Part shown: in pieces, positions 1 through 64,000 of the stretch | Numbering within the stretch: the first letter of the stretch is position 1 | How the letters are laid out: every line of letters begins with the position of its first letter | Origin: Nitrospirota bacterium | GTDB taxonomy: Bacteria > Nitrospirota > UBA9217 | Assembly: GCA_963740085.1 (NCBI GenBank) | Contig: CAVUCU010000005.1 | Coordinates: forward strand, 453,731-517,730 | DNA: 64,000 bases | Direction: 5' to 3' | Made by a program: the position numbers and the translations under genes | The notes under the pieces: model-generated | What the model was told of the DNA's origin: nothing | Database searches by the model: none | Seen by the model: only the letters and a program-made list of their open reading frames with translations

Positions 1-661
1 AGTCAGTGCAGAATATCTTCTTCTCCGGCACCGGATGATGGTTCGGCAGCAGGAAAGCGGCTTTAATATCCTCGTGGCACTTCTCGCACATTGCAGCCGT
101 GTCCCTGAGCTTCACCTTCAGGTTGTGGCTCCCGTGGATCTTATGACAATCGGAACAAGACACCTCGGCCAATGAGTGCGTGCTTGCGTTCCAGTTGTGC
201 AGGTTAAAGGTTGCGTTTGCTGAGTGGCATTTAAGGCAGATGAGCGACTTGGCCTGCGCCGGCAGCGTATTCAAGTCAAGGAATGTCTTGAAGTCGCACG
301 CGGTCTTCTTGCCGGCCGCCGCATCGGCTGCGATCCTCTCGGGCGTCAGCGGCTGTACGGCGAGGCTCCCCGGGCCGTGACAGCTCTCGCAATTCACGAG
401 CGGCAGGCCGGACTCTCTCGACAGCTGCGCACCCATGGTCGAGAGATCGAAATCCCGCCTGATCTTGTCGTGGACATGGCAGGCCTTGAGGCAGTTGTCC
501 GTGCCGATATAGTCCGCGTCCAGCCGCCCGGCTATCATCTTTTCGTACTCTTTCATCGGCAGGATCGGCCTCGATTCCTTGAGCGCCGCACACCCCACTG
601 CAAAGAAGGCCCCGAGCATTCCAATTGCCAGCCATTTTTTCCATTTCTCGAATTGTTCCAT
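1..661 (-). CDS. Multiheme c-type cytochrome lipoprotein (DmsE/MtrA-like), 3' end runs off the window
   Basis: Not in the ORF track. Manual translation from ATG 661 (GGAGG upstream): MEQFEKWKKWLAIGMLGAFFAVGC (lipobox), then CLKACH, CESCH, CLKCH, CSDCH, CEKCH and a truncated CTD at the edge. Confidence 0.9.
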   Translation of the reverse strand, partial: MEQFEKWKKWLAIGMLGAFFAVGCAALKESRPILPMKEYEKMIAGRLDADYIGTDNCLKACHVHDKIRRDFDLSTMGAQLSRESGLPLVNCESCHGPGSLAVQPLTPERIAADAAAGKKTACDFKTFLDLNTLPAQAKSLICLKCHSANATFNLHNWNASTHSLAEVSCSDCHKIHGSHNLKVKLRDTAAMCEKCHEDIKAAFLLPNHHPVPEKKIFCTD

Positions 662-691
662 GTATCTTAACCTCCATCGCTTCAGTGTGAG

Positions 692-2620
692 TTAGGGTCG
701 TTCCGCGGACGTGCCCGGGGCGCCGTACAATAAATAGCTTTTCGCACCTGTGCACCATGACGGGGGTGAACTGTTGCAAAGGTTGGCGAGAGTACTGCCG
801 ACCGAATAGTTCATCTGCCCATCATCAAGCCAGTCAAGGGAATCATAGATGACCCTCTTCGCGTACCTGCTGTTATGGACATAGGCACCCGGCTCATGAT
901 GGAGGAGACTGAAGTTGAAGGTCGCGCCCATGGTGTGCTTGCCGCCCGAATTGCCCGATATGTCCATATCATTGAATATCAGCCAGTTATTGCTGGTGAA
1001 ATAAGGGTATGCGGCCGTAAAGGAATAACTGGGACTGCTCACGAGCAATTGGTTCTCGAGCGCCGCCATAGCAAAATCAAAATTATCCTTCTCATCCTGA
1101 ACAACAAGACCGAAATCGATGCTTGAGCCCGCATGGCATTTAAAGCAGACCTCGCTGGTTACTACGATGGTGCCCGTTAGATTGCTGATCGGCTGGAAAA
1201 GGTGATTGCCGGGCATGCCGGACCGGTCCATGTGGCATCCGATGCAGGGGCCCGTCGTGCCTGTCCCCGGTTGAACAGGCGTGCCGATTTGGCTGTGCAT
1301 ATAGGTAGCTGGGTCCGCGTAGTTCCTGCCGGCATATTCATAAGCCGTCCCCTGGAACATGGTTCCAGCCGCGGTCAAGTAATGGCCGTCAACATTGCTG
1401 TACTCGTAACTGCTGAAATTCACGGTCGCGGTCTGCCCGGTGTTCAATTGACCGATCGCTTTGCCACTGACGCGGCCGGTATGGCAGGTCATGCAGACAT
1501 TAGAAGCCCCGACGTCGGGATATTGAAAAGTTGCGACTGTATTTGGAGCGTTCCCGATTGTGTATGTCGCTTTGTATGCCCCGGGGTTCCTCAGCGTGCC
1601 GTGATTGTCACTATGGCATCCTTTGCATTCCAACATCTCGGGTTTAAAATTCAGATTGGGCGAGAGCGGCGGTGCGCTGCCGGTACTGATTGCCTCGGCC
1701 AGCGTCGCGTTCCCGGACTGCAGGGCATCGGCATAAGCCGCAAAGCCAGTAGTGGTGTGGCACCGCTGGCATGCGGTTCTTGAGCCTGAGGCACCATAGC
1801 AAGTCGTATCACATGACCAGTTATAATGAGCCCAGGCATTTTCGGCGGCAAGATCTGCATGTTTCGAATTTGCCCATTCTTTATTGATATCAGCCTTCTT
1901 GTGCGGATTATGGCAGTCCGTACAAACCGTTGCGTCCTCGAAATTCATGGCGTAGCCGGTTATCTTTCGCGCATTGGCAGAAAAGTCGCTCCCCCAAATG
2001 CCTGGCGTGGCAAAGTGGGTATCCGTTATCGTGTACTCGTTGCCCGTCGGCGTTACGCTACTCGCCGGATCATGGAGTGTCGCGACAGTTCCCGTTCCCG
2101 ACGAATCAAGCAACTGATGACAATTCGTGCACAGGATAAACTGGCCGGAAACTGTCGTCGAACCGATTGAAGCCGACGTGTACGTACCGGAAAGCAGCGA
2201 TATCGCTCCTGCCCCGCCGCCATTTGCGTGCAGGCTGCCGCCCCCGTGACAGGCTTCACACCCGATCACGGGACGGGGAACATTGCCGGTATAACCCGCG
2301 GTGAGGTTCATGCTATCCCCGTTCGGGTCATGACAGCCCGCGCATTCGGACGTAACCTGTGCGCTCGTCGGATACCCGGGACTGTACAGCGTCCCGCCGG
2401 GGCCGAGATTCGCGTGTTTGCTCGTAAGCCAATCGGCCGTCACCGCGGTATGACAGCCCGCACAGACATTGATGCCTGCCATGGTTGCCGAACTAAGCGG
2501 GACGGTTTCTGCCGGGGCTGTCGATTTTTTTTTCGAGTTGCCGCATCCGGCGAGCAGGGCAACCGCGAGGAACAGAACCGGCAGTGCCAATATGTTGTGG
2601 TGTCTTTTGTGATCCATCAT
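692..2620 (-). CDS. Outer-surface multiheme cytochrome c lipoprotein, 10 CxxCH (OmcB/OmcC-like)
   Basis: Lipobox LLAGC; ten CxxCH motifs counted; CQRCHTTTGF and C-terminal HEPGAYVHN..YDSLDWLDDG resemble Geobacter OmcB-type proteins; GGAGGTG RBS. Confidence 0.88.
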   Translation of the reverse strand: MMDHKRHHNILALPVLFLAVALLAGCGNSKKKSTAPAETVPLSSATMAGINVCAGCHTAVTADWLTSKHANLGPGGTLYSPGYPTSAQVTSECAGCHDPNGDSMNLTAGYTGNVPRPVIGCEACHGGGSLHANGGGAGAISLLSGTYTSASIGSTTVSGQFILCTNCHQLLDSSGTGTVATLHDPASSVTPTGNEYTITDTHFATPGIWGSDFSANARKITGYAMNFEDATVCTDCHNPHKKADINKEWANSKHADLAAENAWAHYNWSCDTTCYGASGSRTACQRCHTTTGFAAYADALQSGNATLAEAISTGSAPPLSPNLNFKPEMLECKGCHSDNHGTLRNPGAYKATYTIGNAPNTVATFQYPDVGASNVCMTCHTGRVSGKAIGQLNTGQTATVNFSSYEYSNVDGHYLTAAGTMFQGTAYEYAGRNYADPATYMHSQIGTPVQPGTGTTGPCIGCHMDRSGMPGNHLFQPISNLTGTIVVTSEVCFKCHAGSSIDFGLVVQDEKDNFDFAMAALENQLLVSSPSYSFTAAYPYFTSNNWLIFNDMDISGNSGGKHTMGATFNFSLLHHEPGAYVHNSRYAKRVIYDSLDWLDDGQMNYSVGSTLANLCNSSPPSWCTGAKSYLLYGAPGTSAERP

Positions 2621-2707
2621 CGTTTACACCTCCACTATTTAAATGCGGATATTGAATGTTCGGGAAAATACAGCCCGGTCCACAACCCGCATTCCGAAAT
2701 CCGAAAA

Positions 2708-3385
2708 TCACACGCCCAGGACCTTTTCCAGGTCCAGCAGGATATACAACCTGTCAGCTGTCCTCACGATGCCGCGCAGGAACTCCGCCCCCTGCTCGAT
2801 GTTTTCCGGCACCGGCTTGATCTCTTCGGAAAGAACCCTGAACACCCCCGTAACCCGGTCCACCAGGAGTCCCGCCTCTTCGTCAGCGGAACTGGCCACA
2901 ACGATCCTCGCTTTTTCGTCCTTCGTGGCCTGCGCAAGACCGAGCCGCTTGCAAAGGTCGATGACGGGCAGCACTGTTCCCCTGAGCGTCATGACACCGA
3001 GGATATAGTCAGGCGAATTAGGCACGATCGTCAAACGATAGTTCTTCAGGACCTCCCGCACATCCGCTACCAGAACGGCATATTCTTCGCCGCCAAGGCG
3101 GAACGAGAGCAGTTCGATCTCCTGCTGCGGCGTTTCTTCCCGATCGCGAGTGGAGGATGCGGGAACCTCCTCGGTCGCGTCGGGAGGCGCCTCACTCGCC
3201 GGGGCAGCGACTGCTGCAACCGGAGACCCGACGACTTCCACCGGCGCGCTGCCCGACTCGGGGGGAATTGGCGGCAATGTCTGTTCCGGCGCCGGCGGTG
3301 CTGCTGGCGTTTCTACTTCCTGTGCCGGCTTGACCGCTGCACCCGCCTGTTCGGCGGCCTTCTTTCGCGCTGCAAGAATATCCAT
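2708..3385 (-). CDS. cheW: Chemotaxis coupling protein CheW with Pro/Ala-rich N-terminal extension
   Basis: LLSFRLGGEEYAV..VPNSPDYILGVMTLRGTVLPVIDL..GLLVDRV. Start moved to ATG 3385 (AGGAG upstream). Confidence 0.92.
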   Translation of the reverse strand: MDILAARKKAAEQAGAAVKPAQEVETPAAPPAPEQTLPPIPPESGSAPVEVVGSPVAAVAAPASEAPPDATEEVPASSTRDREETPQQEIELLSFRLGGEEYAVLVADVREVLKNYRLTIVPNSPDYILGVMTLRGTVLPVIDLCKRLGLAQATKDEKARIVVASSADEEAGLLVDRVTGVFRVLSEEIKPVPENIEQGAEFLRGIVRTADRLYILLDLEKVLGV

Positions 3386-3505
3386 GTCGCGTTCGCTCCT
3401 ACTTAGTATCCACGACAGACGACGAAGGACCGTTCGTCCTGCTCGCCGAGACAATGGACGCCTTTTCGTCTGCCGTCCGTCGTCCCTCGCCTGTCGTACC
3501 TTCCA

Positions 3506-4303
3506 TTAAACCCCATCGTGAACCACGCTCTCTATGATCTCCGGACCGATGATCTCGGCCGACCGCCCGAATCCTTCTACCAGTGCGTTGCCCGCGATGG
3601 TATTGATTCGGCGGGGAATGCCTTCTGAGTGTTCGAACAGGAGCGCCAGCGCCTCATCATCGAACAGCGGCTCCGACCTGCCGGCAACCTCGAGCCGGTG
3701 CCGGACATAGGCCTGAACCTCTTCGGCGTTCAACGGACCCAGATGATACTGCATCCCGATGCGCTGGCGGAGCGCCCGGTACGGCTTCCTGCTGAGACGC
3801 TCCCGGAGTTCGGTCTGGCCGATCAGCACAAGGGCCAGGAGATTGCGATCGTCGAGCTGAAAGTTCGTCAGGAGCCTCAGCTCCTCGAACGTGGTCGTTC
3901 CCGGGATGAGCTGCGCCTCGTCTATGATGATCACCGGCTGTCTTCCCGCCTCGTACAGTTCATAGAGCTTCGCATTAATTCCCTCGAGAATGTCGTGCCG
4001 GTACCGGCCCGCTTCATCCATGCCGAGGCGCAATGCCACTGTGCGCAGGAGCTGCGACGGGGACAGCCGGGGGTTGATAATGAGTAGCGGGTGATAGCTC
4101 TCATCCAGCGAATCGATGAAGGCGCGGGAGAGCGTGGTCTTGCCCGATCCGATCTCGCCGGTGAGCATGACAAAGTCCTGCTCCTCCACGGCGTGCAGAA
4201 GCCGAGCGAGTGCCTCCGCGTGCTTTGGACTGTGATAGAGGAACCGCGGGTCCGGCGTTTTATTAAAAGGTCTCTCCCTCAGTTTATAAAATTCTTTATA
4301 CAT
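3506..4303 (-). CDS. ExeA/GspA-family AAA+ ATPase
   Basis: PFNKTPDPRFLY, Walker A GEIGSGKT, Walker B IIIDEAQ, LIGQTEL, GIPRRIN. Confidence 0.9.
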   Translation of the reverse strand: MYKEFYKLRERPFNKTPDPRFLYHSPKHAEALARLLHAVEEQDFVMLTGEIGSGKTTLSRAFIDSLDESYHPLLIINPRLSPSQLLRTVALRLGMDEAGRYRHDILEGINAKLYELYEAGRQPVIIIDEAQLIPGTTTFEELRLLTNFQLDDRNLLALVLIGQTELRERLSRKPYRALRQRIGMQYHLGPLNAEEVQAYVRHRLEVAGRSEPLFDDEALALLFEHSEGIPRRINTIAGNALVEGFGRSAEIIGPEIIESVVHDGV

Positions 4304-4392
4304 GCATTTTCAGAAGACCGCGGTCAGATGACCGGTTAAGGCCAACATGACCGATCTGGCCTGTCTCCTGATTCCCGTCTCCTGTCTTCCGA

Positions 4393-6390
4393 CTATTGCT
4401 TACCGACGACTACTCTTTTCAACGCCCCGTCAACGAGGGATTCCACATCAATAACGAGCACGACACCCCGTCGGTCCCCCAGTTCGGTGGCCCCGGCTAT
4501 GCCCAGCGTCTCCGAGAACCTCTTCCCGAGCGGCTTGATAACGATCTCCTGCTGGTCCTTGAGACGATCAACGATGATGCCGAGCCTCCGTTCGGCGATG
4601 CCTACGAGAATGACATAGAAAGCATCGCTCCCGTGCTTCGCGTCGAGGTTGAATGCCCGGCTAAGACGCAAAAGAGGAATCGTGTCCTCTCGCACAGCCA
4701 TAACCTCTCTTCCCTCGATGGTCTCCACCTGGTCTTCGGTTGCCTGCAGGATCTCGAGCACCGAGCTGAGCGGGACAGCGAAAACCTCCCCACCCGTTTC
4801 GATGACGAGCGCCTTGATGATTGCGAGCGTGATGGGAAGCGTCAGAGCAAAGACACTGCCCACTCCAGGCTCTGTATGGATATCGATCATGCCGGAGAGC
4901 CTGGAAACATTCCGCTTCACGACATCCATTCCCACGCCGCGGCCCGAAATCTCGGTCACCGTCTTGTTGGTGGTGAAACCGGGAAGAAAGATGAGATCGA
5001 GGATCTCCTTGCGGTCGCGCTCGAGGTCAAGACCGTGATCGGAGGGGAGTACGCCTTTTTCAACGGCCGTGTTCAGTATCTGCGACGGGTCCATCCCTGC
5101 TCCATCGTCCTCGATCGTGATGACCACATGATTGCCCCGGGGGAATGCCGTCAGGTTCACTCTTCCCTGTTCCGGCTTGCCGAGCTGCCTCCGGATGTCA
5201 GGGGCTTCAATGCCATGATCGATCGCATTCCTGATAAGGTGCAGGAGCGGGTCCGCAAGGTCTTCGATCATGATCTTGTCAAGTTCTGTTTCTTCGCCCT
5301 GAAGCTTCAAGTCGATCTCTTTCCCTGCGTCCCGCGCATATTTTCTGACCACCTGCGCCAGCCGCGTAAAGATCTGGCCGATCGGGACCATCCTGACCTC
5401 AAGGATGCCCTCCTGGAGTTCGTTCAGCTTCCGTTCAAGGCTGCGCTGCGCCTTGTGCAGGTCCGCGGAAATACCGGCGAAGCCTTGCATGGCGCGAAGT
5501 TCCTTCGTGATCCGGCCGATGATGTTCTTGACCAGATGCATCTCTCCCACGACATTCATAAGGCTGTCGAGCCTGTAGATGTCCACTCTGACGGTGTTAC
5601 TTACGGACTTGAGCCCCGCCGTGTCTGTCTTACGCTCCTCGGTCCTTCGCTCTTCTATATAGGCAATCTTCTCGATAGTCACATTCGGCAGAGAGACTAC
5701 CGATGCGAGCGACCCCGCATCCTCGGTCGTACCGACAACAATGCTGAAACCTATCCCGTTCCCTCCGCCCGCCGTCGGCAGGGTGCAAATGATTTCGCCG
5801 TATTTCTTGAGTGTGGTATTGAGATCTTTGATCGCCGTCTCAAAAGTGGCGAAGTCGAACTGGGCCTTTAAGATGAACAGGTTCTTCCGCTCCCTGATGC
5901 ATTCCTTGAGCCGGTGCTCTTCATACTCGGTGAGGACCTGCAGAATACCCTTATCGAGACCGATCTGCTCGCCAATCGGTCGTCCGGACCCGGCGGACGG
6001 CTTTGCGTTCAGTATGCCGTCAATACCGGCAAGGGCGGCCGCAATGTCCTCAAAGGGATGATCGGTCCCGGCCTGCTGCACCAGCCTGCCGAGCAGAGCT
6101 ACGGTCTCGAGCACAACGTCAAGGACCTGCCGGCTGAGACCAACCTTGCCGAGCCGAAGCCCGTCGAGGAGAAATTCCAGCTTATGAGAGAGCTCCGACG
6201 GTTCCTTGAGACCGAACATGCCAGCGAGCCCCTTGAAGGAATGGATTGCCCGGAACAGGGCATTCACCTGATCAGGATCGATGCGGCCCGAGGCCTGTCC
6301 GGTTTCAAGCGACAGCAGCGTCTGGTTCGCCGACTCCAGGATGTCCTCTGCCTCCGCGAGAAAGTCTTTTATGGGCCTGTCTGTCTTCAT
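4393..6390 (-). CDS. cheA: Chemotaxis histidine kinase CheA
   Basis: HPt FRAIHSFKG, dimerisation VRVDIYRLD, HLIRNAIDHGIE, GRGVGMDVV, C-terminal CheW domain. Alternative start at 6405. Confidence 0.95.
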   Translation of the reverse strand: MKTDRPIKDFLAEAEDILESANQTLLSLETGQASGRIDPDQVNALFRAIHSFKGLAGMFGLKEPSELSHKLEFLLDGLRLGKVGLSRQVLDVVLETVALLGRLVQQAGTDHPFEDIAAALAGIDGILNAKPSAGSGRPIGEQIGLDKGILQVLTEYEEHRLKECIRERKNLFILKAQFDFATFETAIKDLNTTLKKYGEIICTLPTAGGGNGIGFSIVVGTTEDAGSLASVVSLPNVTIEKIAYIEERRTEERKTDTAGLKSVSNTVRVDIYRLDSLMNVVGEMHLVKNIIGRITKELRAMQGFAGISADLHKAQRSLERKLNELQEGILEVRMVPIGQIFTRLAQVVRKYARDAGKEIDLKLQGEETELDKIMIEDLADPLLHLIRNAIDHGIEAPDIRRQLGKPEQGRVNLTAFPRGNHVVITIEDDGAGMDPSQILNTAVEKGVLPSDHGLDLERDRKEILDLIFLPGFTTNKTVTEISGRGVGMDVVKRNVSRLSGMIDIHTEPGVGSVFALTLPITLAIIKALVIETGGEVFAVPLSSVLEILQATEDQVETIEGREVMAVREDTIPLLRLSRAFNLDAKHGSDAFYVILVGIAERRLGIIVDRLKDQQEIVIKPLGKRFSETLGIAGATELGDRRGVVLVIDVESLVDGALKRVVVGKQ

Positions 6391-6506
6391 GTCGCTGCGC
6401 TCCATTGAAAATTGGAAATTGGAAAAGGTAAATTGAACATTATAAAACTGCAGCAGTCCAAACGGATTTTCAATTTATCTCTTCGCAATCTTCAATTCAT
6501 TCCAAT

Positions 6507-6893
6507 TCAGCGCGCACCACGCGCCGCTGCCTCAAGTACCTTTGTGACCATGGCCATCAGCTCTTCTTTTCTGAATGGCTTCACTACATAGCCCGAGGCG
6601 CCGAGGGTGATCCCGCGCTTTTTGTCCTCTTCGCTCTTTTCAGTGCTCACGATGATAAGCGGAATATCCTGGTAGGCGGGGTTGGACTTCACGTAGCCGA
6701 TAAGCTCCAGGCCATTGATGTCCGGCATATTGATGTCGGTGATGATGAGGTCGAACCGCCGCGTGGGAAGCGTCTTGAGCGCCTCAAAGCCGTTGCCGGC
6801 TTCCACTGCGAAAAAACCGCCCGCTTCCTCGAGCGAGACCCGAATCATCGAGCGAATGGCCCTGGAATCCTCGACAACAAGGACGTTCTTCAT
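6507..6893 (-). CDS. cheY: Single-domain response regulator CheY
   Basis: VLVVEDS..LIITDINMPDINGLEL..YVVKPF; adjacent to cheA. Confidence 0.9.
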   Translation of the reverse strand: MKNVLVVEDSRAIRSMIRVSLEEAGGFFAVEAGNGFEALKTLPTRRFDLIITDINMPDINGLELIGYVKSNPAYQDIPLIIVSTEKSEEDKKRGITLGASGYVVKPFRKEELMAMVTKVLEAAARGAR

Positions 6894-8092
6894 CTTTGCC
6901 CCTTTTGAAGTTCGGCTATTCTCTTTTCAAGCAGCGCTTTTTCCAGCGCCATGCCCGCCTGGTTCATGAAAATTTCGAGCGTATCCATCCCCCTGACGGG
7001 CCTCCGCTCGGGCAGGTTGTCGCCATAGACGACCAGCGCCACCTTGCCGTCCACGACCAGCGGGATGGCAATGACCGCATCGGGCATCGCGCCGCCGAGT
7101 TCGTTCACGAGATAGGTGTGGCTCGGGTTCGATTCGAGGGCGCCAAGATAGCTGCGCCGGCTTTCTATCACGCTAAGAAACACAGAGGGTTGGTTCAGCG
7201 GGATCTTGATATTGCGGACAACCTGATCCGCGGATTTCCCCTTGAGCTCGATGCCGAACTGACCGAGACCGCGAACTTCTTCCTTTTTTACCATGAACAG
7301 GACCGCGCGGTTCACCACTTCGCTTGCGTACCGCAAGATCAGAAGCGTCACCTCGGCCGTAGCGGTCGGGAACCTGAGTTCGTCGAACATGGACTTGAGC
7401 GCGGTGATATCCTTGCGAGGCCCCTCTTTTTCTATTCGAGCCCGGAACTCCTCTTTGGCAGGTTCATAGCTGGCATGGGATGGAGCGGCTTTCGGTGCAG
7501 CAGTGGGCGCGGCAGGTGAAGGTGAAGCAGGCTCGGGGGCAGAGGCGGGGACGGGATGGGCGGCTGCCGGTCTTTTCTCATCCTTCCGACGCTCGTCGAG
7601 GATCCGCGTGCCCTCCATGAGAAGGTATTCGGCGTTGATACCGGATTTGAGAAGGAATTCCTGGGTGTCGATCTCGATCGTATCCTTGGGAACGATCTCA
7701 CCGAGTTCGAAGTTGAAGAACCCCCCTTCCCAGTCGAGCAGGTCGTAAACGATCTCTTCGATCTGTTTGCGGATGACGCTCTGAAGCGTCTGCGCAGCCA
7801 CCGCCCCCATGTCCGTGAGGATCATGCCGAGCGGTTTGTCGGGCTCCCGCTTCTGGAACGCCAGGGCCTTGGACAGCGCTGCTTCGTCCAGCATGCCCTG
7901 GGAAACCAGGATATTGCCGAGCGAGTCGCGAATGCTGTCGCTCGCGGCCTGGATCACCTGGCCGTCCTTAAAGACAACCATTCCCGTACCCCTGCGGCTT
8001 CGTACGACGAGGGTTCCGGTTTTCTTGCTCAGACTGATGATCTGGAAGATGTCGGGTAGTGCAAGGTCTTCCAGCCTGCCGACAAGACTCAT
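6890..8092 (-). CDS. DUF4388 (PATAN-like) domain protein with C-terminal GAF-like domain
   Basis: MSLVGRLEDLALPDIFQIISLSKKTGTL N-terminus, Pro-rich linker, AIPLVVDGKVALVVYGDN; overlaps the cheY start. Confidence 0.75.
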   Translation of the reverse strand: MSLVGRLEDLALPDIFQIISLSKKTGTLVVRSRRGTGMVVFKDGQVIQAASDSIRDSLGNILVSQGMLDEAALSKALAFQKREPDKPLGMILTDMGAVAAQTLQSVIRKQIEEIVYDLLDWEGGFFNFELGEIVPKDTIEIDTQEFLLKSGINAEYLLMEGTRILDERRKDEKRPAAAHPVPASAPEPASPSPAAPTAAPKAAPSHASYEPAKEEFRARIEKEGPRKDITALKSMFDELRFPTATAEVTLLILRYASEVVNRAVLFMVKKEEVRGLGQFGIELKGKSADQVVRNIKIPLNQPSVFLSVIESRRSYLGALESNPSHTYLVNELGGAMPDAVIAIPLVVDGKVALVVYGDNLPERRPVRGMDTLEIFMNQAGMALEKALLEKRIAELQKGQR

Positions 8093-8457
8093 GAATTCTC
8101 CCGAAAAAATAAAACTTCGAAATTATATCAGTTTAAGCGAATAATGCAAGATTAATTCATCAGTTAGGACGAATGCATGCGATGTGAATAGATGCTTTGA
8201 TGGAAACAAACAACACGCAGTTTGTAACGCGATCGTGACCCGTTTACGAAAAATAGTTACCGCCAAGACCGGAAGATGTACGCAGAAAAAGCCTGACGGA
8301 AGCACGTGGGGATATTAGGATAGATGCTTAAGACTCACGCAAAACTGTCGTCCTTTTTTCTTCATCCCTCATCGTTATCATCCGCTGCCATTTATTCGGC
8401 ACCTGTATGGAAACGCCGCTTGATCGGGCCTTCCACGCATGTGCTTCGCTTCGGGGG

Positions 8458-8955
8458 TTACGTGCTTCGGTAGTTTTCGAACTGGAGCTCGACGCCAAAG
8501 TCTTTTCCCTTCAGGAGCTGGATGACCGTTTGGAGATTGTCCCTGTCCTTGCCTGAAACGCGCACCTGGTCAGACTGGATTGACGCCTGCACTTTGATCT
8601 TGGAGTCCTTGATCGCCTTCACAATCTCCTTGGCCTTGTCCGTGGGAATTCCCTGCTGCAGCGTCAGCCGCTGGCGCACCGTGCCCGAGAGGGCTGCCTC
8701 CACCTTGCCGTAGGACAGGTTTTTAACGGGCACTCCGCGCTTGACGAGTTTGCCTTGCAGGATATCGATCACGCTTTTGAGCTTAAACTCGTCATCGGAC
8801 ACGATCACGAGTGCGTCCTTTTCCTGCGTTATGTTGGACTTGCTCCCCTTAAAGTCGAACCGCTGTGCGATCTCCTTCAGTGCCTGGGTTACCGCGTTCG
8901 TCACCTCGGCCATGTCGATCTTCGAAACCACATCAAATGAGTTTTCTGCGGCCAT
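8458..8955 (-). CDS. yajQ: YajQ family nucleotide/c-di-GMP-binding protein
   Basis: [52 protein letters not shown]. Confidence 0.95.
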
Positions 8956-9046
8956 GGCAAACCTCCTGTGAATAAGGAGTCAGGGGACAGAAGCCAGAAG
9001 AAAAACCAGCATGGCGTTCTCCTGACTCCCGACTCCTGGCTTCTGA

Positions 9047-9709
9047 CTACTGTTCTATAATCTCCGTCCCCTTCGGGGCATTAAAAACAAAGCGCTGATC
9101 GTCGACACCCGCGCCTTCCCGGATGTCCGAAAAGGTTATCGTGGTCATGTTCCCCGATTTGTCGAATATCGTAATCTCCATGATCCGGCCGGCGTCATCG
9201 ACACGGAGGCGCATCTTCTTCATGGCCGCCCCCGGTTTCCTGGGCAAAAGCTCAAGGTCGCGCGGCTTCTTCGGGTCCGCCTCCAGCACGTCGAAGTCGT
9301 CACGGATGCGGGCAGCGCCGAGCAGGAAAGCCACGGGGATGTTCATGTGCTCGAAATCCGTGAAGGTCTTCTTGATCACCTGCTCGCTCTTCTTTGAATA
9401 GAACAGCGCGGCCTTTCCGTCGATGAGAATAAGCTGTCCGTTTGAAAACTCGAGCCGGAGCTTGCCCGGCTTCTTGATGAACAGCTTCCCCTCGTACTTC
9501 TGCGTTTTGCCGATGGACTTGAGATCGTTTTTCTGAATGACCTTCGCCGTGAGGTCGTTAAGATCCCGGTAATGGTTCTCGACAGAGGCGATCGTGTCCT
9601 GCAGGGTCTGGGCGTATGCAGGCTTGACCACAACGGATGCAGTGAACAGCAGAAAAAGAGCAGCCGACACGAGACAGGATCTTCTGCAATGCAGGTAAAA
9701 ATTTATCAT
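9047..9709 (-). CDS. lolA: Outer-membrane lipoprotein carrier LolA
   Basis: Signal peptide, GKLFIKKPGKLRLEF, C-terminal FVFNAPKGTEII. Confidence 0.85.
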   Translation of the reverse strand: MINFYLHCRRSCLVSAALFLLFTASVVVKPAYAQTLQDTIASVENHYRDLNDLTAKVIQKNDLKSIGKTQKYEGKLFIKKPGKLRLEFSNGQLILIDGKAALFYSKKSEQVIKKTFTDFEHMNIPVAFLLGAARIRDDFDVLEADPKKPRDLELLPRKPGAAMKKMRLRVDDAGRIMEITIFDKSGNMTTITFSDIREGAGVDDQRFVFNAPKGTEIIEQ

Positions 9710-9823
9710 ATCGTCCTCCCGACTGAAGCATCATACCATAAATGATACGGGCTGAGAAGATGGAAAATGGTCTTCATCTTCAAATCTTGACAACGCTGTT
9801 TTCCAGGATTATCATGGGACTCC

Positions 9824-11647
9824 ATGAGCCCTCGCATACGGACTGATATTTCCCCGGTTCACAATACACTCCGCACAGTCTTCGGTTTTGAGTCCTTCCG
9901 TCCGAATCAGGAGACGCTCATCAGCAACATCCTGGATCGACGAGACGTCTTCGCAGTCATGCCGACGGGCGGCGGAAAGTCCCTGTGCTATCAGCTCCCC
10001 GCGCTCTTGCTGGAGGGAACCGCGGTCGTTATCAGCCCCCTCATCTCTCTCATGAAGGACCAGGTGGATGCGGCGCGGGAAAATGGAATTGCGGCCGCGT
10101 TCATGAACAGCTCGCTTGACCAGCGGGAGATGGCGAATATCGAGCGCATGCTCAAGGCCGGTCAGGTCAAGCTCCTCTACATCGCGCCGGAACGCTTCGC
10201 CATGCCGCGGTTCATCGAGACGCTCAAGGGCATCCCTCTCTCGCTCTTCGCCATCGACGAGGCACACTGCATCTCCGAGTGGGGCCACGATTTCCGGCCC
10301 GACTACCTCGCCCTTTCCGCTGTTCCGGAAATCTTTCCCAACGTCCCCGTTGCCGCCTTCACTGCCACGGCGACCCCGAAGGTCCAGCAGGACATAATTC
10401 ACAAGATCGGGCTCAGGACACCCTATACCGTTCGCGCATCGTTCAACCGGCCCAACCTCTTTTACCAGGTCAAGCCCAAGGTCAGGATTGAACAACAGCT
10501 TTTGGACTTTTTGAGAAGCCACGCTGGTGAATCGGGGATCATCTACCGGACGACCCGGGACTCGGTCGAGGCAACAGCGGATTTCCTTGCCTCCCACGGC
10601 ATTAAGGCGCTCCCCTACCATGCCGGCCTGTCCGCCGAAGAACGCGAGAAGAACCAGGAGGCGTTCAACAGGGATGAGGTCCCGGTGATCGTGGCGACCG
10701 TTGCCTTCGGCATGGGCATCGACAAGTCGAATGTCCGGTTCGTGGTCCATGCTGATCTCCCGAGACATATCGAGGCCTATTACCAGGAAACGGGCCGCGC
10801 CGGGCGCGATAATGAACCGGCTCATTGCCTGCTCTATTTCAGCCGGGGCGACATCCCGAAGATACGATATTTCATCGACAAGATTCAAGACGAAACGGAA
10901 CGCGTGATCGCCGTGGAGAAGTTGAACCAGACGGTGCGGTTCGCCTCGCATAATGTATGCAGGAGAAAACAGCTCCTCTCTTTTTTCGGCGAGATGTATG
11001 CTGCGGATAATTGCGGAACCTGCGACATCTGCACCGGCTCGGTGAGCCGGACCGATATCTCAACCGATGCCCGGATACTTATGTCTGCCATGGCGAGGGT
11101 GAACGAGCGGTTCGGTATCGTCCACATCATCGACATCGTTATTGGCGCGGACACCAGGCGCATCAGGGAACTCCGGCATCACGAGCTTAAGACCTTCGGC
11201 GCAGGAAGGCTTCAGGACAAAAACCACTGGCGCAACATTGTGAACGAACTCCTTGCCCAGGAATTGATCAGACAGGACGGGGATCGTTACCCGGTCTTAA
11301 AGATCACGCCCAGGGGCTTGGAAGTACTCGCTGGAAAACAAGAGGTGTTCGGTCTCAAGCGGGAAGAGGCGAAAACAAAGGAGCGCCGCAGGAAAACAGA
11401 TGAAGGCGGCTGGTATGACGAGACCCTCTTTGATCGGCTGCGCGTGATCAGAAAAAAGATTGCCGGAGGGAACCAGGTGCCTCCCTACGTTATATTTTCG
11501 GACAAGACACTCCATGAGATGTGCAGGCAGTTCCCGAAGACTTCTTCTGAGATGCGGAGAATATCCGGCGTGGGAGAGGTGAAGCTTCAGCGGTATGGAG
11601 AGGACTTCCTGGAAGAAATACGGAGCTATGGCGGTAACGGCAGATGA
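9824..11647 (+). CDS. recQ: ATP-dependent DNA helicase RecQ
   Basis: FGFESFRPNQ, MPTGGGKSLCYQ, DEAHCISEWGHDFRP, QETGRAGRD, Zn-binding RQC and C-terminal HRDC. Confidence 0.97.
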   Translation: MSPRIRTDISPVHNTLRTVFGFESFRPNQETLISNILDRRDVFAVMPTGGGKSLCYQLPALLLEGTAVVISPLISLMKDQVDAARENGIAAAFMNSSLDQREMANIERMLKAGQVKLLYIAPERFAMPRFIETLKGIPLSLFAIDEAHCISEWGHDFRPDYLALSAVPEIFPNVPVAAFTATATPKVQQDIIHKIGLRTPYTVRASFNRPNLFYQVKPKVRIEQQLLDFLRSHAGESGIIYRTTRDSVEATADFLASHGIKALPYHAGLSAEEREKNQEAFNRDEVPVIVATVAFGMGIDKSNVRFVVHADLPRHIEAYYQETGRAGRDNEPAHCLLYFSRGDIPKIRYFIDKIQDETERVIAVEKLNQTVRFASHNVCRRKQLLSFFGEMYAADNCGTCDICTGSVSRTDISTDARILMSAMARVNERFGIVHIIDIVIGADTRRIRELRHHELKTFGAGRLQDKNHWRNIVNELLAQELIRQDGDRYPVLKITPRGLEVLAGKQEVFGLKREEAKTKERRRKTDEGGWYDETLFDRLRVIRKKIAGGNQVPPYVIFSDKTLHEMCRQFPKTSSEMRRISGVGEVKLQRYGEDFLEEIRSYGGNGR

Positions 11648-12507
11648 CCTCCATCCTGCAATGTCCGGTCTGCCGAAATCTCCTGCTTCTCTCCGCAGAC
11701 GGCTACCAATGCCCCAAAAACCACACTTTTGATGCCGCCCGCCAGGGGTATGTCAATTTTCTGCTTGCGCACAAGAAACATTCAAAAGAGCCCGGAGACA
11801 GCCCGGAAATGATCCGGAGCCGTCGGAGGTTTCTGGACCTGGGGCATTACCACAGGGTATCCGATGGCATCAATGAAGCGGTGGCCGGCAATCTCCATGG
11901 CTCCGAACGCGAAGGCGCATTCAGCATTCTTGACGCCGGCTGCGGGGAGGGCTTTTATCTCAAACGCCTCAAGGAGTCCCTGGCGCACGGCCCCGGGAAG
12001 CCGGTCCCCGTCGACTACTACGGAGTCGACATTTCAAAATATGCGGTACGCATGGCCACTCAACGCGATAAGACAATGGACTGGTTTGTTGCCAGCATCA
12101 TTGATCTGCCGTTTGCGTCCGCATCACTTGATTGCGTTCTGAACGTCTTTTCGCCTGCGGACGTGGCCGAGTTCTCAAGGATTCTCAAGCAAACCGGCAA
12201 GCTCGTGATCGTAAGCCCCGGTCCCAGACACCTCAACGGGCTGAGAGAGATCATTTATCCAATTGCCAGAGAACATGCACAATCGACAATGACCGAACAG
12301 GCGAGGGGACTTTTCTCTCCGGTCACAGAAACGAGGATCAATTATCAGATCGAGCTGAAGAGCTCCGGGGAAATCATGGATCTGCTGGCAATGACCCCCT
12401 ATTTCTGGAACATCGACCTGAGCACCAAGTCCAGAGTGGAGGCGCTTGCCCGGCTGACGTTAGATGTTGATGTGGAGGTGCGGGTGTTCGGGAAAACAGT
12501 GAAATAA
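11644..12507 (+). CDS. rlmA: RlmA-like 23S rRNA m1G methyltransferase
   Basis: Zn finger CPVC..CPKNHTFD..GYVN, GDSPEMIRSRRRFL, SAM motif LDAGCGEG, MTPYFW. Confidence 0.85.
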   Translation: MTSILQCPVCRNLLLLSADGYQCPKNHTFDAARQGYVNFLLAHKKHSKEPGDSPEMIRSRRRFLDLGHYHRVSDGINEAVAGNLHGSEREGAFSILDAGCGEGFYLKRLKESLAHGPGKPVPVDYYGVDISKYAVRMATQRDKTMDWFVASIIDLPFASASLDCVLNVFSPADVAEFSRILKQTGKLVIVSPGPRHLNGLREIIYPIAREHAQSTMTEQARGLFSPVTETRINYQIELKSSGEIMDLLAMTPYFWNIDLSTKSRVEALARLTLDVDVEVRVFGKTVK

Positions 12508-12607
12508 AATGGCGCGGACCTGCTGTTTTCTTCTGTCCTCGTTGACAGCGCCGAGAGGATCGTCAAGAGCAGGAAAAAATCCGCCTCACCGGTATTCCTG
12601 AAATACT

Positions 12608-12639
12608 CCAGGTCCGCTCGTTTCAGGAGCGGGCCTGGT
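12608..12639. terminator. Hairpin between convergent rlmA and hup
   Basis: CCAGGTCCGCTC-N7-GAGCGGGCCTGG stem; no strong U tract. Confidence 0.4.
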
Positions 12640-12660
12640 TATGTGAGGGGTTGATGGCTG

Positions 12661-12942
12661 TTAACCGAGGATGGCATCTTTGGCGGCTTTTGCAACCCGG
12701 AACTTGACGACCTTCTTTGCCTTTATCTTGATGGTTTCACCGGTTGCCGGGTTTCTGCCCATGCGTGCTTTGCGCTGGACAAGCACGAGCTTGCCGAGCC
12801 CGGGCAGGGTGAAGGTGTTCTTTGCTTCTTTATAGGCCACCTGTGCGATGAAATCCAATATCTCTCCGGCTGCTTTCTTGGTCAGTGATGCCTTTTCTGC
12901 GAGCTTCGATACCAACTGTGACTTCGTCATTGCCTTTGCCAT
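12661..12942 (-). CDS. hup: HU family DNA-binding protein
   Basis: MTKSQLV..LPGLGKL..RKARMGRNPATGETIKI..KFRVAK. Confidence 0.95.
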   Translation of the reverse strand: MAKAMTKSQLVSKLAEKASLTKKAAGEILDFIAQVAYKEAKNTFTLPGLGKLVLVQRKARMGRNPATGETIKIKAKKVVKFRVAKAAKDAILG

Positions 12943-13091
12943 GTCTTTCCCTCCTGTATAATAGAATAGTGCTGCATTGGTGAAACTATAGCCTATTAAG
13001 GGCGAATTGACAAGAGCTGTTTTTTTTTAATAGCGCGAACGGCGACCAAGCGACCGCGTGGCTTCGGCCTATGGTTGGAGTTTGCATCATG

Positions 13092-15296
13092 CTACAGCTC
13101 GTCCAGATCATTCATAGTCCCGTCCATATTCTTGCGCACCAGCACCTCGCGCGGTTTGGACCCGTCAGCAGCCCCGACAATTCCATCCTCCTGCATCATT
13201 TCGATCATGCGCGCGGCCCGGTTGTAACCCACGCGGAGCCTGCGCTGGATAAAGGAGGTGGAGGCCTGGCCGTTCAACTGGACCAGCTCCACGGCCCGCT
13301 GATAGAGTTCGTCCCGCTCACTTTCCTCGACCTCCGCGACCTGCGCCTCTACGATCTCTTTTGCCCGTTGCTGAAGCAACTCGTAGTTCGGCTTGCCCTG
13401 CTTCTTGACGAACTCCACCACACGCTTAATCTCCGCCTCGGATACGAAGCAGCCATGGGCCCGGATGATGTGGGACGAACCGGGCGGCTGGAAGAGCATG
13501 TCGCCCATGCCGAGCAGGTTCTCGGCGCCGTTTGCGTCGAGGATGGTGCGAGAGTCGGTTTTGGATGAAACCTGAAAGGATATCCTTGCCGGCAGGTTCG
13601 CCTTGATAAGTCCGGTGATCACGTCCACGCTCGGCCGCTGGGTCGCCACGATCAGGTGGATGCCCGCGGCCCGCGCCATCTGTGCGAGGCGCATGACGGA
13701 ATCCTCGACCTCGCGTGCCACCGTCATCATGAGGTCTGCCAGCTCATCGATGATCACGACAATGTAGGGGAGACGCTCTGCCTCGGGGACGGCCTTGTTA
13801 TAAGAATCGATATTCTTATTCCCCTTCTCGGAGAGTGTTCGGTACCGCCGGTCCATCTCGGCCACGATGGCCCGGAGCGTTTCAGCTGCTTTCTTGGACT
13901 GGGTGACGACCGGCGAAAGCAGGTGAGGGATCCCTTCGTACACCGAGAGCTCGAGCATCTTGGGGTCGATAAGGGCGAGTTTGACCTCGCTCGGCCGTGC
14001 ATTGTACAGGATCGCCAGAATGATCGAGTTGATCGCAACGCTTTTACCCGAGCCGGTTGCGCCTGCCACGAGCATGTGCGGCATTTTGTCGATGCTGCCG
14101 ATCACCGACGCGCCGAAGATGTCCTTGCCCAGGGGGATCTTGAGCTTCGATTTGTTCGACTGGTACTCCGGGGTCTCGAGGATCTGGCGGAAGTAGACCG
14201 TCTCTCGCGTGTTGTTCGGCACTTCGATGCCGACCGCCGCCTTGCCCGGAAGGGGCGCAACGATGCGCACGCTCCCGGCCTTCATGGCGAGCGCCAGGTC
14301 GTCCGACAGGTTCACGATCCTGCTGACCTTCACGCCCGGAGCCGGCTCAAACTCGAACATGGTTACTACGGGACCGGGATAGACCTGCGTGATGCGTCCC
14401 TGGATGTCGAAATCCTGAAGCTTATGCTGCAGCAGCTCGGACTGGGCGAGCATGTCTTCTTTCGAGACCTTCTTCGCGATCGCAGGGACGGGATCGAGCA
14501 GGTCCGGCGACGGGAGCTGGTACGTGTCCCTGCCCTCTTTGCTTCCCATGAATTCAAAGCTTGCCTGAACGGCCTTGGGCGGCTTGTCCGATTTTACGAC
14601 GCGTGGCGGGGACTGCGGCTCGGCCTGCTTCTGGATGTCCATGATCTTCGGCGGTTCCTTGGGCGTCGCCGGCCGCTTTTTTGCCTCACGCGCCTTTTCT
14701 TTGCGGCCGCGGTACACGGTTATCAGAATATCGAGCTGCTCCATCATCCGTCCGTTCAGGGCGCGCAGCCATGCGAGCGCCTTGAGCGGAGAAAAGGGCG
14801 TGAGCAGCATGAGGGCGCTGATCATGGCTGTAAGCGTAATGATATAGGCGCCGATGCCGGAAAATCCGGAAACAAGTAAGCGCGCGATGAAACCGCCAAG
14901 CATACCCCCTGAGGGTACAGTCTCCCCGAACAGCCGTGTCGTTTCGCTTCCGAGTCCAAAGAATGCCCCTGCGGAGACAAAGAATATGATGCCGCCGATT
15001 TTCTTGAGAAGCGGGTGCGTCGCTTCCCCTCCGATAGTGAAGTACACGGCATACCCGAACATGAGAAGCGGGATCACATACGCGGAGAGGCCGAAAAGAT
15101 GGAGCAGCGCGTCGGAGAGATAGGAACCGATGATCCCGATGGTGTTCCTGGTCCCCGCGCCCGTGCCGGAGACGCTGAAGCAGGGGTCGCTCGCGTTGTA
15201 CGAGATCAGGCTGAGCGTGATCAGCAGGCCGATGGCGAAGAGCAGCAAACCGATCATCTCGTTCCAATGCTTATGCTTCGCTGCAGTGACGACCAT
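13092..15296 (-). CDS. ftsK: DNA translocase FtsK
   Basis: N-terminal TM helices, PHMLVAGATGSGKS, IDELADLM, ATQRPSVDVITG, gamma domain LRVGYNRAARMIE. Confidence 0.97.
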   Translation of the reverse strand: MVVTAAKHKHWNEMIGLLLFAIGLLITLSLISYNASDPCFSVSGTGAGTRNTIGIIGSYLSDALLHLFGLSAYVIPLLMFGYAVYFTIGGEATHPLLKKIGGIIFFVSAGAFFGLGSETTRLFGETVPSGGMLGGFIARLLVSGFSGIGAYIITLTAMISALMLLTPFSPLKALAWLRALNGRMMEQLDILITVYRGRKEKAREAKKRPATPKEPPKIMDIQKQAEPQSPPRVVKSDKPPKAVQASFEFMGSKEGRDTYQLPSPDLLDPVPAIAKKVSKEDMLAQSELLQHKLQDFDIQGRITQVYPGPVVTMFEFEPAPGVKVSRIVNLSDDLALAMKAGSVRIVAPLPGKAAVGIEVPNNTRETVYFRQILETPEYQSNKSKLKIPLGKDIFGASVIGSIDKMPHMLVAGATGSGKSVAINSIILAILYNARPSEVKLALIDPKMLELSVYEGIPHLLSPVVTQSKKAAETLRAIVAEMDRRYRTLSEKGNKNIDSYNKAVPEAERLPYIVVIIDELADLMMTVAREVEDSVMRLAQMARAAGIHLIVATQRPSVDVITGLIKANLPARISFQVSSKTDSRTILDANGAENLLGMGDMLFQPPGSSHIIRAHGCFVSEAEIKRVVEFVKKQGKPNYELLQQRAKEIVEAQVAEVEESERDELYQRAVELVQLNGQASTSFIQRRLRVGYNRAARMIEMMQEDGIVGAADGSKPREVLVRKNMDGTMNDLDEL

Positions 15297-15374
15297 AGAC
15301 TCCTTTGTGTATGATTGATCAACTATTTGTTGGTGTTCAGATCGCCTAAACGGACCAACCTGATTTTAATCGCC

Positions 15375-16181
15375 TTACCGCGCCAGCCACAGCGCCACGA
15401 TTACCGCAGCCAATGCCAGCCGATACCATACAAAGAGATTCAGTGAATGCCGGTTCAGATACTGGAGCAGGAATTTTATGCACAGATAACCGACGATCGC
15501 CGAGAACAGCGTCCCCAGCGCGAAGGGCAGCGCTTCGCCTGCAGCAAGGCGAAGCTTGTGAAGTTTCAGAATAGCCGCTCCTGCAATGACCGGTGTCGAC
15601 AGGAGAAAGGAGAACCGTGCCGCATCTTCCCGCCTGTAGCCGCTCAAAAGCCCGGCAGAGATCGTGATACCCGAGCGCGACACACCCGGGACCAGGGCAA
15701 GGGCCTGGGCGAATCCGATGAAGATTGCATGGCCAAGCGACATGTGCCCGAGACCCGCGGTCTTTGCAGAATATCGGTCCGCTGCCCACATCACGAAACC
15801 GATAACCGCAAGCGCCCCGGCGATCAGGAGAGGGTTCCGAAAGCTCTCTTCCACCATGTGTTCGTATTTAAGGCCCAGGATGCCCGCAGGGATCGTCGCC
15901 AGTGCAATGAACCACACAAGCCTGCCTTCGTTGGTTTTCCACGTGCCGTCCTTGATGCCGGTGAAGAATTTCCCGAACAGATCAAACCAGTCCCGCCAGA
16001 AGAACGCCAGGATCGCGACCAGCGTCCCGGCGTGCAACGCCACGTCGAAATTCAGGCTGTCGATCAACGTGCCTTGCCAACCGAACATCCAGGGGAGCAG
16101 GATCAGGTGGGCCGAGGAGCTGATCGGGAGAAACTCAGTGATCCCCTGGACAATGCCGAGAATGATCGCTTCAAAAATCAC
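15375..16181 (-). CDS. uppP: Undecaprenyl-diphosphate phosphatase
   Basis: GIVQGITEFLPISSSAH and PGVSRSGITIS motifs. Confidence 0.96.
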   Translation of the reverse strand: MIFEAIILGIVQGITEFLPISSSAHLILLPWMFGWQGTLIDSLNFDVALHAGTLVAILAFFWRDWFDLFGKFFTGIKDGTWKTNEGRLVWFIALATIPAGILGLKYEHMVEESFRNPLLIAGALAVIGFVMWAADRYSAKTAGLGHMSLGHAIFIGFAQALALVPGVSRSGITISAGLLSGYRREDAARFSFLLSTPVIAGAAILKLHKLRLAAGEALPFALGTLFSAIVGYLCIKFLLQYLNRHSLNLFVWYRLALAAVIVALWLAR

Positions 16182-17018
16182 TTTTCACCTCTTCAACTGA
16201 ATGATATGGCTTCTTACTATAATCAATGCCGCATCATCTCGGTCCTTGCTGCTCAAGACGATGCCATTATTTCACAAAGCCGTCAGGATTTCAAGATGTT
16301 TTGATTTTGCGAAAAAAAGAGAGCATGCGGGCCGACAGCACCTTCTCCCCTGTGGCTCACGTCGGAGGGTGCTTCAACTCATCTTTTCGATCGAACGGCT
16401 CGACTGAGCTTGTCGAATGCTTACTGCGAAGCACGACCCTTCCTTCTCGGGATGCAATTAAACGGGGAACCCTGAGCAATTTTACGGCACCGCTTCTCCC
16501 TTTCCTAAAAATGATTGATCTATCCGAGTTCCTCGTTCTTCACGCATCAAGCGTCACTTCGACACATAATATTGTTTTATGCTTTGCTTATTGGTCGGAA
16601 TAAACATAAATTAAGAACTTCGCATAATACTAAAGCTTTAATTAATGTGTCCAGATCCTTTTTTAAAAAAAAACTTCGATAGAATTCATTTATCCCTTTA
16701 CAATAAAAGTTACTTAGACTAAAATTATCACAAATAAATTGGTTTCATTTTTGGTTTTTCTCATCTCGCATCCCGCCGAATTTGCTGTCTCGCATTTGAA
16801 AGGTGGTGATCTGTATACCCGTCAAACTTCTTCAGAAGTGCCGTTGTGCAAATCAGAATCGCTACATGCGCTCACAACTTTGCACTTTACTCTTGTACAT
16901 GCCTTATTCGTGATCAAAATCGTCATGTATGTTCATCTGGACACACGGCTGACCAATTTTCTCAACCCCGCTAGTCTCATTAAAGAAATAATACTGAAAT
17001 TTAAAAAAGGAGAATATC

Positions 17019-18071
17019 ATGCAAGACTCATTAATGTACCAGGGTGAGGCAATTAAGAAGCATGCTGGACTAATTCAGGAAAGACCGAGGACGTACGTCG
17101 AAGCGCTTGACGCCAAGATCGAGCGCTATATGGCAAGTCTCAGAGATTTTGAAGTGCGGTGTTCAATGCCGGACGCGAACAAGGAAACGCTTCTCGATGA
17201 AATAGCCGTACTGACCGACTCGATGCTTCAGGCTTGTGCGCAGTTTGAACAAGACGTGAACGATCCACTGCCCGTCAAGCAAGCTCAGGTCTACTTCCGC
17301 GAAAAAACACATCCTATTCTGTCCAAAAGCTATTTCGTCAATCGCGCCAGAACTTGGCCGCAGGGTCATCAGGGTGATTTCATGATGTTGGAACAGATTT
17401 ACAAAAACTTTCCGATGTCGGAAGGCGTTGGATCGTATCTGGACAAATATGTACTTTCCACTCCTCTCAGCATTGGCGTGCAGGAACGAATAGTAAAGAT
17501 GCGAGACTTGTTAAAAGAAGAACTGATCAACCGAAGCAATCTGAAAGTACTGGATGTTGCCTCCGGTTCCTGCCGGGAGGTTTTCGAATTGGCGCCGGAG
17601 ATCAAGGCATCGGGAGCCAAATTCACTTGTGTTGATCTGGATTCTGCTGCGCTGGATTTCGCCCTTGATCGTTTTGCTTATGCCGGGCTCACTGAAAAGC
17701 ATACAGAATTGGTCCAATACAATGCTCTCAGAATGTTCGACCTTGAGACGGCGAAGACGGAATTCGGTATGCAAGACATTATCTACAGCATCGGATTTTT
17801 CGACTATCTCCCCGATGATTTCCTCGTGAAGTTACTGAGCTCTTTCTATCTGATGCTGAATCCCGGAGGAAAACTGATTGCATCCTTTAAAGACGCAGAA
17901 CGTTATCCTTCGCAACATTGCCACTGGTTTGTTGATTGGGATGGGTTCCTGCAGCGCACCGAGAAAGACTTCTTGAAAGTGTTCCAGGACGCCAATATCC
18001 CAGACAGCGCAATTTCAATGTCCCGGGTCGATTCAGGATCCATAGTTTTCTATTCGATCACGAAGCGGTAA
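17019..18071 (+). CDS. Class I SAM-dependent methyltransferase, PhcB-like
   Basis: SAM motif VLDVASGSCRE, DIIYSIGFFDYL, LNPGGKL; RARTWPQGHQGDFMMLEQIY resembles the P-x-G-Y-x-G-D segment I recall in PhcB-type enzymes; AAAGGAG RBS. Confidence 0.75.
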   Translation: MQDSLMYQGEAIKKHAGLIQERPRTYVEALDAKIERYMASLRDFEVRCSMPDANKETLLDEIAVLTDSMLQACAQFEQDVNDPLPVKQAQVYFREKTHPILSKSYFVNRARTWPQGHQGDFMMLEQIYKNFPMSEGVGSYLDKYVLSTPLSIGVQERIVKMRDLLKEELINRSNLKVLDVASGSCREVFELAPEIKASGAKFTCVDLDSAALDFALDRFAYAGLTEKHTELVQYNALRMFDLETAKTEFGMQDIIYSIGFFDYLPDDFLVKLLSSFYLMLNPGGKLIASFKDAERYPSQHCHWFVDWDGFLQRTEKDFLKVFQDANIPDSAISMSRVDSGSIVFYSITKR

Positions 18072-18297
18072 TAAATACCGTACGGAACATATCCATAATA
18101 ATACATTTATCTTAATGGGATGATTACTGAAGGGAGTCGGGAAAAAACAGTAAAGGGTTTCTTCTTTCTTCTCTCAGGGGTTTAGCCTTGTAAAGGAATC
18201 GGGAAAGTGCTATAAATAGACTTCCGAATAAGGATATAACGGTTGTGCCCTTCAAGGCTGAAGACAACAAAACGGTCCCCTCAAGCGGGAGAAGAGC

Positions 18298-19050
18298 CTG
18301 AATAAGAATTCACTTTCCAATAAGATCGCGATTGTAACGGGAGGAACAAGGGGAATCGGCCGCGCCATCGTGCTCGCTGTTTGTCAAGAAGGTGCGGATT
18401 GCGCGTTCACGTATTCCAGCAATCGCGATGCAGCAGAATCACTTTCCGATGAAGTGCAACGTTTTGGCAGAAGAGCGTTGCCCGTTCAACTTGACGTGAG
18501 GGATTTTGAAGGAGCTAAAACGCTCGTCGATACAGTAAAAGCGGAATTCGGGCAACTCGATATTCTTGTTAACAATGCAGGAATTACAAGGGACAGGTCT
18601 CTCATGATGATGGGTCAGGAGGACTGGTCCGATGTCATAGATACAAACCTTACCGGTGTTTTCAATACTACCCGCGCGTGCATCATCTCGTTTCTGAAGC
18701 AAAAAAGTGGGAACATCGTAAGTATTTCGTCAGTAAGCGGAATTCACCCTCTCGCTGGCCAGGTCAATTACGCAGCGGCAAAGGCCGGTGTGATCGGTTT
18801 TACCAAATCGCTGGCCAAGGAAGTAGCGCCCTATAATATCAGGGTAAATGCGGTTGCTCCGGGGTTCATCAGTACCGAGATGACCGCGGAACTCAGCGAA
18901 AAAGCCAGAGATAAATTTTTAAAGATGATACCTCTCCAGAGATTCGGCACCCCCGATGAAGTGGCGAAGGTCGTACTATTTTTGCTCAGTGACGTTTCGC
19001 AATACATCACGGGACAGACAATACAGCTTGATGGCGGCTTGGGGATATAG
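18298..19050 (+). CDS. fabG: 3-oxoacyl-ACP reductase FabG
   Basis: Rossmann motif IVTGGTRGIG lies upstream of the listed start; NNAGITRD, YAAAK, VNAVAPG. Candidate start is CTG 18298. Confidence 0.9.
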   Translation: MNKNSLSNKIAIVTGGTRGIGRAIVLAVCQEGADCAFTYSSNRDAAESLSDEVQRFGRRALPVQLDVRDFEGAKTLVDTVKAEFGQLDILVNNAGITRDRSLMMMGQEDWSDVIDTNLTGVFNTTRACIISFLKQKSGNIVSISSVSGIHPLAGQVNYAAAKAGVIGFTKSLAKEVAPYNIRVNAVAPGFISTEMTAELSEKARDKFLKMIPLQRFGTPDEVAKVVLFLLSDVSQYITGQTIQLDGGLGI

Positions 19051-19058
19051 ATCACGCT

Positions 19059-20297
19059 ATGAGAGAAGGAATTGTAATTACGGGCATCGGTGTTCTCTCA
19101 CCTATCGGCATTGGCAGAGAGGCATACTGGGAAGGATTATTTGAGGGGAAAACGGGGTTTCGACCGGTAACCCTTTTTGATACGTCTCCGTTTCATGTCC
19201 ATGTTGCGGGAGAGATCGCGGATTTTGATGCCCTTTCGTTCCTAGGCAAAAAAGGGCTTCGGGATCTTGACAGAAGCACAAGGCTGATCTGTTCGGCAGC
19301 TAAACTCGCTATCGAAGACTGCAAGATTGAGATAACCGAGGATAATACCCACTCGATGGGGGTCTCCATCGGCACGACATTCGGGAGTCTCCATAGCATT
19401 TCACAATTTGACCGATCAGGCCTCATTGATGGACCGAAGTTCGTCAATCCCTCGCACTTTCCGAATACGGTCATCAATTCGCCGGCTAGCCAAGTATCAA
19501 TAAAATTCAAGATCAAAGGCTTCAACACTACTATATCTACAGGCTTCTGCGCCAGTCTCGATGCTGTCTCCTATGCCGCTGATTTCATCCGATTGAACCG
19601 GGCAGATATAGTGTTAGCGGGCGGAGTGGAAGAATTATGCGAAGAGACTTTTATGGGTTTTCATAACCTGGGATGCTTATCCGGGACGGACGGCTCGGAA
19701 CCCCGTTGCTGCCCCTTTGACGCGCGGAGGAACGGTACTATTCTCTCGGAAGGTGCAGCGGTACTAGTCCTTGAAGATGAAGAGCACGCATTGAACAGAA
19801 ATGCTGCGATTCTTGCGCATGTTCTCGGATACGCCAATGCCTTTGATCCCATGGCTGATGGTAACTTTCATCATGCAGGTCAGGGATTGAAAAATGCCAT
19901 CGTGCTTGCATTGCAGGATGCTGCGCTCAACCGCGAGGACATTGACTATGTCTGCGCCTGCGCCAATTCATCAAAAGAGCTCGACCGGATGGAAACGAAT
20001 GTAATCAAGGATGTTTTCGGGACACGCGCACTTTCCATGCCTGTCAGCGCGATAAAATCCATGGTAGGAGAATCATTTTCCGCGTCGGCGCCCTATCCCT
20101 GACCGCAGCGGTGGGAGCGCTCAGGAAGGGCTTTATCCCGGGCACGGTAAATTACCATGAAAAAGACCCGTGTGCGATCTTGACTATGTCCCCAATATTG
20201 CACGACAGGAGCAGATACAGAGCGTGCTCGTAACGTCGGCAGATCCCTTGAAAACACAGCTATTGTGCTGGGAAGATGGGTAACGTTTAATTCATAA
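19059..20297 (+). CDS. Ketosynthase-like protein lacking catalytic residues (chain-length-factor-like), frameshifted near the 3' end
   Basis: VITGIGVLSPIG N-terminus; catalytic Cys/His/His positions read STGFCAS, YVCACANS, KSMVGES; frames shift near 20090, 20170 and 20250. Confidence 0.75.
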
Positions 20298-20367
20298 GCG
20301 CGATATAAGGCACATATATCTACTCCCTGCTCTTTGCCTCATGCTATATGCAGAAATCCGGTGACCA

Positions 20368-20810
20368 ATGCAACTTAACTTTGAAGAGATAAAGAAACTT
20401 ATTCCTCAGCGATTCCCCTTTATCATGCTCGATAAAGTGATGGAATCGGAACCGGGTAAACGCGTGGTCGCTGTAAAGAATGTGTCCGGGAAATGACATG
20501 ATTTTTCTCGGCCATTTTCCCGAAAAGGCGATTATGCCCGGTGCGCTCATTATCGAGGCAATGGCGCAGGCATCCATCATTCTCTTCGCTACAAGCGAAA
20601 AAAAGAGAGAGCTCCGGCAAAAAGCCCTTTTATTATTTCGGTTCGGTCAAAGCGCGATTCCTTCATCCTGCGGTACCGGGTGACCAATTAAGAATTAGTG
20701 TTGAGAACGTCAAAACCCTTCCGACCGGTGCATACATAACGGGAGAGGTTTTTGTCGAAAATAAGAAAGTGGCAGAAGCAGACCTGGTTTTCAGCGTGAA
20801 AAATGAATAA
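20368..20810 (+). CDS. fabZ: 3-hydroxyacyl-ACP dehydratase FabZ (two frameshifts)
   Basis: Manual join: [30 protein letters not shown] / [22 protein letters not shown] / [13 protein letters not shown]; shifts near 20490 and 20605. Confidence 0.85.
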
Positions 20811-22010
20811 GAGAGTCGTCATAACGGGGCTGGGTGTTATATCTTCCATAGGTATTGGCTGGAAGGAATTCTGGGACAACTTGCTTAAGGGAAAGTCCGG
20901 CATCAGTCCCGTTACTGCCTTTGATACGACAAATCAGTTCACACATAACGGCGGTGAAGTAAAGAATTTCAGACCAGAGGCGTTCATCGAGCAGGACAAG
21001 CTCCGCACACTTAGCAGGGCATCACACATGGGGCTTGCTGCCGCTAAGCTGGCAATGGTCGACTCTAAATTATCGTCGGGCCATCTCGAATTTGAAAAGT
21101 GGCACCTGCATCGGAATAACATCGGGACCATTCAGGTCGTCGAAAACATTGATGATTATCGTGATGTTTAGAAAAGATGAATTAAAAAACAATTTAATTA
21201 CGCAACTTCCTGTTAATACTGTATCTGCATGTATCGCTAAGGAACTACATCTCGACGGGCCAAACTTCCTTTTTTCTACCGCGTGTGCAGCAGGGAATTA
21301 TGCTATAGGTTACGGCTTTGATTTAATTCGTTTAAACAAGGCAGATATAATTCTTGCGGGCGCATCTGATCCTTTTTCGAGAATATCATTCACAGGTTTC
21401 AATCAGTTTTCTGCCGTTGCCCCTGTAAAATGTCAACCCTTTGATAAGAATAGAAAAGGGATGATAGTGGCCGAAGGAGCTGGCGCACTTATTTTAGAAT
21501 CTCTTGAGAATGCAATGAAACGGCATGCTCCTATCTATGCTGAAATTTTGGGTTACGGGCTCAGTTGCGATGCTTTTCATATGACGACTTCTTCCGTTGC
21601 TGGTATAGCAGCTTGTATGAAGACCGCAATGCAAACAGCTAGTATCACGATTGAAGAAGTCGATTATATTAGTGCCCACGGAACGGGTACACCAACAAAT
21701 GATAAAAATGAATGTGCCGCCATAGAAACATCTTCGGCCGCGTTACCAAAAAGTCCCTGCGAGTGCTATCAAATCCATGCTCGGCCATACAATGGGGGCG
21801 GCATCAACTATTGAAGCAATCGCATGTGCACTTACCGTCCAAAATGATATAATGCCACCAACTATCAATTATGAAACGCCTGACCCGGAATGTGATATTG
21901 ATTGTGTTCCTAATCAATCACGAAAACATACCGTAACAATAGCATTGAATAATTCCTACGCATTTGGCGGCAACAATGCCTGTCTGGTTTTAAAAAAGCA
22001 CACCAGTTAA
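20803..22010 (+). CDS. fabF: Beta-ketoacyl-ACP synthase (FabF-like, triad intact), frameshifted
   Basis: Three ORF pieces give [43 protein letters not shown]. Confidence 0.85.
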
Positions 22011-22032
22011 GTAAGGAGATAAAGAGAAAACA

Positions 22033-22330
22033 ATGGCTGAAAAATGTGGAAAAAGCAATCGTTACGATTATTGCTGAGGTCTCTGGATTTGAAGAAAATG
22101 AGATAACGCCAGAGAAGAACTTTTTTAAAGATTTGGAAGTGGATTCTATTAAAGCTATAGAAATTACAGTTGCAATTGAAAAAAAATTAAAGATATCGGT
22201 AAGAGATGAAGATGTTCCTAAAATTGCGACTGTGAAAGAAGCCGTGGAACTAGTACATAATTTATTAAATCAAAATCGACAATCAAATCTATCAGAGACG
22301 TTGATTAAAATGGTTATGATGCGGCAATAA
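22033..22330 (+). CDS. Acyl carrier protein
   Basis: DLEVDSIKAIEITVAIEK with the phosphopantetheine Ser; ATG 22033 is out of frame across an A-run; 3' end uncertain. Confidence 0.8.
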
Positions 22331-23692
22331 GGGTATGGTATGGTTGTTCCCTGCGAAACCTTGTAAAAATATTCTTATTGTCGAACAACATACAACCGGG
22401 AGGTTATTGTACGTCTTTTAAGAGAAGAGAATTTATTTTTGATGCGGCAGCTCATTCATTTGGGAGCTATAGGATGGGAGGAAATATTATAAAGATATTA
22501 GCGTGAATTAGGTGTCGACCAACTAATTGGATAAGATGATATTAATCCTTTGATAATGTAGTTCCTGCTGAGTTTCTAATATAATTTTGTAATGATATAC
22601 AAAAAACTATTAATAATTTAATAAATATTTTTCCAGAAGAAAAGCAGAACATTGAGCGGTTATATAATTTTATATTTTGACAAAGAATTAATCAACTTGA
22701 AAGAGTGAAATTGAGAAAAAAAACATTTGCGGATTTTTTGGGAAAGTTTTTTAAAGATATACGTTTAATCAATACCCTTGCTGTACCCGTTTTTGGATAT
22801 GGAGGTTTACCCGCCATCGCTTTTGCAAGCATTTACTGGGGTAAAAATATTTAACGAATATATAATCGATGGGGGTTATTATCCTGAAGATAGCATGCAA
22901 AGTATACCGAATGCTTTGGATAAAATTGTTAGAGCAACATGAAGGAACACTTATATATAAAAGGGTTGTTGAAAAAATCATCAGTAATGATGGCAAAGCT
23001 TCGGGGGTAATATAGATAATAATCGTGCTATTGTTTCTAATCTGGTCTCTTGCGATATTACTCGACCTAAGACTGTTTATTGAGGATAAAATAATCGACG
23101 GGCCCTCGAATGATAAGCTTACAATATGATGCCTTCAATATCCACTTTTACTCTTTACATGGGAATTGCCAGGCCATTTAAGGGGCTTCCCCAAGAGGGA
23201 ACAAATACATGGTATCTTCCTTATTATGATCTAGATAAAATGTATACTTTTGTTGATAAGAGCGATTTTGACAATGTGGGTGGCTTCATGCTCAGAGTAT
23301 CTCCTGACAAAAAAACAATTTTGGCTTTTTCTCCTGCCCCATATAATACAAAATCGTTCTGGAGACAACACAAAAAAGAAATCACCCAGCTTTTCTTAAA
23401 GAGAATCGAAAAGCATATCCCAGGTCTACAAGAACATATAGCTTATCTCGATTCCGCAACTCCTTATACCCACTACAGATATACTCTTAATCTCAAAGGT
23501 GCTAATTATGGTTGGGCTGCTATAAAGTCGCAACTGTTCGATCCAGATTTTTGTCATAAATCTTTCGTTGATGGGCTATATGTGACTGGCCACTGGACCG
23601 CTCAGACTCATGGAATACCTGGAGTTGCATATTTGGGTTATAATACTGCAAAACTTATCCTTAAGCGTGAAAAAAATGACGTTTTACATTAG
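22300..23692 (+). pseudogene. Phytoene-desaturase/retinol-saturase-family FAD oxidoreductase, heavily frameshifted (or assembly errors)
   Basis: Fragments ILIVEQH..GGYCTSFKR..FIFDAAAHSFG, GGYYP, and C-terminus DSATPYTHYRYTLNLKGANYGW..GLYVTGHWT..GIPGV. 5' boundary approximate. Confidence 0.7.
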
Positions 23693-23722
23693 GGTTGTTT
23701 TTTTCGATGAAGAGGCTAGAAT

Positions 23723-25884
23723 ATGATTATGTCTAAAGAACAGTATATTAACGATAAAATTAATAAATTACCCCAATACTGGTCTAATTTGGCGGCTTTT
23801 TTTGGTGGTTTCTTTTTTGCGGGCTTATCACTTTTGGACTACATTGCTACTCCTGAAAACTTTTCCAATTTTTTAAAATATAGATTGATTGGAGTTTTTT
23901 TATTTGCGGTATATTCTTTATAATCGAATAAAGGTTGGCAAAAGGTATCAATTATCAATAATTTATTTCGGCGTTATTGTTTCGGCATGTATGATCGAGT
24001 ACATGATTATGCACTTCGGCGAACATGCTTCGCCGTATTATGCAGGTCTATTTATTCTTATTATGGTCATCGTCGGCTTTGTTCCAATTCCCTTATATCA
24101 TTCCATATATCTTTCGATGATTACTTTTTTAATTTATCTAGTACCGATATTAATTTACGATGAATCGCTTAGTTTTAAAGCATTTTAGTTCCGCTATTTT
24201 TTTTAGTTTCCACTTTTGCGATAGCCAACGTGTGGAGATATCTTAGCCAAAAAAGTCTCGTAAACGAGCTCTCCCTTCAATACGACCTTGAACAGCAAAA
24301 GAAACAGCTCGAAAGTTATTCATACCAGCTTCAGATGCGGTCGAGGAACGGACCAAGGAACTCCATGAATCTGATCAATGGCACCGGTCACTTTTTGAAA
24401 ACGCGACGGACGGGATTATTGTCATGGACCGTCACGGCATCATCGTGAACGCTAATGACAGGGCCTGCGAAATGCACGGCTTTACGCGAGAGGCGCTTGT
24501 CGGCGCCCATATAAAACTGTTGGCGGCCGACGGTGACAAGAACAACATGTTGGAGAGAATGCGCCGGATACTGGACGGTGAATCTCTTGTGTTTGAGGCC
24601 GCAAACAACAAAAAGGACGGCTCAACCGTCAATGTCGAAGTCAGTTCCAAGGCAATCAACATTGGGAACGAGCTTTTTGTACAGTCATTCTATCGTGATA
24701 TCACCGAGAAGAAGAAATTTCAGGAACACCTTATGCAGTCGCAGAAGATGGAATCCGTCGGAGTCCTCGCCGGTGGGATCGCACACGACTTTAATAATAT
24801 ATTGACCGCCATCCTTGGCCACACAGACCTCATTCGCCGGTTTGCCGTGCTGGACGAAAAGGCGACGCGCAGTCTTAACGTTATCGAAGATGCGTCGCGA
24901 AGGGCAGGAAGAATGATCTCAAAACTTCTTGGCTTTGCGCGAAAAAGCAAGTATGAGCGAACACCGATCAACCTGAACGATGTGGTGTATGAGACCATAA
25001 AACTGCTCGAGCAGGTCATCGACAAGAGCATAAACCTGAGCGTAGAACTTGACAACCGGCTTCCCCTGATCCAGGGCGACGTGAATCAGATGGAGCAGGT
25101 CATCATGAATTTCATCGTCAATGCCCGTGATGCCATGCCGAAAACGGGCGGACGCATCGTCATCCACACGCAATCCCGGACGGTCGTGAAGAGCATGCCG
25201 GATGTCCCTCCCTATGTCCCTCCCGGGGAATATGTCCAGATCAGCGTCTCTGACACCGGCGCCGGGATTCCCGAGGATATCGTGAACAAGATCTTCGAGC
25301 CTTTCTTTACCACGAAGGAGCAGGGAAAAGGAACAGGGCTCGGCCTGTCCATGGTCTACGGAGCCGTCAAAGACCATGAGGGATATCTCTCTGTTCAGAG
25401 CACGCTTGGCGTCGGGAGCGTTTTTTCCGTTTTTCTGCCCGCAGCAGCCCCTGCATCCGTTGCCGGGGCAAAGGGAGCTTTAAAGCAGGCCAGTGGAAAG
25501 GAAACCCTCCTTATTGTTGATGACGAACAGGATGTTCTTGACATCATGCGGGACGCACTGGAGAGCAGTGGGTACAAGGTGTTTGCAACCAGCGATTCTA
25601 CGGTAGCGATGGACCTCTACAGAAGGATTTTTCACGAAGTGGCGCTTGTCATATCCGACATCGTCATGCCCGGAATTGACGGAAAAGAGCTCATCCGGCA
25701 GATAAAAGCGATCAATCCCGATGTTAAAGTTCTCGCGGTTTCCGGGTATACGAGATATGTCGCGGAAAAGGACGAGATCAAAGAAATTGACGGTTTTCTT
25801 CAGAAACCCTTTGAATCGTATTATCTTCTTTCCGTGGTACGACGGATACTCGATACAAAGTCAAAAAAATTCTTACCTGTCTGA
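23723..25884 (+). CDS. Membrane-bound hybrid histidine kinase (multi-TM sensor, PAS, HisKA, HATPase, REC), frameshifted in the 5' part
   Basis: Hydrophobic ORF pieces 23723-24448 lead into PAS, GGIAHDFNN, NARDAM, GKGTGLGL and a C-terminal receiver domain. Confidence 0.85.
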
Positions 25885-26298
25885 GCAAACATCCTTCACA
25901 ACAGCGCATTATTGTATAAATCCGACTGCCCACCTGAAAGCGGGGCACCAAGCCAGCTTCGTCATGAGCTTCCCAAGCTGACTCGAGCCGCTGGACTGAG
26001 CAGCCGCAGCATCGCGCTTTATGCATAGTCTCGCACGCTAAAACCCGACATCTTGTTAATTCAGTTCATCCTGTCATTCAATCAAAGGCCCGATCATTTC
26101 TACTCATTTTGCGACAAGAAATTTTAATCCCTAGCAAACCGATGGAACATCCAGGCATTACACCCGGGCGGGAGCCATTAAATTTGTTATAATGTAACTA
26201 CTCAGGTGAATAGACTGAGGGTAGGAGTTTTTGTGTAATTCAAGTAGATACCCTTCAGCTTTCAGCCTGAATACCTACTCCGTAAGAGGGAGACATTT

Positions 26299-27810
26299 AT
26301 GGTGTCGCTGAAAAAGAGGGGGCATACTATCCTGATGATAGAGGACGACCCCGAGAGGCGCGAGCTTGTGCGCGCGGCGTTTACAAACGCAATCGGTCCT
26401 TCGCGCCTCGAATTTGTCTCCACGCCCGAGGCCGGCTTCGCGATCATGAGGCGCGAGACCGTTGATGTCCTGTTCGTCAACGAGGTCCAGAGCGGGCTTA
26501 ACGCGTCTGAATTCGTGCGCGATCTTGCCGCTACCAACCAGCAGGCCCCGGTCATCATGATGTCGCCCGATGCCGACGAGGCGGCAATCCTCCATGCGCT
26601 CCGCGGCGGCGCATCAGACTGCGTCAGCATGGACCGGAAAACCATTGCCGGCTACCCGGCAATTGCCCTGCGAGCCATCGCTCGCTCAGAGACCTTCCAG
26701 GCATATGCAGAGCATGCACTGGCGATCATCAAAAATCAGAAGCAGTGGATGTCGATCATCGACGCCATTACGGACTACATCTACGTTCTCGACAACGCGC
26801 AGAGACTTGTCAAAGTGAACAACTCCTTCGCAATGGCGATCGGCCTGCACCCGCGGGACATCGTCGGGAAGCAGCTTCAGGAGGTGTTCCATCAGGACAT
26901 TCCGAACGAGGCGGTGCTCGACGAAGTCCGCCGGGACGGCATGCCGCGGACATATGAGAAAAAGATCAATGATGATATCCATCAGGTCAGCATTTTCCCG
27001 CTGCAGGAGAACGGTCAATTCTTCACTATCCATGTGTTAAAGAACGTCACCGAGGTGCGAAGACTGAAAGACCAGCTGTACCATGCCGACAAGCTTGCGT
27101 CCATCGGCCTTCTGGTCTCCGGTGTTGCACACGAGATCAACAACCCGTTGACCGGGACGATCGCTTATACCGAACTCCTCGCCATGAAGGTGACCGATGA
27201 GGAAACCAGGGCCGAGCTGAAGAAGATCCTGGACAGCGCCGAGCGGTGCAAGAAGATCGTGGATAATCTCATGACCTTTTCCCGACAGCGAACTCCATCG
27301 AAGAGCCTTGAATCCGTCAACGACGTCATTGATCGTGCCATTGCCCTCAGAATCTACTGGCTCAAGGCCAATTCTATCGAGATCGTCAGGGACTACGATC
27401 CTGCGACAACGGTTTTTGTGGACGCACAGCAGATCCAGCAGGTGGTCCTGAATCTGCTGCTCAATGCTGAGCAGGCGATCCGTGACGCCGGACAGACGCA
27501 TGGCAAGATCGTATTCAGGTCTCGGGCCGATAAGCAGCGCCGCAGGGTCATCGTAACCGTGAGCGATAACGGCCCCGGCATATCACCGCAGATCGCAGCG
27601 AAGATCTTTGACCCCTTTTACTCGACGAAACCCGTGGGAGAAGGAACAGGGCTCGGCCTCTCCATTTCCCACGGAATCATCACCGAGCACGGCGGCACCA
27701 TCCGGTTCGAAAAAAATGAAGACGGCGGCAGTGTCTTCACGTTTGAACTGCCCACGGGTGCGGACATGCCAGCGCTGGCGCCAGCGATTCGGAAAAGCGA
27801 GAACACTTGA
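26299..27810 (+). CDS. Histidine kinase with atypical N-terminal receiver and PAS domain
   Basis: REC-like N-terminus (Asn at the usual phospho-Asp position, VLFVNE), PAS, GVAHEINNP, NAEQA, GEGTGLGL. Confidence 0.88.
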   Translation: MVSLKKRGHTILMIEDDPERRELVRAAFTNAIGPSRLEFVSTPEAGFAIMRRETVDVLFVNEVQSGLNASEFVRDLAATNQQAPVIMMSPDADEAAILHALRGGASDCVSMDRKTIAGYPAIALRAIARSETFQAYAEHALAIIKNQKQWMSIIDAITDYIYVLDNAQRLVKVNNSFAMAIGLHPRDIVGKQLQEVFHQDIPNEAVLDEVRRDGMPRTYEKKINDDIHQVSIFPLQENGQFFTIHVLKNVTEVRRLKDQLYHADKLASIGLLVSGVAHEINNPLTGTIAYTELLAMKVTDEETRAELKKILDSAERCKKIVDNLMTFSRQRTPSKSLESVNDVIDRAIALRIYWLKANSIEIVRDYDPATTVFVDAQQIQQVVLNLLLNAEQAIRDAGQTHGKIVFRSRADKQRRRVIVTVSDNGPGISPQIAAKIFDPFYSTKPVGEGTGLGLSISHGIITEHGGTIRFEKNEDGGSVFTFELPTGADMPALAPAIRKSENT

Positions 27811-28001
27811 CACAAGGGACCGGGTCCGCCGGCAAAGAAGAAAGCTCTCGGTTCCTTGCCGGAGATGTCAAAAAAGTTGGCTTATCCGCGCATGTCCGTT
27901 TTCATTTATACGCCTATTGTCGCTTGTCGGGTTGTAGAATATCAGGGTGGGAATTTTCAGCTTTCACTTCTGTATACGGAAGGCGTGGCGAGTTCTTAAC
28001 C

Positions 28002-29453
28002 TTATTTCTTCTGTGCGTTAATGCCCATTTTTTTCATCTTCTCGAGCAGGGTCGTCCGGTTGAGTTTGAGCAACTGGGCTGCCTTGCTTCTCACACCCCT
28101 GGCTTTTTCGAGGGCCTGCATGATCAGTCTCCGCTCCAGGTTGCTCACCGTCTTATTGAGGTCGATCCCGCCCTCGCCGAATTCCATCTCGCCTTGTTCC
28201 AGCGGCGCGGGCATGGACACCGGTGCGGCCCGGCCCGCCTGCCTGATGTCGCCTCCCGCCCGCTCCGTGTCCGCGAAGGTCAGCTGCTGGAACTTCTCGG
28301 GAAGGTCCGCTACGGTCACGACCTTATTGCTCACAAGGATGGTAAGGCGCTCGATAAGGTTCTCAAGCTCCCGAACATTCCCCGGCCACTGGTATTTCAG
28401 CAAACAGTGCATCGCGTCGTCTGAAAACGTAAAGGCCTCGCGCTTTCTCTTTCGGGAGAATTCCTGGATAAAGTGGGCGGTCAGGAGGACGATGTCTTCA
28501 ACCCGCTGACGGAGCGGCGGCAGGTGGAGCGGTATTACATTCAGGCGATAGAAGAGATCTTCCCGAAACTTTCCCTCCTTCGTGACCTTCTCCAGGTCCT
28601 TGTTTGTAGCTGCAAGGATCCGCACGTCCACTTTGATCGTCTTGACGCCGCCAACTCGCTCGAACTCCCGCTCCTGCAGTATCCGCAGCAGTTTGACCTG
28701 AAGCGAGGGGTCGAGCTCGCCCACTTCGTCGAGAAGGAGCGTCCCGCCCTGCGCCAGCTCGAAGCGGCCGATCCGGGTATTGATCGCGCCGGTGAAGGCG
28801 CCCTTCTCATGACCGAAGAGCTCGGACTCAAGAAGATCTTTGGGGATCGCGGAGCAGTTCAGAGGCACAAAGGGCCCGCTGGCTCGCGATAGATTGTTAT
28901 AGTGGATGGTCTTGGCAATAAGTTCCTTGCCCGTCCCGCTCTCTCCGGTAATGAGGACCGTGCTGTCAGTGTCAGCGATCTTTTCGATCAATTCGTAGAC
29001 CGTCTGCATGGCAGGAGAATCTCCGACGAGCCCCTCGAAGTTGTACTTGTTCTTGAGCTGCATCTTGAGCATTATGTTCTCTTTTTGGAGTTTCGCAACA
29101 GAAAGCGCCTTGTCGAGGACGATCATGAGCTCTTCGAGATTGAACGGTTTGGTTATGTAGTCGAAGGCGCCGATCCGCATGGCCTCAACAGCGGTCTGTA
29201 CGGTGCCGAAGGCCGTCATGACAACAACGGGGACGGCGATCTTTAACGCAACGACTTCCTTCAACACCTCCATCCCGCTGATACCGGGCATCACGAGATC
29301 GGTAAAGATGAGATCGAACTTCTCCGCCCGCAACAGATCAAGCCCCATCTCGCCATTCTGAGCAAGCGTTATCTCGAACCCTTTTTGCCCGAGAAAGGTA
29401 CGGAGCACATCTCGAACGGTTTCATCATCTTCTATGACTAAGACTCTCTTCAT
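28002..29453 (-). CDS. Sigma-54-dependent response regulator (NtrC family, FleQ/FgrM-like)
   Basis: REC domain, GESGTGKE, GAFTGA, WPGNVRELEN, C-terminal Fis HTH AAQLLKLNRTTLLEKMKK. Start set at MKRVLV. Confidence 0.92.
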   Translation of the reverse strand: MKRVLVIEDDETVRDVLRTFLGQKGFEITLAQNGEMGLDLLRAEKFDLIFTDLVMPGISGMEVLKEVVALKIAVPVVVMTAFGTVQTAVEAMRIGAFDYITKPFNLEELMIVLDKALSVAKLQKENIMLKMQLKNKYNFEGLVGDSPAMQTVYELIEKIADTDSTVLITGESGTGKELIAKTIHYNNLSRASGPFVPLNCSAIPKDLLESELFGHEKGAFTGAINTRIGRFELAQGGTLLLDEVGELDPSLQVKLLRILQEREFERVGGVKTIKVDVRILAATNKDLEKVTKEGKFREDLFYRLNVIPLHLPPLRQRVEDIVLLTAHFIQEFSRKRKREAFTFSDDAMHCLLKYQWPGNVRELENLIERLTILVSNKVVTVADLPEKFQQLTFADTERAGGDIRQAGRAAPVSMPAPLEQGEMEFGEGGIDLNKTVSNLERRLIMQALEKARGVRSKAAQLLKLNRTTLLEKMKKMGINAQKK

Positions 29454-29489
29454 AGCGTATGGATGAAACATATCAGAATCCCCTATTAC

Positions 29490-29505
29490 TGTCAACCTGT
29501 TGACA
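29490..29505. promoter_or_regulatory. Palindromic enhancer-binding-protein site (FleQ-box-like)
   Basis: TGTCAA-CCTG-TTGACA between the divergent regulator and the FleN-like gene. Confidence 0.5.
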
Positions 29506-29620
29506 CTCGTTTTGGCCTGCAACCGTCACATTTCCTGAATATTGGTCGTATACACTGATAACGCAGCCATTAATCTGACATTATTAAAACCAAACTCACT
29601 ATTCTTCAATGTGTTGCAGT

Positions 29621-29637
29621 AGGCACAATTCTTGAAT
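29621..29637 (+). promoter_or_regulatory. Possible sigma-54 -24/-12 promoter
   Basis: AGGCACAATTCTTGAAT versus consensus TGGCAC-N5-TTGC; the -12 GC is GA. Confidence 0.35.
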
Positions 29638-29731
29638 AAATATGATTATAGGTGCCGGGGATCTCTGCAAAGACCTTCATGCTCTCTTCGGTAAATTAGG
29701 CTGAATCGATATCATCAACAAGGTGTTATTC

Positions 29732-30535
29732 ATGCGCGCACAAAAATTCTTAAAAACTATCACCATTGCAAGCGGCCAGGTCGGCGTGGGCAAGACCACG
29801 GTGGCTGCGAATCTCGCAATTGCCATGAACAAGCTCGGCAGGAGGGTAATGTTCATGGACTCAGATTTCGGTTTGCGAAATATCGAGGCGCTGCCTCATG
29901 TTCCGCCGAAATACCACATGCAACACCGGAACACTGCGCCTTCAAAGGATATTACTGTGAAAGGTTCGGAAAGTATCAATATCCTTTCCCCCGGCCATGC
30001 GGAGCTCACAGAACTCCAGCGTCTCAATATCCTGAACGCCGTTGACGGTTGCACCAGCGATATTGACGTCCTTCTCATTGACACAGCATCGGGGATACCG
30101 GAAAATATCGCTTTCTTCTGCAGCGCTGCACAGGAGATCATCCTCCTCACCTCTCCCGAGCACACGTCCATCGCCGATGCAGCCGCGCTCATCGATGTAC
30201 TGTACAGCAGATACCAGGAAAAGCAGTTCCATGTGCTCGTCTATTATGCGAAGAACGACGAAGAAGCGCTTGAAGTTTTCAGGCGCCTCTCGCTCGCGAC
30301 AGAGCCGTGCCCGAGCATATCCCTTGACTACCTCGGAAATCTCCCTTGTGACGAGGCCGTCCAGATGGCCGTTCAAGCACAGCAGGCCTTCCTGGACCTC
30401 TATCCCCGATGCCCTGCTTCGCGGAGGATCATCGAGATCGGCAAAAAGATCCTGACAAGCAGGGACAAGATCAAAGGAACGCTTCAATTCTGCATCGGAC
30501 AACTCTTAACAACGTCATCCGGTTCACACCGGTGA
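29732..30535 (+). CDS. MinD/ParA-family ATPase, FlhG/FleN-like, divergent
   Basis: ITIASGQVGVGKTTVAANLAIAM, DSDFGLRNI, LLIDTASGI, SPEHTSIADA. Confidence 0.82.
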   Translation: MRAQKFLKTITIASGQVGVGKTTVAANLAIAMNKLGRRVMFMDSDFGLRNIEALPHVPPKYHMQHRNTAPSKDITVKGSESINILSPGHAELTELQRLNILNAVDGCTSDIDVLLIDTASGIPENIAFFCSAAQEIILLTSPEHTSIADAAALIDVLYSRYQEKQFHVLVYYAKNDEEALEVFRRLSLATEPCPSISLDYLGNLPCDEAVQMAVQAQQAFLDLYPRCPASRRIIEIGKKILTSRDKIKGTLQFCIGQLLTTSSGSHR

Positions 30536-30613
30536 GTCGTCCGTTTCTGTTTTTTTACAGATTGGTTGCTTCGGGAGAGGGCTTGTCCAGGTCAGCAGGG
30601 AAGGAAAGGGCTC

Positions 30614-32497
30614 TTACGGTGATGATGAACACGAGTCCATGGTCGTAATAAACCGGATGCATTCCCCGGCAGGAAGGGGCTTGCTGAAGAGGTAACCCTG
30701 CACTTCGTCGCACGGCAACTCACGTAAAAAAGCAAACTGCTCCTCCGTCTCCACTCCCTCTGCGATGACCCTCAGCTTCAAGCTGTGCGCCATCGCAATG
30801 ATCGCCCGGACAATGGCGGCGTCGTCCGGACTCGTGTTGATATTCATGACAAAAGACCTGTCAATCTTGAGGGAATCGAACGGGATCCGCCTGAGATAGT
30901 TCAGAGACGAGTAGCCGGTGCCGAAATCATCGATGGAGATACGGATCCCCATTTCTTTAAATTGTTTCAGTGTGGCAATAGCCTTTTCGGGGTTCTGCAT
31001 GACCGTGCTCTCGGTAATTTCCAGCTCAAGGTGGTGAGGATCCATTTCAACTTCTTTCAGGGCTCTCGTCACTGTTTCGACGAGATCTTTATGGCCGAAC
31101 TGCCGGCTGGACAGGTTCACGGATATGCTGACAGACGGAAGCCCCATCGCGCGCCAGGCCCTATTCTGACGGCAGGCAGCACTCAATACCCACTCGCCGA
31201 TCCGAACGATCATTCCGCTCTCTTCAGCAAGAGGGATGAACTCGGCCGGCGATATCATCCCCTTGTCCGGATGCTTCCAGCGAATAAGAGCTTCGATGCC
31301 GACCACCTTTCTGCTCTTGGCGTCCAGCTTCGGCTGATAGTGAAGAAAGAACTCTTTCCGTTCTATTGCCCGATGAAGCTCGTTCTCCAGATTCAGCCGC
31401 TCAAGAGTGGCGGCGTTCATGGACTCCGCATAAAACTGGAAGTTGTTTTTCCCCTGATTCTTGGCGTGGTACATCGCGATATCGGCAGTCTTGAGCAGGG
31501 AATCTGCATCGGTACCGTCCGAGGGGTATAACGAAATGCCGATACTGGCCGTTATAAATACCTCCTGACCGCTAAGAATGAACGGTTGGGACAGGTCCGT
31601 AAGTATGCGGTTCGCCGCAATGGCGGCATCTTCAATCCGGCTCAGTTCGTTCAGCAGGACAATGAACTCGTCCCCGCCCAACCTCGACACGGCATCTTGT
31701 GATTCCTCTTTGTCCGAACGGGCAACAGAGTCGCTCTTTCTCACACCCTGTGTCAGCCTGGTTGCAACTTCCTGGAGCAGCTGGTCTCCCGCGTCATGTC
31801 CAAGAGTGTCATTAATGCGCTTGAAGGCATCGAGGTCGACAAAGAGTGTTGCCAGGTTGCGTCTGTATCGCTGGGCGAGCGTCAGGGCACGGGACAGGAT
31901 CTCTTTGTAGAACGTGCGGTTCGGCAGGCCCGTTAATGCGTCGTAATAGGCAAGTGACCGAATCTGTTCCTCCGCATTCTTCCGGCCGGTGATGTCCCTC
32001 TGGATATGCACGACCTGGATGATGATATCATTCTCGTCGCGGATCGGCGATGAGCTGACCTCAACATATGATTTATTCCCGTCATGGTCGAGGTGCACGT
32101 GCTCGGCCGATGCATGTTGGCCGGTTTTCATGGTTTCCGAAAGAGGGCAGATATCATCCGGTGCGGTGCAGAGGCCGCTGCGGCCGTGGGTTACTTCATA
32201 ACAGAATTTGCCAATCGCTTCCTCCTCCGAAACAGTAAACTCGTGGAGAAAGGCGCTGTTCACGCCGACAATCCGCAAATCCTTGACATCGACGATGCAG
32301 ATCGGGTCGATCATGCTGTTCAGGACGGTCCGGCTGAATTCATAGGCTCGCCTCAGTTCCCGGGTGCGTTCGAACACGCGCTGCTCCAGAGATTCGTTCA
32401 GGCTCCTGAGTTTTTCCTCCGCCTGTTTGCGCGCCTCTTCTGTTTCCTGTTGCATCGCTGAGGTATTATTCGGCGCCGGTCCGGGATCATCGCTCAT
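30614..32497 (-). CDS. PAS-GGDEF-EAL diguanylate cyclase/phosphodiesterase
   Basis: PAS, DALTGLPNR, RLGGDEF, EALIRW, DDFGTGYSSL, AEGVET. Confidence 0.95.
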   Translation of the reverse strand: MSDDPGPAPNNTSAMQQETEEARKQAEEKLRSLNESLEQRVFERTRELRRAYEFSRTVLNSMIDPICIVDVKDLRIVGVNSAFLHEFTVSEEEAIGKFCYEVTHGRSGLCTAPDDICPLSETMKTGQHASAEHVHLDHDGNKSYVEVSSSPIRDENDIIIQVVHIQRDITGRKNAEEQIRSLAYYDALTGLPNRTFYKEILSRALTLAQRYRRNLATLFVDLDAFKRINDTLGHDAGDQLLQEVATRLTQGVRKSDSVARSDKEESQDAVSRLGGDEFIVLLNELSRIEDAAIAANRILTDLSQPFILSGQEVFITASIGISLYPSDGTDADSLLKTADIAMYHAKNQGKNNFQFYAESMNAATLERLNLENELHRAIERKEFFLHYQPKLDAKSRKVVGIEALIRWKHPDKGMISPAEFIPLAEESGMIVRIGEWVLSAACRQNRAWRAMGLPSVSISVNLSSRQFGHKDLVETVTRALKEVEMDPHHLELEITESTVMQNPEKAIATLKQFKEMGIRISIDDFGTGYSSLNYLRRIPFDSLKIDRSFVMNINTSPDDAAIVRAIIAMAHSLKLRVIAEGVETEEQFAFLRELPCDEVQGYLFSKPLPAGECIRFITTMDSCSSSP

Positions 32498-32820
32498 TTT
32501 GCTTCAATCTCCTCAAGAGTTTTCAGTATCCGTTCTCTCTTCTTGAGGTTTTCCTCTGCTTTCAACCCCAGCACGGTATTCGGACCGTGCTCTATGACCT
32601 GTTGAAATGACCTCCTGGCCTCTCCATATTTTTCGTCGGAGTATTGCTGAAGGCCCCTATCGTTATACCACTGCTGCGTTTTCGTGTTAACAGGCTTCGC
32701 TTGCGGATTGTCGACCGATATCGGCGGAGAAGCCCAGCCGGCCGTGACCAACAAGGCGACACAACACAGGAGCATCATACAACGCATGGATTTTTTTGTC
32801 ATGAACAGGCCTGCCATCAT
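32494..32820 (-). CDS. Small exported TPR-like protein
   Basis: Signal peptide, WYNDRGLQQYSDEKYGEARRSFQQVI; stop overlaps the next start. Confidence 0.65.
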   Translation of the reverse strand: MMAGLFMTKKSMRCMMLLCCVALLVTAGWASPPISVDNPQAKPVNTKTQQWYNDRGLQQYSDEKYGEARRSFQQVIEHGPNTVLGLKAEENLKKRERILKTLEEIEAK

Positions 32821-33017
32821 CGCTTCACTCTCTCACGCTGACGGGGAATAGGAGTTGATCTCTCGGAGGGCAACTGCTACCATCTTGCAATCAGTATATA
32901 ATAAGAACTCCTTTTATTCAATGGTTTTAATCTTGCTTTTTCGGTAAGGCGGGACCGGACACCGTTTTGCACGGGCATTTCATTTAATTCATTTGTTCAG
33001 GGGGCGCCGGGTGGTGA

Positions 33018-34043
33018 TCATAGCTTTACATTTCTTAAATACGCTGCCGCCTCTTCAGGCGGCGTGGGATTGATATAGAAACCCGAGCCTCTCTCAAACC
33101 CCGCGACGCGCATGAGCCGCGGCGTGATCTCGAGGTGCCAATGGAAGTCGTCGTTAAGGGTATGCCAGTGACCGCGGCGCGCGATGCGGTTTGGTGCTGA
33201 GTAGAGCATATAATTGTACGGCGGGTTCCTCAACACCTTCCCGAGACGCTGGAGTGTGTGGCGGAGTGTCCGGGAAAAGTCCATGATCTCTTCCTTGCTG
33301 ATATCCACATATGAGCACAGATGCTTCTTGGGGTAGATCCAGGTTTCGAAGGGGAAGCGGGGTGCGAAGGGCACCATGACCAGGAAGTGGCGCGTCTCCT
33401 CGATCACGCGCTCCGGGGTTGCCAGTTCCTGCCTGATGATGTCGCAGAAGAGACATCGCTCTTTATAATCATAGTACGATTTGGCGCCATCCAGCTTTTC
33501 CTTCACGGCCTTGGGGACGACGGGTGTGGCAATGATCTGGGAATGGGAGTGGTTCAGGGCCGAGCCGGCGGTCCAGCCCTGATTCTTGAAGACCAGAACA
33601 TAGCGGAGCCTGCTGTCCCGCTCAAGATCGAGGATCCGGTCACGGTAGGACCAGAGAACTTTTTCTACCTGATTTTCAGGAAGCTCTTCGAGTCGAAGGG
33701 CGTGCTCCGGGCTCTCGATAATGATCTCGTGGGCGCCGATGCCGTTCATCCAGTCGTAGATGCCGCTGCCTTCGCGCTCAAGGGTGCCTTCGATATGCAG
33801 CACCGGGAACTTGCTCGGGATCACGCGAACCCACCAGCCTTCGGTGTTCGGTGCGGACTTCTCGGTGCGAAACGAAGCGATCTCCGGAGGGGTCTTTGCC
33901 TCATTGCCGCCGCAGAACGGACATTCCGCGGGCGTTACATCATCGATCGGCTCTTCAAACGCATAGTCTTCGGGTTTTTTCGGACGCTCGGTGGAAATGA
34001 TGATCCACCGGCCAACGATGGGGTCCTTCCGCAAACGGGACAT
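33018..34043 (-). CDS. galT: Galactose-1-phosphate uridylyltransferase (GalT family)
   Basis: LRKDPIVGRWIII, CPFCGGNE, HSHSQ nucleophile motif, HWHLEI, AGFERGSG. Confidence 0.92.
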   Translation of the reverse strand: MSRLRKDPIVGRWIIISTERPKKPEDYAFEEPIDDVTPAECPFCGGNEAKTPPEIASFRTEKSAPNTEGWWVRVIPSKFPVLHIEGTLEREGSGIYDWMNGIGAHEIIIESPEHALRLEELPENQVEKVLWSYRDRILDLERDSRLRYVLVFKNQGWTAGSALNHSHSQIIATPVVPKAVKEKLDGAKSYYDYKERCLFCDIIRQELATPERVIEETRHFLVMVPFAPRFPFETWIYPKKHLCSYVDISKEEIMDFSRTLRHTLQRLGKVLRNPPYNYMLYSAPNRIARRGHWHTLNDDFHWHLEITPRLMRVAGFERGSGFYINPTPPEEAAAYLRNVKL

Positions 34044-34420
34044 CAGCTGCCCGACCTCGCCCGCTGCTCGGTCAGCACCTTGTGTACGATCTGTTTCAGT
34101 TCCTTTATACGAACGGGCTTGTTGATATACTCTGCGGCGCCGAGGCTCATGGCCTTCAAATAGCTCTCCACCTCGCCGTATGCGGTAACCATGATCACGT
34201 CTGTTTTTGACCCCATCTTGCGGATTTCCTGCAGGAGTTGAAGGCCGTCCATAACCGGCATCTTGATGTCCGTGATCACGAGATTGAAGGGCTGGCTTTT
34301 AAAAAGGCCCAGAGCCTCCTCACCGCCACTTGCGAGGGAAACGTCATAGCCTTCATCGGTCAATATGGTATTGAAGAGATCGCGTGCGCCTTCTTCGTCG
34401 TCAACAACAAGAATCTTCAT
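34043..34420 (-). CDS. Single-domain response regulator
   Basis: ILVVDDE..VITDIKMP..MVTAYG..YINKP. Confidence 0.92.
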   Translation of the reverse strand: MKILVVDDEEGARDLFNTILTDEGYDVSLASGGEEALGLFKSQPFNLVITDIKMPVMDGLQLLQEIRKMGSKTDVIMVTAYGEVESYLKAMSLGAAEYINKPVRIKELKQIVHKVLTEQRARSGS

Positions 34421-34554
34421 CCGTTCTCCCTCAATACATCGTGGTAAAGCAAAAATATCATAAAATTATGCTCTCGTCAAGGTTACCCAGAGTAACACTC
34501 ACTCCACAAAGGCGGAGAACCTGTTTCACTGACCTCACTTAGCTGTTTGAAATA

Positions 34555-35319
34555 TCAACGATTTATTTCATACAGGAGGTGCAGTCCCTCAAGGGTAAGA
34601 TGCGGTTTTATCTCCTGAATGGTCTTTGTTTCCGGGGAAACCAGCTCGGCAAGACCTCCGGTCGCCACGACCCTTGCATCGGCCGATAGCTCCTCCTTCA
34701 TTCTCTCCACTATGCCGTCCACGAGTCCCGCGTAGCCGTAGATGATGCCCGACTGCATTGCGCTGATGGTGTCTGCACCGATGACCTTCGGGGGCTTAAC
34801 GAGTTCGACCCTCGGCAGCTTTGACGCGCGCTGGAACAATGCCTCTGCCGAGATCTTCATTCCCGGACAGATCGCCCCGCCGAGGTACTCGCCGTTCTTT
34901 GTTATCGCACAGAAGGTGGTAGCCGTGCCGAAATCCACGATAATAAGCGGGCCGCCATAAAGCTTATAGGCCGCGGCAGCGTTCACGATACGGTCGGCGC
35001 CTACCTCTTTTGGATTATCGGTGTGTATCGTGATACCCGTCTTCAGTTCATGCGTCACGACCATGGGCTCGACCCTGATGTACTTCCGGGACATCTCGAC
35101 CATCACCGGCAGGAGCGGCGGCACCACCGCCGAGATGATCACCCCCTGTATCTGATTGAACTCGATTCCGGCGAAGCCGAAGAGGTCCTTGAAGATCATG
35201 GCGTATTCATCGGGTGTGATCTGCGTGTTCGTACCCACGCGCCAGTTTTCAACGAGCCTTTCCCTGTCGAACACGCCGAGGACCACGTTGGTGTTGCCGA
35301 TATCGATGGCTAATAACAT
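34555..35319 (-). CDS. coaX: Type III pantothenate kinase
   Basis: AIDIGNTN, VGADR, VDFGTATT, ATGGLA. Confidence 0.96.
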   Translation of the reverse strand: MLLAIDIGNTNVVLGVFDRERLVENWRVGTNTQITPDEYAMIFKDLFGFAGIEFNQIQGVIISAVVPPLLPVMVEMSRKYIRVEPMVVTHELKTGITIHTDNPKEVGADRIVNAAAAYKLYGGPLIIVDFGTATTFCAITKNGEYLGGAICPGMKISAEALFQRASKLPRVELVKPPKVIGADTISAMQSGIIYGYAGLVDGIVERMKEELSADARVVATGGLAELVSPETKTIQEIKPHLTLEGLHLLYEINR

Positions 35320-35430
35320 GGAAGAAGGCCTCCGAAGTATAGGGTCCGGGGTTCAGGGGCAAGGTTCCGGGAAAAGCAAAGGCTCATTTAATCCTTGACC
35401 GCCTGAACCCCGGACCCTGGCTACTGGACC

Positions 35431-36402
35431 CTATTTTTTAAGGATCGTCACATCCCCCGCTGCGACCGTACGGATCGTGCCATTATCGAGCCTGACGATA
35501 AGCCTGCCGTCACCATCAACGCCTTGCGCCAGGCCGTCGAGAGCCTCGCCCGTTCCGCTCACGGTGATGCGGTTACCCACCGTTGTGTTGAGCTTTTTCC
35601 ATTCGTCGAGAACTTCCGCGTCATTGATGAGGAACTTCTCATACCAGGTCTCAAGGTCCCGCAGAACCTGCTGGAGCAGCATGGTCCTGTTTATCTTCGC
35701 TCCGGCCTCTGCCGCGAGCGTGGTCGTGACGCTGCGGACCTCGGGGGGCAGCTCGCCCATCTCCATGTTTACATCCACGCCTATGCCGAGCACGACATGA
35801 CGAATGCGGTCCTGCTCGGCGCTCATCTCGGTCAGCAAACCGCTGACTTTTTTACCGGAGAGAAGGATATCATTCGGCCACTTAATGCCGGCCTCCAGTC
35901 CGCACGTTGTCCTGATCGCCGATGCCACGGCCACAGCGCCTGTCAGCGTGATCAGGGGCGCCTTATGCATCGGAATGTTCGGACGGAGGACCACGCTGAG
36001 ATAAAGGTTCCCTTTCGGCGAGATCCATTTCCTGCCGAGCCTGCCCTTACCGCCGGTCTGCGTCTCGGCGATCACGACGGTCCCTTCGGGCGTTCCATCA
36101 GCCGCCATCTCCATGGCCAGGGTGTTCGTGGATGTCACCTCGGACAGAAAATGTATTTTCTTTCCGATGATCGTCGTCCTGAGCCCCGGCCTGATGTCGC
36201 CCTGTCTGAGGATATCAGGCACGGTCGTGATTTTATATCCCTGCGACGGGACGGCCTCGATCCCGAACCCCTCGCGCTCCAGCGACTTGATGTGTTTCCA
36301 CACCATCGTTCGGGAGATGCCGCATTTCCTCGCCAGTTCTTCTCCGGAGATGAATCCCGAGCGGGACGACCGGAGCAGGTTCAGTATTTTTTCTTTATAC
36401 AT
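35431..36402 (-). CDS. birA: Bifunctional biotin ligase/repressor BirA
   Basis: N-terminal HTH ISGEELA..SRTMVWKHI, QTGGKGRLGRKW, KWPND. Confidence 0.96.
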   Translation of the reverse strand: MYKEKILNLLRSSRSGFISGEELARKCGISRTMVWKHIKSLEREGFGIEAVPSQGYKITTVPDILRQGDIRPGLRTTIIGKKIHFLSEVTSTNTLAMEMAADGTPEGTVVIAETQTGGKGRLGRKWISPKGNLYLSVVLRPNIPMHKAPLITLTGAVAVASAIRTTCGLEAGIKWPNDILLSGKKVSGLLTEMSAEQDRIRHVVLGIGVDVNMEMGELPPEVRSVTTTLAAEAGAKINRTMLLQQVLRDLETWYEKFLINDAEVLDEWKKLNTTVGNRITVSGTGEALDGLAQGVDGDGRLIVRLDNGTIRTVAAGDVTILKK

Positions 36403-36500
36403 TTAATCTTTTTCACCGCTCAGGCGCAAAGAGCGCGAAGTTTAAAAACGTCTAATCCATATTAGGTTTTTCTTAGCGTCCTTCGCGACTTCGCGGTTAA

Positions 36501-37325
36501 TTATTTTATTTTCATACTGATATCCGCCGCCGGCGCTGAATGCGTCAGGCTTCCTGACGACACAAAGTCCACGCCCGTCTCGGCGATGTGCCGGACCGTC
36601 TCCAGCGTCACGTTGCCGGACGCTTCCACGAGGGCGCGACCTGCGATCAGCTTCACAGCTCCGCGCATCATCTCCACCGGCATATTGTCGAGCATGATGA
36701 TGTCGGCCTTCGCCGCCAATGCCTCGCGCACCTCATCGAGCGTTTTGGTCTCGACTTCGATCCGGAGGCTGCCGGTCTTCGCTCGTGCGGACGCGACTGC
36801 TTTCGCAATGCCTCCCGCCGCTTTGATGTGATTGTCCTTGATCAGGATCATGTCGTATAATCCCATACGGTGATTCTTCCCGCCGCCCATCCGGACGGCG
36901 TTCTTTTCAAGCTGCCGCAAACCGGGGAGCGTCTTGCGCGTATCCAGCACCGCGGCCTTCAAACCCTTCACCTGATCCACGTATCCGGCGGTCAGCGTCG
37001 CGATGCCGGACAGATGCTGGAGCAGGTTCAGGGCCACGCGTTCGCCCGCGAGCAGCGCCCTCGTATTGCCCGACAGCCTCGCGATCTCGGTGCCGGCATT
37101 GATCCTGTCACCGTCCTTTGCAAGCGGTGTAAACCGGACATCCGGATCAAGATGCCGGAACACCTCGGCCGCGATATCAATACCTGCAAGGATGAGGTTC
37201 TGCTTCGCCAGGACGGACGCCGTGGACGTGAGCTCGGCGGGGATGGTCGCCTCGGAGGTTACATCACCGGAGCCGAGGTCTTCAGCGAGTGCTTTTTCGA
37301 TGAGCTCTTTTAAAGAATATTCCAT
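36501..37325 (-). CDS. nadC: Nicotinate-nucleotide pyrophosphorylase (carboxylating)
   Basis: GERVALN, DTRKTLPG, NHRMGL, LIKDNH, MLDNM, EASGNV. Confidence 0.97.
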   Translation of the reverse strand: MEYSLKELIEKALAEDLGSGDVTSEATIPAELTSTASVLAKQNLILAGIDIAAEVFRHLDPDVRFTPLAKDGDRINAGTEIARLSGNTRALLAGERVALNLLQHLSGIATLTAGYVDQVKGLKAAVLDTRKTLPGLRQLEKNAVRMGGGKNHRMGLYDMILIKDNHIKAAGGIAKAVASARAKTGSLRIEVETKTLDEVREALAAKADIIMLDNMPVEMMRGAVKLIAGRALVEASGNVTLETVRHIAETGVDFVSSGSLTHSAPAADISMKIK

Positions 37326-37356
37326 CTGGCTTAAACGTTGATCATTGAATTTTTTG

Positions 37357-40189
37357 TCACCCTACCATCTTCAGGCTCTGCTCAAGCTTCTCCCGCTTCG
37401 CTTTGAACTCCTCGAGCTTCGCCGTGTCCTTTTCGACAACTTCTTTCGGCGCCTTATCAACGAAATTCTTGTTGGAAAGCTTTTTTGAAAACACCTCGAT
37501 GTCCTTTGAGATCTTCGCGATCTCTTTCTGGAGCCGGTCGCGCTCCTGGGTGATATCGAGCAGACCTTCGAGCGGCACATAGACCTCGGCACCGGTGATC
37601 ACCGCTGTTGCCACGGACCCGGGCTTTGCTTCAGACACGCCGATGCGAAGCTCCTTGATCCGCGCAAGGGTCTTTGCATACCCGGCGCTTTTCTCAAGGT
37701 GCTCGCCGAGCTCCCGGGTCTCCACGTTCACGATGACGCTTATCTGCAGGGATGGCGCGATGTTCATCTCGCCGCGAATGTTCCTGATAGCCAGGATCAG
37801 GTCCATCACCATCTGCATGTCGCGCTCGATCTCCGCATTGATCAGGTTCTCATCCGCCACCGGATACTCCGCCACCATGATAGATTCGGGTTTGTTTTTC
37901 TGGTTCCTGCTCTGAACTCCTGACTCCTGAACTCCGAACTTCTTCCGGCAGCGTCTGCCAGATTTCCTCCGTAATAAACGGCATGATCGGATGCAGCAGG
38001 CGAAGCGCGGTTTCGAGAGCATGGGCAAGAACGGTCTGCGTCGCAGTCCGTGACGCGGCTCCCTTATCCTCGTAGAGGACCGGCTTGGAGAACTCGAGGT
38101 ACCAGTCGCAGTACTCATGCCAGATGAAGTGATACAGCGACGAGGCGACGTCGTTGTACCGGAAGTCAACAAGCGCGGCCTGCACGTCTTTCGTGACCGA
38201 GTTCAAGCGCGAGAGGATCCAGCGGTCGGCGAGGGACGAGTCGGGTGTTACGAGTCCGGCGTTCGGAGTGAATTCTTCTTCCAGGTTCATGAACACGAAC
38301 CTGCTCGCGTTCCAGATCTTGTTCGCGAAGTTCCGGTAGCCCTCGATGCGCTCCGGAGCAAGCTTGATATCCCTGCCCTGCGCGGCAAAGGCCGTGAGCG
38401 TGAACCGGAATGCATCGGTGCCGTACTGGTCGATCATCACGAGCGGATCGATGACGTTGCCCTTGGACTTGCTCATCTTCTGTCCTTCGGCGTCGCGCAC
38501 GAGTGCATGGATATAGACCTGCCGGAAAGGAACCTCATGCTTAAAATGGAGCCCCATCATGATCATCCGCGCCACCCAGAAGAAGATGATATCAAAGCTG
38601 GTGACCAGCACTGAGGTGGGGTAATAGGTCTCGACCTCCTTGGTCTTGTCCGGCCATCCGAGCGTGGAGAAAGGCCAGAGCGCCGACGAGAACCACGTGT
38701 CGAGCACATCGGGGTCCCGTATCAGATCGTGAGAGCCGCAACGGGGACATTGCTTTGGCGCCTCCTTCCGGACAATAGCTGCGGCATCGACGCCGATCGT
38801 TACCACTTCCTCTGCAGCGGCCGGCATGCCCGCTCCCTCGCCGGCAGCACCTGCCCCGATCTTTGAAATGAGCACGGCCTTGTCGCACGTCCTGCAATAC
38901 CATGCCGGTATTTGATGCCCCCACCAGATCTGGCGGGAGATGCACCAGTCCTTGATGTTCCGCATCCACTCGAAGTAGGTGTTCTCCCAACCCTTTGGAA
39001 CGAACTGCACCCGTCCGTCCTCCACGACCTTGATCGCGGGTTCGGCAAGAGGCCCGGTCTTCACAAACCACTGGGGGGAAAGATACGGCTCAACAATGGA
39101 CTTGCAGCGGTAGCACTTGCCTACGGAGTGCGCGTGCTCATCGGTCCTGACCATGAAGCCCCGCTCCTGAAGCAGTTCCACCACCATGCCGCGCGCCTTC
39201 TTCGCCGGCTTTCCCGCGATCAGCCTGGTTACCTCCGGCAGCACATCGGGAATGTCGCGGCGGATCTCGGCCCTGTCATTCAGTATTTTTATGCGCGGCA
39301 GCTCCGGTTTCTGCCTCTGTCCCGCCTCATAATCGTTGAAGTCATGCGCCGGGGTGACCTTGACGGCGCCGGTCCCGAACTCGAGGTCCACCAGTATCGA
39401 GTCGCCGATGATCGGGATCTTCCTGCCCGTAAGCGGCAGGTCAACGGTCCTGCCGATCAGGTCCTTATAGCGCGGATCGAGCGGGTGAACCGCGACGGCC
39501 GTGTCGCCGAGCATGGTCTCGGGCCGCGTGGTCGCGACGGTCAACCGGATATTGTGGTCGTGGCTCAGGGGATAGGCAATATGGTACAGCTTGCCCTTCT
39601 CGTCCTCGTGCTCCACCTCGATGTCCGACAGCGCCGTGTGGCAGCGCGGACACCAGTTGATCAGGCGCTCGCCGCGGTAGATGAGGCCCTCTTCGTGAAG
39701 AGTGACGAAAACTTCAAGAACGGCCTTCGAAAGGCCGGGGTCCATCGTGAACCGTTCCCGGTCCCAGTCACAGGACGCGCCCATGCGCTTCAACTGGTTG
39801 ATGATCCTGCCGCCGTATTCCTGTTTCCATTTCCAGACTTCCTGTACAAAGGCTTCTCTTCCCATCATATGACGGTCAACATCATTTTTCGCCAACTGGC
39901 GCTCGACCACGTTCTGCGTGGCGATGCCCGCGTGGTCGGTGCCCGGCACCCAGAGGGTATTTCTGCCGGACATGCGCATCCAGCGAACGAGGATGTCCTG
40001 GAGCGTGGCGTTCAGCGCGTGGCCGATATGGAGCGAGCCGGTCACGTTCGGCGGGGGGATCACGATCGAAAAAGGAACGCTGCCCGCATTTTCATCGGCG
40101 TGAAAATATTTTTTCTCCGTCCAAAAGCCGTACCATTTTTCCTCTACAGACTTCGGATCATAGGCCTTGGGCAATTCTTTCCCTGACAT
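37357..40189 (-). CDS. valS: Valine--tRNA ligase with a +1 frameshift near 37925
   Basis: [30 protein letters not shown]; C-terminal coiled coil ([19 protein letters not shown]) continues in another frame. Confidence 0.95.
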
Positions 40190-40402
40190 GAAGCACGCTC
40201 TCCTTTACCCCGTTAGAGGAAGCTGACTCTGGTCGGAGATTAATGTAATACATGAAAAATCGCGGTGGATAGCACAAAACTGTCATCATGAGAAAACGTA
40301 TTCTCTAACGGGGTTTACCTGCACATCGTCGTCCAAATAAAAGAGGGGAGCAAGTCCCCTCGTTGTCATTGTTCCGCACTTTTTGTCCGACCCGTTGAGA
40401 TT

Positions 40403-42478
40403 CTATTCCATCGCTTTCAACCGTTCTATCTCCTCTTTGATCATGACCTCCGCAAGCTGAGGGACCGTTTCCCAGGCCACTTTTTCGATCACTTCCCGTG
40501 CGACTTCCCGTGCGATCGTCTTGACCGCTTCCTCGATCCCTTTCCGCACCGTGTCCTCGGAGATCTTCGGAATGGGCGGCGTCATGTCGCTGAATATTTC
40601 CAGCGCCATCCGGGAGACTGTCTCTTCGGCAATCGTCCTCAGTTCGCTCCTGGAAAGCGACGTTGAATTCGAAACGGCCTTTTTTTCGAGTGCCTCGTCC
40701 ACCGACTTCGCCGCCACTTGTTCGACCATGCTCCTCAGCGTATCGTCGGACCGCCCGGAAGCCTGCGCCCACGGCTGCCTTTCAAAGAACTCTCTTGCGA
40801 TCCTCTCGACGGCCTCGTCGGCCACACTCCACATATCGCTCGCGGAAAGGGCGGACGGACCGGCAGCGGGCATCTTTTCCAACGTCTCTTTTGTCATGCT
40901 CGAGACCTTTGCCTCCACCATGGCGTGAAGGGTCTCATCGGAAATCTGCGGGGATTGCATTAAAGGCTGTCTGTCAAAATATTCCCGCGCAATCCTCTCG
41001 ACGGCTTCTTCAGATACGCTCCACATATCACTCGCGGTAAGGGCCGGTGAGGTGACGGGCAGCGACTGCGCTGCGGTCGCGGCCATCTTGCTCGCGACTT
41101 CTTCTGCAACCATGGCGCGAAGGGTCTCGGGCGAGACCTGCGGCTGGACCGGAGGGATCTGGGCGACGATGTTCTTCGCAGCGTGGGCGACAACCTCTTC
41201 CGCTATGCCCCGTGCCTCGCTTGCCGAAAGTGTCAAAGGCTGCGGCAGGGCAGCCAGGGTCTCATTTGTTTTGCGCGTGACTTCTTCCGCAACCATGGCG
41301 CGAAGGGTCTCGGGCGAGATCTGCGGCTGGACCTTGGGAATTATGGCAACGATGTCTTTTGCCATTCCGGCAACAAGATCTTCAGCTATTTTACGCGCCT
41401 CGGCCGCAGTGAGTGACGGCACTTGCGGTTGCGGCGCCGGCATCCTTGCCAGGGCATCTTTCGTCAAACTGGAGACTTTTTCCTCTACCATGGCGCGAAG
41501 GGTGTCATCGGAAATCTTCGGCGGCTGAACCGGTGGAAGTTTGGCGAACACTTCCCGGGCCATCTTTGCTATGGAATCTTCCGCCATCCTGCGCATTTCA
41601 GTCTCAGACAACGTCGGAATCTGGACCGCGGGCTGGGCGGGTGGCTGAGGCGAAGGACTTGGGGTTCCGGGCCTGAATACGTCCTGCTTATCGGCCTCCG
41701 GGGTGGCCGTTTCAAAGGAGTCAAAGCTGATGCTACCGGGTTGGGGCCCCTCTGTCTCCTTGTTCAGGCCCAGCCCAGTACGCATCTCTTCCACGGCCTT
41801 GGCGCCGACCGGCAGCACCTTTGCCACTTCGCGGGTAAGCGGTTCTTCAACCTCTTCCACGACGGGCTCAACTTCGTATACCGTATCTTCTTCGGTTGAT
41901 GCGGCTGCTCGCGCGAGGTCTGCCGGAGAAGGGGCTTCGCTGATAATATCAAAAATATCCGCGGGTGCGGCCTTTTTTGGTTTGAGTGGTGCCGCGGCTG
42001 GAGGTGGTGCCGCTGGTGGTGCCGATTGGAATGCCGCCGGGGGTACCGGAGGTTCTGGTGCTGCCGGCTGGCACGCGATGGAAGGCGCGGCCTCAGCACT
42101 CCGTGGCGGGGCTTCGGCAAGTGCCTTTTTCACTTTCCCGATAAGTTCCTGGGACTCAAAGGGCTTGGCAATGTTGTCGAGGATCCCGGCCTGCTTTCCC
42201 TTTGCATCGTCGTACACATCGTCCCTGCTCATCATGAGAATGACCGGCGTCTGCGCAAGCTGAGGGATCTGTTTCATCCGCGACGCAAAGGAATAGCCGT
42301 CGATGCGCGGTAAATCCACGTCCACCAGCACCACATCGGGAACGACCCGCGTCGCATCGTTCAGAGCCGTCTCGCCATCGCTCGCGCAAATGATTTCATA
42401 GTCTCTTCCCGAAAAAAGCATTTCCACCACTTTCTGGATTGTGATGCTCTTGTCGGCTAACAATATTTTAACGGGCAT
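40403..42478 (-). CDS. RomR-like response regulator with expanded internal repeats
   Basis: N-terminal REC, Pro-rich linker, C-terminal EKVAWETVPQLAEVMIKEEIERL; directly upstream of valS. Confidence 0.75.
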   Translation of the reverse strand: MPVKILLADKSITIQKVVEMLFSGRDYEIICASDGETALNDATRVVPDVVLVDVDLPRIDGYSFASRMKQIPQLAQTPVILMMSRDDVYDDAKGKQAGILDNIAKPFESQELIGKVKKALAEAPPRSAEAAPSIACQPAAPEPPVPPAAFQSAPPAAPPPAAAPLKPKKAAPADIFDIISEAPSPADLARAAASTEEDTVYEVEPVVEEVEEPLTREVAKVLPVGAKAVEEMRTGLGLNKETEGPQPGSISFDSFETATPEADKQDVFRPGTPSPSPQPPAQPAVQIPTLSETEMRRMAEDSIAKMAREVFAKLPPVQPPKISDDTLRAMVEEKVSSLTKDALARMPAPQPQVPSLTAAEARKIAEDLVAGMAKDIVAIIPKVQPQISPETLRAMVAEEVTRKTNETLAALPQPLTLSASEARGIAEEVVAHAAKNIVAQIPPVQPQVSPETLRAMVAEEVASKMAATAAQSLPVTSPALTASDMWSVSEEAVERIAREYFDRQPLMQSPQISDETLHAMVEAKVSSMTKETLEKMPAAGPSALSASDMWSVADEAVERIAREFFERQPWAQASGRSDDTLRSMVEQVAAKSVDEALEKKAVSNSTSLSRSELRTIAEETVSRMALEIFSDMTPPIPKISEDTVRKGIEEAVKTIAREVAREVIEKVAWETVPQLAEVMIKEEIERLKAME
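40530..41620 (-). repeat. Six ~62-aa imperfect tandem repeats inside the RomR-like gene
   Basis: Recurrent L[ST]x[ST]E/DxxxxAEE..PQISxETLRAMV units; boundaries approximate. Confidence 0.8.
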
Positions 42479-42739
42479 GGAGCAGCCTTTCAAAATCGAA
42501 AATTTCCGCGGTGCTCAAGCATGTTAAAAAAATTAACACATTTCTCTGGGTGTGTCAAGTTTTCGTTTTATTTTTCTTCATGTTATGGCCTCAGACGCCC
42601 TGCGGGACAACGGCCTGCCGCTTCCGCCGGATCGGGCCCGCGGTGAGCGGAATGAACATGCTCTTTTCCACCTGAATGCTCCCCCGGGTGGTCTTCCAAG
42701 GTAACCGTCAGCTCCTGGACATCTCCCGGAGCTTCCTCA

Positions 42740-42960
42740 GGCTTTCCCATCGTCAACAAGCTCTGGAACTTCGCGAGCACGGCCTCGTTCCCCGGCACGA
42801 TCAGGTGCTTGAACCTGCCCTGGGGCCTGAGCCACCCGGAAATCGGATTTTTCCTGTCCTTGGGATCGAAGTTGATGGTCCATTTTCCGTCCTGGACCTC
42901 ATACAGCGGCCGGTAGCACGTCGCGAGAGCAGGATCGAACGGTGATTTCGATCAATCGAA
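42740..42960 (-). pseudogene. 3' remnant of a pyruvate:ferredoxin oxidoreductase beta subunit
   Basis: Manual translation LATCYRPLYEVQDGKWTINFDPKDRKNPISGWLRPQGRFKHL; no N-terminal TPP domain present. Confidence 0.65.
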
Positions 42961-42961
42961 A

Positions 42962-43520
42962 CTATTCACCAGTTCCGCTTGAAACATGCAGCCCCTCATA
43001 TCCCTTCATGAGGATGTCCTTGTTGACCTTGAGCAGTTCCCTCCGGTGAGCGGGGGTGATCTCGTCAAGCGCGCTGAGCAATGATTTGATATCGACGATG
43101 CCGGTAGCAGCGATGAACGCACCCATCAAGGCCATGTTCGCGAGGCTCGCACTGTTCATGGATGAAGCGATGGCGCCGGCAGCGGTCGCGACGAGCCTGA
43201 TGCCGTCCCTGGGTGTTGCGGATCGTATCTGCGATGAATCATAGATCAGGATGCCGCCGGGAGGACAGTTTCTCCACGAAGCGCCGATAGGAATCATCGT
43301 TCATGACCACCAGCACGTCGGGGTTCCCGATGACCGGAGAGCCGATCATGCTGTCCGATATGATGACGGTGCAGTTCGCGGTGCCGCCGCGCATCTCGGC
43401 CCCGTAGGAGGGGAACCAGGTGACCTCCCGGCCTTCAAGCATGGCTGCGTAGGCCAACAGCTTCCCGAAGAACAGCACGCCCTGTCCGCCGGAGCCGGCT
43501 ATGATAATGCGTTTTTCCAT
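42962..43520 (-). CDS. 2-oxoacid:ferredoxin oxidoreductase gamma subunit (one frameshift near 43260)
   Basis: IAGSGGQGV..WFPSYGAEMRGGTANC joined to PGGILIYDSS..ANMALMGA. Confidence 0.9.
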
Positions 43521-43541
43521 AAGAGTACAGGTCCCGCCTGC

Positions 43542-44279
43542 TTACCGGACATCCTTGAACACACCGAGCTTGAACACGTCCATCATCTTCTCACGCAGCC
43601 AGATGGTGGCTTGCGCGGGGGTCATCTTCCAGCTGGTGGGGCAGGCGGAGAGGATCTCGATCATGCTGAAGCCCTTGTTCTCCATCTGGAGGCGGAAGGA
43701 ATTCTCAATGAGCCCCCGGGTGATCTTCACGTTTGCGGGTGAATCTATCGAGGTCCTGGCGATCAGCGACGGGCCTTCGAGCGTGGCAAGCATCTCCGCC
43801 ATGTGAAGCGGGTAGCCCGCTGCGATGCCGTCCCTGCCGTTCGGCGTCGTGGTGGTGGTCTGCCCCAGAAGGGTTGTCGGCGCCATCTGTCCGCCGGTCA
43901 TGCCGTACGTGGCATTGTTGATGAAGAAGACCGAGATGTTCTCCCCGCGGTTGGCGGCGTGAATGATCTCCCCGAGCCCGATCGCGGCCAGATCGCCGTC
44001 GCCCTGATAGGAGAACACGATGCTGTCGGGACGCACCCGCTTCATGCCGGTGGCGGCGGCAGGCGGCCTGCCGTGGGCCGCTTCGAGCATGTCGAAATTG
44101 AAATACTCATGGGCAAAGACAGCGCATCCGACGGGTGCGATGCCGATGGTGCGCTCACGGATGTTCAGCTCGTCGATCACCTCGGCGATCAGGCGGTGGA
44201 TGATGGTGTGCCCGCAGCCGGGACAGTAGCGGAATGGGGTATTCTTGAGGCACCGGGGCCTGTCAACGGTCTTTTTCAT
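43542..44279 (-). CDS. 2-oxoacid:ferredoxin oxidoreductase beta (TPP-binding) subunit
   Basis: YCPGCGH, HGR, QGDGDLAAIG, NNATYGMTGGQMAPT. Confidence 0.93.
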   Translation of the reverse strand: MKKTVDRPRCLKNTPFRYCPGCGHTIIHRLIAEVIDELNIRERTIGIAPVGCAVFAHEYFNFDMLEAAHGRPPAAATGMKRVRPDSIVFSYQGDGDLAAIGLGEIIHAANRGENISVFFINNATYGMTGGQMAPTTLLGQTTTTTPNGRDGIAAGYPLHMAEMLATLEGPSLIARTSIDSPANVKITRGLIENSFRLQMENKGFSMIEILSACPTSWKMTPAQATIWLREKMMDVFKLGVFKDVR

Positions 44280-45334
44280 CCTTTCTCCTTTACTGCGACC
44301 TTCAGCTGTTCATACAACTCTTCCGGTGTGATGATCGCGCCGCCGGGCCGCCCGTAGAACAGGACCTCTGACCTGCCGTTGACCGCCAGCCGCACGTCCT
44401 CCACCATCTGGCCGGCATTCAATTCAACGGTCATGAACCTCCGGTGTGGTCCCGCCAGTTCCCGCAGTTGCTGTTCAGGGAAGGGGAACAGCGTGATCGG
44501 CCTGAAATGGCCGATCTTCATGCCGTCCTCCCGGAGCATGCGGACCGCGGCAATTGCGATGCGGGCGGCTATCCCGAAGGAGACAACGATCAGCTCGGCG
44601 TCCTCGACGGCATAGGTCTGATACCGGACGTCCCGCATCTTCATGGTGCGATATTTTTCCTGGAGCGCGTTGTTCCGCTGTTCGAGTTCGCCTTCCGCCA
44701 TGTACAGGGACTTGATGACATTGGGCTCTCTGTTCCCGCTGCCGCCGAGGGCCCAGGTCTTCTCGGGCAGACTTGGCCGCATGTAGGGGGTCTGCTCGAC
44801 AGGCTCCATCATCTGCGCCAGGATGCCGTCGCCCAGGATCATCACCGGGGTCCGGTACTCATCCGCCTTGTCGAAGGCGAGCATCGTAAGGTCCCAGAGC
44901 TCCTGCACGCTGAAGGGCGCGTAGACGAGCATCCGGTAATCCCCGTGCCCGCCTCCCTTGACCGCCTGAAAATAGTCGGCCTGACTGGCCGAGATATTGC
45001 CGAGGCCGGGGCCTCCCCGCTGCATATTGACGATCACGGCGGGGAGTTCGGCTCCTGCCAGGAACGATATGCCTTCCTGCTTCAAGCTGATCCCGGGACT
45101 GCTCGACGACGTCATGGCGCGGGCCCCGCAGGCGGACGCACCGTAGACCATATTGATCGCGGCCACTTCGCTCTCTGCCTGGATGAACGTTCCGCCCGCG
45201 GCAGGCAGTTTTCGCGACAGGTACTCGGGGATCTCGTTCTGGGGCGTTATAGGATAGCCGGCGTAGAAGCTGCATCCCGCCTGAATCGCAGCCTCGGCAA
45301 GGGCCTCGTTCCCCTTCATAAGCACTTTTTCCAT
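44276..45334 (-). CDS. vorB: 2-oxoacid:ferredoxin oxidoreductase alpha subunit (VorB-like)
   Basis: MKGNEALAEAA..GYPITPQ, QAESE, TSSSSPGISLKQE, GGGHGDY. Confidence 0.9.
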   Translation of the reverse strand: MEKVLMKGNEALAEAAIQAGCSFYAGYPITPQNEIPEYLSRKLPAAGGTFIQAESEVAAINMVYGASACGARAMTSSSSPGISLKQEGISFLAGAELPAVIVNMQRGGPGLGNISASQADYFQAVKGGGHGDYRMLVYAPFSVQELWDLTMLAFDKADEYRTPVMILGDGILAQMMEPVEQTPYMRPSLPEKTWALGGSGNREPNVIKSLYMAEGELEQRNNALQEKYRTMKMRDVRYQTYAVEDAELIVVSFGIAARIAIAAVRMLREDGMKIGHFRPITLFPFPEQQLRELAGPHRRFMTVELNAGQMVEDVRLAVNGRSEVLFYGRPGGAIITPEELYEQLKVAVKEKG

Positions 45335-45513
45335 GGGGAACATTATATCATGTTTTGGTTCAGTAACAAAAGAAGAATATGCGGGAACGTCTCATAAAGG
45401 GGGCTGCTGATAAAAAAATGGAGCATTACCGGATGAAATTCATAAGGGCCGCTCCGGGGACATGCGGTGGCCGGGTAAAGGCTTCTGCCTTTCCCGACAC
45501 CCCTGCCGTCTCC

Positions 45514-46710
45514 TCACCTCAACTTCTTCGCCACGCGGTCGATGAATTCCTCGGTAGTCGCGTATCCCGCCGGCTTCGGCTCCGCGATCGCGGCAAGGTC
45601 CTTCGTCATCACGCCGCCTTCGATGAGATCGATCACCACTGCCTCGAGGTTCTTCGCGAAGGCCACGACCTCCGGCGTTTTGTCCAGCTCTCCGCGCCGC
45701 GCAATGGCGCCGGTCCAGGCGAAGATGGACGCCACGGAATTCGTTGACGTGGGGTTGCCCTTCAGGTGTTCGTAGTAATGCCGCATCACCGTGCCGTGCG
45801 CGGCCTCAAACACATACTTTCCCTCGGGCGAGACCAGCACCGAGGTCATCAGCCCCATGCTGCCGAAGCCCGAGGCGATCATATCGCTCATCACGTCGCC
45901 GTCATAGTTCATGCACGCCCAGAGCATGCCGCCTTCCGCCTTCATGATCTGCGCGACCGCGTCGTCGATCAGCATGTAGCGGTACGTGACCCCCGCCCCC
46001 GCAAGGTCCGCCTTGCGGGCCGCGGCCTCCTGGTCGAAGACCTCTTTAAAAAACCCGTGATACGTCTTGGAGATGGTGTCCTTGGCGCCGAACCAGAGTT
46101 CGCATTTGTCGCCGATGCTGTAATTGATGCAGGCCCGCGCAAAGCTCCGGATGGATTTCTCCGTGTTATGCATGCCCATGATCACGCCCGGCCCCGTAAA
46201 CTCGTGCACGACGAGCGAAACCCTCTCCGTGCCCGCGGCGGGTGTGAAGAGCAGCTCCGCCTTGCCCGGCCCCGGCACCTTATACTCGACCGACTTGTAG
46301 ATATCGCCGTAGGCGTGCCTGCCGATGCTGATCGGCCTTTTCCAGCTCCGCACCGCCGGAGGTATGTTCTTCACGATAATGGGCTTGCGGAATACCGTGC
46401 CGTCGAGGATGGAGCGGATCGTGCCGTTCGGGCTCTTCCATGCCTGCTTGAGGTTGTACTCCTTCACCCGCCCCGCGTTCGGTGTGATGGTCGCGCACTT
46501 CACGCCCACGCCGTGCTCGATGACGGCCTTCGCCGCGTCTATCGTGACGGCATCATCGGTCTCGTCCCGGTGCCTGATGCCGAGGTCGAAATAGTTGAGG
46601 TCCATGTTCAGGTGCGGCGCGAGCAATTTGTCCTTGATCATCTTCCAGATGATGCGCGTCATCTCGTCGCCGTCCATCTCCACGATGGGGCCCTTCACCG
46701 TAATCGTCAC
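45514..46710 (-). CDS. icd: NADP-dependent isocitrate dehydrogenase
   Basis: [40 protein letters not shown]; GTG start 46710 with AGGAG. Confidence 0.96.
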
Positions 46711-46866
46711 AATAGGTGCTCCTTGATGAGGTCTGGTTTTAAAGCGTGATTCGGAGGGAATTGTAATGCGCCGGGGTGGAATTGTCAACAGAACAATCCT
46801 TTCGCATGGGCTGAAGAGGGAAGGAATCTTCTCCGCGCATTCGCTGAAGTTAACTTCACCTCCACC

Positions 46867-47049
46867 TTACGGTTTGATATAGGCATTGAGGCCGATAATG
46901 ACCGGCTTGTCGTTTACCTTGGCGGTGGTGACGATATTCCCCCTCGTGCTCGCAACGACAAGCGTTTTGCCGGATGCCGACGGGGTCGGCGTTTCCAGAT
47001 CGATCTCGAGATAAAGCTTGTTGTCCCTGATCTCAACTTTCATTGCCAT
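46867..47049 (-). CDS. Small hypothetical protein
   Basis: MAMKVEIRDNKLYLEIDLETPTPSASGKTLVVASTRGN..GLNAY with AAGGAG RBS. Confidence 0.75.
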   Translation of the reverse strand: MAMKVEIRDNKLYLEIDLETPTPSASGKTLVVASTRGNIVTTAKVNDKPVIIGLNAYIKP

Positions 47050-47111
47050 GGCTCTTTCTCCTTTTCTGATCGCGACATGAGGCCGGGGCATGACTGAAAC
47101 AACATCGCCTT

Positions 47112-47450
47112 CTACAGCAGGGGGAAACCGGTCTTCGAATTCACCAGGTCTTTTACAACCTTGAGGGCAGCGTTCAGTGCGGCCTGCACGGCGACCGCGG
47201 ACATGCCCTCAACCGCGGTCAATACCGCCGATGCCGCAACTTTTTGCTGATTCAGAAGTATCTTCGCTTCGGCCCTGCTTATCTTGTTTTCCGCGCGGGC
47301 TTCAATGATCATCCGCAGGGTGATGGCCAGCTTTTCACTTTCCGCCTGCAAATATAGCTGCACGGAAGCAAACCTGTTTCCCAGGGAACTCTTTGCAGCT
47401 GCAAACATTTTGTCTTCGAGATTTGCAAGCGTGACGGTATCTCTTGCCAT
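47112..47450 (-). CDS. Hypothetical helical protein
   Basis: 112-aa ORF with GGAGG RBS, directly after the lipoprotein gene. Confidence 0.65.
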   Translation of the reverse strand: MARDTVTLANLEDKMFAAAKSSLGNRFASVQLYLQAESEKLAITLRMIIEARAENKISRAEAKILLNQQKVAASAVLTAVEGMSAVAVQAALNAALKVVKDLVNSKTGFPLL

Positions 47451-47464
47451 GGCCTGATCCTCCG

Positions 47465-47974
47465 TTACCTGCCGCCCTGCTTTTTGGAGATCTCAAGGCT
47501 GAGGGCCGCCGAGATGGCCTGGTTAATATTGAACCGGCTGATCGCCAGGGCAATGGCTGACGGCCCCTTGCCCCTGTTTGCCCGCATGCAGTGGAGATCG
47601 CGAAGGCTGTTCCCATCCGCCGTGCATTTGCCCTCGCCGAGGATCACCAACCGGACCTTTTTGAAAAGATCGATCGTCTTGCCATTCCCCGGGATCGCGT
47701 TCACGCGAAACTCGAGGCGGCGCAGCTGCTGGTCGATGTCACGATAAAAATCCTGGTGCCGGCTGAATGCGGCCTTTTTCGTCCCGGATTGCGCGATCAG
47801 CGTTTCGATGAAATCATCGGTCTTTTGCTGGATGGTCGTCAGGCTTTTATCCGTCACTTCGTCATAGTCGGAAATAAGCTTGACTTCCGCGCACCCGGCC
47901 AGCAGGACCGCGCAAAGCACGGCGATCCAATATGTCAGGACCTTTTTTCTCGACAAAGTCATCCCCTTCATCAT
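47465..47974 (-). CDS. Hypothetical lipoprotein
   Basis: Lipobox LLAGC, GGAGGA RBS before ATG 47974. Confidence 0.7.
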   Translation of the reverse strand: MMKGMTLSRKKVLTYWIAVLCAVLLAGCAEVKLISDYDEVTDKSLTTIQQKTDDFIETLIAQSGTKKAAFSRHQDFYRDIDQQLRRLEFRVNAIPGNGKTIDLFKKVRLVILGEGKCTADGNSLRDLHCMRANRGKGPSAIALAISRFNINQAISAALSLEISKKQGGR

Positions 47975-48048
47975 GTCCTCCTGCACGCGACGGTGCAACA
48001 ACGGCCCCTCTTCTCTCCGGAGAGCGAAATCGCGCGGCCGTCTTTATG

Positions 48049-48873
48049 TCACACCGCTTTCTTCCTGGCTCTGAAAAGGGCACCTTCGGTGTAGGGAGAA
48101 GTTCGGAAACCCGTCATGCCGGTGAACAGTATGTCGGCAAAGCCCGCCTTCCGAAGCATCAGGAGCTGGTCCCCGACCGGGACCGCGCCGCCGATTCATT
48201 GCGACCATGCCTCGGCGCTGCCTGCCATGCCCTGGGGCAGTTCCTGCTCCGTCACCACATCGGCGAAACCAAACCAGCCCCCCGGTTTCAGCGACCGGTT
48301 GATCTCGCAAAACAAGGTCTCTTTATCCGGCGAGAGATTGATAACGCCGTTCGAGATGACCGCATCAAAGGTGTTGTCCTTGAAAGGCAGACGTTCCGAC
48401 GCCACTTGCAGGACCTCGGCATTTGCAATGCCTGCCCGTTGGATATTGTCGCACGCCCTCGCCACCATGGCCTCGGTCAGATCGACACCATATACCCTGC
48501 CGTTGGGCCCGGTCAATCGCGACGCGATGTACAGGTCAAAGCCCGCGCCGCAGCCGACGTCGAGGATGATCGTTCCCGGCCGGATCGGGAACAGGGAAAA
48601 GGGATTGCCCACTCCGCAAAAGGATTCGAGCAGGTCGGGAAGGGCAGCGTCGATGAGCGCGGGATCATACTTCAGCGCGCGTGCGCCCTCCCGGCCCGTA
48701 GGGTAGGCGAACTTTCCCGAAGCCGACTGTGCAACCTCGGAATACTTGCTCCGCACCGCGCTCCTGATCTCTTCCGGCAACAGCCCCGTTTGCTGCAGTC
48801 CCGGCTGTCGGCACCCACCGGTGCCGCTCGATGGCGCTCAGACCGGACCGAGAATGTGTTTCTGTTCTTCCAT
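48049..48873 (-). CDS. ArsM-like SAM methyltransferase, putative selenoprotein with two Sec (274 aa)
   Basis: ATG 48873 with GAGGTG RBS; in-frame TGA at 48840-48838 and 48198-48196; FCGVGNPF, LDVGCGAGFD, ISNGVINL; coding-like continuation AWSQ-U-IGGA..TSPYTEGALFRARK. Confidence 0.85.
48168..48184 (-). promoter_or_regulatory. Bacterial SECIS-like hairpin for the C-terminal UGA
   Basis: 11 nt after UGA: GGUCCC-GGUCG-GGGACC; possible lower stem AUCGG/CUGAU. Confidence 0.8.
48809..48826 (-). promoter_or_regulatory. Bacterial SECIS-like hairpin for the N-terminal UGA
   Basis: 11 nt after UGA: CGGCACC-GGUG-GGUGCCG, perfect 7-bp stem with a GGU-led loop. Confidence 0.7.
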
Positions 48874-49130
48874 GGATCACCTCACCGTTTGTCAACCGTG
48901 CACGTTCAGGCGCTGAGGTTTCTTGAAATTGATTGACAAGACATTGTAAAGGAGTTTGAAGACCTCCCTCATGGTACCTTTAACCGGTCTGATTATAGCA
49001 CGTGTTGAGGGTCCTGTCTTCAACCACTTCTCGTAAAATTTTCAGGGACGCCCGATCGCATCACGTCGTGCTAGAATTAGAACAAGAGTATTTGGCGCAT
49101 GAGATGGTCAGTGAAAAGGGAGGTGTTATT

Positions 49131-49769
49131 ATGAAAGTCGGCATACTCGGATCAGGAGTAGTAGCACAGGTCTTGGCGGGCGGTTTCCTGAAGCACGGGC
49201 ATGAGGTCATGCTGGGAACCCGCGACCAGGACAAACTTGCGGAATGGAAGACTAAGAACCCTAAAGCCCGCGTCGCCAGCTTCGCTGAAGCGGCGGCCCA
49301 CGGTGAACTGGTGGTCCTCGCGGTCAAAGGCACGGCGGCAGCGGAAGCCCTTCTTGCAGCGGGCCCCGCCACCCTGGCGGGCAAAGTGGTCATGGATGTG
49401 ACGAACCCGATCGCAGACCTTCCCCCGGAGAACGGCGTGATCCGGTTCTTCACCGATCTTAACGAGTCGCTGATGGAGCGCCTCCAGAAGGAATTTCCCG
49501 CGGTCCGGTTCGTCAAGGCCTTCAATTCCGTGGGAAACGCGGGCATGATCAACCCCTCGTTCGCAGGCGGGAAGCCGACGATGTTCCTGTGCGGCAATGA
49601 TGACGCTGCCAAGAAGATTGTCATCAGGATCATTGAACAATTCGGATGGGAGCCCGAGGACATGGGCAAGGCGGAAGGGGCGCGTGCAATAGAACCGCTC
49701 TGCATGCTCTGGTGCATTCCCGGTTTTCTCAGGAACGACTGGATGCACGCGTTCAAGGTCGTGCGATAG
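49131..49769 (+). CDS. NADP oxidoreductase (F420-dependent NADP reductase family)
   Basis: MKVGILGSG, VVMDVTNP, FVKAFNSVG, ARAIEPL; GGAGGT RBS. Confidence 0.88.
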   Translation: MKVGILGSGVVAQVLAGGFLKHGHEVMLGTRDQDKLAEWKTKNPKARVASFAEAAAHGELVVLAVKGTAAAEALLAAGPATLAGKVVMDVTNPIADLPPENGVIRFFTDLNESLMERLQKEFPAVRFVKAFNSVGNAGMINPSFAGGKPTMFLCGNDDAAKKIVIRIIEQFGWEPEDMGKAEGARAIEPLCMLWCIPGFLRNDWMHAFKVVR

Positions 49770-49825
49770 CGGCAGAAGGAATACGCGAGGGGCTACAGCG
49801 GTACTTTGCGCGGCCGATGTCTTTG

Positions 49826-50074
49826 CTATAGAAGCTTGACCGTTTTTATGCTTTTGACCTTTTCGTACAGTTTTTTGTCCGCGGTCACGAATGTACATTT
49901 GAGCCTCCTGCTGAGTTCAACATAAGCGGCGTCATAGAGGGTTATTTTGTATTTCCCGGACAGGGCAAGGCCACCCTGAAATTCTTCCAAGCCGAGATCG
50001 AACCGTTCGAGAGAGAACTCCCAGAGAAGCGAAAAGGCCTCTGCAATGGCCGCTTCGGAAAGCCGCGTCTTGGC
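49826..50074 (-). pseudogene. 3' remnant of a PIN-domain (VapC-like) toxin
   Basis: Manual translation ..KYKITLYDAAYVELSRRLKCTFVTADKKLYEKV..; in-frame TAA upstream and no N-terminus. Confidence 0.75.
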
Positions 50075-50173
50075 TTACAGGGATCTCTATAGGTCCATCC
50101 AGGACACAACGTCCCCCCTGGCGTTCATAGCACTTGACCCTATAGCCTCCGATCCGACTTCTTCGCGGCCGGA

Positions 50174-51370
50174 TCAAGTGCTGTTCTTATGCGCAAAGAC
50201 AATGGCGCGCGTACGAATGACGTCTTTATGAGCCGCTATCTCCCGGACCACGCTGTCAGGGATCGGCGAAGCCAGATCGATGATGTTGTAGCCGACCGAA
50301 CCGTTGCTCGCGTTCAAATAGCTGGAGATGTTGATGCCATGGGCGCCGATCTTCTGGGAGGCGAAGCCGATCATGCCGGGGACGTCGCGATTGATCATGA
50401 TCAGGCGCGTATGGACATCATCGAAAGGAATGGACTCGATTGTCGGAAAATTAACACTGTGCGTGACTGCGCCGTATTCAAGATAGTCCTTGAGCTCCTG
50501 CACCGCCATGGTAGCGCTCTGCTCCTCGGATTCCTCGGTGCTGGCCCCGAGATGGGGCGAGACGATGATCTTCGGATTGTCCAGCATGTCGGCGGTAGGG
50601 AAGTCAGTAACGTAGCTGGCCAGCCATCCGCTGTCCAGGGCAGCAAGCACGGCGGCCTGATCGACCAGGGGGCCCCGCGCGAAGTTGACCAGTATGGCGC
50701 CCTGCGGCAGCCGTTTCAATACATCGGCGTTGATGAAATTCCGCAGTTTTTCGTTGAAAGGCATATGCAAGGTCAGTACATTCACCTGCTCCACGACCGA
50801 CTTCCAACTCCTGGCAAGGGACACTTCGGGCGACAGCTGATGAATGTTCTCCAGGGCGGGGGTAGGATCGAAGCCGATCACCCGCATCTGCCGCTGGATC
50901 CCGCCGTTCGCGACGCGCACCCCGATCTTGCCGATCCCCAGCACGCCCAGGGTTTTGCCGGCAAGTTCGAAACCGCGAAACGCCGCCTTTTTCGCCTCAA
51001 CCTGCTCGGTGACTTTCGCGTCGCTGAGTCCGGCCAGGCCGCGGCAGAAGTTTATCGCAAGATGGATATTGCGCGCGCTGATCCCCAGCATGACAAAGAC
51101 AAGTTCCGCCACTGCATTGGCATTGGACCCCGGCGTATTGAAGACGCAGATCCCCTTCGCTGTCGCCTTTTCCAGCGTGATAGTATCGACGCCCGCGCCT
51201 GCCCGGGCCACCGCCAGAAGCGACCGATAGTCATCCGTTTCCACCGGAGAACTGCGCACCAGAATTCCCTCCGGATCCGGTTCATCTGCACGCACCGTGT
51301 AATCTGGCCCGAACAACTCAAGCCCTTCCGGTGCGATCTTATTAAGCATCTTGATGCGATACTGTGTCAT
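50174..51370 (-). CDS. serA: D-3-phosphoglycerate dehydrogenase with ACT domain
   Basis: ARAGAGV, NTPGSNANAVAE, GIGKIG, NFARG, PHLGAST, NRDVPGMI. Confidence 0.9.
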   Translation of the reverse strand: MTQYRIKMLNKIAPEGLELFGPDYTVRADEPDPEGILVRSSPVETDDYRSLLAVARAGAGVDTITLEKATAKGICVFNTPGSNANAVAELVFVMLGISARNIHLAINFCRGLAGLSDAKVTEQVEAKKAAFRGFELAGKTLGVLGIGKIGVRVANGGIQRQMRVIGFDPTPALENIHQLSPEVSLARSWKSVVEQVNVLTLHMPFNEKLRNFINADVLKRLPQGAILVNFARGPLVDQAAVLAALDSGWLASYVTDFPTADMLDNPKIIVSPHLGASTEESEEQSATMAVQELKDYLEYGAVTHSVNFPTIESIPFDDVHTRLIMINRDVPGMIGFASQKIGAHGINISSYLNASNGSVGYNIIDLASPIPDSVVREIAAHKDVIRTRAIVFAHKNST

Positions 51371-51569
51371 TCAACGCTCCTCCCTGTGCCGGTCGTATTG
51401 TGGCAATAGAGGGGCCAAATCTCATTTAGCGACAATACTGTCATCAAGTGAGATTAGACCCTCTATGTTCCCCCATTAGGGGAGCAATGCTAACCTATGA
51501 TGCTCTCCTCGTGAAGCGCGAGCCGAAACCGGCGCCTTATCCCTGGCCGGCATAACGGAAAAGGATTTG

Positions 51570-53375
51570 CTACTCCCGCGCCTCGGCAAACAGATCAATA
51601 TTCTCCTCCAGCAGTTCCGCGATCCGCTCCCAGGTGATAATGCCCTTGACGTCGGCGGCGGGAGGCGGAAATTCCGCCTGCTTGAGAACGATCGCCACCG
51701 CTGCATGCGGCCGGTGCATACGCGCCACAATGCGGTCCATGGTCTCGTCCTGACGGGCAACGATGAAATCGCGCAGCATCACGTCGGCCACGGTATGCCA
51801 GCCTCTGCGCTCCGTCTCGGGGGCGGACAGTGCATAGTCCCTCGGTACAATACCCGAGACATGGCCGTCCGCGACCGCAAGAAACCACCCGACGTCCGGA
51901 TGCTCCGCGTAGCGTCCGATAAGAACATCCAGGCTGTCCGAAACGTCAACGGTAACGACCTGTTTCTCCATGATGTCCCGCGCCTGCCGGACGTTCAGCA
52001 GGTTCGCCTGGAGCGCAGCGGGAATGAAGTGCTCCCTCCGGGCAAGTTTCATGGTATAGATGCTCTCCTGCATGAGAAGCGTGCGCGTGCCGTAGCTCAA
52101 TGCCACGGTCATCGTCATCGGGAGAATGACGCTATAGTCCAGGGTCATCTCGAAGATCATGACGATAGCGGTCATGGCCGCGCCCGTTGCTCCGGCCACC
52201 ATGCCCGCCATGCCGGCCACGGCAAAGGCCGTCGGGCTTACGGGCGAATGCGGAAACAGATATTGGAGAACGATCCCGAAGGCCCCCCCGGCGGTCGCTC
52301 CCAGGAACAGGGACGGAGAAAAGATCCCCCCCGAGCCGCCCGAACCCAGGGTGACGGCAGTTGCCAGGAGCTTTAAAAAGAACAGCAGCACGAGAACGCT
52401 TACGACGTTCATCTTTCCGGTCAGGATGTCCTGGATCGTCGAGTAGCCGACGCCGTCCACGTAGTAATGGCCCATCGTCGTCATGAGAACGTACATCAAC
52501 CCCCCCACGGCCAGCATGCCCACGGCATGCCGCACATAGGGATTGTTCACGGTGTGCTTCTCGAAAAAATCCTCGGCCAGGTAGAACGAATGGATATACA
52601 TCGTGGAGCTCAGGCCCATGAGCACGCCGAGCGCGGCATACGGAACCAGGAGCCACGGGTTGAGCGGATGGAAATAGGGCTGCTGGAGCGCGGGGATGAC
52701 GAAGGACGGATGGACCCCGAAGAAGAGCTGGCCTACGTACGTTGCCGTGACCGTGGTAATGGCGACCGGCACCAGCGTGGTCACGCTCACTTCCTGCAGC
52801 AGCAGTTCGACGGCGAACAGGATGCCGCCGATAGGCGTGTTGAAGGTCGCGGCAATGCCAGCGCCCGCACCGGCGGCGATGAGCGTGATGCGCTGCTTCG
52901 TGGTCATGGCAAAGAACTGCCCCAGAGTGGACCCGAAAGCAGCTCCGATCTGGGCGATCGGCCCTTCCCTGCCCACGGACCCCCCGCTGCCGATGGAAAG
53001 AGCAGAGGCAAGGGACTTCACGACCGCCACCACAGGACGCACGACCCCCTTGCCATAATACACGGCATCCATCACCTCGGGCACGCCGTGGCCCTTTGCC
53101 TCCTGCGCGAAATGGACGACCAGGAAGGTCACTCCCATCGAGCCGATCACCGGCACGAGAACGACCAGGGGACCCCAGGGGCTGACCGCTGTATGCGCGA
53201 TCGTGTCATGAACGGTCGAAAATTGAGCGTAAAAAAGGGCATTGTGGACCAGCGCGATAAGCGCGCGGAAAACAACCGCGCCCAGCCCGGCAATCAGACC
53301 GGTGAGCAAGGCGAGAAACAGGAAACCCGCCCTTCTCATGGGTCTCATCATGATGGTGAATGCGGTCTTCTTCAT
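51570..53375 (-). CDS. CLC chloride channel/transporter with CBS domains
   Basis: GHGVP, GREGP, GIFSP motifs; many TM helices; C-terminal CBS pair. Confidence 0.93.
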   Translation of the reverse strand: MKKTAFTIMMRPMRRAGFLFLALLTGLIAGLGAVVFRALIALVHNALFYAQFSTVHDTIAHTAVSPWGPLVVLVPVIGSMGVTFLVVHFAQEAKGHGVPEVMDAVYYGKGVVRPVVAVVKSLASALSIGSGGSVGREGPIAQIGAAFGSTLGQFFAMTTKQRITLIAAGAGAGIAATFNTPIGGILFAVELLLQEVSVTTLVPVAITTVTATYVGQLFFGVHPSFVIPALQQPYFHPLNPWLLVPYAALGVLMGLSSTMYIHSFYLAEDFFEKHTVNNPYVRHAVGMLAVGGLMYVLMTTMGHYYVDGVGYSTIQDILTGKMNVVSVLVLLFFLKLLATAVTLGSGGSGGIFSPSLFLGATAGGAFGIVLQYLFPHSPVSPTAFAVAGMAGMVAGATGAAMTAIVMIFEMTLDYSVILPMTMTVALSYGTRTLLMQESIYTMKLARREHFIPAALQANLLNVRQARDIMEKQVVTVDVSDSLDVLIGRYAEHPDVGWFLAVADGHVSGIVPRDYALSAPETERRGWHTVADVMLRDFIVARQDETMDRIVARMHRPHAAVAIVLKQAEFPPPAADVKGIITWERIAELLEENIDLFAEARE

Positions 53376-53729
53376 GTCCTCCGGACCTCTTAAGAACTTC
53401 GGCTATAATGCAGCCGGCAGCGACCAGTCTGCCGGAAATTGTGCATGAATATCTCGATGGGTGTGCCCTGGAACGTTTTATCTCGGCTGTCTCTCCCCGG
53501 CAGGTTGGGGCGCATCTCGATACGGAAACGGTTGGCTCAATTAATATGTTCGGGATATTTCCCCGGATACTGTAGAAATTATAGCATTATTGAGCGCTGA
53601 CTTGGTGCAGGGGAGAGCGGAGCGATCTCATCGTCACGCTTGCACACGAGGAGGGCCGGCCGGAGCGCTTCCTGTTCGCCACCGCAGGAATGGAAACCGG
53701 GTAGAGATAATGCCGTGTTCCCTCTTCCT

Positions 53730-53787
53730 CCTAATAAAAGTGAAGGCCAAAGGCAAGCGGCGGGGCGAGCTTCGTATTGTGGTATTT
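53730..53787 (+). repeat. Dispersed repeat copy A (inverted partner at 61994-62053)
   Basis: Core GAAGGCCAAAGGCAAGCGGCGGGGCGAGCTTCGTATTG differs from the reverse complement of copy B at 2 positions. Confidence 0.85.
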
Positions 53788-53961
53788 GGTTAAGGTACCT
53801 AGATTGAACTCTTAATTCTGTTCAGGGTAGAATGTCAAGAGTAAAGACCCTAAGATGCGCACGCCAAGATGTTTGCAGTACCCGTAAAATACACCATCGT
53901 CATTCTTGACAACATATCGCATGCGCGTATAATCAAGACATTCGTCATCGGGGGATACGGA

Positions 53962-54504
53962 ATGATCGATCTCTTACGGACACGCAGAAGTATTCGTAAA
54001 TATGCTCATACGCCTCTTGAGAGCAAAACCCGTGATGTACTTATAGAGGCATTACTCCGCTCACCTACCTCGCGAAACTTCAAATCGTGGGAATTTATCG
54101 TTGTTGATGACCGGGAGCTCCTGATCAAGCTTTCGGAAGCACGAGAGCACGGATCTCATCACCTGCGGGACGCACAGCTGGGGATCGTCGTGTGTGCCGA
54201 CAGCGTAAAATCCGATGTATGGGTTGAAGACTGCTCCATTGCCGCGATCCTTGTTCAGATGACAGCCCACTCTTTGGGTCTCGGCAGCTGCTGGATACAG
54301 ATCAGGAACCGTAATCACACGGAAACAATGTCGGCGGAGCGATATATTCAGGGTCTGCTGGGACTGCCCGAGCACATCAAGGTTGAATGCATGGTGAGCA
54401 TCGGCTATCCGAACGAAACGAAGGATCCGGTTCCTGAAAGCGAGCTGGAATATAGCAAGGTTAAACACAACAAGTACTCCAATAAGTATGTGCAAAAGAA
54501 ATAA
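53962..54504 (+). CDS. Nitroreductase family protein
   Basis: RTRRSIRKY, LRSPTSRN..WEFIVV, EDCSIAA, LGLGSCWIQ, IGYP. Confidence 0.92.
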   Translation: MIDLLRTRRSIRKYAHTPLESKTRDVLIEALLRSPTSRNFKSWEFIVVDDRELLIKLSEAREHGSHHLRDAQLGIVVCADSVKSDVWVEDCSIAAILVQMTAHSLGLGSCWIQIRNRNHTETMSAERYIQGLLGLPEHIKVECMVSIGYPNETKDPVPESELEYSKVKHNKYSNKYVQKK

Positions 54505-54556
54505 GCTGGAGATCTGACCCTATTGGGTCCCTAATTACTCGTCAAGGAGGTAGCAC

Positions 54557-54880
54557 ATGAAAAGGATCTTATTGGTATGTGTCTTACTGATGTTCGTTGC
54601 CGCATGTACTTCCGCGCCGCTCAAGATCCCCACGGATATGGCAAGTTCGGGATACGATGTGCTGGGAGAAGGTGAAGGCAGTTCAACGGGGATTATGCTG
54701 TTCAACATTATACCGATCGGGCAAAATGACAGATTCCAGGCAGCGTATCATAATGCCGTTATCAGTAAGGGAGGGGATGCGCTCCTGAATCCTGAAATAT
54801 CGGAACGCTGGTTCTGGGCTTACGTATTGAACGGATACACTACGACTGTGAAGGGCACGGTTATTAAGTATCGAAAATAA
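54557..54880 (+). CDS. Small lipoprotein of unknown function
   Basis: AAGGAGG RBS, lipobox VAAC. Confidence 0.75.
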   Translation: MKRILLVCVLLMFVAACTSAPLKIPTDMASSGYDVLGEGEGSSTGIMLFNIIPIGQNDRFQAAYHNAVISKGGDALLNPEISERWFWAYVLNGYTTTVKGTVIKYRK

Positions 54881-55685
54881 GCGGGAACGGGACCCTTATG
54901 GGTCCTTACCGGTCAACCAATTATGAAAAAGCACATCAACTGGCTGCTGAAAGAGCTTGGTCTTTGGATGCAGGAACAGAAGACATAGGGGACGTTGTTA
55001 TGCAGATTGCAACATGATTGAAGCGCTGCACAGTAGAAACGCAGTCCGAGTAACAATGTCTCATATGTTGCTCGGGTCCGTGTGGAGCGCACTGTTAGCA
55101 GAGGATCGCGTCAGAAACAGGGAATGCCAAGAGTAGAGACCTGACCCTATGGGTTTATGTGCAAAAGAAATAAGCCGGATAAATCGAAAGTATCGACATG
55201 TCCGTAGCGGGTTTTTACTGGAAGTGTCGATTAGCAACAACGTCCCGAAGCTCCAAGTTGTGGTGGAGAGGGTAAGGGCGAAGGGAGATGGGATTAGCAA
55301 ATGCACGTTGCGTATCAACGTCCCCTAAAATCTTTGGCCATGGTTTCGGAACTTCCTGGCAGGAGACATTTAGCCAGGGGCGCCTTGGTTTTGTCGAGAA
55401 GATTGTTCAAGGTCGCAATCTTTTGTTTGTAACGGCCTATTATATTTTGTGGGCTTTTGTGGGAGAAAAAGTGACATTTCAAGACCTGACCCCATGAGTT
55501 TTACTGACCTTAATCCTGATGGGTGACTGGTGCAGTGAAGACAGACACCGAAACCGAATGAAACCGCGGCAATGGTAAGGATAATGATAACGAAAAGGCT
55601 CGACGAGAAACGTTTCGTTTCTCGTCACAAGATAGCTTTTCCCCTTGACGGTGTCCTTTAAATAGGTGGGCCCAGCGGGCGCAAG

Positions 55686-55716
55686 GGCGGAGAGAAATAT
55701 TTCTCCGGCCTTTTTT
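55686..55716 (+). terminator. Intrinsic terminator-like hairpin
   Basis: GGCGGAGA..TTCTCCGGCC followed by TTTTTT. Confidence 0.55.
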
Positions 55717-55875
55717 CTTACTGTTTTCGCACGTGGTAGTAGATTGAGGAAATGGCAAGAAAGTAGAAACCTAACTTACCTCAATCCCGGTTATTTATTC
55801 GTTTACAGATCAAAATTACCAAAACAACAGAAATGGATTGTGATCCCTTCATTTAAAATAACTTATTGGATATCC

Positions 55876-55903
55876 TTGACATTAAACGCATTATCATTAT
55901 AAT
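55876..55903 (+). promoter_or_regulatory. Consensus sigma-70 promoter
   Basis: TTGACA (55876-55881), 16-bp spacer, TATAAT (55898-55903). Confidence 0.75.
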
Positions 55904-55909
55904 TGGCCC

Positions 55910-56155
55910 AATCAGTTCATTCCAGCCAGCTTGGGATTTTAGAAATCTTTTGGCTACCCTCATCTCAGGGGGCAATACAGCACGGTTTTGAAATCGAGCT
56001 TTAACTCGTTAGCGTCGAGGAAGTGCGATTTGCCCCTGACACTTTATGTCAGAAAAGAAATCAGGTTACGATATCTTCTTTCTCGCACTTTAATGTGAAA
56101 CTGACATAGCCCTCCGATGTTTACGTTCCAGGGAGTAAAAAGTACAGTTTACTTT
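55910..56155 (+). ncRNA. Candidate structured leader RNA, family not recognised
   Basis: Dense run of hairpins and long-range pairings between the promoter and the radical SAM start. Confidence 0.4.
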
Positions 56156-57515
56156 ATGAAACGAATAATACTCGATTAACTCCCCGTTATTCGATGAGAA
56201 CCATGATTTAAACAAGGAGGATTATCTACCGCCCTTGGGCTTGGGTATTATCGCCACAGAATTAATGAAACATGACGATATTCACGTCAAACTGATAGAT
56301 GCCATAGCTGAAAATAAAACCGTTACGGACATAATAGCTGCAATATCCGAGTCTCAAGCAGATTTCGTTGGAATAAATATTTTTACTACAAATTTTCGAC
56401 ACGTAAAAGAAATTGTTGAAAAAACGAAAATAAAAACGCGATTCATAATAGGTGGCATATCTACCCGGTCGCTTTATCATGAAATATTTAAATGGAAGAC
56501 GCAGAATGACATCGACATTGTATACGGAGATGGGGAACTTATAACGATTGATATCGTGAGATCCCTTGTTAAAGAGAAACCGGCTGAACAAAATGGAACA
56601 ATCAGGTTTTTCATCATTTCTAAAGAATCTTCCTACTATGTGCAAAATATTTCGCAAGAAAAAATTGAAAGAGAGCTTTTTCAAAATGAACCGTATTTAA
56701 ATTGCTATGGTCGCCCGGAAATAAGCATTTATACGAGCAGAGGTTGCATATATAATTGTGCCTACTGTGTGGCCGCAAGTGGCATTAATCGTCAACTAGG
56801 CGTACGCATTAAAAAGGTGCCCAACGTAATTTCAGAGTTGACTGAAATTAAATCACTTTACCCGAGTGTCGAATATATCCGAGTGTTGGATGATTTGTTT
56901 TTGCGAAGCGACCAAAGCTTCATTGATGCAAGTACTATTTTCAGTCAATTTGATTTCTCGTGGCGTGCAATGTGCCATATAAAACCTTTATTTTCAGTTG
57001 ATATAAATCATATACGCAATCTACATTCGAATGGCTGCAAAGAGTTGTTTGTAGGAATTGAATCTGGTTCAAGGCGTATTCTCAATAAGATTCATAAAGA
57101 GACCGATATTAATGTGATTTTAGAGGCGACCAAAAAAGTTTTTCAATCAGGGATTAATTTAAAAGGTTATTTTATATGTGGCTTCCCTTCAGAAACTCTT
57201 AAAGATTTAGAAGACACTGTTGATTTAGCAGAAAATATAAAGCAACAGGCCGATGAGTATCATGTCAATTTTAGAACCAGTACATTTCAGTTTAGGCCGT
57301 ATTATGGGACTGAATTGTACAGTGAGATACTCGATAAATCTCCCCAGAAAAGAGGTTGGCGTTGCATACTTTTTGAAATGAAGAAATCAGACTGGCTGAG
57401 TGGAGACAATTCACGCAAATCGTTTAACTTTGATAGCGGTAATTATTCTTCGGTTAGTGACTCGGTGTTACAAAATATCATTAGAAGGATGAACGCGATA
57501 AATGGCACTGTTTAG
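56156..57515 (+). CDS. B12-binding radical SAM protein (frameshift near 56174)
   Basis: MKRIIL/INSPLF..YLPPLGLG cobalamin-binding N-terminus, SRGCIYNCAYC, DDLF, GIESGS, ICGFPSET. Confidence 0.9.
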
Positions 57516-58072
57516 GACAATAAAGAAATGCAGAACGTGTGACTTGTGTCGCAATCAGCCACCTTTACTACAATTGAAAAAAGAAGCCGATGTCTTTTGG
57601 ATAGGCTTATCAGCTGTGAGGACGGATGTTTCAAAAGACGTGCCATTATCTGCAAATACAAGAACTGGCAAGCTAGTCGATGATATCGAAACTCTGCTAA
57701 ATGACATATCGTTTTACAGAACAAATATAGTTAAATGTCTTCCGTTAAAAAATACAAAGATAAATACCGTCACTGGAGGAAATGGAGGGATGTTATAAAC
57801 ATTTAGCAAAGGAAATTGACTATATGGCACCCAAAATTATTTTGTTATTAGGAAAACAAGTTGCATCTTTTATATTAAAATCGAAGGGGATAAAAGAATT
57901 TGAGCTGGATGAAGGCTTTAATTATAAGCCAATTTATATTGATGGAATTTATTATTTGCCTGTACACCACCCATCCTACGTACTTATTTATAAAAGAAAG
58001 TATTTACAAAACTATACAGCCAAAATAAAACATCTTTTAGAGCATTACCATTATCAAGAAGCTATGGCCTAA
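57502..58072 (+). CDS. Uracil-DNA glycosylase superfamily protein (family-4-like, frameshift near 57765)
   Basis: CRTCDLC, TNIVKCLP, GCYKHLAKEI, IILLLGKQVA, VHHPSY; overlaps the radical SAM stop. Confidence 0.8.
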
Positions 58073-58147
58073 TAGTTCGTTTTAGATGTCGGTAATTAAT
58101 CTGAATAGACAAATGTTGCGGCAAACAATATGTTGCATATTGTATTC

Positions 58148-58178
58148 CCTGAATTATAAGGTGTATAATTAATTCAGG
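58148..58178 (+). promoter_or_regulatory. Inverted repeat flanking a TATAAT box (operator-like)
   Basis: CCTGAATTA (58148-58156) and TAATTCAGG (58170-58178) surround TATAAT (58164-58169). Confidence 0.5.
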
Positions 58179-58189
58179 AGTTTGGAGTT

Positions 58190-58883
58190 ATGAATACATC
58201 CATATTTGACCTTATCCGATTTATCGTTTGGCGTGCGACAGAAGCCAGAGGTGGTCTTTCGACCCTTGCCTTGGTTAAATATTTATATCTCGCAGACTTA
58301 TTCTACGCTGAAGAAACAGGCGGAAAAACGCTGACGGAATTACCCTGGATTTTCTATCACTATGGCCCTTATTGTACAGAAAGTTATAGGGCGATTGATG
58401 ATGCCTTAACGCATAACATTATCAATGCTAAAAGTTATCAAAGCAAATATGAAGAGGGCGCGGAATATACGAGTGGTATTCGTCAGAAGACGAACATGAG
58501 CCTCAGTTTGATGTGCCGATTCATGTTTGGGCATCATTGTCAAAGGCCATCGCTACGTTTGAAGATACTCGTGATTTAATGAGTTACGTTTATTTTGAAA
58601 CTGCCCCAATGCAGCATGCGAAGGAGAGGGCTCTACTTGATTTTTCGTATGCTAAAAAAGTTAAGCCTGAAAGTCCTATCGTAATGAATGCGCTTTCTGC
58701 CAAGAAGATAAAAAAGCTCAAGAAATTTTGCATAAAATGCGCGAAACTCGCACAAAAAAAGGTGCTGTTTCGTATGCTGGGCCACAGCCCGTTTATGATG
58801 AAAGTTATTATAAATTTACGGAAACACTTGATGATGCATGTGAAGCCCCAAAATTAAGTGGAAAACTAATCTTCTTTGATTAA
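58190..58883 (+). CDS. Panacea/SocA (DUF4065)-like antitoxin, frameshifted
   Basis: LVKYLYLADL..LTELPWIFYHYGPY, later LMSYVYFETAPM. Confidence 0.65.
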
Positions 58884-58908
58884 TTAAAAAGCGTAAAAAC
58901 GAGGCTTC

Positions 58909-59672
58909 ATGGGGCTAAGCCAAATTATTCAGCCATTTTACAGAAAGCTCACAGAAGAAGAAAATACTACTCCCCCCGTACAAGGCCAAATATGTTTAAT
59001 TCCAGGCATATTTCCTGATACGATTCCACAGGTAATCGAAACCCATAGGCACGACAAGAGCGACCACTCCGAAGCCGATTTTACCATTCGTAATCTTAAA
59101 GAAACTGATTATGGACCGAAAGATACCCTCCCCATCAAACGTCTGAATATAAAATCTGGGGAAGAATTACTAGCTGTTAGAAGCAAACGAAGACCTGCTA
59201 TTATTATACGTCCCGATACATACATATCACAGCAGTAGAGAAAATGCTGCCGAGCATGGGGAAAAGGCATTTACAACAGGCAGACACGTTTGTTGCCTTG
59301 CCTATGTTTTCAGCCCAAGTTGATGGCTTTGGAACCGGTTTCCCCGCTAAGATGATTTGCCGCATTAAGGTTTTAATGTATCCGCAATATTTCTATATGC
59401 CATCTTCTACGGATAGAGCAATCCCGATCAAGGAAGGAGTTATTCGGCTTGATAGAATTCAAGTTATAGTCTCTCGAAATCCAGCGGTGCTCATACCCAA
59501 AAAGTATGCAATCTCGGAAAATGCGTTGGAGATTTTACTATGCCAACTAATGCGATGGCTCAACCTGCCGATGAACCCGGACCTAAAGAAAGAATACGAT
59601 GCTATTCTTGAATTGCTGGGCGAAACCTTACCTGCTGATATATGTGCGGAAGATAAAGCTGATAATAAGTAG
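58909..59672 (+). CDS. PemK/MazF-like toxin candidate, frameshifted near 59235
   Basis: KRRPAIII, FVALPMFS, GVIRLDRIQ; follows the antitoxin-like gene. Confidence 0.5.
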
Positions 59673-59740
59673 ATTTCAATAATTTCACTGAACATCTTTC
59701 TGAATAATGATATAAAAATTGCGCTCTCTGGAGGTTAACT

Positions 59741-60025
59741 ATGTCTTTGAGTAATGAATGGTTTGAATATCACTTAACACCACAGGGCTGGGTTGAAGGT
59801 TCAGAGAAGCTTGATTTCCGCAGGATTAAAAGAAAAGGTAATACCGAAGGATAGGGTATTAACCCTTCATTTTCATGAATATTTATCCAGCGGATATAGT
59901 GCTATGGATAGATGGATCGATGAACAGTGACGACATAAAAGATAAATGCTGATAAATAAATTAACAAAAAAAATATGGAGAGTATACCGGAGCAATATAA
60001 GAATCTTAATTATGAAAAAAGATAA
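59741..60025 (+). pseudogene. Small hypothetical protein, interrupted
   Basis: GGAGG RBS; MSLSNEWFEYHLTPQGWVEGSEKLDF / KDRVLTLHFHEYLSS; frameshift plus TGA at 59928. Confidence 0.5.
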
Positions 60026-60394
60026 CCGGAATCTTTAGGGTCTCCCATTTAAAGGGCACCGTTAAGCGAAAAAAGCTATCTCGGGGGAACTTTGGGGACG
60101 TTGATACCTGATGTGCGCTAAAGGAACTTTGGGGTCAAATCCCGTTTGTTGACAAATAGTAATCGAGCCACCAATTCAGATATCTTAGCCAATACGCATT
60201 ACAAAGCCCGCCCCGCCGCCTGTTTTTGGCTGGCATTTTTGTTAGTATCCATCATGTTTTCCCCGATTCCACGCCCCATACCTCGCCCGACCGGATGGGC
60301 GGAATGACCTTATCTCACCGGCCCGGTCCTCCTTGTTTTTTCACGGAAGCGAGCTAGAATATAAGTAGAAAGACAATGGAAGGAGGTACTATCC

Positions 60395-60853
60395 ATGACT
60401 ACCGGTACTGTGAAGCTTCATCGCGTGCTGCGCGCCACGCCTGAGCGGGTATACCGCGCGTTCCTCGATGCAGATGCTATGGCCAAATGGCTGCCGCCCG
60501 ACGGATTCACGGGAAAGGTCCACCATCTCGACCCGAAAAAGGGCGGGTCCTATCGGATGTCGTTTACCAACTTCACGACGGGCAAGAGCCATTCGTTTCA
60601 CGGTGAGTATATCGAACTGGTCCCGAACGAGCGGTTGGTATATACGGACCGGTTCGACGATCCCGGCCTGGCAGGCGAGATGCGGACGACGGTGCAACTC
60701 AGGAAGGTCTCGGTCGGAACCGAGGTGGACATCGTGCAGGAGGGCATTCCTTCCGCCATCCCGGTCGATGCCTGCTATCTCGGGTGGGAGGACTCGCTCA
60801 CACTCCTCACCAGGCTCGTTGAGCCCGAGATCCCTGAGGACATTGCCGCGTAA
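60395..60853 (+). CDS. SRPBCC/AHSA1 family protein
   Basis: LHRVLRATPERVYRAF..KWLPPDGF..ELVPNERLVYTDRFDDP..CYLGW; AGGAGGT RBS. Confidence 0.92.
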   Translation: MTTGTVKLHRVLRATPERVYRAFLDADAMAKWLPPDGFTGKVHHLDPKKGGSYRMSFTNFTTGKSHSFHGEYIELVPNERLVYTDRFDDPGLAGEMRTTVQLRKVSVGTEVDIVQEGIPSAIPVDACYLGWEDSLTLLTRLVEPEIPEDIAA

Positions 60854-60904
60854 GGGTGCGGGAGGGATTGGTGTCGCGCTCGTGGCATTGCAAGCGATTA
60901 GTAT

Positions 60905-60938
60905 GGCCGGACAGCGTATGCCTTCCGGCCTTTTTTTT
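60905..60938 (+). terminator. Intrinsic terminator
   Basis: GGCCGGA-N12-TCCGGCC followed by eight T. Confidence 0.75.
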
Positions 60939-61132
60939 GGGACATGTTTCTATTAATGCTTTCTTTCCTCCGAACCACAGATAGGAAATCCTCGCCTGAT
61001 GACCATACGACGAATGTAGTAAAGTACAATTCTTAGCGCTGCACTCACTTGACTAATATAGTAACAGTGATAAACTTAAAACAGGATAACAATTACCCTT
61101 TATATGGACGTTGGGAAGAAAGGAGCGAAGAT

Positions 61133-61447
61133 ATGGCATACGCGGTAATACATAAATTCAAAGGCGGTACGAAGGAGCAGTACGAGGCATCAATAGGGGC
61201 CGTGCATCCAAAAGGCGGCTTGCCGAAAGGCCAGATTTATCATACTGCCGGCCCGTCGGGTGATGGCTACTGGACGATCGTGGCGGTCCACGAAACGAAA
61301 GAGAGCTGGGAGCAGTTCCGCGACACTACCCTGATGCCTAAGATGAAAGAGGGCATCAAAGGCGGTTTCACCTCGCCGCCGGAGGAGACGACGTTTGAGG
61401 TCTATACTATGCAGTCGTTACCCCTTGCGAGGTCGAAGGCAGCATAA
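61133..61447 (+). CDS. Hypothetical protein (possible dimeric alpha-beta barrel)
   Basis: AAGGAG RBS; MAYAVIHKFKGGTKEQYEAS..WTIVAVHETKESWEQFRD. Confidence 0.75.
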   Translation: MAYAVIHKFKGGTKEQYEASIGAVHPKGGLPKGQIYHTAGPSGDGYWTIVAVHETKESWEQFRDTTLMPKMKEGIKGGFTSPPEETTFEVYTMQSLPLARSKAA

Positions 61448-61480
61448 GGTTTCGGCAAGAGTATATTTCGACAACACGTT

Positions 61481-61512
61481 AAAAAAGGCCCGGGAAGATC
61501 CTGGGCCTTTCT
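61481..61512. terminator. Bidirectional terminator-like hairpin
   Basis: AAAAAAGGCCCGGGA-AGA-TCCTGGGCCTTT. Confidence 0.7.
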
Positions 61513-61528
61513 GTCTCAAGACTCACGG

Positions 61529-61873
61529 GGCGCCCCGACCTATTGGGGCAGCATGCCCGGGCAGTTGAAGATCCTGTTCGAACGGAATGTTCCTGTCCTT
61601 GAGTACTACGAACTCTATACATGGCGCTTTCCCAAACCGAGGCATAAGGGCAAGCCGGCAGCGATCGTCGCCACCTCCCTTTCGCCGTTTCCCTTCAATC
61701 TGCTACCCTCGCAAGGCGCCGGGACGCTTCGCAGCGTCAAGATCCCGCTGAACGCTGCCGGTTTCGACATCAGGGCACAGATCAACGTCCCGATGACCCG
61801 GGACCCCGCACACATCGGTGAACGCTGGCTGGCAAAGGTCAGAAAACTGGGGAGATCGATGGGAGCCTGGTAG
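61529..61873 (+). pseudogene. 3' remnant of a flavodoxin/NADPH-FMN reductase family gene
   Basis: Begins abruptly at GAPTYWGSMPGQLKILFER, then HKGKPAAIVATS; N-terminal half absent. Confidence 0.6.
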
Positions 61874-61993
61874 CTGCGGATCGTTTACAGAAGCCCGGAA
61901 ACAACTCAGGGTCAGGTCTCCTTTGTTGCATGTCGACATTTTACCGCTCTGTTGTCATTACCAGGCATCTGATCAGATATATCAACCTTTGTT

Positions 61994-62053
61994 AAATACC
62001 CCGCAATACTAAGCTCGCCCCGCCGCTTGCATTTGGCCTTCCTTTTGGTTAGG
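61994..62053 (-). repeat. Dispersed repeat copy B (inverted partner of 53730-53787)
   Basis: Minus strand CCTAACCAAAAGGAAGGCCAAATGCAAGCGGCGGGGCGAGCTTAGTATTG. Confidence 0.85.
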
Positions 62054-62173
62054 ACAACTTTGGAGACATTGATGCCTGGCGAGAAAAAATTGTATGGAAC
62101 AATAACCCAAAATGACCATTGTAAAAACCAGCCGCGAGACGATCTCTTTGCTTCAACCGCGAAATAGAACGTA

Positions 62174-63226
62174 CTATTCGGATCGATCCTTGAACTCTCC
62201 GGGAACGACGAATTGGACAACCCGTTCCGTACCACGTATGATCGCGATCGGGAAGCTGACGCCGACCTTTTCCTGAGTCAGCAGCTTGTGCAGGTCGTCG
62301 ATGCCGGAAACAGGCGAACCGCCAAAGCCTACGATGATGTCGCCGATCTTCAGGCTTGCCCGGACAGCCGGACTATCGGGCTGGATCGATGCGATCATGA
62401 CGCCGCTTTCCACCGGCAGGCCATAGAAGCGTACGATCCTCCGGTGGATCTGGACATTCTGCCCGCCTACGCCGATCGAACTTCTCCGAACCTTCCCATC
62501 CTTGATAAGGCTTGCTACAACGAACTTGGCAGTATTGATGCCGATGGCAAAGCATAGCCCTTGCGCAGGCATGATCGTCGCGGTGTTCACGCCGATAACT
62601 TCACCACGGGACGTAACGAGAGGGCCTCCCGAATTACCGGGGTTGAGCGCCGCGTCGGTCTGGATCACACTATCGATGAGCCTGCCGGATGAGGACCGAA
62701 GGGTGCGACCAAGAGCGCTCAGCACGCCGGCGGTCACGGTGCACTGAAAACCAAAGGGATTTCCTACCGCAATTGCCAGTTGACCCACCCTGATCCGCTG
62801 CGAATCGCCGAGGAGCGCGGGCTGCAAATTCGGCCCATTGATGCGTATTACCGCCAGATCGGTGTCCGGATCGTCTCCTACGAGCTGGGCCTGAAACCGG
62901 CGTCCATCCGAAATTCCCACCATGATGTTTTCCGCATTATGGACCACATGGCTGTTGGTAAGAATGAATCCATCGGGCGTGAACACGAACCCCGATCCGC
63001 CTCCGTGAGTCTTGGGAGACATGCCCGGAGTCGAAGACCTTGCCTTGTGAGCATACTGGACTTCTATATTGACAACGGACGGGTTTACTTTTTCGGATGC
63101 CGAGACGACTGCCTGCGAATACGCATCGAGCAGTGCTTCATCGCAATCCGTGGCCATATTTGCAGTCTGCCGGTCTAAGGGTTGCGCAGCATCGGTTGAA
63201 ATCATTTCAAGCGAGGTTACCATCAT
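62174..63226 (-). CDS. HtrA/DegQ-family serine protease with one PDZ domain
   Basis: GSGFVF, LTNSHVV, TDLAVI, IQTDAALNPGNSGGPL; no obvious signal peptide. Confidence 0.93.
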   Translation of the reverse strand: MMVTSLEMISTDAAQPLDRQTANMATDCDEALLDAYSQAVVSASEKVNPSVVNIEVQYAHKARSSTPGMSPKTHGGGSGFVFTPDGFILTNSHVVHNAENIMVGISDGRRFQAQLVGDDPDTDLAVIRINGPNLQPALLGDSQRIRVGQLAIAVGNPFGFQCTVTAGVLSALGRTLRSSSGRLIDSVIQTDAALNPGNSGGPLVTSRGEVIGVNTATIMPAQGLCFAIGINTAKFVVASLIKDGKVRRSSIGVGGQNVQIHRRIVRFYGLPVESGVMIASIQPDSPAVRASLKIGDIIVGFGGSPVSGIDDLHKLLTQEKVGVSFPIAIIRGTERVVQFVVPGEFKDRSE

Positions 63227-63655
63227 GTGCCATCTCCTTATTCCATACTATTCATACTACCACTCCTGTCAATAGGCGAAATCAGACGACCAGGCACACG
63301 GTAAGGTAAGGTTTTTAAACGTGATATAAGGATATTATCAAAGCCGGAGAATGCGCTCACCGGCCTTTGATTTTCAGCATCGGCTTTTGGCAGGGCGGGG
63401 GAGTGTAATATTCACTTTAACAACACGTCATTCGATGACAGTTATAACAACACAGGCGGCGACCCTGATCGCTCCTACAGGAATATCGCCACGTATTGGG
63501 CGGACGCGTCGGCATGTCACGGCATGCCGGATTCTCCTCGTCCTGCGGCCGTGATACAGCGTTTACGAGTGAACCAAGGACTTCAGAGTTTGCCTCTTTG
63601 CGGCTGATCGATCTTGAACAGTTCTCGATGTCGTGACAGGTTACGCAACGCTCGA

Positions 63656-64000
63656 TTATTTGGCCGAGCTGCGTATCATCTTCATCGTCTCACGCAAGAA
63701 CGCAGGAAGATCCGCAGGCTGGCGCGAAGTCACGAGATTGCCGTCCACGACAACCTCTTTGTCCTCATAGATCGCACCGGCCGCCTTCAGTTCGTCCGCA
63801 ACGCTCCGGTAACAGGTGGCGTGCCTGCCTTTCAGCAGCCCGGCGGTGATCAACGTCTGCGGCCCGTGGCAGATGGCTGCGACCGGCTTTCCTTTTGCAA
63901 AGAAGTCCCGGGCGATCTCCACTGCTTCAGGATCCTTGCGCACCGCTTCGGGTGCTTGCCGCCGGGAAGCACCAGGATGCCGTAGTCATCCGGTCTGACT
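63656..64000 (-). CDS. PfpI/DJ-1 family protein, 5' end outside the window, frameshift near 63955
   Basis: LPGG(K)/APEAVR, AAICHGPQ, VVVDGNLVTSRQPADL. Confidence 0.9.

Follow-up and report, generated by a model that had tools for sequence, protein, structure and literature searches.

In Ralstonia, PhcB, which is thought to draw on housekeeping acyl chains, produces methyl 3-hydroxymyristate or methyl 3-hydroxypalmitate, and the product is sensed by the membrane kinase PhcS. The alpha-hydroxyketone systems CqsA/CqsS and LqsA/LqsS use synthases that are PLP-dependent acyl-CoA transferases, and the Gram-positive pherotype loci, i.e., staphylococcal agrBDC and Bacillus comQXP, work with peptide signals. 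Cluster I of Kuenenia (KustE3603-3608) comprises, in the available text of a preprint that also covers structures 9S5H and 9S5I (bioRxiv 10.64898/2026.05.19.726425), genes for amxACP, amxFabZ, amxFabFmut, amxFabF2, a phytoene-dehydrogenase (PDH) homologue and a B12 radical SAM protein.

We analyzed a 64,000-nucleotide stretch of DNA (the window) from an uncultured anaerobic Nitrospirota bacterium, where a single co-oriented operon occupies positions 17019-25884 of the + strand. In our best reading, this locus pairs the synthase of a lipid-derived small molecule with its receptor in one operon, with a chemistry, including methyl-ester formation, that we infer. As in phcBSRQ of Ralstonia, a SAM methyltransferase gene comes first, and a membrane histidine kinase is encoded in the same operon.

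Organization of the operon

The operon encodes, in order, the SAM methyltransferase (MT), FabG, a dead ketosynthase (KS1), FabZ, an active ketosynthase (KS2), an ACP, a CrtI-like flavoenzyme and a hybrid histidine kinase. An earlier note on this DNA had described such a co-oriented run of eight genes, and the ORF list, Pfam and NCBIfam confirm all eight gene types on the + strand where it had placed them. The AT-rich core reported there is also present (GC 0.32-0.38 at 22000-24000 vs ~0.55 in the flanks), as is the pair of inactive and active ketosynthases, with KS1 lacking the catalytic triad and KS2 having Cys/His/His. Upstream lies an AT-rich leader and promoter region (16182..17018, + strand, GC 0.41-0.44) with no convincing ORF, no Rfam match and no sigma-54 enrichment. 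Its part at 16625-17018 aligns with congeners at ~77% nucleotide identity and contains a putative sigma-70-like site at 16697-16725, a consensus match of 10/12 positions.

Six of the eight operon genes are interrupted in the window, which, together with the low GC, would suit a decaying, horizontally acquired pseudogene island that is currently functionless in its host. We regard this as highly improbable, since short-read contigs 95-99% alike (four runs, one study) carry indels at every break they cover, and applying these indels by script restored KS1 (408 aa, 88.7% identical to its homologue in locus L009 across the breaks at 20086-20250), FabZ (146 aa, with single-base breaks at 20486 and 20605) and the 3′ junction of KS2 (break near 21724-21738). 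The contigs leave uncovered the breaks within 21010-21411, 22417-23019 and 23422-24627; these include the KS2 break near 21090-21160, which no contig spans. The flavoenzyme is split over two frames (tblastn with three orthologues, covering residues 17-471), and the N-terminal part of the kinase has three frame changes within 23723-24340. The MT and five flanking genes are uninterrupted, and many other genomes hold intact orthologous operons. Based on the restored KS1, FabZ and KS2 junction, the frameshifts look like assembly errors, and in nature the cluster is most probably unbroken.

Synthase genes and their kinship with anammox Cluster I

FabG (about 18286..19050, + strand) matches Pfam adh_short_C2 at 2e-64 and TIGR01830 at 1.8e-85, the latter under its cut-off for want of the N-terminus; the reading frame runs open from 18262, without ATG, GTG or TTG ahead of 18370, and FabG aligns with all 241 residues of the FabG from locus L011. 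[quoted passage not shown] FabZ, the 3-hydroxyacyl-ACP dehydratase, is recognized by Pfam as a FabA domain in two fragments (~20368..20810, + strand), and the best PDB matches of a FabZ orthologue are the anammox FabZ entries 8ayd and 7qv0_A (1.8e-37). KS2 (20803..22010, + strand), an active-type ketosynthase by Pfam, matches best 9s5h_B, i.e., amxFabF2 (E 1.7e-147, 494 bits), followed by Iga11 (6kxd, 347 bits), and both KS1 and KS2 match the anammox proteins far better than any other solved ketosynthase. The dedicated ACP (22046..22330, + strand) has a PP-binding match at 6e-14, and the top four PDB matches of an orthologue include 9s5i_E, 7qv0_D and 7auf_A, all ACP chains of anammox entries.

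These matches identify the KS pair, ACP and FabZ, at the level of sequence, as close relatives of the partly characterized anammox Cluster I KS/CLF-ACP-FabZ-PDH set. The earlier note knew of no characterized system of this kind; for the synthase, Cluster I now supplies a precedent. Both have a dead triad in the upstream KS paralogue, a dedicated ACP, FabZ and a PDH homologue, and loci L019 and L041 also share with Cluster I a B12 radical SAM gene, an accessory that they carry between ACP and PDH. The window departs from Cluster I in having no radical SAM gene and in possessing FabG, a PF12147-type methyltransferase and a sensor kinase; KS1 has Phe in place of the catalytic Cys, and not the Val or Thr given for anammox bacteria in the available text, and the hosts are not known ladderane makers. 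A CMAS-like methyltransferase is a further accessory, found by scan in L021, L030, L053 and L043, with unscanned inserts of the same size in L045 and L056. The available preprint text calls Cluster I unique to ladderane producers (bioRxiv 10.64898/2026.05.19.726425); since the Nitrospirota loci carry its core, the core is not unique to them. Genome-mining papers report, in the portions available, ladderane-type clusters outside anammox bacteria, and we found no mention in these portions of this locus or of Nitrospirota carriers.

The methyltransferase and its association with the kinase

The MT (17019..18071, + strand) is intact (350 aa) and combines an N-terminal helical domain with a class I SAM fold; its Pfam match to PF12147 is borderline, and the orthologue in L011 passes (26.5 bits, cut-off 21). 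JGI gives the product name phcB, which we take to be equivalent to KEGG phcB, to 10 among the 120 close homologues listed and also to P0152 and P0281; the putative label "PhcB-like" derives only from these automatic names and the borderline PF12147 matches. An AF2 model of the MT (pLDDT 88.9) returned in Foldseek only generic class I methyltransferases (TM ~0.47) among the matches listed. In a plasmid-borne PKS, a PF12147-type methyltransferase with 25% identity over 93% of the window MT forms the C-terminal end and immediately follows an ACP in the same polypeptide, a fusion that connects this kind of MT with acyl chains bound to a carrier.

The same gene order recurs across Thermodesulfovibrionales. 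Of 80 related loci, 36 have the arrangement MT-(FabG)-KS1-(FabZ)-KS2-ACP-(FAD)-kinase and five have the MT directly followed by the kinase (gap <200 nt), and these counts argue that the arrangement is not due to chance; a further 36 are cut too short to judge. Three loci are long enough yet have no detected kinase, two of them with insertions and one (L066) truly kinase-less, with synthase and MT, ample flank, and a phospholipase-D-type gene adjoining the cluster. In an order-level tally of 63 genomes the MT is present in 43, and the CLF-type KS1 in 28, all of them MT-positive (28/43 vs 0/20 MT-negative genomes); the sensor is present in 42/43 MT-positive vs 8/20 MT-negative genomes. The earlier note presupposed that MT, synthase and kinase co-occur elsewhere, and these numbers confirm that they do. 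An order-level search identified 13 loci where the MT directly adjoins the kinase (gap <200 nt) with no synthase between, as in phcB-phcS, the likeness being one of arrangement and automatic names. Most genomes with such a minimal pair have no KS1 orthologue anywhere, and four hold both the full cluster and a minimal pair. The synthase is always inserted between MT and kinase and occurs without the MT in 0/28 genomes; the MT-kinase pair is the invariant core, with the synthase as an insert.

A hypervariable cassette of flavoenzyme and sensor

The CrtI/phytoene-desaturase-like FAD oxidoreductase, i.e., the PDH homologue (~22273..23692, + strand), was located by tblastn and by an NCBIfam crtI_fam match on its C-terminal ORF; an orthologue has a Pfam Amino_oxidase domain and matches CrtI 4dgk at 5e-27. 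The kinase (23723..25884, + strand; Pfam domains on 24424-25884) has the layout six-helix membrane sensor (MASE8-like)-PAS-HisKA-HATPase-receiver. Matches to MASE8 (PF20968; cut-off 26.2) reach 29.2 bits in homologue P0314 and 26.0 in L017, and the AF2 model of the L011 orthologue has six N-terminal helices (sensor pLDDT 87-93). The sensor is wholly membrane-embedded, with short loops between its six helices, and sensors of this kind serve lipophilic ligands. By description, CqsS and LqsS resemble it, being six-membrane-helix kinases without a periplasmic domain adjoining the synthase of a lipid-like autoinducer; unlike in those systems, the enzymes here are a methyltransferase and KS/CLF.

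A low-GC segment at about 22276..24232 (+ strand), spanning the flavoenzyme and the sensor half of the kinase, has no blastn similarity (E<=1e-10) to four congeners except edge overhangs and an 82-base patch (L084), whereas its flanks are 70-86% identical to them in nucleotides. At the protein level, the flavoenzyme is 35-45% identical to those of congeners (and absent in L017) and the sensor fragment HKtm2 36-41%, vs 79-90% for MT, FabG, KS1 and kinase core in three of the four; the broken MT of L020 is 66% identical. The cassette is nearest to that of L052 (flavoenzyme and sensor fragments 58%, 51% and 52% identical), a locus with flanks distant from the window (MT 54%, kinase core 48%). Across 22 loci, which are related and non-independent, pairwise identities of flavoenzyme and sensor correlate (rho 0.56, reached by 0/2000 label permutations), with a partial r of 0.65 after regression on KS1, KS2 and MT, vs 0.16 for MT and sensor. 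Flavoenzyme and sensor half thus appear to form an exchangeable cassette, swapped together between close relatives. This co-variation argues that the kinase senses the pathway product; it would also be expected of a kinase that tracks a membrane lipid produced by the cluster.

Similarly, in agrBDC and comQXP the hypervariable segment consists of the signal-determining enzyme and the sensor half only, between conserved flanks, with alleles at odds with the flank phylogeny. Unlike those loci, to which it has no sequence relationship, the present one would use a lipid and not a peptide, and its specificity groups are predicted from sequence.

Downstream genes and comparison with phcBSRQ

A second kinase (26299..27810, + strand; receiver-PAS-HisKA-HATPase by Pfam) follows the operon kinase in the window and in congeners L009 and L010/L017, but is not next to it in most other loci examined; this neighbour, specific to the genus, may serve as a relay partner. 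Its unusual receiver-kinase layout is also that of PhcR, a further likeness to phcBSRQ within the window's genus. In most non-congener loci examined the first gene 3′ of the kinase is on the opposite strand, no conserved output regulator is found near the kinase in the loci examined, and none of the RNA runs holds the stretch. From the interpretation in the earlier note, the co-occurrence of MT, synthase and kinase stands, while two parts need correction, i.e., a synthase without precedent and an output through the downstream genes (second kinase, NtrC-type regulator, ParA-like protein, GGDEF-EAL protein), which are conserved only within the genus. The locus also differs from phcBSRQ in the MASE8-like, PAS and receiver domains of its kinase (PhcS has its phospho-His at residue 230), in the dedicated KS/CLF-ACP synthase and flavoenzyme inserted between MT and kinase, in showing no PhcA-type regulator nearby, and in phylum and lifestyle.

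Alternative explanations

A specialized membrane-lipid pathway with a feedback sensor is a possible, though doubtful, explanation: a mini-FAS would make an unusual acyl chain (polyunsaturated, branched or cyclized), tailored by the MT, and the kinase would monitor lipid or membrane state and regulate the pathway. The nearest relatives of the KS pair, ACP and FabZ belong to anammox Cluster I, which is believed to produce part of a membrane lipid, and a similar proposal exists for anammox bacteria and Desulfotalea; in the available text, Rattray et al. connect the polyunsaturated hydrocarbons of D. psychrophila with clusters of a similar kind. The phospholipase-D-type gene beside the kinase-less L066 cluster points the same way, and a membrane-embedded sensor could read bulk lipid. 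However, minimal MT-kinase pairs in KS1-less genomes are hard to explain on this basis, the operon has no conserved acyltransferase or glycerolipid gene, and wholesale replacement of flavoenzyme and sensor among congeners is unusual for homeostasis and typical of recognition systems.

An unlikely reading is a small secondary-metabolite cluster, i.e., a highly reducing type II PKS for a polyene or an antimicrobial methyl ester, with a neighbouring kinase that only adjusts expression in answer to an unrelated cue. Such a cue leaves unexplained the co-variation of sensor half and flavoenzyme, as well as the MT keeping its kinase where the synthase is absent, and genes for resistance, export or immunity are not conserved, even though KS/CLF with ketoreductase, dehydratase and ACP and without an enoyl reductase is the polyene-forming type II layout, and antiSMASH-type mining would presumably tag such loci "ladderane". 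Ishigamide Iga11/Iga12 and aryl-polyene PKSs share the KS/CLF heterodimer, discrete ACP, ketoreductase and dehydratase and the lack of an enoyl reductase, and Iga11 is the second-best PDB match of KS2; yet this match is much weaker than that to the anammox pair (347 vs 494 bits), the aryl starter, amide-forming, LolA/MMPL export and glycosyl/acyl-transfer genes are missing here, and the operon includes a sensor kinase. Very little probability attaches to the MT acting on a protein, adapting the kinase or one of its partners in the way of CheR, with the synthase genes as unrelated passengers. MT-kinase adjacency without a synthase, weak CheR matches in distant family members (PF01739, E 0.0016 in P0131; also listed for P0279) and PilZ-fused forms within the family, suggestive of a signalling role, are in its favour; the window MT has no PilZ domain. 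Against this, Foldseek ranks 1-50, with some entries collapsed, list small-molecule and lipid methyltransferases and no CheR, the synthase accompanies the MT in 28/28 genomes and always lies between MT and kinase, and the PKS mentioned above joins an MT of this type to an ACP.

Proposed mechanism and implications

We give about an even chance to a Phc-like system in which a lipid methyl ester is the signal and which, together with its receptor, diversifies as pherotypes do. In its favour we count the conserved order, the MT-kinase core, the co-occurrence, the cassette, the sensor type, the phcB name, the ACP fusion and the variable tailoring genes; against it, the generic Foldseek matches, a kinase architecture unlike PhcS, the lack of a nearby conserved output regulator, the kinase-less L066, the sensor in 8/20 MT-negative genomes and the absence of a thioesterase or exporter gene from the operon.

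In such a signal system, the KS2+KS1 heterodimer, served by a dedicated ACP, FabG and FabZ, with an enoyl reductase missing from the operon, would build a short or medium acyl chain, probably unsaturated, for which the C6-C8 preference of the anammox homologues may be a guide. The CrtI-like flavoenzyme would tailor this chain, e.g., by desaturation, and the chain would presumably be released from the ACP, although no thioesterase is encoded in the operon. The PF12147-type MT may then methylate the acid, giving a product that diffuses more readily, a methyl ester if PhcB is a guide, which would partition into membranes and reach the six-helix MASE8-like domain of the kinase at the operon end; the product would be the kinase ligand and would act between cells. 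Joint replacement of flavoenzyme and sensor half would create new signal and receptor specificities, in a pherotype-like manner. The lineage-variable tailoring genes are consistent with the product diversification expected of signals, and the joint exchange of an enzyme and a sensing half is the pattern expected of a private chemical signal and its receptor.

Gene content of the operon and correction of frame breaks

Our analysis identified eight co-oriented genes located between a minus-strand gene encoding an undecaprenyl-diphosphatase (BacA; 15375-16181), which forms the upstream boundary and is separated from the operon by a 0.8 kb AT-rich leader, and a plus-strand gene encoding a second kinase (26299-27810), which forms the downstream boundary. 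All eight genes are encoded on the plus strand: an intact class I SAM methyltransferase of 350 aa (MT; 17019-18071), FabG (~18286-19050, without a normal start), a first FabF homologue (KS1; 19059 to ~20282), FabZ (~20368-20810), a second FabF homologue (KS2; 20803-22010), an ACP (22046-22330), a CrtI/amine-oxidase-type flavoenzyme (~22273-23692) and a hybrid histidine kinase (HK; 23723-25884). The GC content is 0.32-0.38 at 22000-24000, versus ~0.55 in the flanks. The gene inventory in the earlier note, including its “inactive KS”, was correct, since all eight gene types were found in place, with KS1 lacking the catalytic triad and KS2 retaining Cys/His/His. The same note proposed that the genes downstream could be the output of the system, and here we observe that the second kinase, NtrC-type regulator, ParA-like and GGDEF-EAL genes are kept next to the operon only within the genus.

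The ~400 nt leader immediately upstream of MT (16625-17018) is ~77% conserved with loci of the same genus (the congeners), with no Rfam match and no clear open reading frame, and a search of 15900-26400 against Rfam gave no match at E<=0.1. Sigma-54 promoter motifs were not enriched (23 matches versus 29 expected), with none upstream of the operon; scans for sigma-70 promoters and terminators returned consensus matches only, and this stretch was present in none of the RNA datasets listed.

Six of the eight operon genes are interrupted in the window sequence. There are three frame changes in KS1 (within 20086-20250), two breaks each in FabZ and KS2, at least one in the flavoenzyme gene and three in the N-terminal part of HK, and FabG counts as the sixth owing to its missing normal start. 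Short contigs, 95-99% alike and derived from four public soil-metagenome runs of one study, carry indels at each covered break (20086, 20166, 20247/20250, 20277/20279, 20486, 20605 and 21724-21738). Applying these indels by script gave a single 408-aa KS1, 88.7% identical to its homologue in the related locus L009, as well as a 146-aa FabZ and a joined 3′ part of KS2, with correction limited to the covered breaks, i.e., those outside 21010-21411, 22417-23019 and 23422-24627. The corrective indels in near-identical contigs, together with the intact flanking genes (FtsK, BacA, the second kinase, the NtrC-type regulator and the GGDEF-EAL protein), led us to conclude on sequence evidence that assembly errors account for the covered breaks or that, at the least, near-identical strains possess intact alleles.

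Kinship of the synthase with anammox Cluster I

Using orthologues from the related locus L011, we searched all solved PDB structures for matches to each synthase component. The best match to KS2 was 9s5h_B (E 1.7e-147, 494 bits; next Iga11, 6kxd, 347 bits), and the best match to KS1 was another chain of the same structure, 9s5h_C (E 3.3e-117, 395 bits; next FabF, 255 bits). The top four matches to the ACP included 9s5i_E, 7qv0_D and 7auf_A, FabZ matched 8ayd and 7qv0_A (1.8e-37), and the flavoenzyme matched CrtI (4dgk, 5e-27). No citation of 9S5H was found in print, and its chains fit the proteins described in a preprint on the anammox “ladderane” gene set (bioRxiv 10.64898/2026.05.19.726425). 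[quoted passage not shown]

The operon contains several of these features, i.e., an active FabF2 with an upstream FabF paralogue that lacks the Cys-His-His triad, for which a heterodimer is predicted, and, in the same operon, a dedicated ACP, a FabZ and a phytoene-dehydrogenase homologue. Examination of the triad positions, read from our alignments and from section 12 of the preprint, demonstrated that in KS1 a Phe aligns with the Val standing in for the catalytic Cys of the inactive anammox FabF, and that both His residues are also replaced, while Cys/His/His are kept in KS2. Based on these matches, we class the synthase as a relative of anammox Cluster I, a kinship that the earlier note did not recognize. 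Unlike Cluster I, the window contains no gene for a cobalamin-dependent radical SAM enzyme; a scan of inter-gene gaps of >450 nt across 80 related loci identified a B12-binding radical SAM gene between the ACP and flavoenzyme genes, as in Cluster I, in L019 (14263-15567) and L041 (9813-11123).

Inserts scanned in four other relatives encode a CMAS-like class I methyltransferase inside the operon, between FabZ and KS2 (L021:13609-14466; L030:10828-11697; L053:6662-7543) or before the kinase (L043:15837-16691), and L045 and L056 have inserts of the same size.

The methyltransferase family

The predicted structure of MT (AF2 model, pLDDT 88.9) combines a class I fold with a helical domain at the N-terminus, and both Foldseek and sequence searches against the PDB returned only generic class I small-molecule and lipid methyltransferases. 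The family is large, with 5149 representatives at E<=1e-3 and 499 at E<=1e-30, and overlaps Pfam PF12147 (26.5 bits for the L011 orthologue), a family for which our search of control genomes found a match in E. coli only. No NCBIfam model matched MT, and homologues in the ESM Atlas bear generic names. Among the 120 close homologues listed, 10 carry the JGI product name [quoted passage not shown], which we take to be the KEGG name of phcB. This product name and the PF12147 match are indirect signs that MT may be a homologue of PhcB. A homologue search starting from one protein so named (P0152) returned 12 proteins, none from Ralstonia; Ralstonia names were likewise absent from the clusters of 20 distant MT representatives, and tblastn of MT against plasmids gave matches only in Rhizobium, Enterobacter, Pantoea, Deinococcus and Aureimonas.

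Many relatives of MT (426-483 aa) contain an N-terminal PilZ domain, some with an additional zinc ribbon, for example those at L077:198-1649, L093:2305-3747 and L096:9395-10828 and the proteins P0131, P0121 and P0170; the MT in the window is without PilZ. The presence of this domain suggests that the fused proteins may be under c-di-GMP control, and a literature search for PilZ together with PhcB found nothing relevant.

A domain of the MT type, of the PF12147 kind and 25% identical to the window MT, also forms the C-terminus of a KS-ACP-MT polyketide synthase (L111:4856-7993), directly after the ACP, on a conjugative IncFII plasmid of Enterobacter ludwigii (NZ_CP134637.1). This fusion links the MT type with acyl chains bound to a carrier. 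Next to the plasmid gene are additional KS and SDR genes and a Tn3 transposase. Another MT-family match (E 3e-34; contig C266 of genome G068, 14324-15280) falls within a 2521-aa open frame, and may be a further copy embedded in a polyketide synthase.

The hybrid kinase and its sensor

Orthologues of HK are ~720 aa in length. The model of the L011 orthologue (pLDDT 81.5 overall, 87-93 in the sensor) contains six N-terminal helices (2-42, 44-68, 74-98, 107-120, 125-146 and 152-227) joined by very short loops, with which hydropathy agrees, followed by PAS, HisKA, HATPase and receiver domains. Searches with MASE8 (PF20968, gathering cut-off 26.2 bits) gave scores of 29.2 for the homologue P0314, 26.0 for L017, 23.8 for P0289 and 14.3 for P0290, with no match in L075, in L093 or in the broken HK fragments of the window itself. 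Literature using the term, as far as available (a domain survey), gave no function for MASE8; a further use of the string, in a study on ambulance-demand forecasting, is evidently unrelated. The architecture of HK, a MASE8-like sensor with PAS and receiver domains, is unlike that of the Ralstonia methyl-ester quorum-sensing kinase PhcS, in which the phosphorylated His is residue 230 (PMC11960443).

The same genome encodes, outside the window, a second, orphan MASE8-like sensor (1228192-1228782 of contig C1) that shares 36% identity with the L011 sensor (E 2e-30) and has no MT match beside it. Many relatives contain two to four copies of MASE8-like sensors.

Distribution and gene order among relatives

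We found 103 relatives of MT in public records, almost all of them in metagenome-assembled genomes of Nitrospirota/Thermodesulfovibrionales, and kept 80 loci. The order MT-(FabG)-KS1-(FabZ)-KS2-ACP-(FAD)-HK is present in 36 of these 80, with FabG, FabZ and the flavoenzyme each absent from some lineages, and in 5 of 80 MT is followed directly by HK. A further 25 contain synthase genes and end less than 8 kb downstream, and 11 end within 1.5 kb of MT. Only 3 of the 80 extend at least 8 kb downstream with no kinase detected: L047, where toxin-antitoxin and IS110 inserts are present and a kinase starts at the end of the locus; L050, which also carries an insert; and L066, which is truly without a kinase and where a convergent phospholipase-D-type gene follows the flavoenzyme gene.

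Our survey of 63 species-representative genomes of the order identified MT in 43. An orthologue of KS1 (E<=1e-110) was present in 28 genomes, all of them MT-positive (28 of 28) and none among the 20 that are MT-negative, and the sensor domain (E<=1e-15) in 50, i.e., in 42 of 43 MT-positive versus 8 of 20 MT-negative genomes; these overlaps were counted by reading the search result rows, and the genomes are relatives and not independent samples. In 13 loci from this search, HK starts less than 200 nt after MT in the same orientation with no synthase between them, which is the gene arrangement expected of Phc-type (PhcB/PhcS) methyl-ester quorum sensing; in the window, the synthase genes separate the two. 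The full cluster and a minimal MT-HK pair occur together in four genomes (G060, G064, G068 and G078). The co-occurrence counts and the 13 synthase-less pairs demonstrate that the MT-HK pair is the conserved core, with the synthase an insert between them. The same figures bear out the earlier note in its expectation that MT, synthase and kinase would co-occur in other genomes.

In several relatives, operon genes are separated by inserted toxin-antitoxin-type genes (MNT/HepT, PIN), DUF559 endonuclease-like genes and an IS110 transposase (L047:15719-17984; L069:6153-8054; L054:14267-14659; L052:12645-13010; L058:12416-12775). One contig (L035, genome G041) is titled “Betaproteobacteria bacterium”, and its genome was placed in the same Nitrospirota order as the relatives; a mistake in binning or naming probably explains the title.

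A variable region spanning flavoenzyme and kinase sensor half

Alignment of the window with its four congeners showed 70-86% DNA identity over 16000-22275 and 24233-25894, with no alignment between ~22276 and ~24232 other than overhangs at the edges and a single patch of 82 bases in L084. This low-GC segment is a cassette that encodes the flavoenzyme and the sensor half of HK. MT, FabG, KS1 and the HK core are 79-90% identical in three of the four congeners (L020, with its own MT broken, has 66% in MT), the C-terminal part of the flavoenzyme is 35-45% identical, the enzyme being absent in L017, and a fragment of the sensor (HKtm2) is 36-41% identical. The closest relative of the window cassette is instead found in L052 (58%, 51% and 52%), which has distant flanks (54% in MT, 48% in the HK core). 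For L022/L027, the closest by flank (85% in MT and KS1), the cassette is only 57% and 55% identical. Across 22 loci, pairwise identities of the flavoenzyme and the sensor co-varied with a rho of 0.56, reached by 0 of 2000 permutations, and a partial r of 0.65 after regression on KS1, KS2 and MT, versus a sensor-MT correlation of 0.16, reached by 138 of 2000 permutations; since the loci are related, these figures serve as the description of a pattern rather than as probabilities.

The specificity (“pherotype”) regions of the agr and comQXP loci offer an analogy. A pattern of the pherotype type is present here, i.e., a hypervariable enzyme and sensor half with conserved flanks and co-variation, and by analogy the cassette resembles those regions, with a role in specificity predicted from sequence.

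Upstream of the cassette, KS2 shares only ~60% identity with three of the four congeners over its first two-thirds (20803-21727), and 41% with L084, versus 84-89% over its last 75 residues. The 5′ part of KS2 is a second mosaic patch.

Proposed mechanism and alternative explanations

In the mechanism we propose, KS2/KS1 and the ACP, FabG and FabZ would build a short or medium acyl chain, probably unsaturated, since no enoyl reductase is encoded. The flavoenzyme would then tailor this chain, as might the CMAS-like methyltransferase or the B12 radical SAM enzyme in other lineages, MT would methylate the released acid, and the membrane sensor of HK would bind the product. Where a lineage has the MT-HK pair alone, MT would act on housekeeping acyl chains, which PhcB is likewise assumed to use. 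The sequence data establish the gene content, synteny and co-occurrence, the anammox relationship, and the cassette and its co-variation; we infer all of the chemical steps, release from the ACP (the operon encodes no thioesterase), ligand binding and action between cells.

As a tentative reading, it is possible that the Thermodesulfovibrionales use lipid methyl-ester quorum sensing, with specificity reset by swaps of the flavoenzyme and sensor cassette (lipid “pherotypes”) and with a Cluster I mini-FAS as synthase, such that the ancestral product of Cluster I was a short modified acyl signal or precursor and not a ladderane, and Cluster I alone is not the determinant of ladderane synthesis. 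The main rival of the proposed mechanism is a membrane-lipid pathway that serves the cell itself and includes a feedback sensor. Such a pathway is consistent with the anammox link and with the co-variation of flavoenzyme and sensor, but it does not fit the MT-HK pairs that have no synthase or the replacement of alleles between congeners, and we consider it rather doubtful. Less likely than this pathway are the three other explanations: a secondary-metabolite cluster beside an unrelated regulator is unlikely, and it is very improbable that MT is a protein methyltransferase or, to the same slight degree, that the operon is a decaying island.

Implications for the Thermodesulfovibrionia and for Cluster I

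Our literature searches found nothing on a ketosynthase/methyltransferase/kinase operon in Thermodesulfovibrionia, on PhcB or ladderane clusters in Nitrospirota, or on K19620, and no described system of cell-cell signalling in Thermodesulfovibrionia. The parts of the operon are of known kinds; what is new is their combination and the cassette of enzyme and sensor. The operon is a concrete signalling candidate for the Thermodesulfovibrionia, for which a synthase, a receptor and a determinant of specificity can all be predicted.

The preprint terms Cluster I unique to ladderane producers and a putative ladderane cluster (bioRxiv 10.64898/2026.05.19.726425), and an earlier study had already described similar clusters in some Deltaproteobacteria, calling them “rare but not unique” (Rattray et al. 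2009; PMC2649909). Our survey demonstrates that the Cluster I core is not unique to anammox bacteria, as it is present in another phylum, in close to half of the species genomes surveyed from one order (28 of 63), where it always occurs with MT and almost always with a sensor kinase. Since the core is widespread outside anammox bacteria and tied to these two genes, its spread bears on the question of what Cluster I really makes, and non-anammox relatives are now available for its study.

Follow-up and report, generated by a model that had tools for sequence, protein, structure and literature searches.

The window, a 64,000-nucleotide stretch of DNA from a Nitrospirota bacterium, contains on its minus strand a gene for a predicted methyltransferase that reads as 274 sense codons, counting two internal TGAs, followed by a terminal TGA (Table 1). 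Under translation table 11, the sole ORF here is the 194-residue piece in the middle. The first-pass annotation had extended this piece in frame in both directions, upstream as far as an ATG with a good ribosome binding site, and the sequence agrees with it: the word GGTGAGGTGA precedes the ATG, and the peptides that it read across the two codons, MEEQKHILGPV-U-APSSGTGGC and AWSQ-U-IGGAVPVG...RARKKAV, match the translation. Class-I methyltransferase domains are recognized in the protein by Pfam. Around the gene, the window contains a divergent F420-dependent NADP oxidoreductase-like gene, genes for isocitrate dehydrogenase, a 2-hydroxyacid dehydrogenase and a ClC channel, a lipoprotein-like ORF, and two small ORFs that have no Pfam matches.

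Table 1. Positions of the gene, its predicted regulatory signals and the residues discussed in the text. CmArsM residues are in chain numbering; "invariant" refers to the alignment of 45 two-Sec orthologs.
Feature	Position	Strand	Remarks
CDS, predicted two-Sec ArsM-like methyltransferase	48049..48873	-	274 residues + TGA stop
Shine-Dalgarno-like word GGTGAGGTGA	48877..48886	-	3 nt ahead of ATG 48873
UGA codon 12, predicted Sec12, N-terminal arm	48838..48840	-	In frame in 62 distinct orthologs; invariant (45/45 rows)
Hairpin 1, stem CGGCACC/GGUGCCG, loop GGUG	48809..48826	-	Begins 11 nt after UGA1
Cys21, candidate partner cysteine of Sec12 (U-x8-C)	48811..48813	-	Cys at +9 in 33/62 orthologs, other places otherwise
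Thr59, position of CmArsM Cys44			HMMER alignment
Cys86, motif FCGVGNP	48616..48618	-	PDB alignment: two residues upstream of ArsM Cys72 position; invariant
Val88, position of CmArsM Cys72			HMMER alignment; Cys86 two residues earlier, FCGVGNP vs FYGCGS
SAM-binding motif DVGCGAGFD, residues 105-113	48535..48561	-	Pfam Methyltransf_31, _11, _25
Gly176, position of CmArsM Cys174 (SNGVINL vs ArsM SNCV)	48346..48348	-	HMMER alignment; invariant
UGA codon 226, predicted Sec226, position of CmArsM Cys224	48196..48198	-	HMMER alignment; TGA in 89/89 CGVGNP-bearing related loci
Hairpin 2, apical stem GGUCCC/GGGACC (48184-48168), loop GGUCG + lower stem	48158..48195	-	11 nt after UGA2
Terminal TGA, codon 275, true stop	48049..48051	-	Orthologs stop here: TAA/TAG 35/62, TGA 27/62

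A six-frame search of 41 related genomes located the gene in 20 of them at E ≤ 1e-30. In half of these (10/20, the source genome included) two or three TGAs fall within the match, and both UGAs occupy the same places in all ten. Scanning one genome per species added 80 further loci, mostly from Nitrospirota (the closest 85% identical) and from Desulfobulbales/Desulfocapsaceae MAGs, together with loci from Deferribacteres, Methylomirabilia, Eisenbacteria, Brocadia and Uabimicrobium and from the isolates Desulfosediminicola flagellatus IMCC35005 (L117) and Desulfopila aestuarii DSM 18488 (L126). The CGVGNP motif is found in 89 of the 90 loci examined, all 89 with TGA at the second site. An in-frame TGA lying 60-100 codons upstream, with proline at +1 or +2, is also present in 69 loci, a count in which L111 is doubtful and from which the filter left out a true case, L110. 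Removal of duplicates gave 62 distinct two-UGA ORFs, each in one frame with no other stop; L082 and L126 are outside this set because the pattern was too strict, and L118 has an extra stop. The alignment of homologs that the first-pass annotation had proposed thereby places an in-frame UGA at both sites in 62 distinct orthologs, with coding conserved on both sides.

U12, C86, G176 and U226 are invariant in the 45 aligned two-Sec orthologs, as are D105, G107, G109, G111 and D113 of the SAM-binding motif, while C21 is not. Position 176 is Gly in all loci where the pattern search located the motif. The distance from the start ATG to UGA1 is 13 codons in the majority of orthologs, and a Shine-Dalgarno-like word is found 4-16 nt ahead of the N-terminal start in 45 of the 62. 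A third selenocysteine at the terminal TGA was also considered and rejected: the 26-codon read-through tail to the next TGA is not conserved, and 35 of the 62 orthologs end in TAA or TAG, so the third TGA is the real stop.

Reading of the two internal UGA codons

The source genome encodes the machinery for selenocysteine insertion. Profile matches above the respective cut-offs were obtained for selA (607.8 bits), selB (376.5 bits) and selD (351.1 bits); selA adjoins selB on contig 3, and a tRNA-Sec with the anticodon tca (66.7 bits) is located 5 kb beyond this pair. All four components, selA, selB, selC and selD, which the first-pass annotation had proposed to look for, are present, and selD itself bears one TGA. 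TGA is otherwise a normal stop in this organism, as it ends 14 of the 29 ORFs of at least 300 aa in the window. Among 20 runs listed, none holding the gene is of RNA. Four DNA runs, which belong to a single study and possibly include the source sample, gave contigs in which neither TGA of the gene has a differing letter, TGC and TGG included; two of the four run contigs differ at 5-9 nearby places outside both TGAs.

Each of the two codons is followed by a hairpin of the kind expected for a bacterial SECIS, and these have the features claimed for them from the sequence of the window: they are G+C-rich, have a GGU loop, and begin exactly 11 nt behind the UGA. Single-sequence folds of 61 nt are close to those of shuffled sequences (z = -0.13 and -0.42, with a further fold at -0.84, none significant), and for this reason the window alone does not beat chance. 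An Rfam scan of positions 47,900-49,000 with E up to 10 returned two chance-level matches and no SECIS family. Comparison across the orthologs does beat it. As a control for hairpins whose apex lies 21.5-27.5 nt from the U of the UGA, the 62 genes themselves supplied 11,363 in-frame windows. A stem of at least 6 bp follows UGA1 in 44 genes and UGA2 in 56 of the 62, compared to 7.7% of controls; with stems of at least 5 bp, the counts rise to 53 and 61 of 62, compared to 21.1%.

Changes in the encoded peptide (GTGGCR, AGGHQL, DGRQD) leave the stem of site 1 in place, and this stem is built from different pairs in different genes, including CUGAC/GUCAG, CCGGU/ACCGG, CUGGC/GCCAG and GGCACC/GGUGCC. 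In one register of 19 sequences, the covariation score was matched by none of 500 shuffles, and three pairs swap their Watson-Crick type (UA 12/CG 7, GC 13/AU 5 and CG 8/UA 7). In the register of the window itself (n = 35), the stem is kept and the covariation is weak, with 31-49 of 500 shuffles equaling the observed values. Sequences were assigned to registers by their own hairpin position, which inflates the share of paired cells; this sorting does not touch the comparison with control windows. At site 2, covariation is seen in four of five pairs, including pair 16-30 (AU in 42 sequences, GC in 27, GU in 7) and pair 19-27 (CG in 66, UA in 11). Taken with the machinery and the conserved frame, these patterns suggest that SelB very probably inserts selenocysteine at both UGAs, using a separate hairpin downstream of each, and that translation from the ATG at 48873 gives an intact protein with two Sec residues.

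The region around the first codon, which we call the N-terminal arm, has an unusual pattern of conservation. Sec12 and a proline are near-invariant and are alone in this within the arm, the proline standing at +2 of Sec12 in 54 of 62 orthologs. The U-x8-C spacing that was claimed for the arm holds in the window and in 33 of the 62 orthologs, and it is not universal: 15 orthologs have the partner cysteine at -7, 5 have it at -1 and 5 at other places, and 4 have none within -10..+14 of Sec12. An AlphaFold model computed with 45 orthologs has a mean pLDDT of 89.9, with residues 1-28 below 50, and the arm is therefore predicted to be disordered. Differences in the arm by codon position number 294/175/260, a distribution that lacks the excess at third positions seen in well-conserved coding DNA.

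It was further proposed that homologs should exchange cysteine and UGA at both positions. At the second site this is so, since solved ArsM structures and distant SNG-type relatives (34-41% identical, without the arm) have a cysteine there. At the first site no cysteine form was found, either in 89 loci or in 21 aligned full-length public proteins, the query counted, so that the usual support from Cys/Sec interchange is missing for this position. None of the best 150 of 125,663 representative matches aligns to profile positions before 26. Public ortholog calls (n = 20) show tryptophan at both sites in 19 cases, the outcome expected from gene calling with TGA as Trp, and one armless protein with serine at site 2.

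A quick maximum-likelihood tree of 86 rows, rooted at the midpoint, groups all Sec forms (support 92) with the Cys forms outside. Within the two-Sec genes lies a single clade (support 100) of sixteen one-Sec genes that lack the arm; one more "one-Sec" row, L107, the seventeenth, is truncated at the 5′ end. Under this tentative root, the pattern fits a single loss of the arm. The armless clade also implies that the core can work without the arm, and this bears on another reading of the locus, in which UGA1 is the true stop of an 11-codon leader ORF and a one-Sec enzyme starts downstream, for example at the TTG at 48,780. Such a start would be in keeping with public gene callers, which begin the protein at a downstream start, and with the in-frame TTG 20 codons past UGA1 in the window. 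Homologs that start after the first UGA had been named by the first-pass annotation as the case that would speak against it; in 26 of the 62 orthologs there is no in-frame ATG, GTG or TTG between UGA1 and the core to serve as one, and an in-frame start with a Shine-Dalgarno-like word occurs there in only 5 of 62. The reading frame is moreover preserved across spacers of 69-98 codons between this U and the core, the U-x-P motif and a neighboring cysteine are kept behind the supposed stop, and a SECIS-type hairpin stands at the proper distance in 44-53 of the 62 genes. With these observations, termination at UGA1 appears very unlikely, and read-through at both codons is the reading we follow below. 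Another reading, in which the TGAs come from faulty assembly or sequencing, belong to a pseudogene or are sense codons of an altered code, can hardly be credited. In its favor are the tryptophans that some public calls place at both sites (as under code 4) and the additional in-frame stop of L118. It is already contradicted by the identical two TGAs in 62 independent assemblies and in the contigs of the four runs, by the complete Sec machinery of the genome, and by the use of TGA to terminate both 14 of the 29 long ORFs in the window and 27 of the 62 orthologous genes themselves.

Active site and a possible role for the arm

The closest folds in the PDB to the AlphaFold model are ArsM structures (4fr0, 5evj and 6cx6), with TM-scores of 0.66-0.71, rmsd values of 2.2-3.0 Å and 28-31% identity. 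The N-terminal and arsenic-binding domains superpose on those of the solved As(III) SAM methyltransferases, namely CmArsM (4fr0, 4fs8, 6cx6), CrArsM (5evj) and human AS3MT (8xt7), while the C-terminal third domain of these enzymes is missing from the two-Sec protein (274 residues compared to about 320-390). We infer the label "metalloid methyltransferase" from this fold and from the motifs.

A closer look at the active site shows how far it departs from the canonical one. Cys44, Cys72, Cys174 and Cys224 (CmArsM chain numbering) are the four cysteines that we take to define the ArsM family. Only the Cys224 position is kept, and it is kept as Sec226, which bears out the claim that the second UGA falls at a metalloid-binding cysteine of solved ArsM. 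The other three are lost or displaced (Table 1). Hence, of the claim that this is a 274-residue two-Sec metalloid methyltransferase, the two Sec residues and the ArsM fold stand, whereas three of the four canonical cysteines are out of place. The protein scores 191.7 bits against the ArsM subfamily model NF008823, which is below its cut-off of 263. Compared to the one-Sec ArsM that this model describes (NF008823/PRK11873, "UxxG"), it shares the fold, the SAM motif, the Sec position in W-x-x-U-I-G-G and the SECIS hairpin behind it; unlike the one-Sec ArsM, it has an extra Sec on the disordered N-terminal arm, a Gly for Cys174, no cysteine at the Cys44 position, and a Cys72 equivalent that is displaced by two residues.

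The Sec of the arm is the only other invariant chalcogen besides Sec226 and the shifted Cys86 of the core, and it is from this that a role for the arm can be sketched. The substrate would be a soft metalloid, methylated at a remodeled site formed by Sec226 (in the place of ArsM Cys224), Cys86 and the Sec12 selenol. The disordered 28-residue arm would swing Sec12 into the active site, where it might stand in for Cys174 and Cys44, both missing here, by serving a trivalent metalloid as third ligand, by acting as a resolving residue, or by doing both. Sec12, its partner cysteine or the two together would then resolve an oxidized intermediate as a selenenylsulfide, which an external or fused redox partner would re-reduce. 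In canonical ArsM, a C44-C72 disulfide serves this resolving role. A comparison may be drawn with mammalian thioredoxin reductase, whose C-terminal Gly-Cys-Sec-Gly tail is a mobile redox arm. That tail is likewise flexible, pairs a Sec with a neighboring Cys and moves back and forth between a buried position and the protein's exterior, and by analogy the arm described here could do the same; unlike the tail it is N-terminal, and the fold and chemistry of the two enzymes are unrelated. That the arm contacts the active site we infer purely, the AlphaFold model leaving it unplaced. Overall, the features of this locus are likely explained by an intact 274-residue two-Sec SAM methyltransferase of the ArsM/AS3MT fold, with its activity predicted; the specific role of the arm as ligand or relay we would put at nearly even, leaning slightly to doubt.

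No ars genes lie near the gene, and acr3 of the source genome is on another contig. No neighbor is conserved either: the top family occurs in 6-7 of 89 clustered loci, with the gene's own overlapping frames excluded. The arsenic role is consequently uncertain. In two relatives, G008 (locus L034) and G021 (L033, identical to L085), a domain of 85-90 residues precedes the arm in frame and contains a third UGA. This domain matches NF045708, the "NEPxGxxU motif selenoprotein TsoC", at 45.3 bits compared to a cut-off of 45, and Pfam returned no families for the fused N-terminal domain of L034. The fusion hints at a redox link. A search of the source genome for TsoC gave no match, a weak result since control genomes likewise gave none. 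In G008, selD directly follows the gene.

The fold favors As(III) or Sb(III), which is our first choice of substrate, tentatively held; the lost cysteines and the absence of ars linkage favor Se, Te or Hg, and Se/Te species or Hg are the alternatives to it. It is possible, to a degree that falls somewhat short of even likelihood, that the two-Sec enzyme acts on a substrate other than arsenic. It might methylate Se/Te species, mercury or a different soft electrophile, or else the thiol or selenol group of a protein or small molecule. The missing ArsM C174, C44 and exact C72 position, together with the score below the ArsM cut-off, would agree with such a substrate, as would the lack of ars neighbors, the selD directly downstream in one relative and the TsoC-like selenoprotein domain fused in two. 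Set against this, the protein's closest matches in fold and in sequence are without exception As(III) methyltransferases, the sole cysteine position that has been retained belongs to an arsenic ligand, the adjacency to selD is confined to one locus, and no neighbor family exceeds 7 of the 89 clustered loci. A still more divergent version seems unlikely to us: a distinct class of metalloid-handling enzyme in which an obligate-Sec swinging arm (U-x-P, never seen as Cys) would deliver Se, Te or Hg species to the Sec226/Cys86 site, with a TsoC-type selenoprotein as relay.

Relation to catalogued selenoproteins

Selenocysteine in ArsM-like proteins is itself well documented. Table 1 of PMC13188914, citing Fomenko et al. 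2007, gives the one-Sec "UxxG" form of ArsM as experimentally verified, and a Sec-containing ArsM is also reported in the GOS selenoproteome (PMC2398784). The first-pass annotation had guessed that the C-terminal Sec belongs to a known family, and the "UxxG" arsenite methyltransferase in the accessible part of PMC13188914 agrees with this. That review (2026) describes 119 prokaryotic selenoprotein families, with subfamilies split by the position of Sec, and the methyltransferases in its accessible part are ArsM (UxxG, one Sec), MduS (CxxU, two), methyltransferase/UXPK-star (two), ArsM/DUF2284 (two) and ArsM/AhpD (three). Among the methyltransferase entries in that part of the paper, none has an N-terminal Sec arm.

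The NCBIfam "exception" models NF047649, NF041536, NF041537 and NF045649 are attributed there to Haft and Tolstoy 2025 (PMC13188914). The best NCBIfam matches of the two-Sec protein are NF041537, NF047649 and NF041536 (E about 1e-81 to 1e-77), all of which start at residue 34 and cover residues 34-273. The scores for NF047649, NF041536 and NF041537 are 273, 259 and 274 bits compared to cut-offs of 460, 575 and 510, and are all below; for MduS (NF045649), a close relative (P0228) reaches 36 bits compared to a cut-off of 380. No NCBIfam selenoprotein model reaches its cut-off on the two-Sec protein. The families behind NF047649 (methyltransferase/UXPK-star), NF041536 (ArsM/DUF2284), NF041537 (ArsM/AhpD) and NF045649 (MduS) likewise combine an ArsM-like core and the UxxG Sec with more Sec; there the extra Sec is in a C-terminal tail or domain, which is missing from the two-Sec protein. 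Searched by itself with E values up to 10, the arm gave no NCBIfam match, and as no such model covers it, the first-pass annotation was correct to regard the arm as the unusual part.

The gene is thus a two-Sec member, of putative function, of the known Sec-containing ArsM-like methyltransferases, from which it differs by the Sec of its arm. Knowledge of the second-site Sec dates back to 2007; the Sec of the arm appears to be absent from the catalogues checked, although Haft and Tolstoy 2025 may describe the subfamily. In the literature searched, we found no N-terminal Sec in ArsM-like proteins, with a prior description possible in Haft and Tolstoy 2025 or in supplements; the word methyltransferase does not occur in the deep-Sep and BSepDB papers.

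Public annotation obscures the protein in several ways. It is cut at both UGAs to leave fragments of 179-222 residues, or the UGAs are misread as Trp, and as a result neither surveys of arsM nor counts of selenoproteomes pick up the enzyme. The names given to the orthologs are limited to "arsenite methyltransferase", "SAM-dependent methyltransferase", ubiquinone/menaquinone methylase labels ("UbiE"), "methyltransferase domain-containing protein" and "hypothetical protein", with truncated products. If the arm Sec is indeed a ligand or relay, this family would present an ArsM active site rebuilt around two selenols, with bearing on the cycling of arsenic, antimony and selenium in anoxic habitats and on why Sec serves where no Cys version seems to exist. 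The enzyme is widespread among anaerobic bacteria of sediments and groundwater (Nitrospirota, Desulfobulbales and others), and the question can be put to the test, since two cultured isolates, Desulfosediminicola flagellatus and Desulfopila aestuarii, carry orthologs.

Sec arm in a fusion gene and a U-P context in another ArsM

In two genomes of the relatives search (G008, and G021 at loci L033/L085), the Sec arm lies inside a longer gene with three UGA codons, in which a TsoC-matching domain is followed, from N- to C-terminus, by the Sec arm and the methyltransferase. The N-terminal domain matches the profile of the selenoprotein TsoC (NF045708) with 45.3 bits against a cut-off of 45, and carries a UGA of its own in the motif NDPxGxRU. 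In G008, a selD gene (CAGUAAK) starts immediately 3′ of the fusion, and a second, truncated methyltransferase copy with two TGA codons (L045) lies ∼2 kb further on.

A canonical-type ArsM (L050), with GCGNP and SNCVINL motifs and the Cys retained at the 224 site, has its sole in-frame TGA within a C-U-P motif, at the position of the canonical N-terminal cysteine behind the first helix. From its sequence, this gene argues that Sec in a U-P context is also used at the classical position, in a different ArsM lineage.

Irregular ortholog sequences

Several full-length public proteins in the alignment (P0015, P0020, P0032, P0040 and others) have Trp at both Sec sites. These are metagenome gene calls from short contigs, and the Trp looks like the product of gene calling with TGA read as Trp (code 4); such calls would mislead alignments. 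In the ortholog from an uncultured Desulfopila MAG (L118), an additional in-frame stop falls inside SNGAINLCP*K, so that this copy is a pseudogene or else its contig was misassembled.

Flanks and genome context

The candidate extended -10-like word lies ∼120 nt 5′ of the methyltransferase ATG. Directly behind the gene, ATGATG forms the start of the downstream ORF; the hairpin between the two is not significant against shuffles (z -0.84), and Pfam gave no matches for this ORF or the following two small ORFs. The acr3 gene is on a separate contig of the same genome, unlinked to the methyltransferase gene. The in-frame TGA in this genome's selD predicts that SelD is itself a selenoprotein.

Coordinates of features in the window, its genome (G000) and relatives
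Feature	Location	Strand	Remarks
Extended -10-like word	window 48992-49000	-	TGCTATAAT; by sequence likeness
Downstream ORF	window 47465-48001	-	lipoprotein-like signal (…LLAGC)
acr3	G000:C1:798039-799028 (L133)		459 bits, above its cut-off
selD	G000:C1:750805-751725 (L018)		one in-frame TGA
Three-UGA fusion gene	L034:1543-2634	-	genome G008
Canonical-type ArsM	L050, contig 324, match 9582-10259		genome G017; one in-frame TGA
Ortholog with additional in-frame stop	L118:97-960		uncultured Desulfopila MAG, 1.5-kb contig
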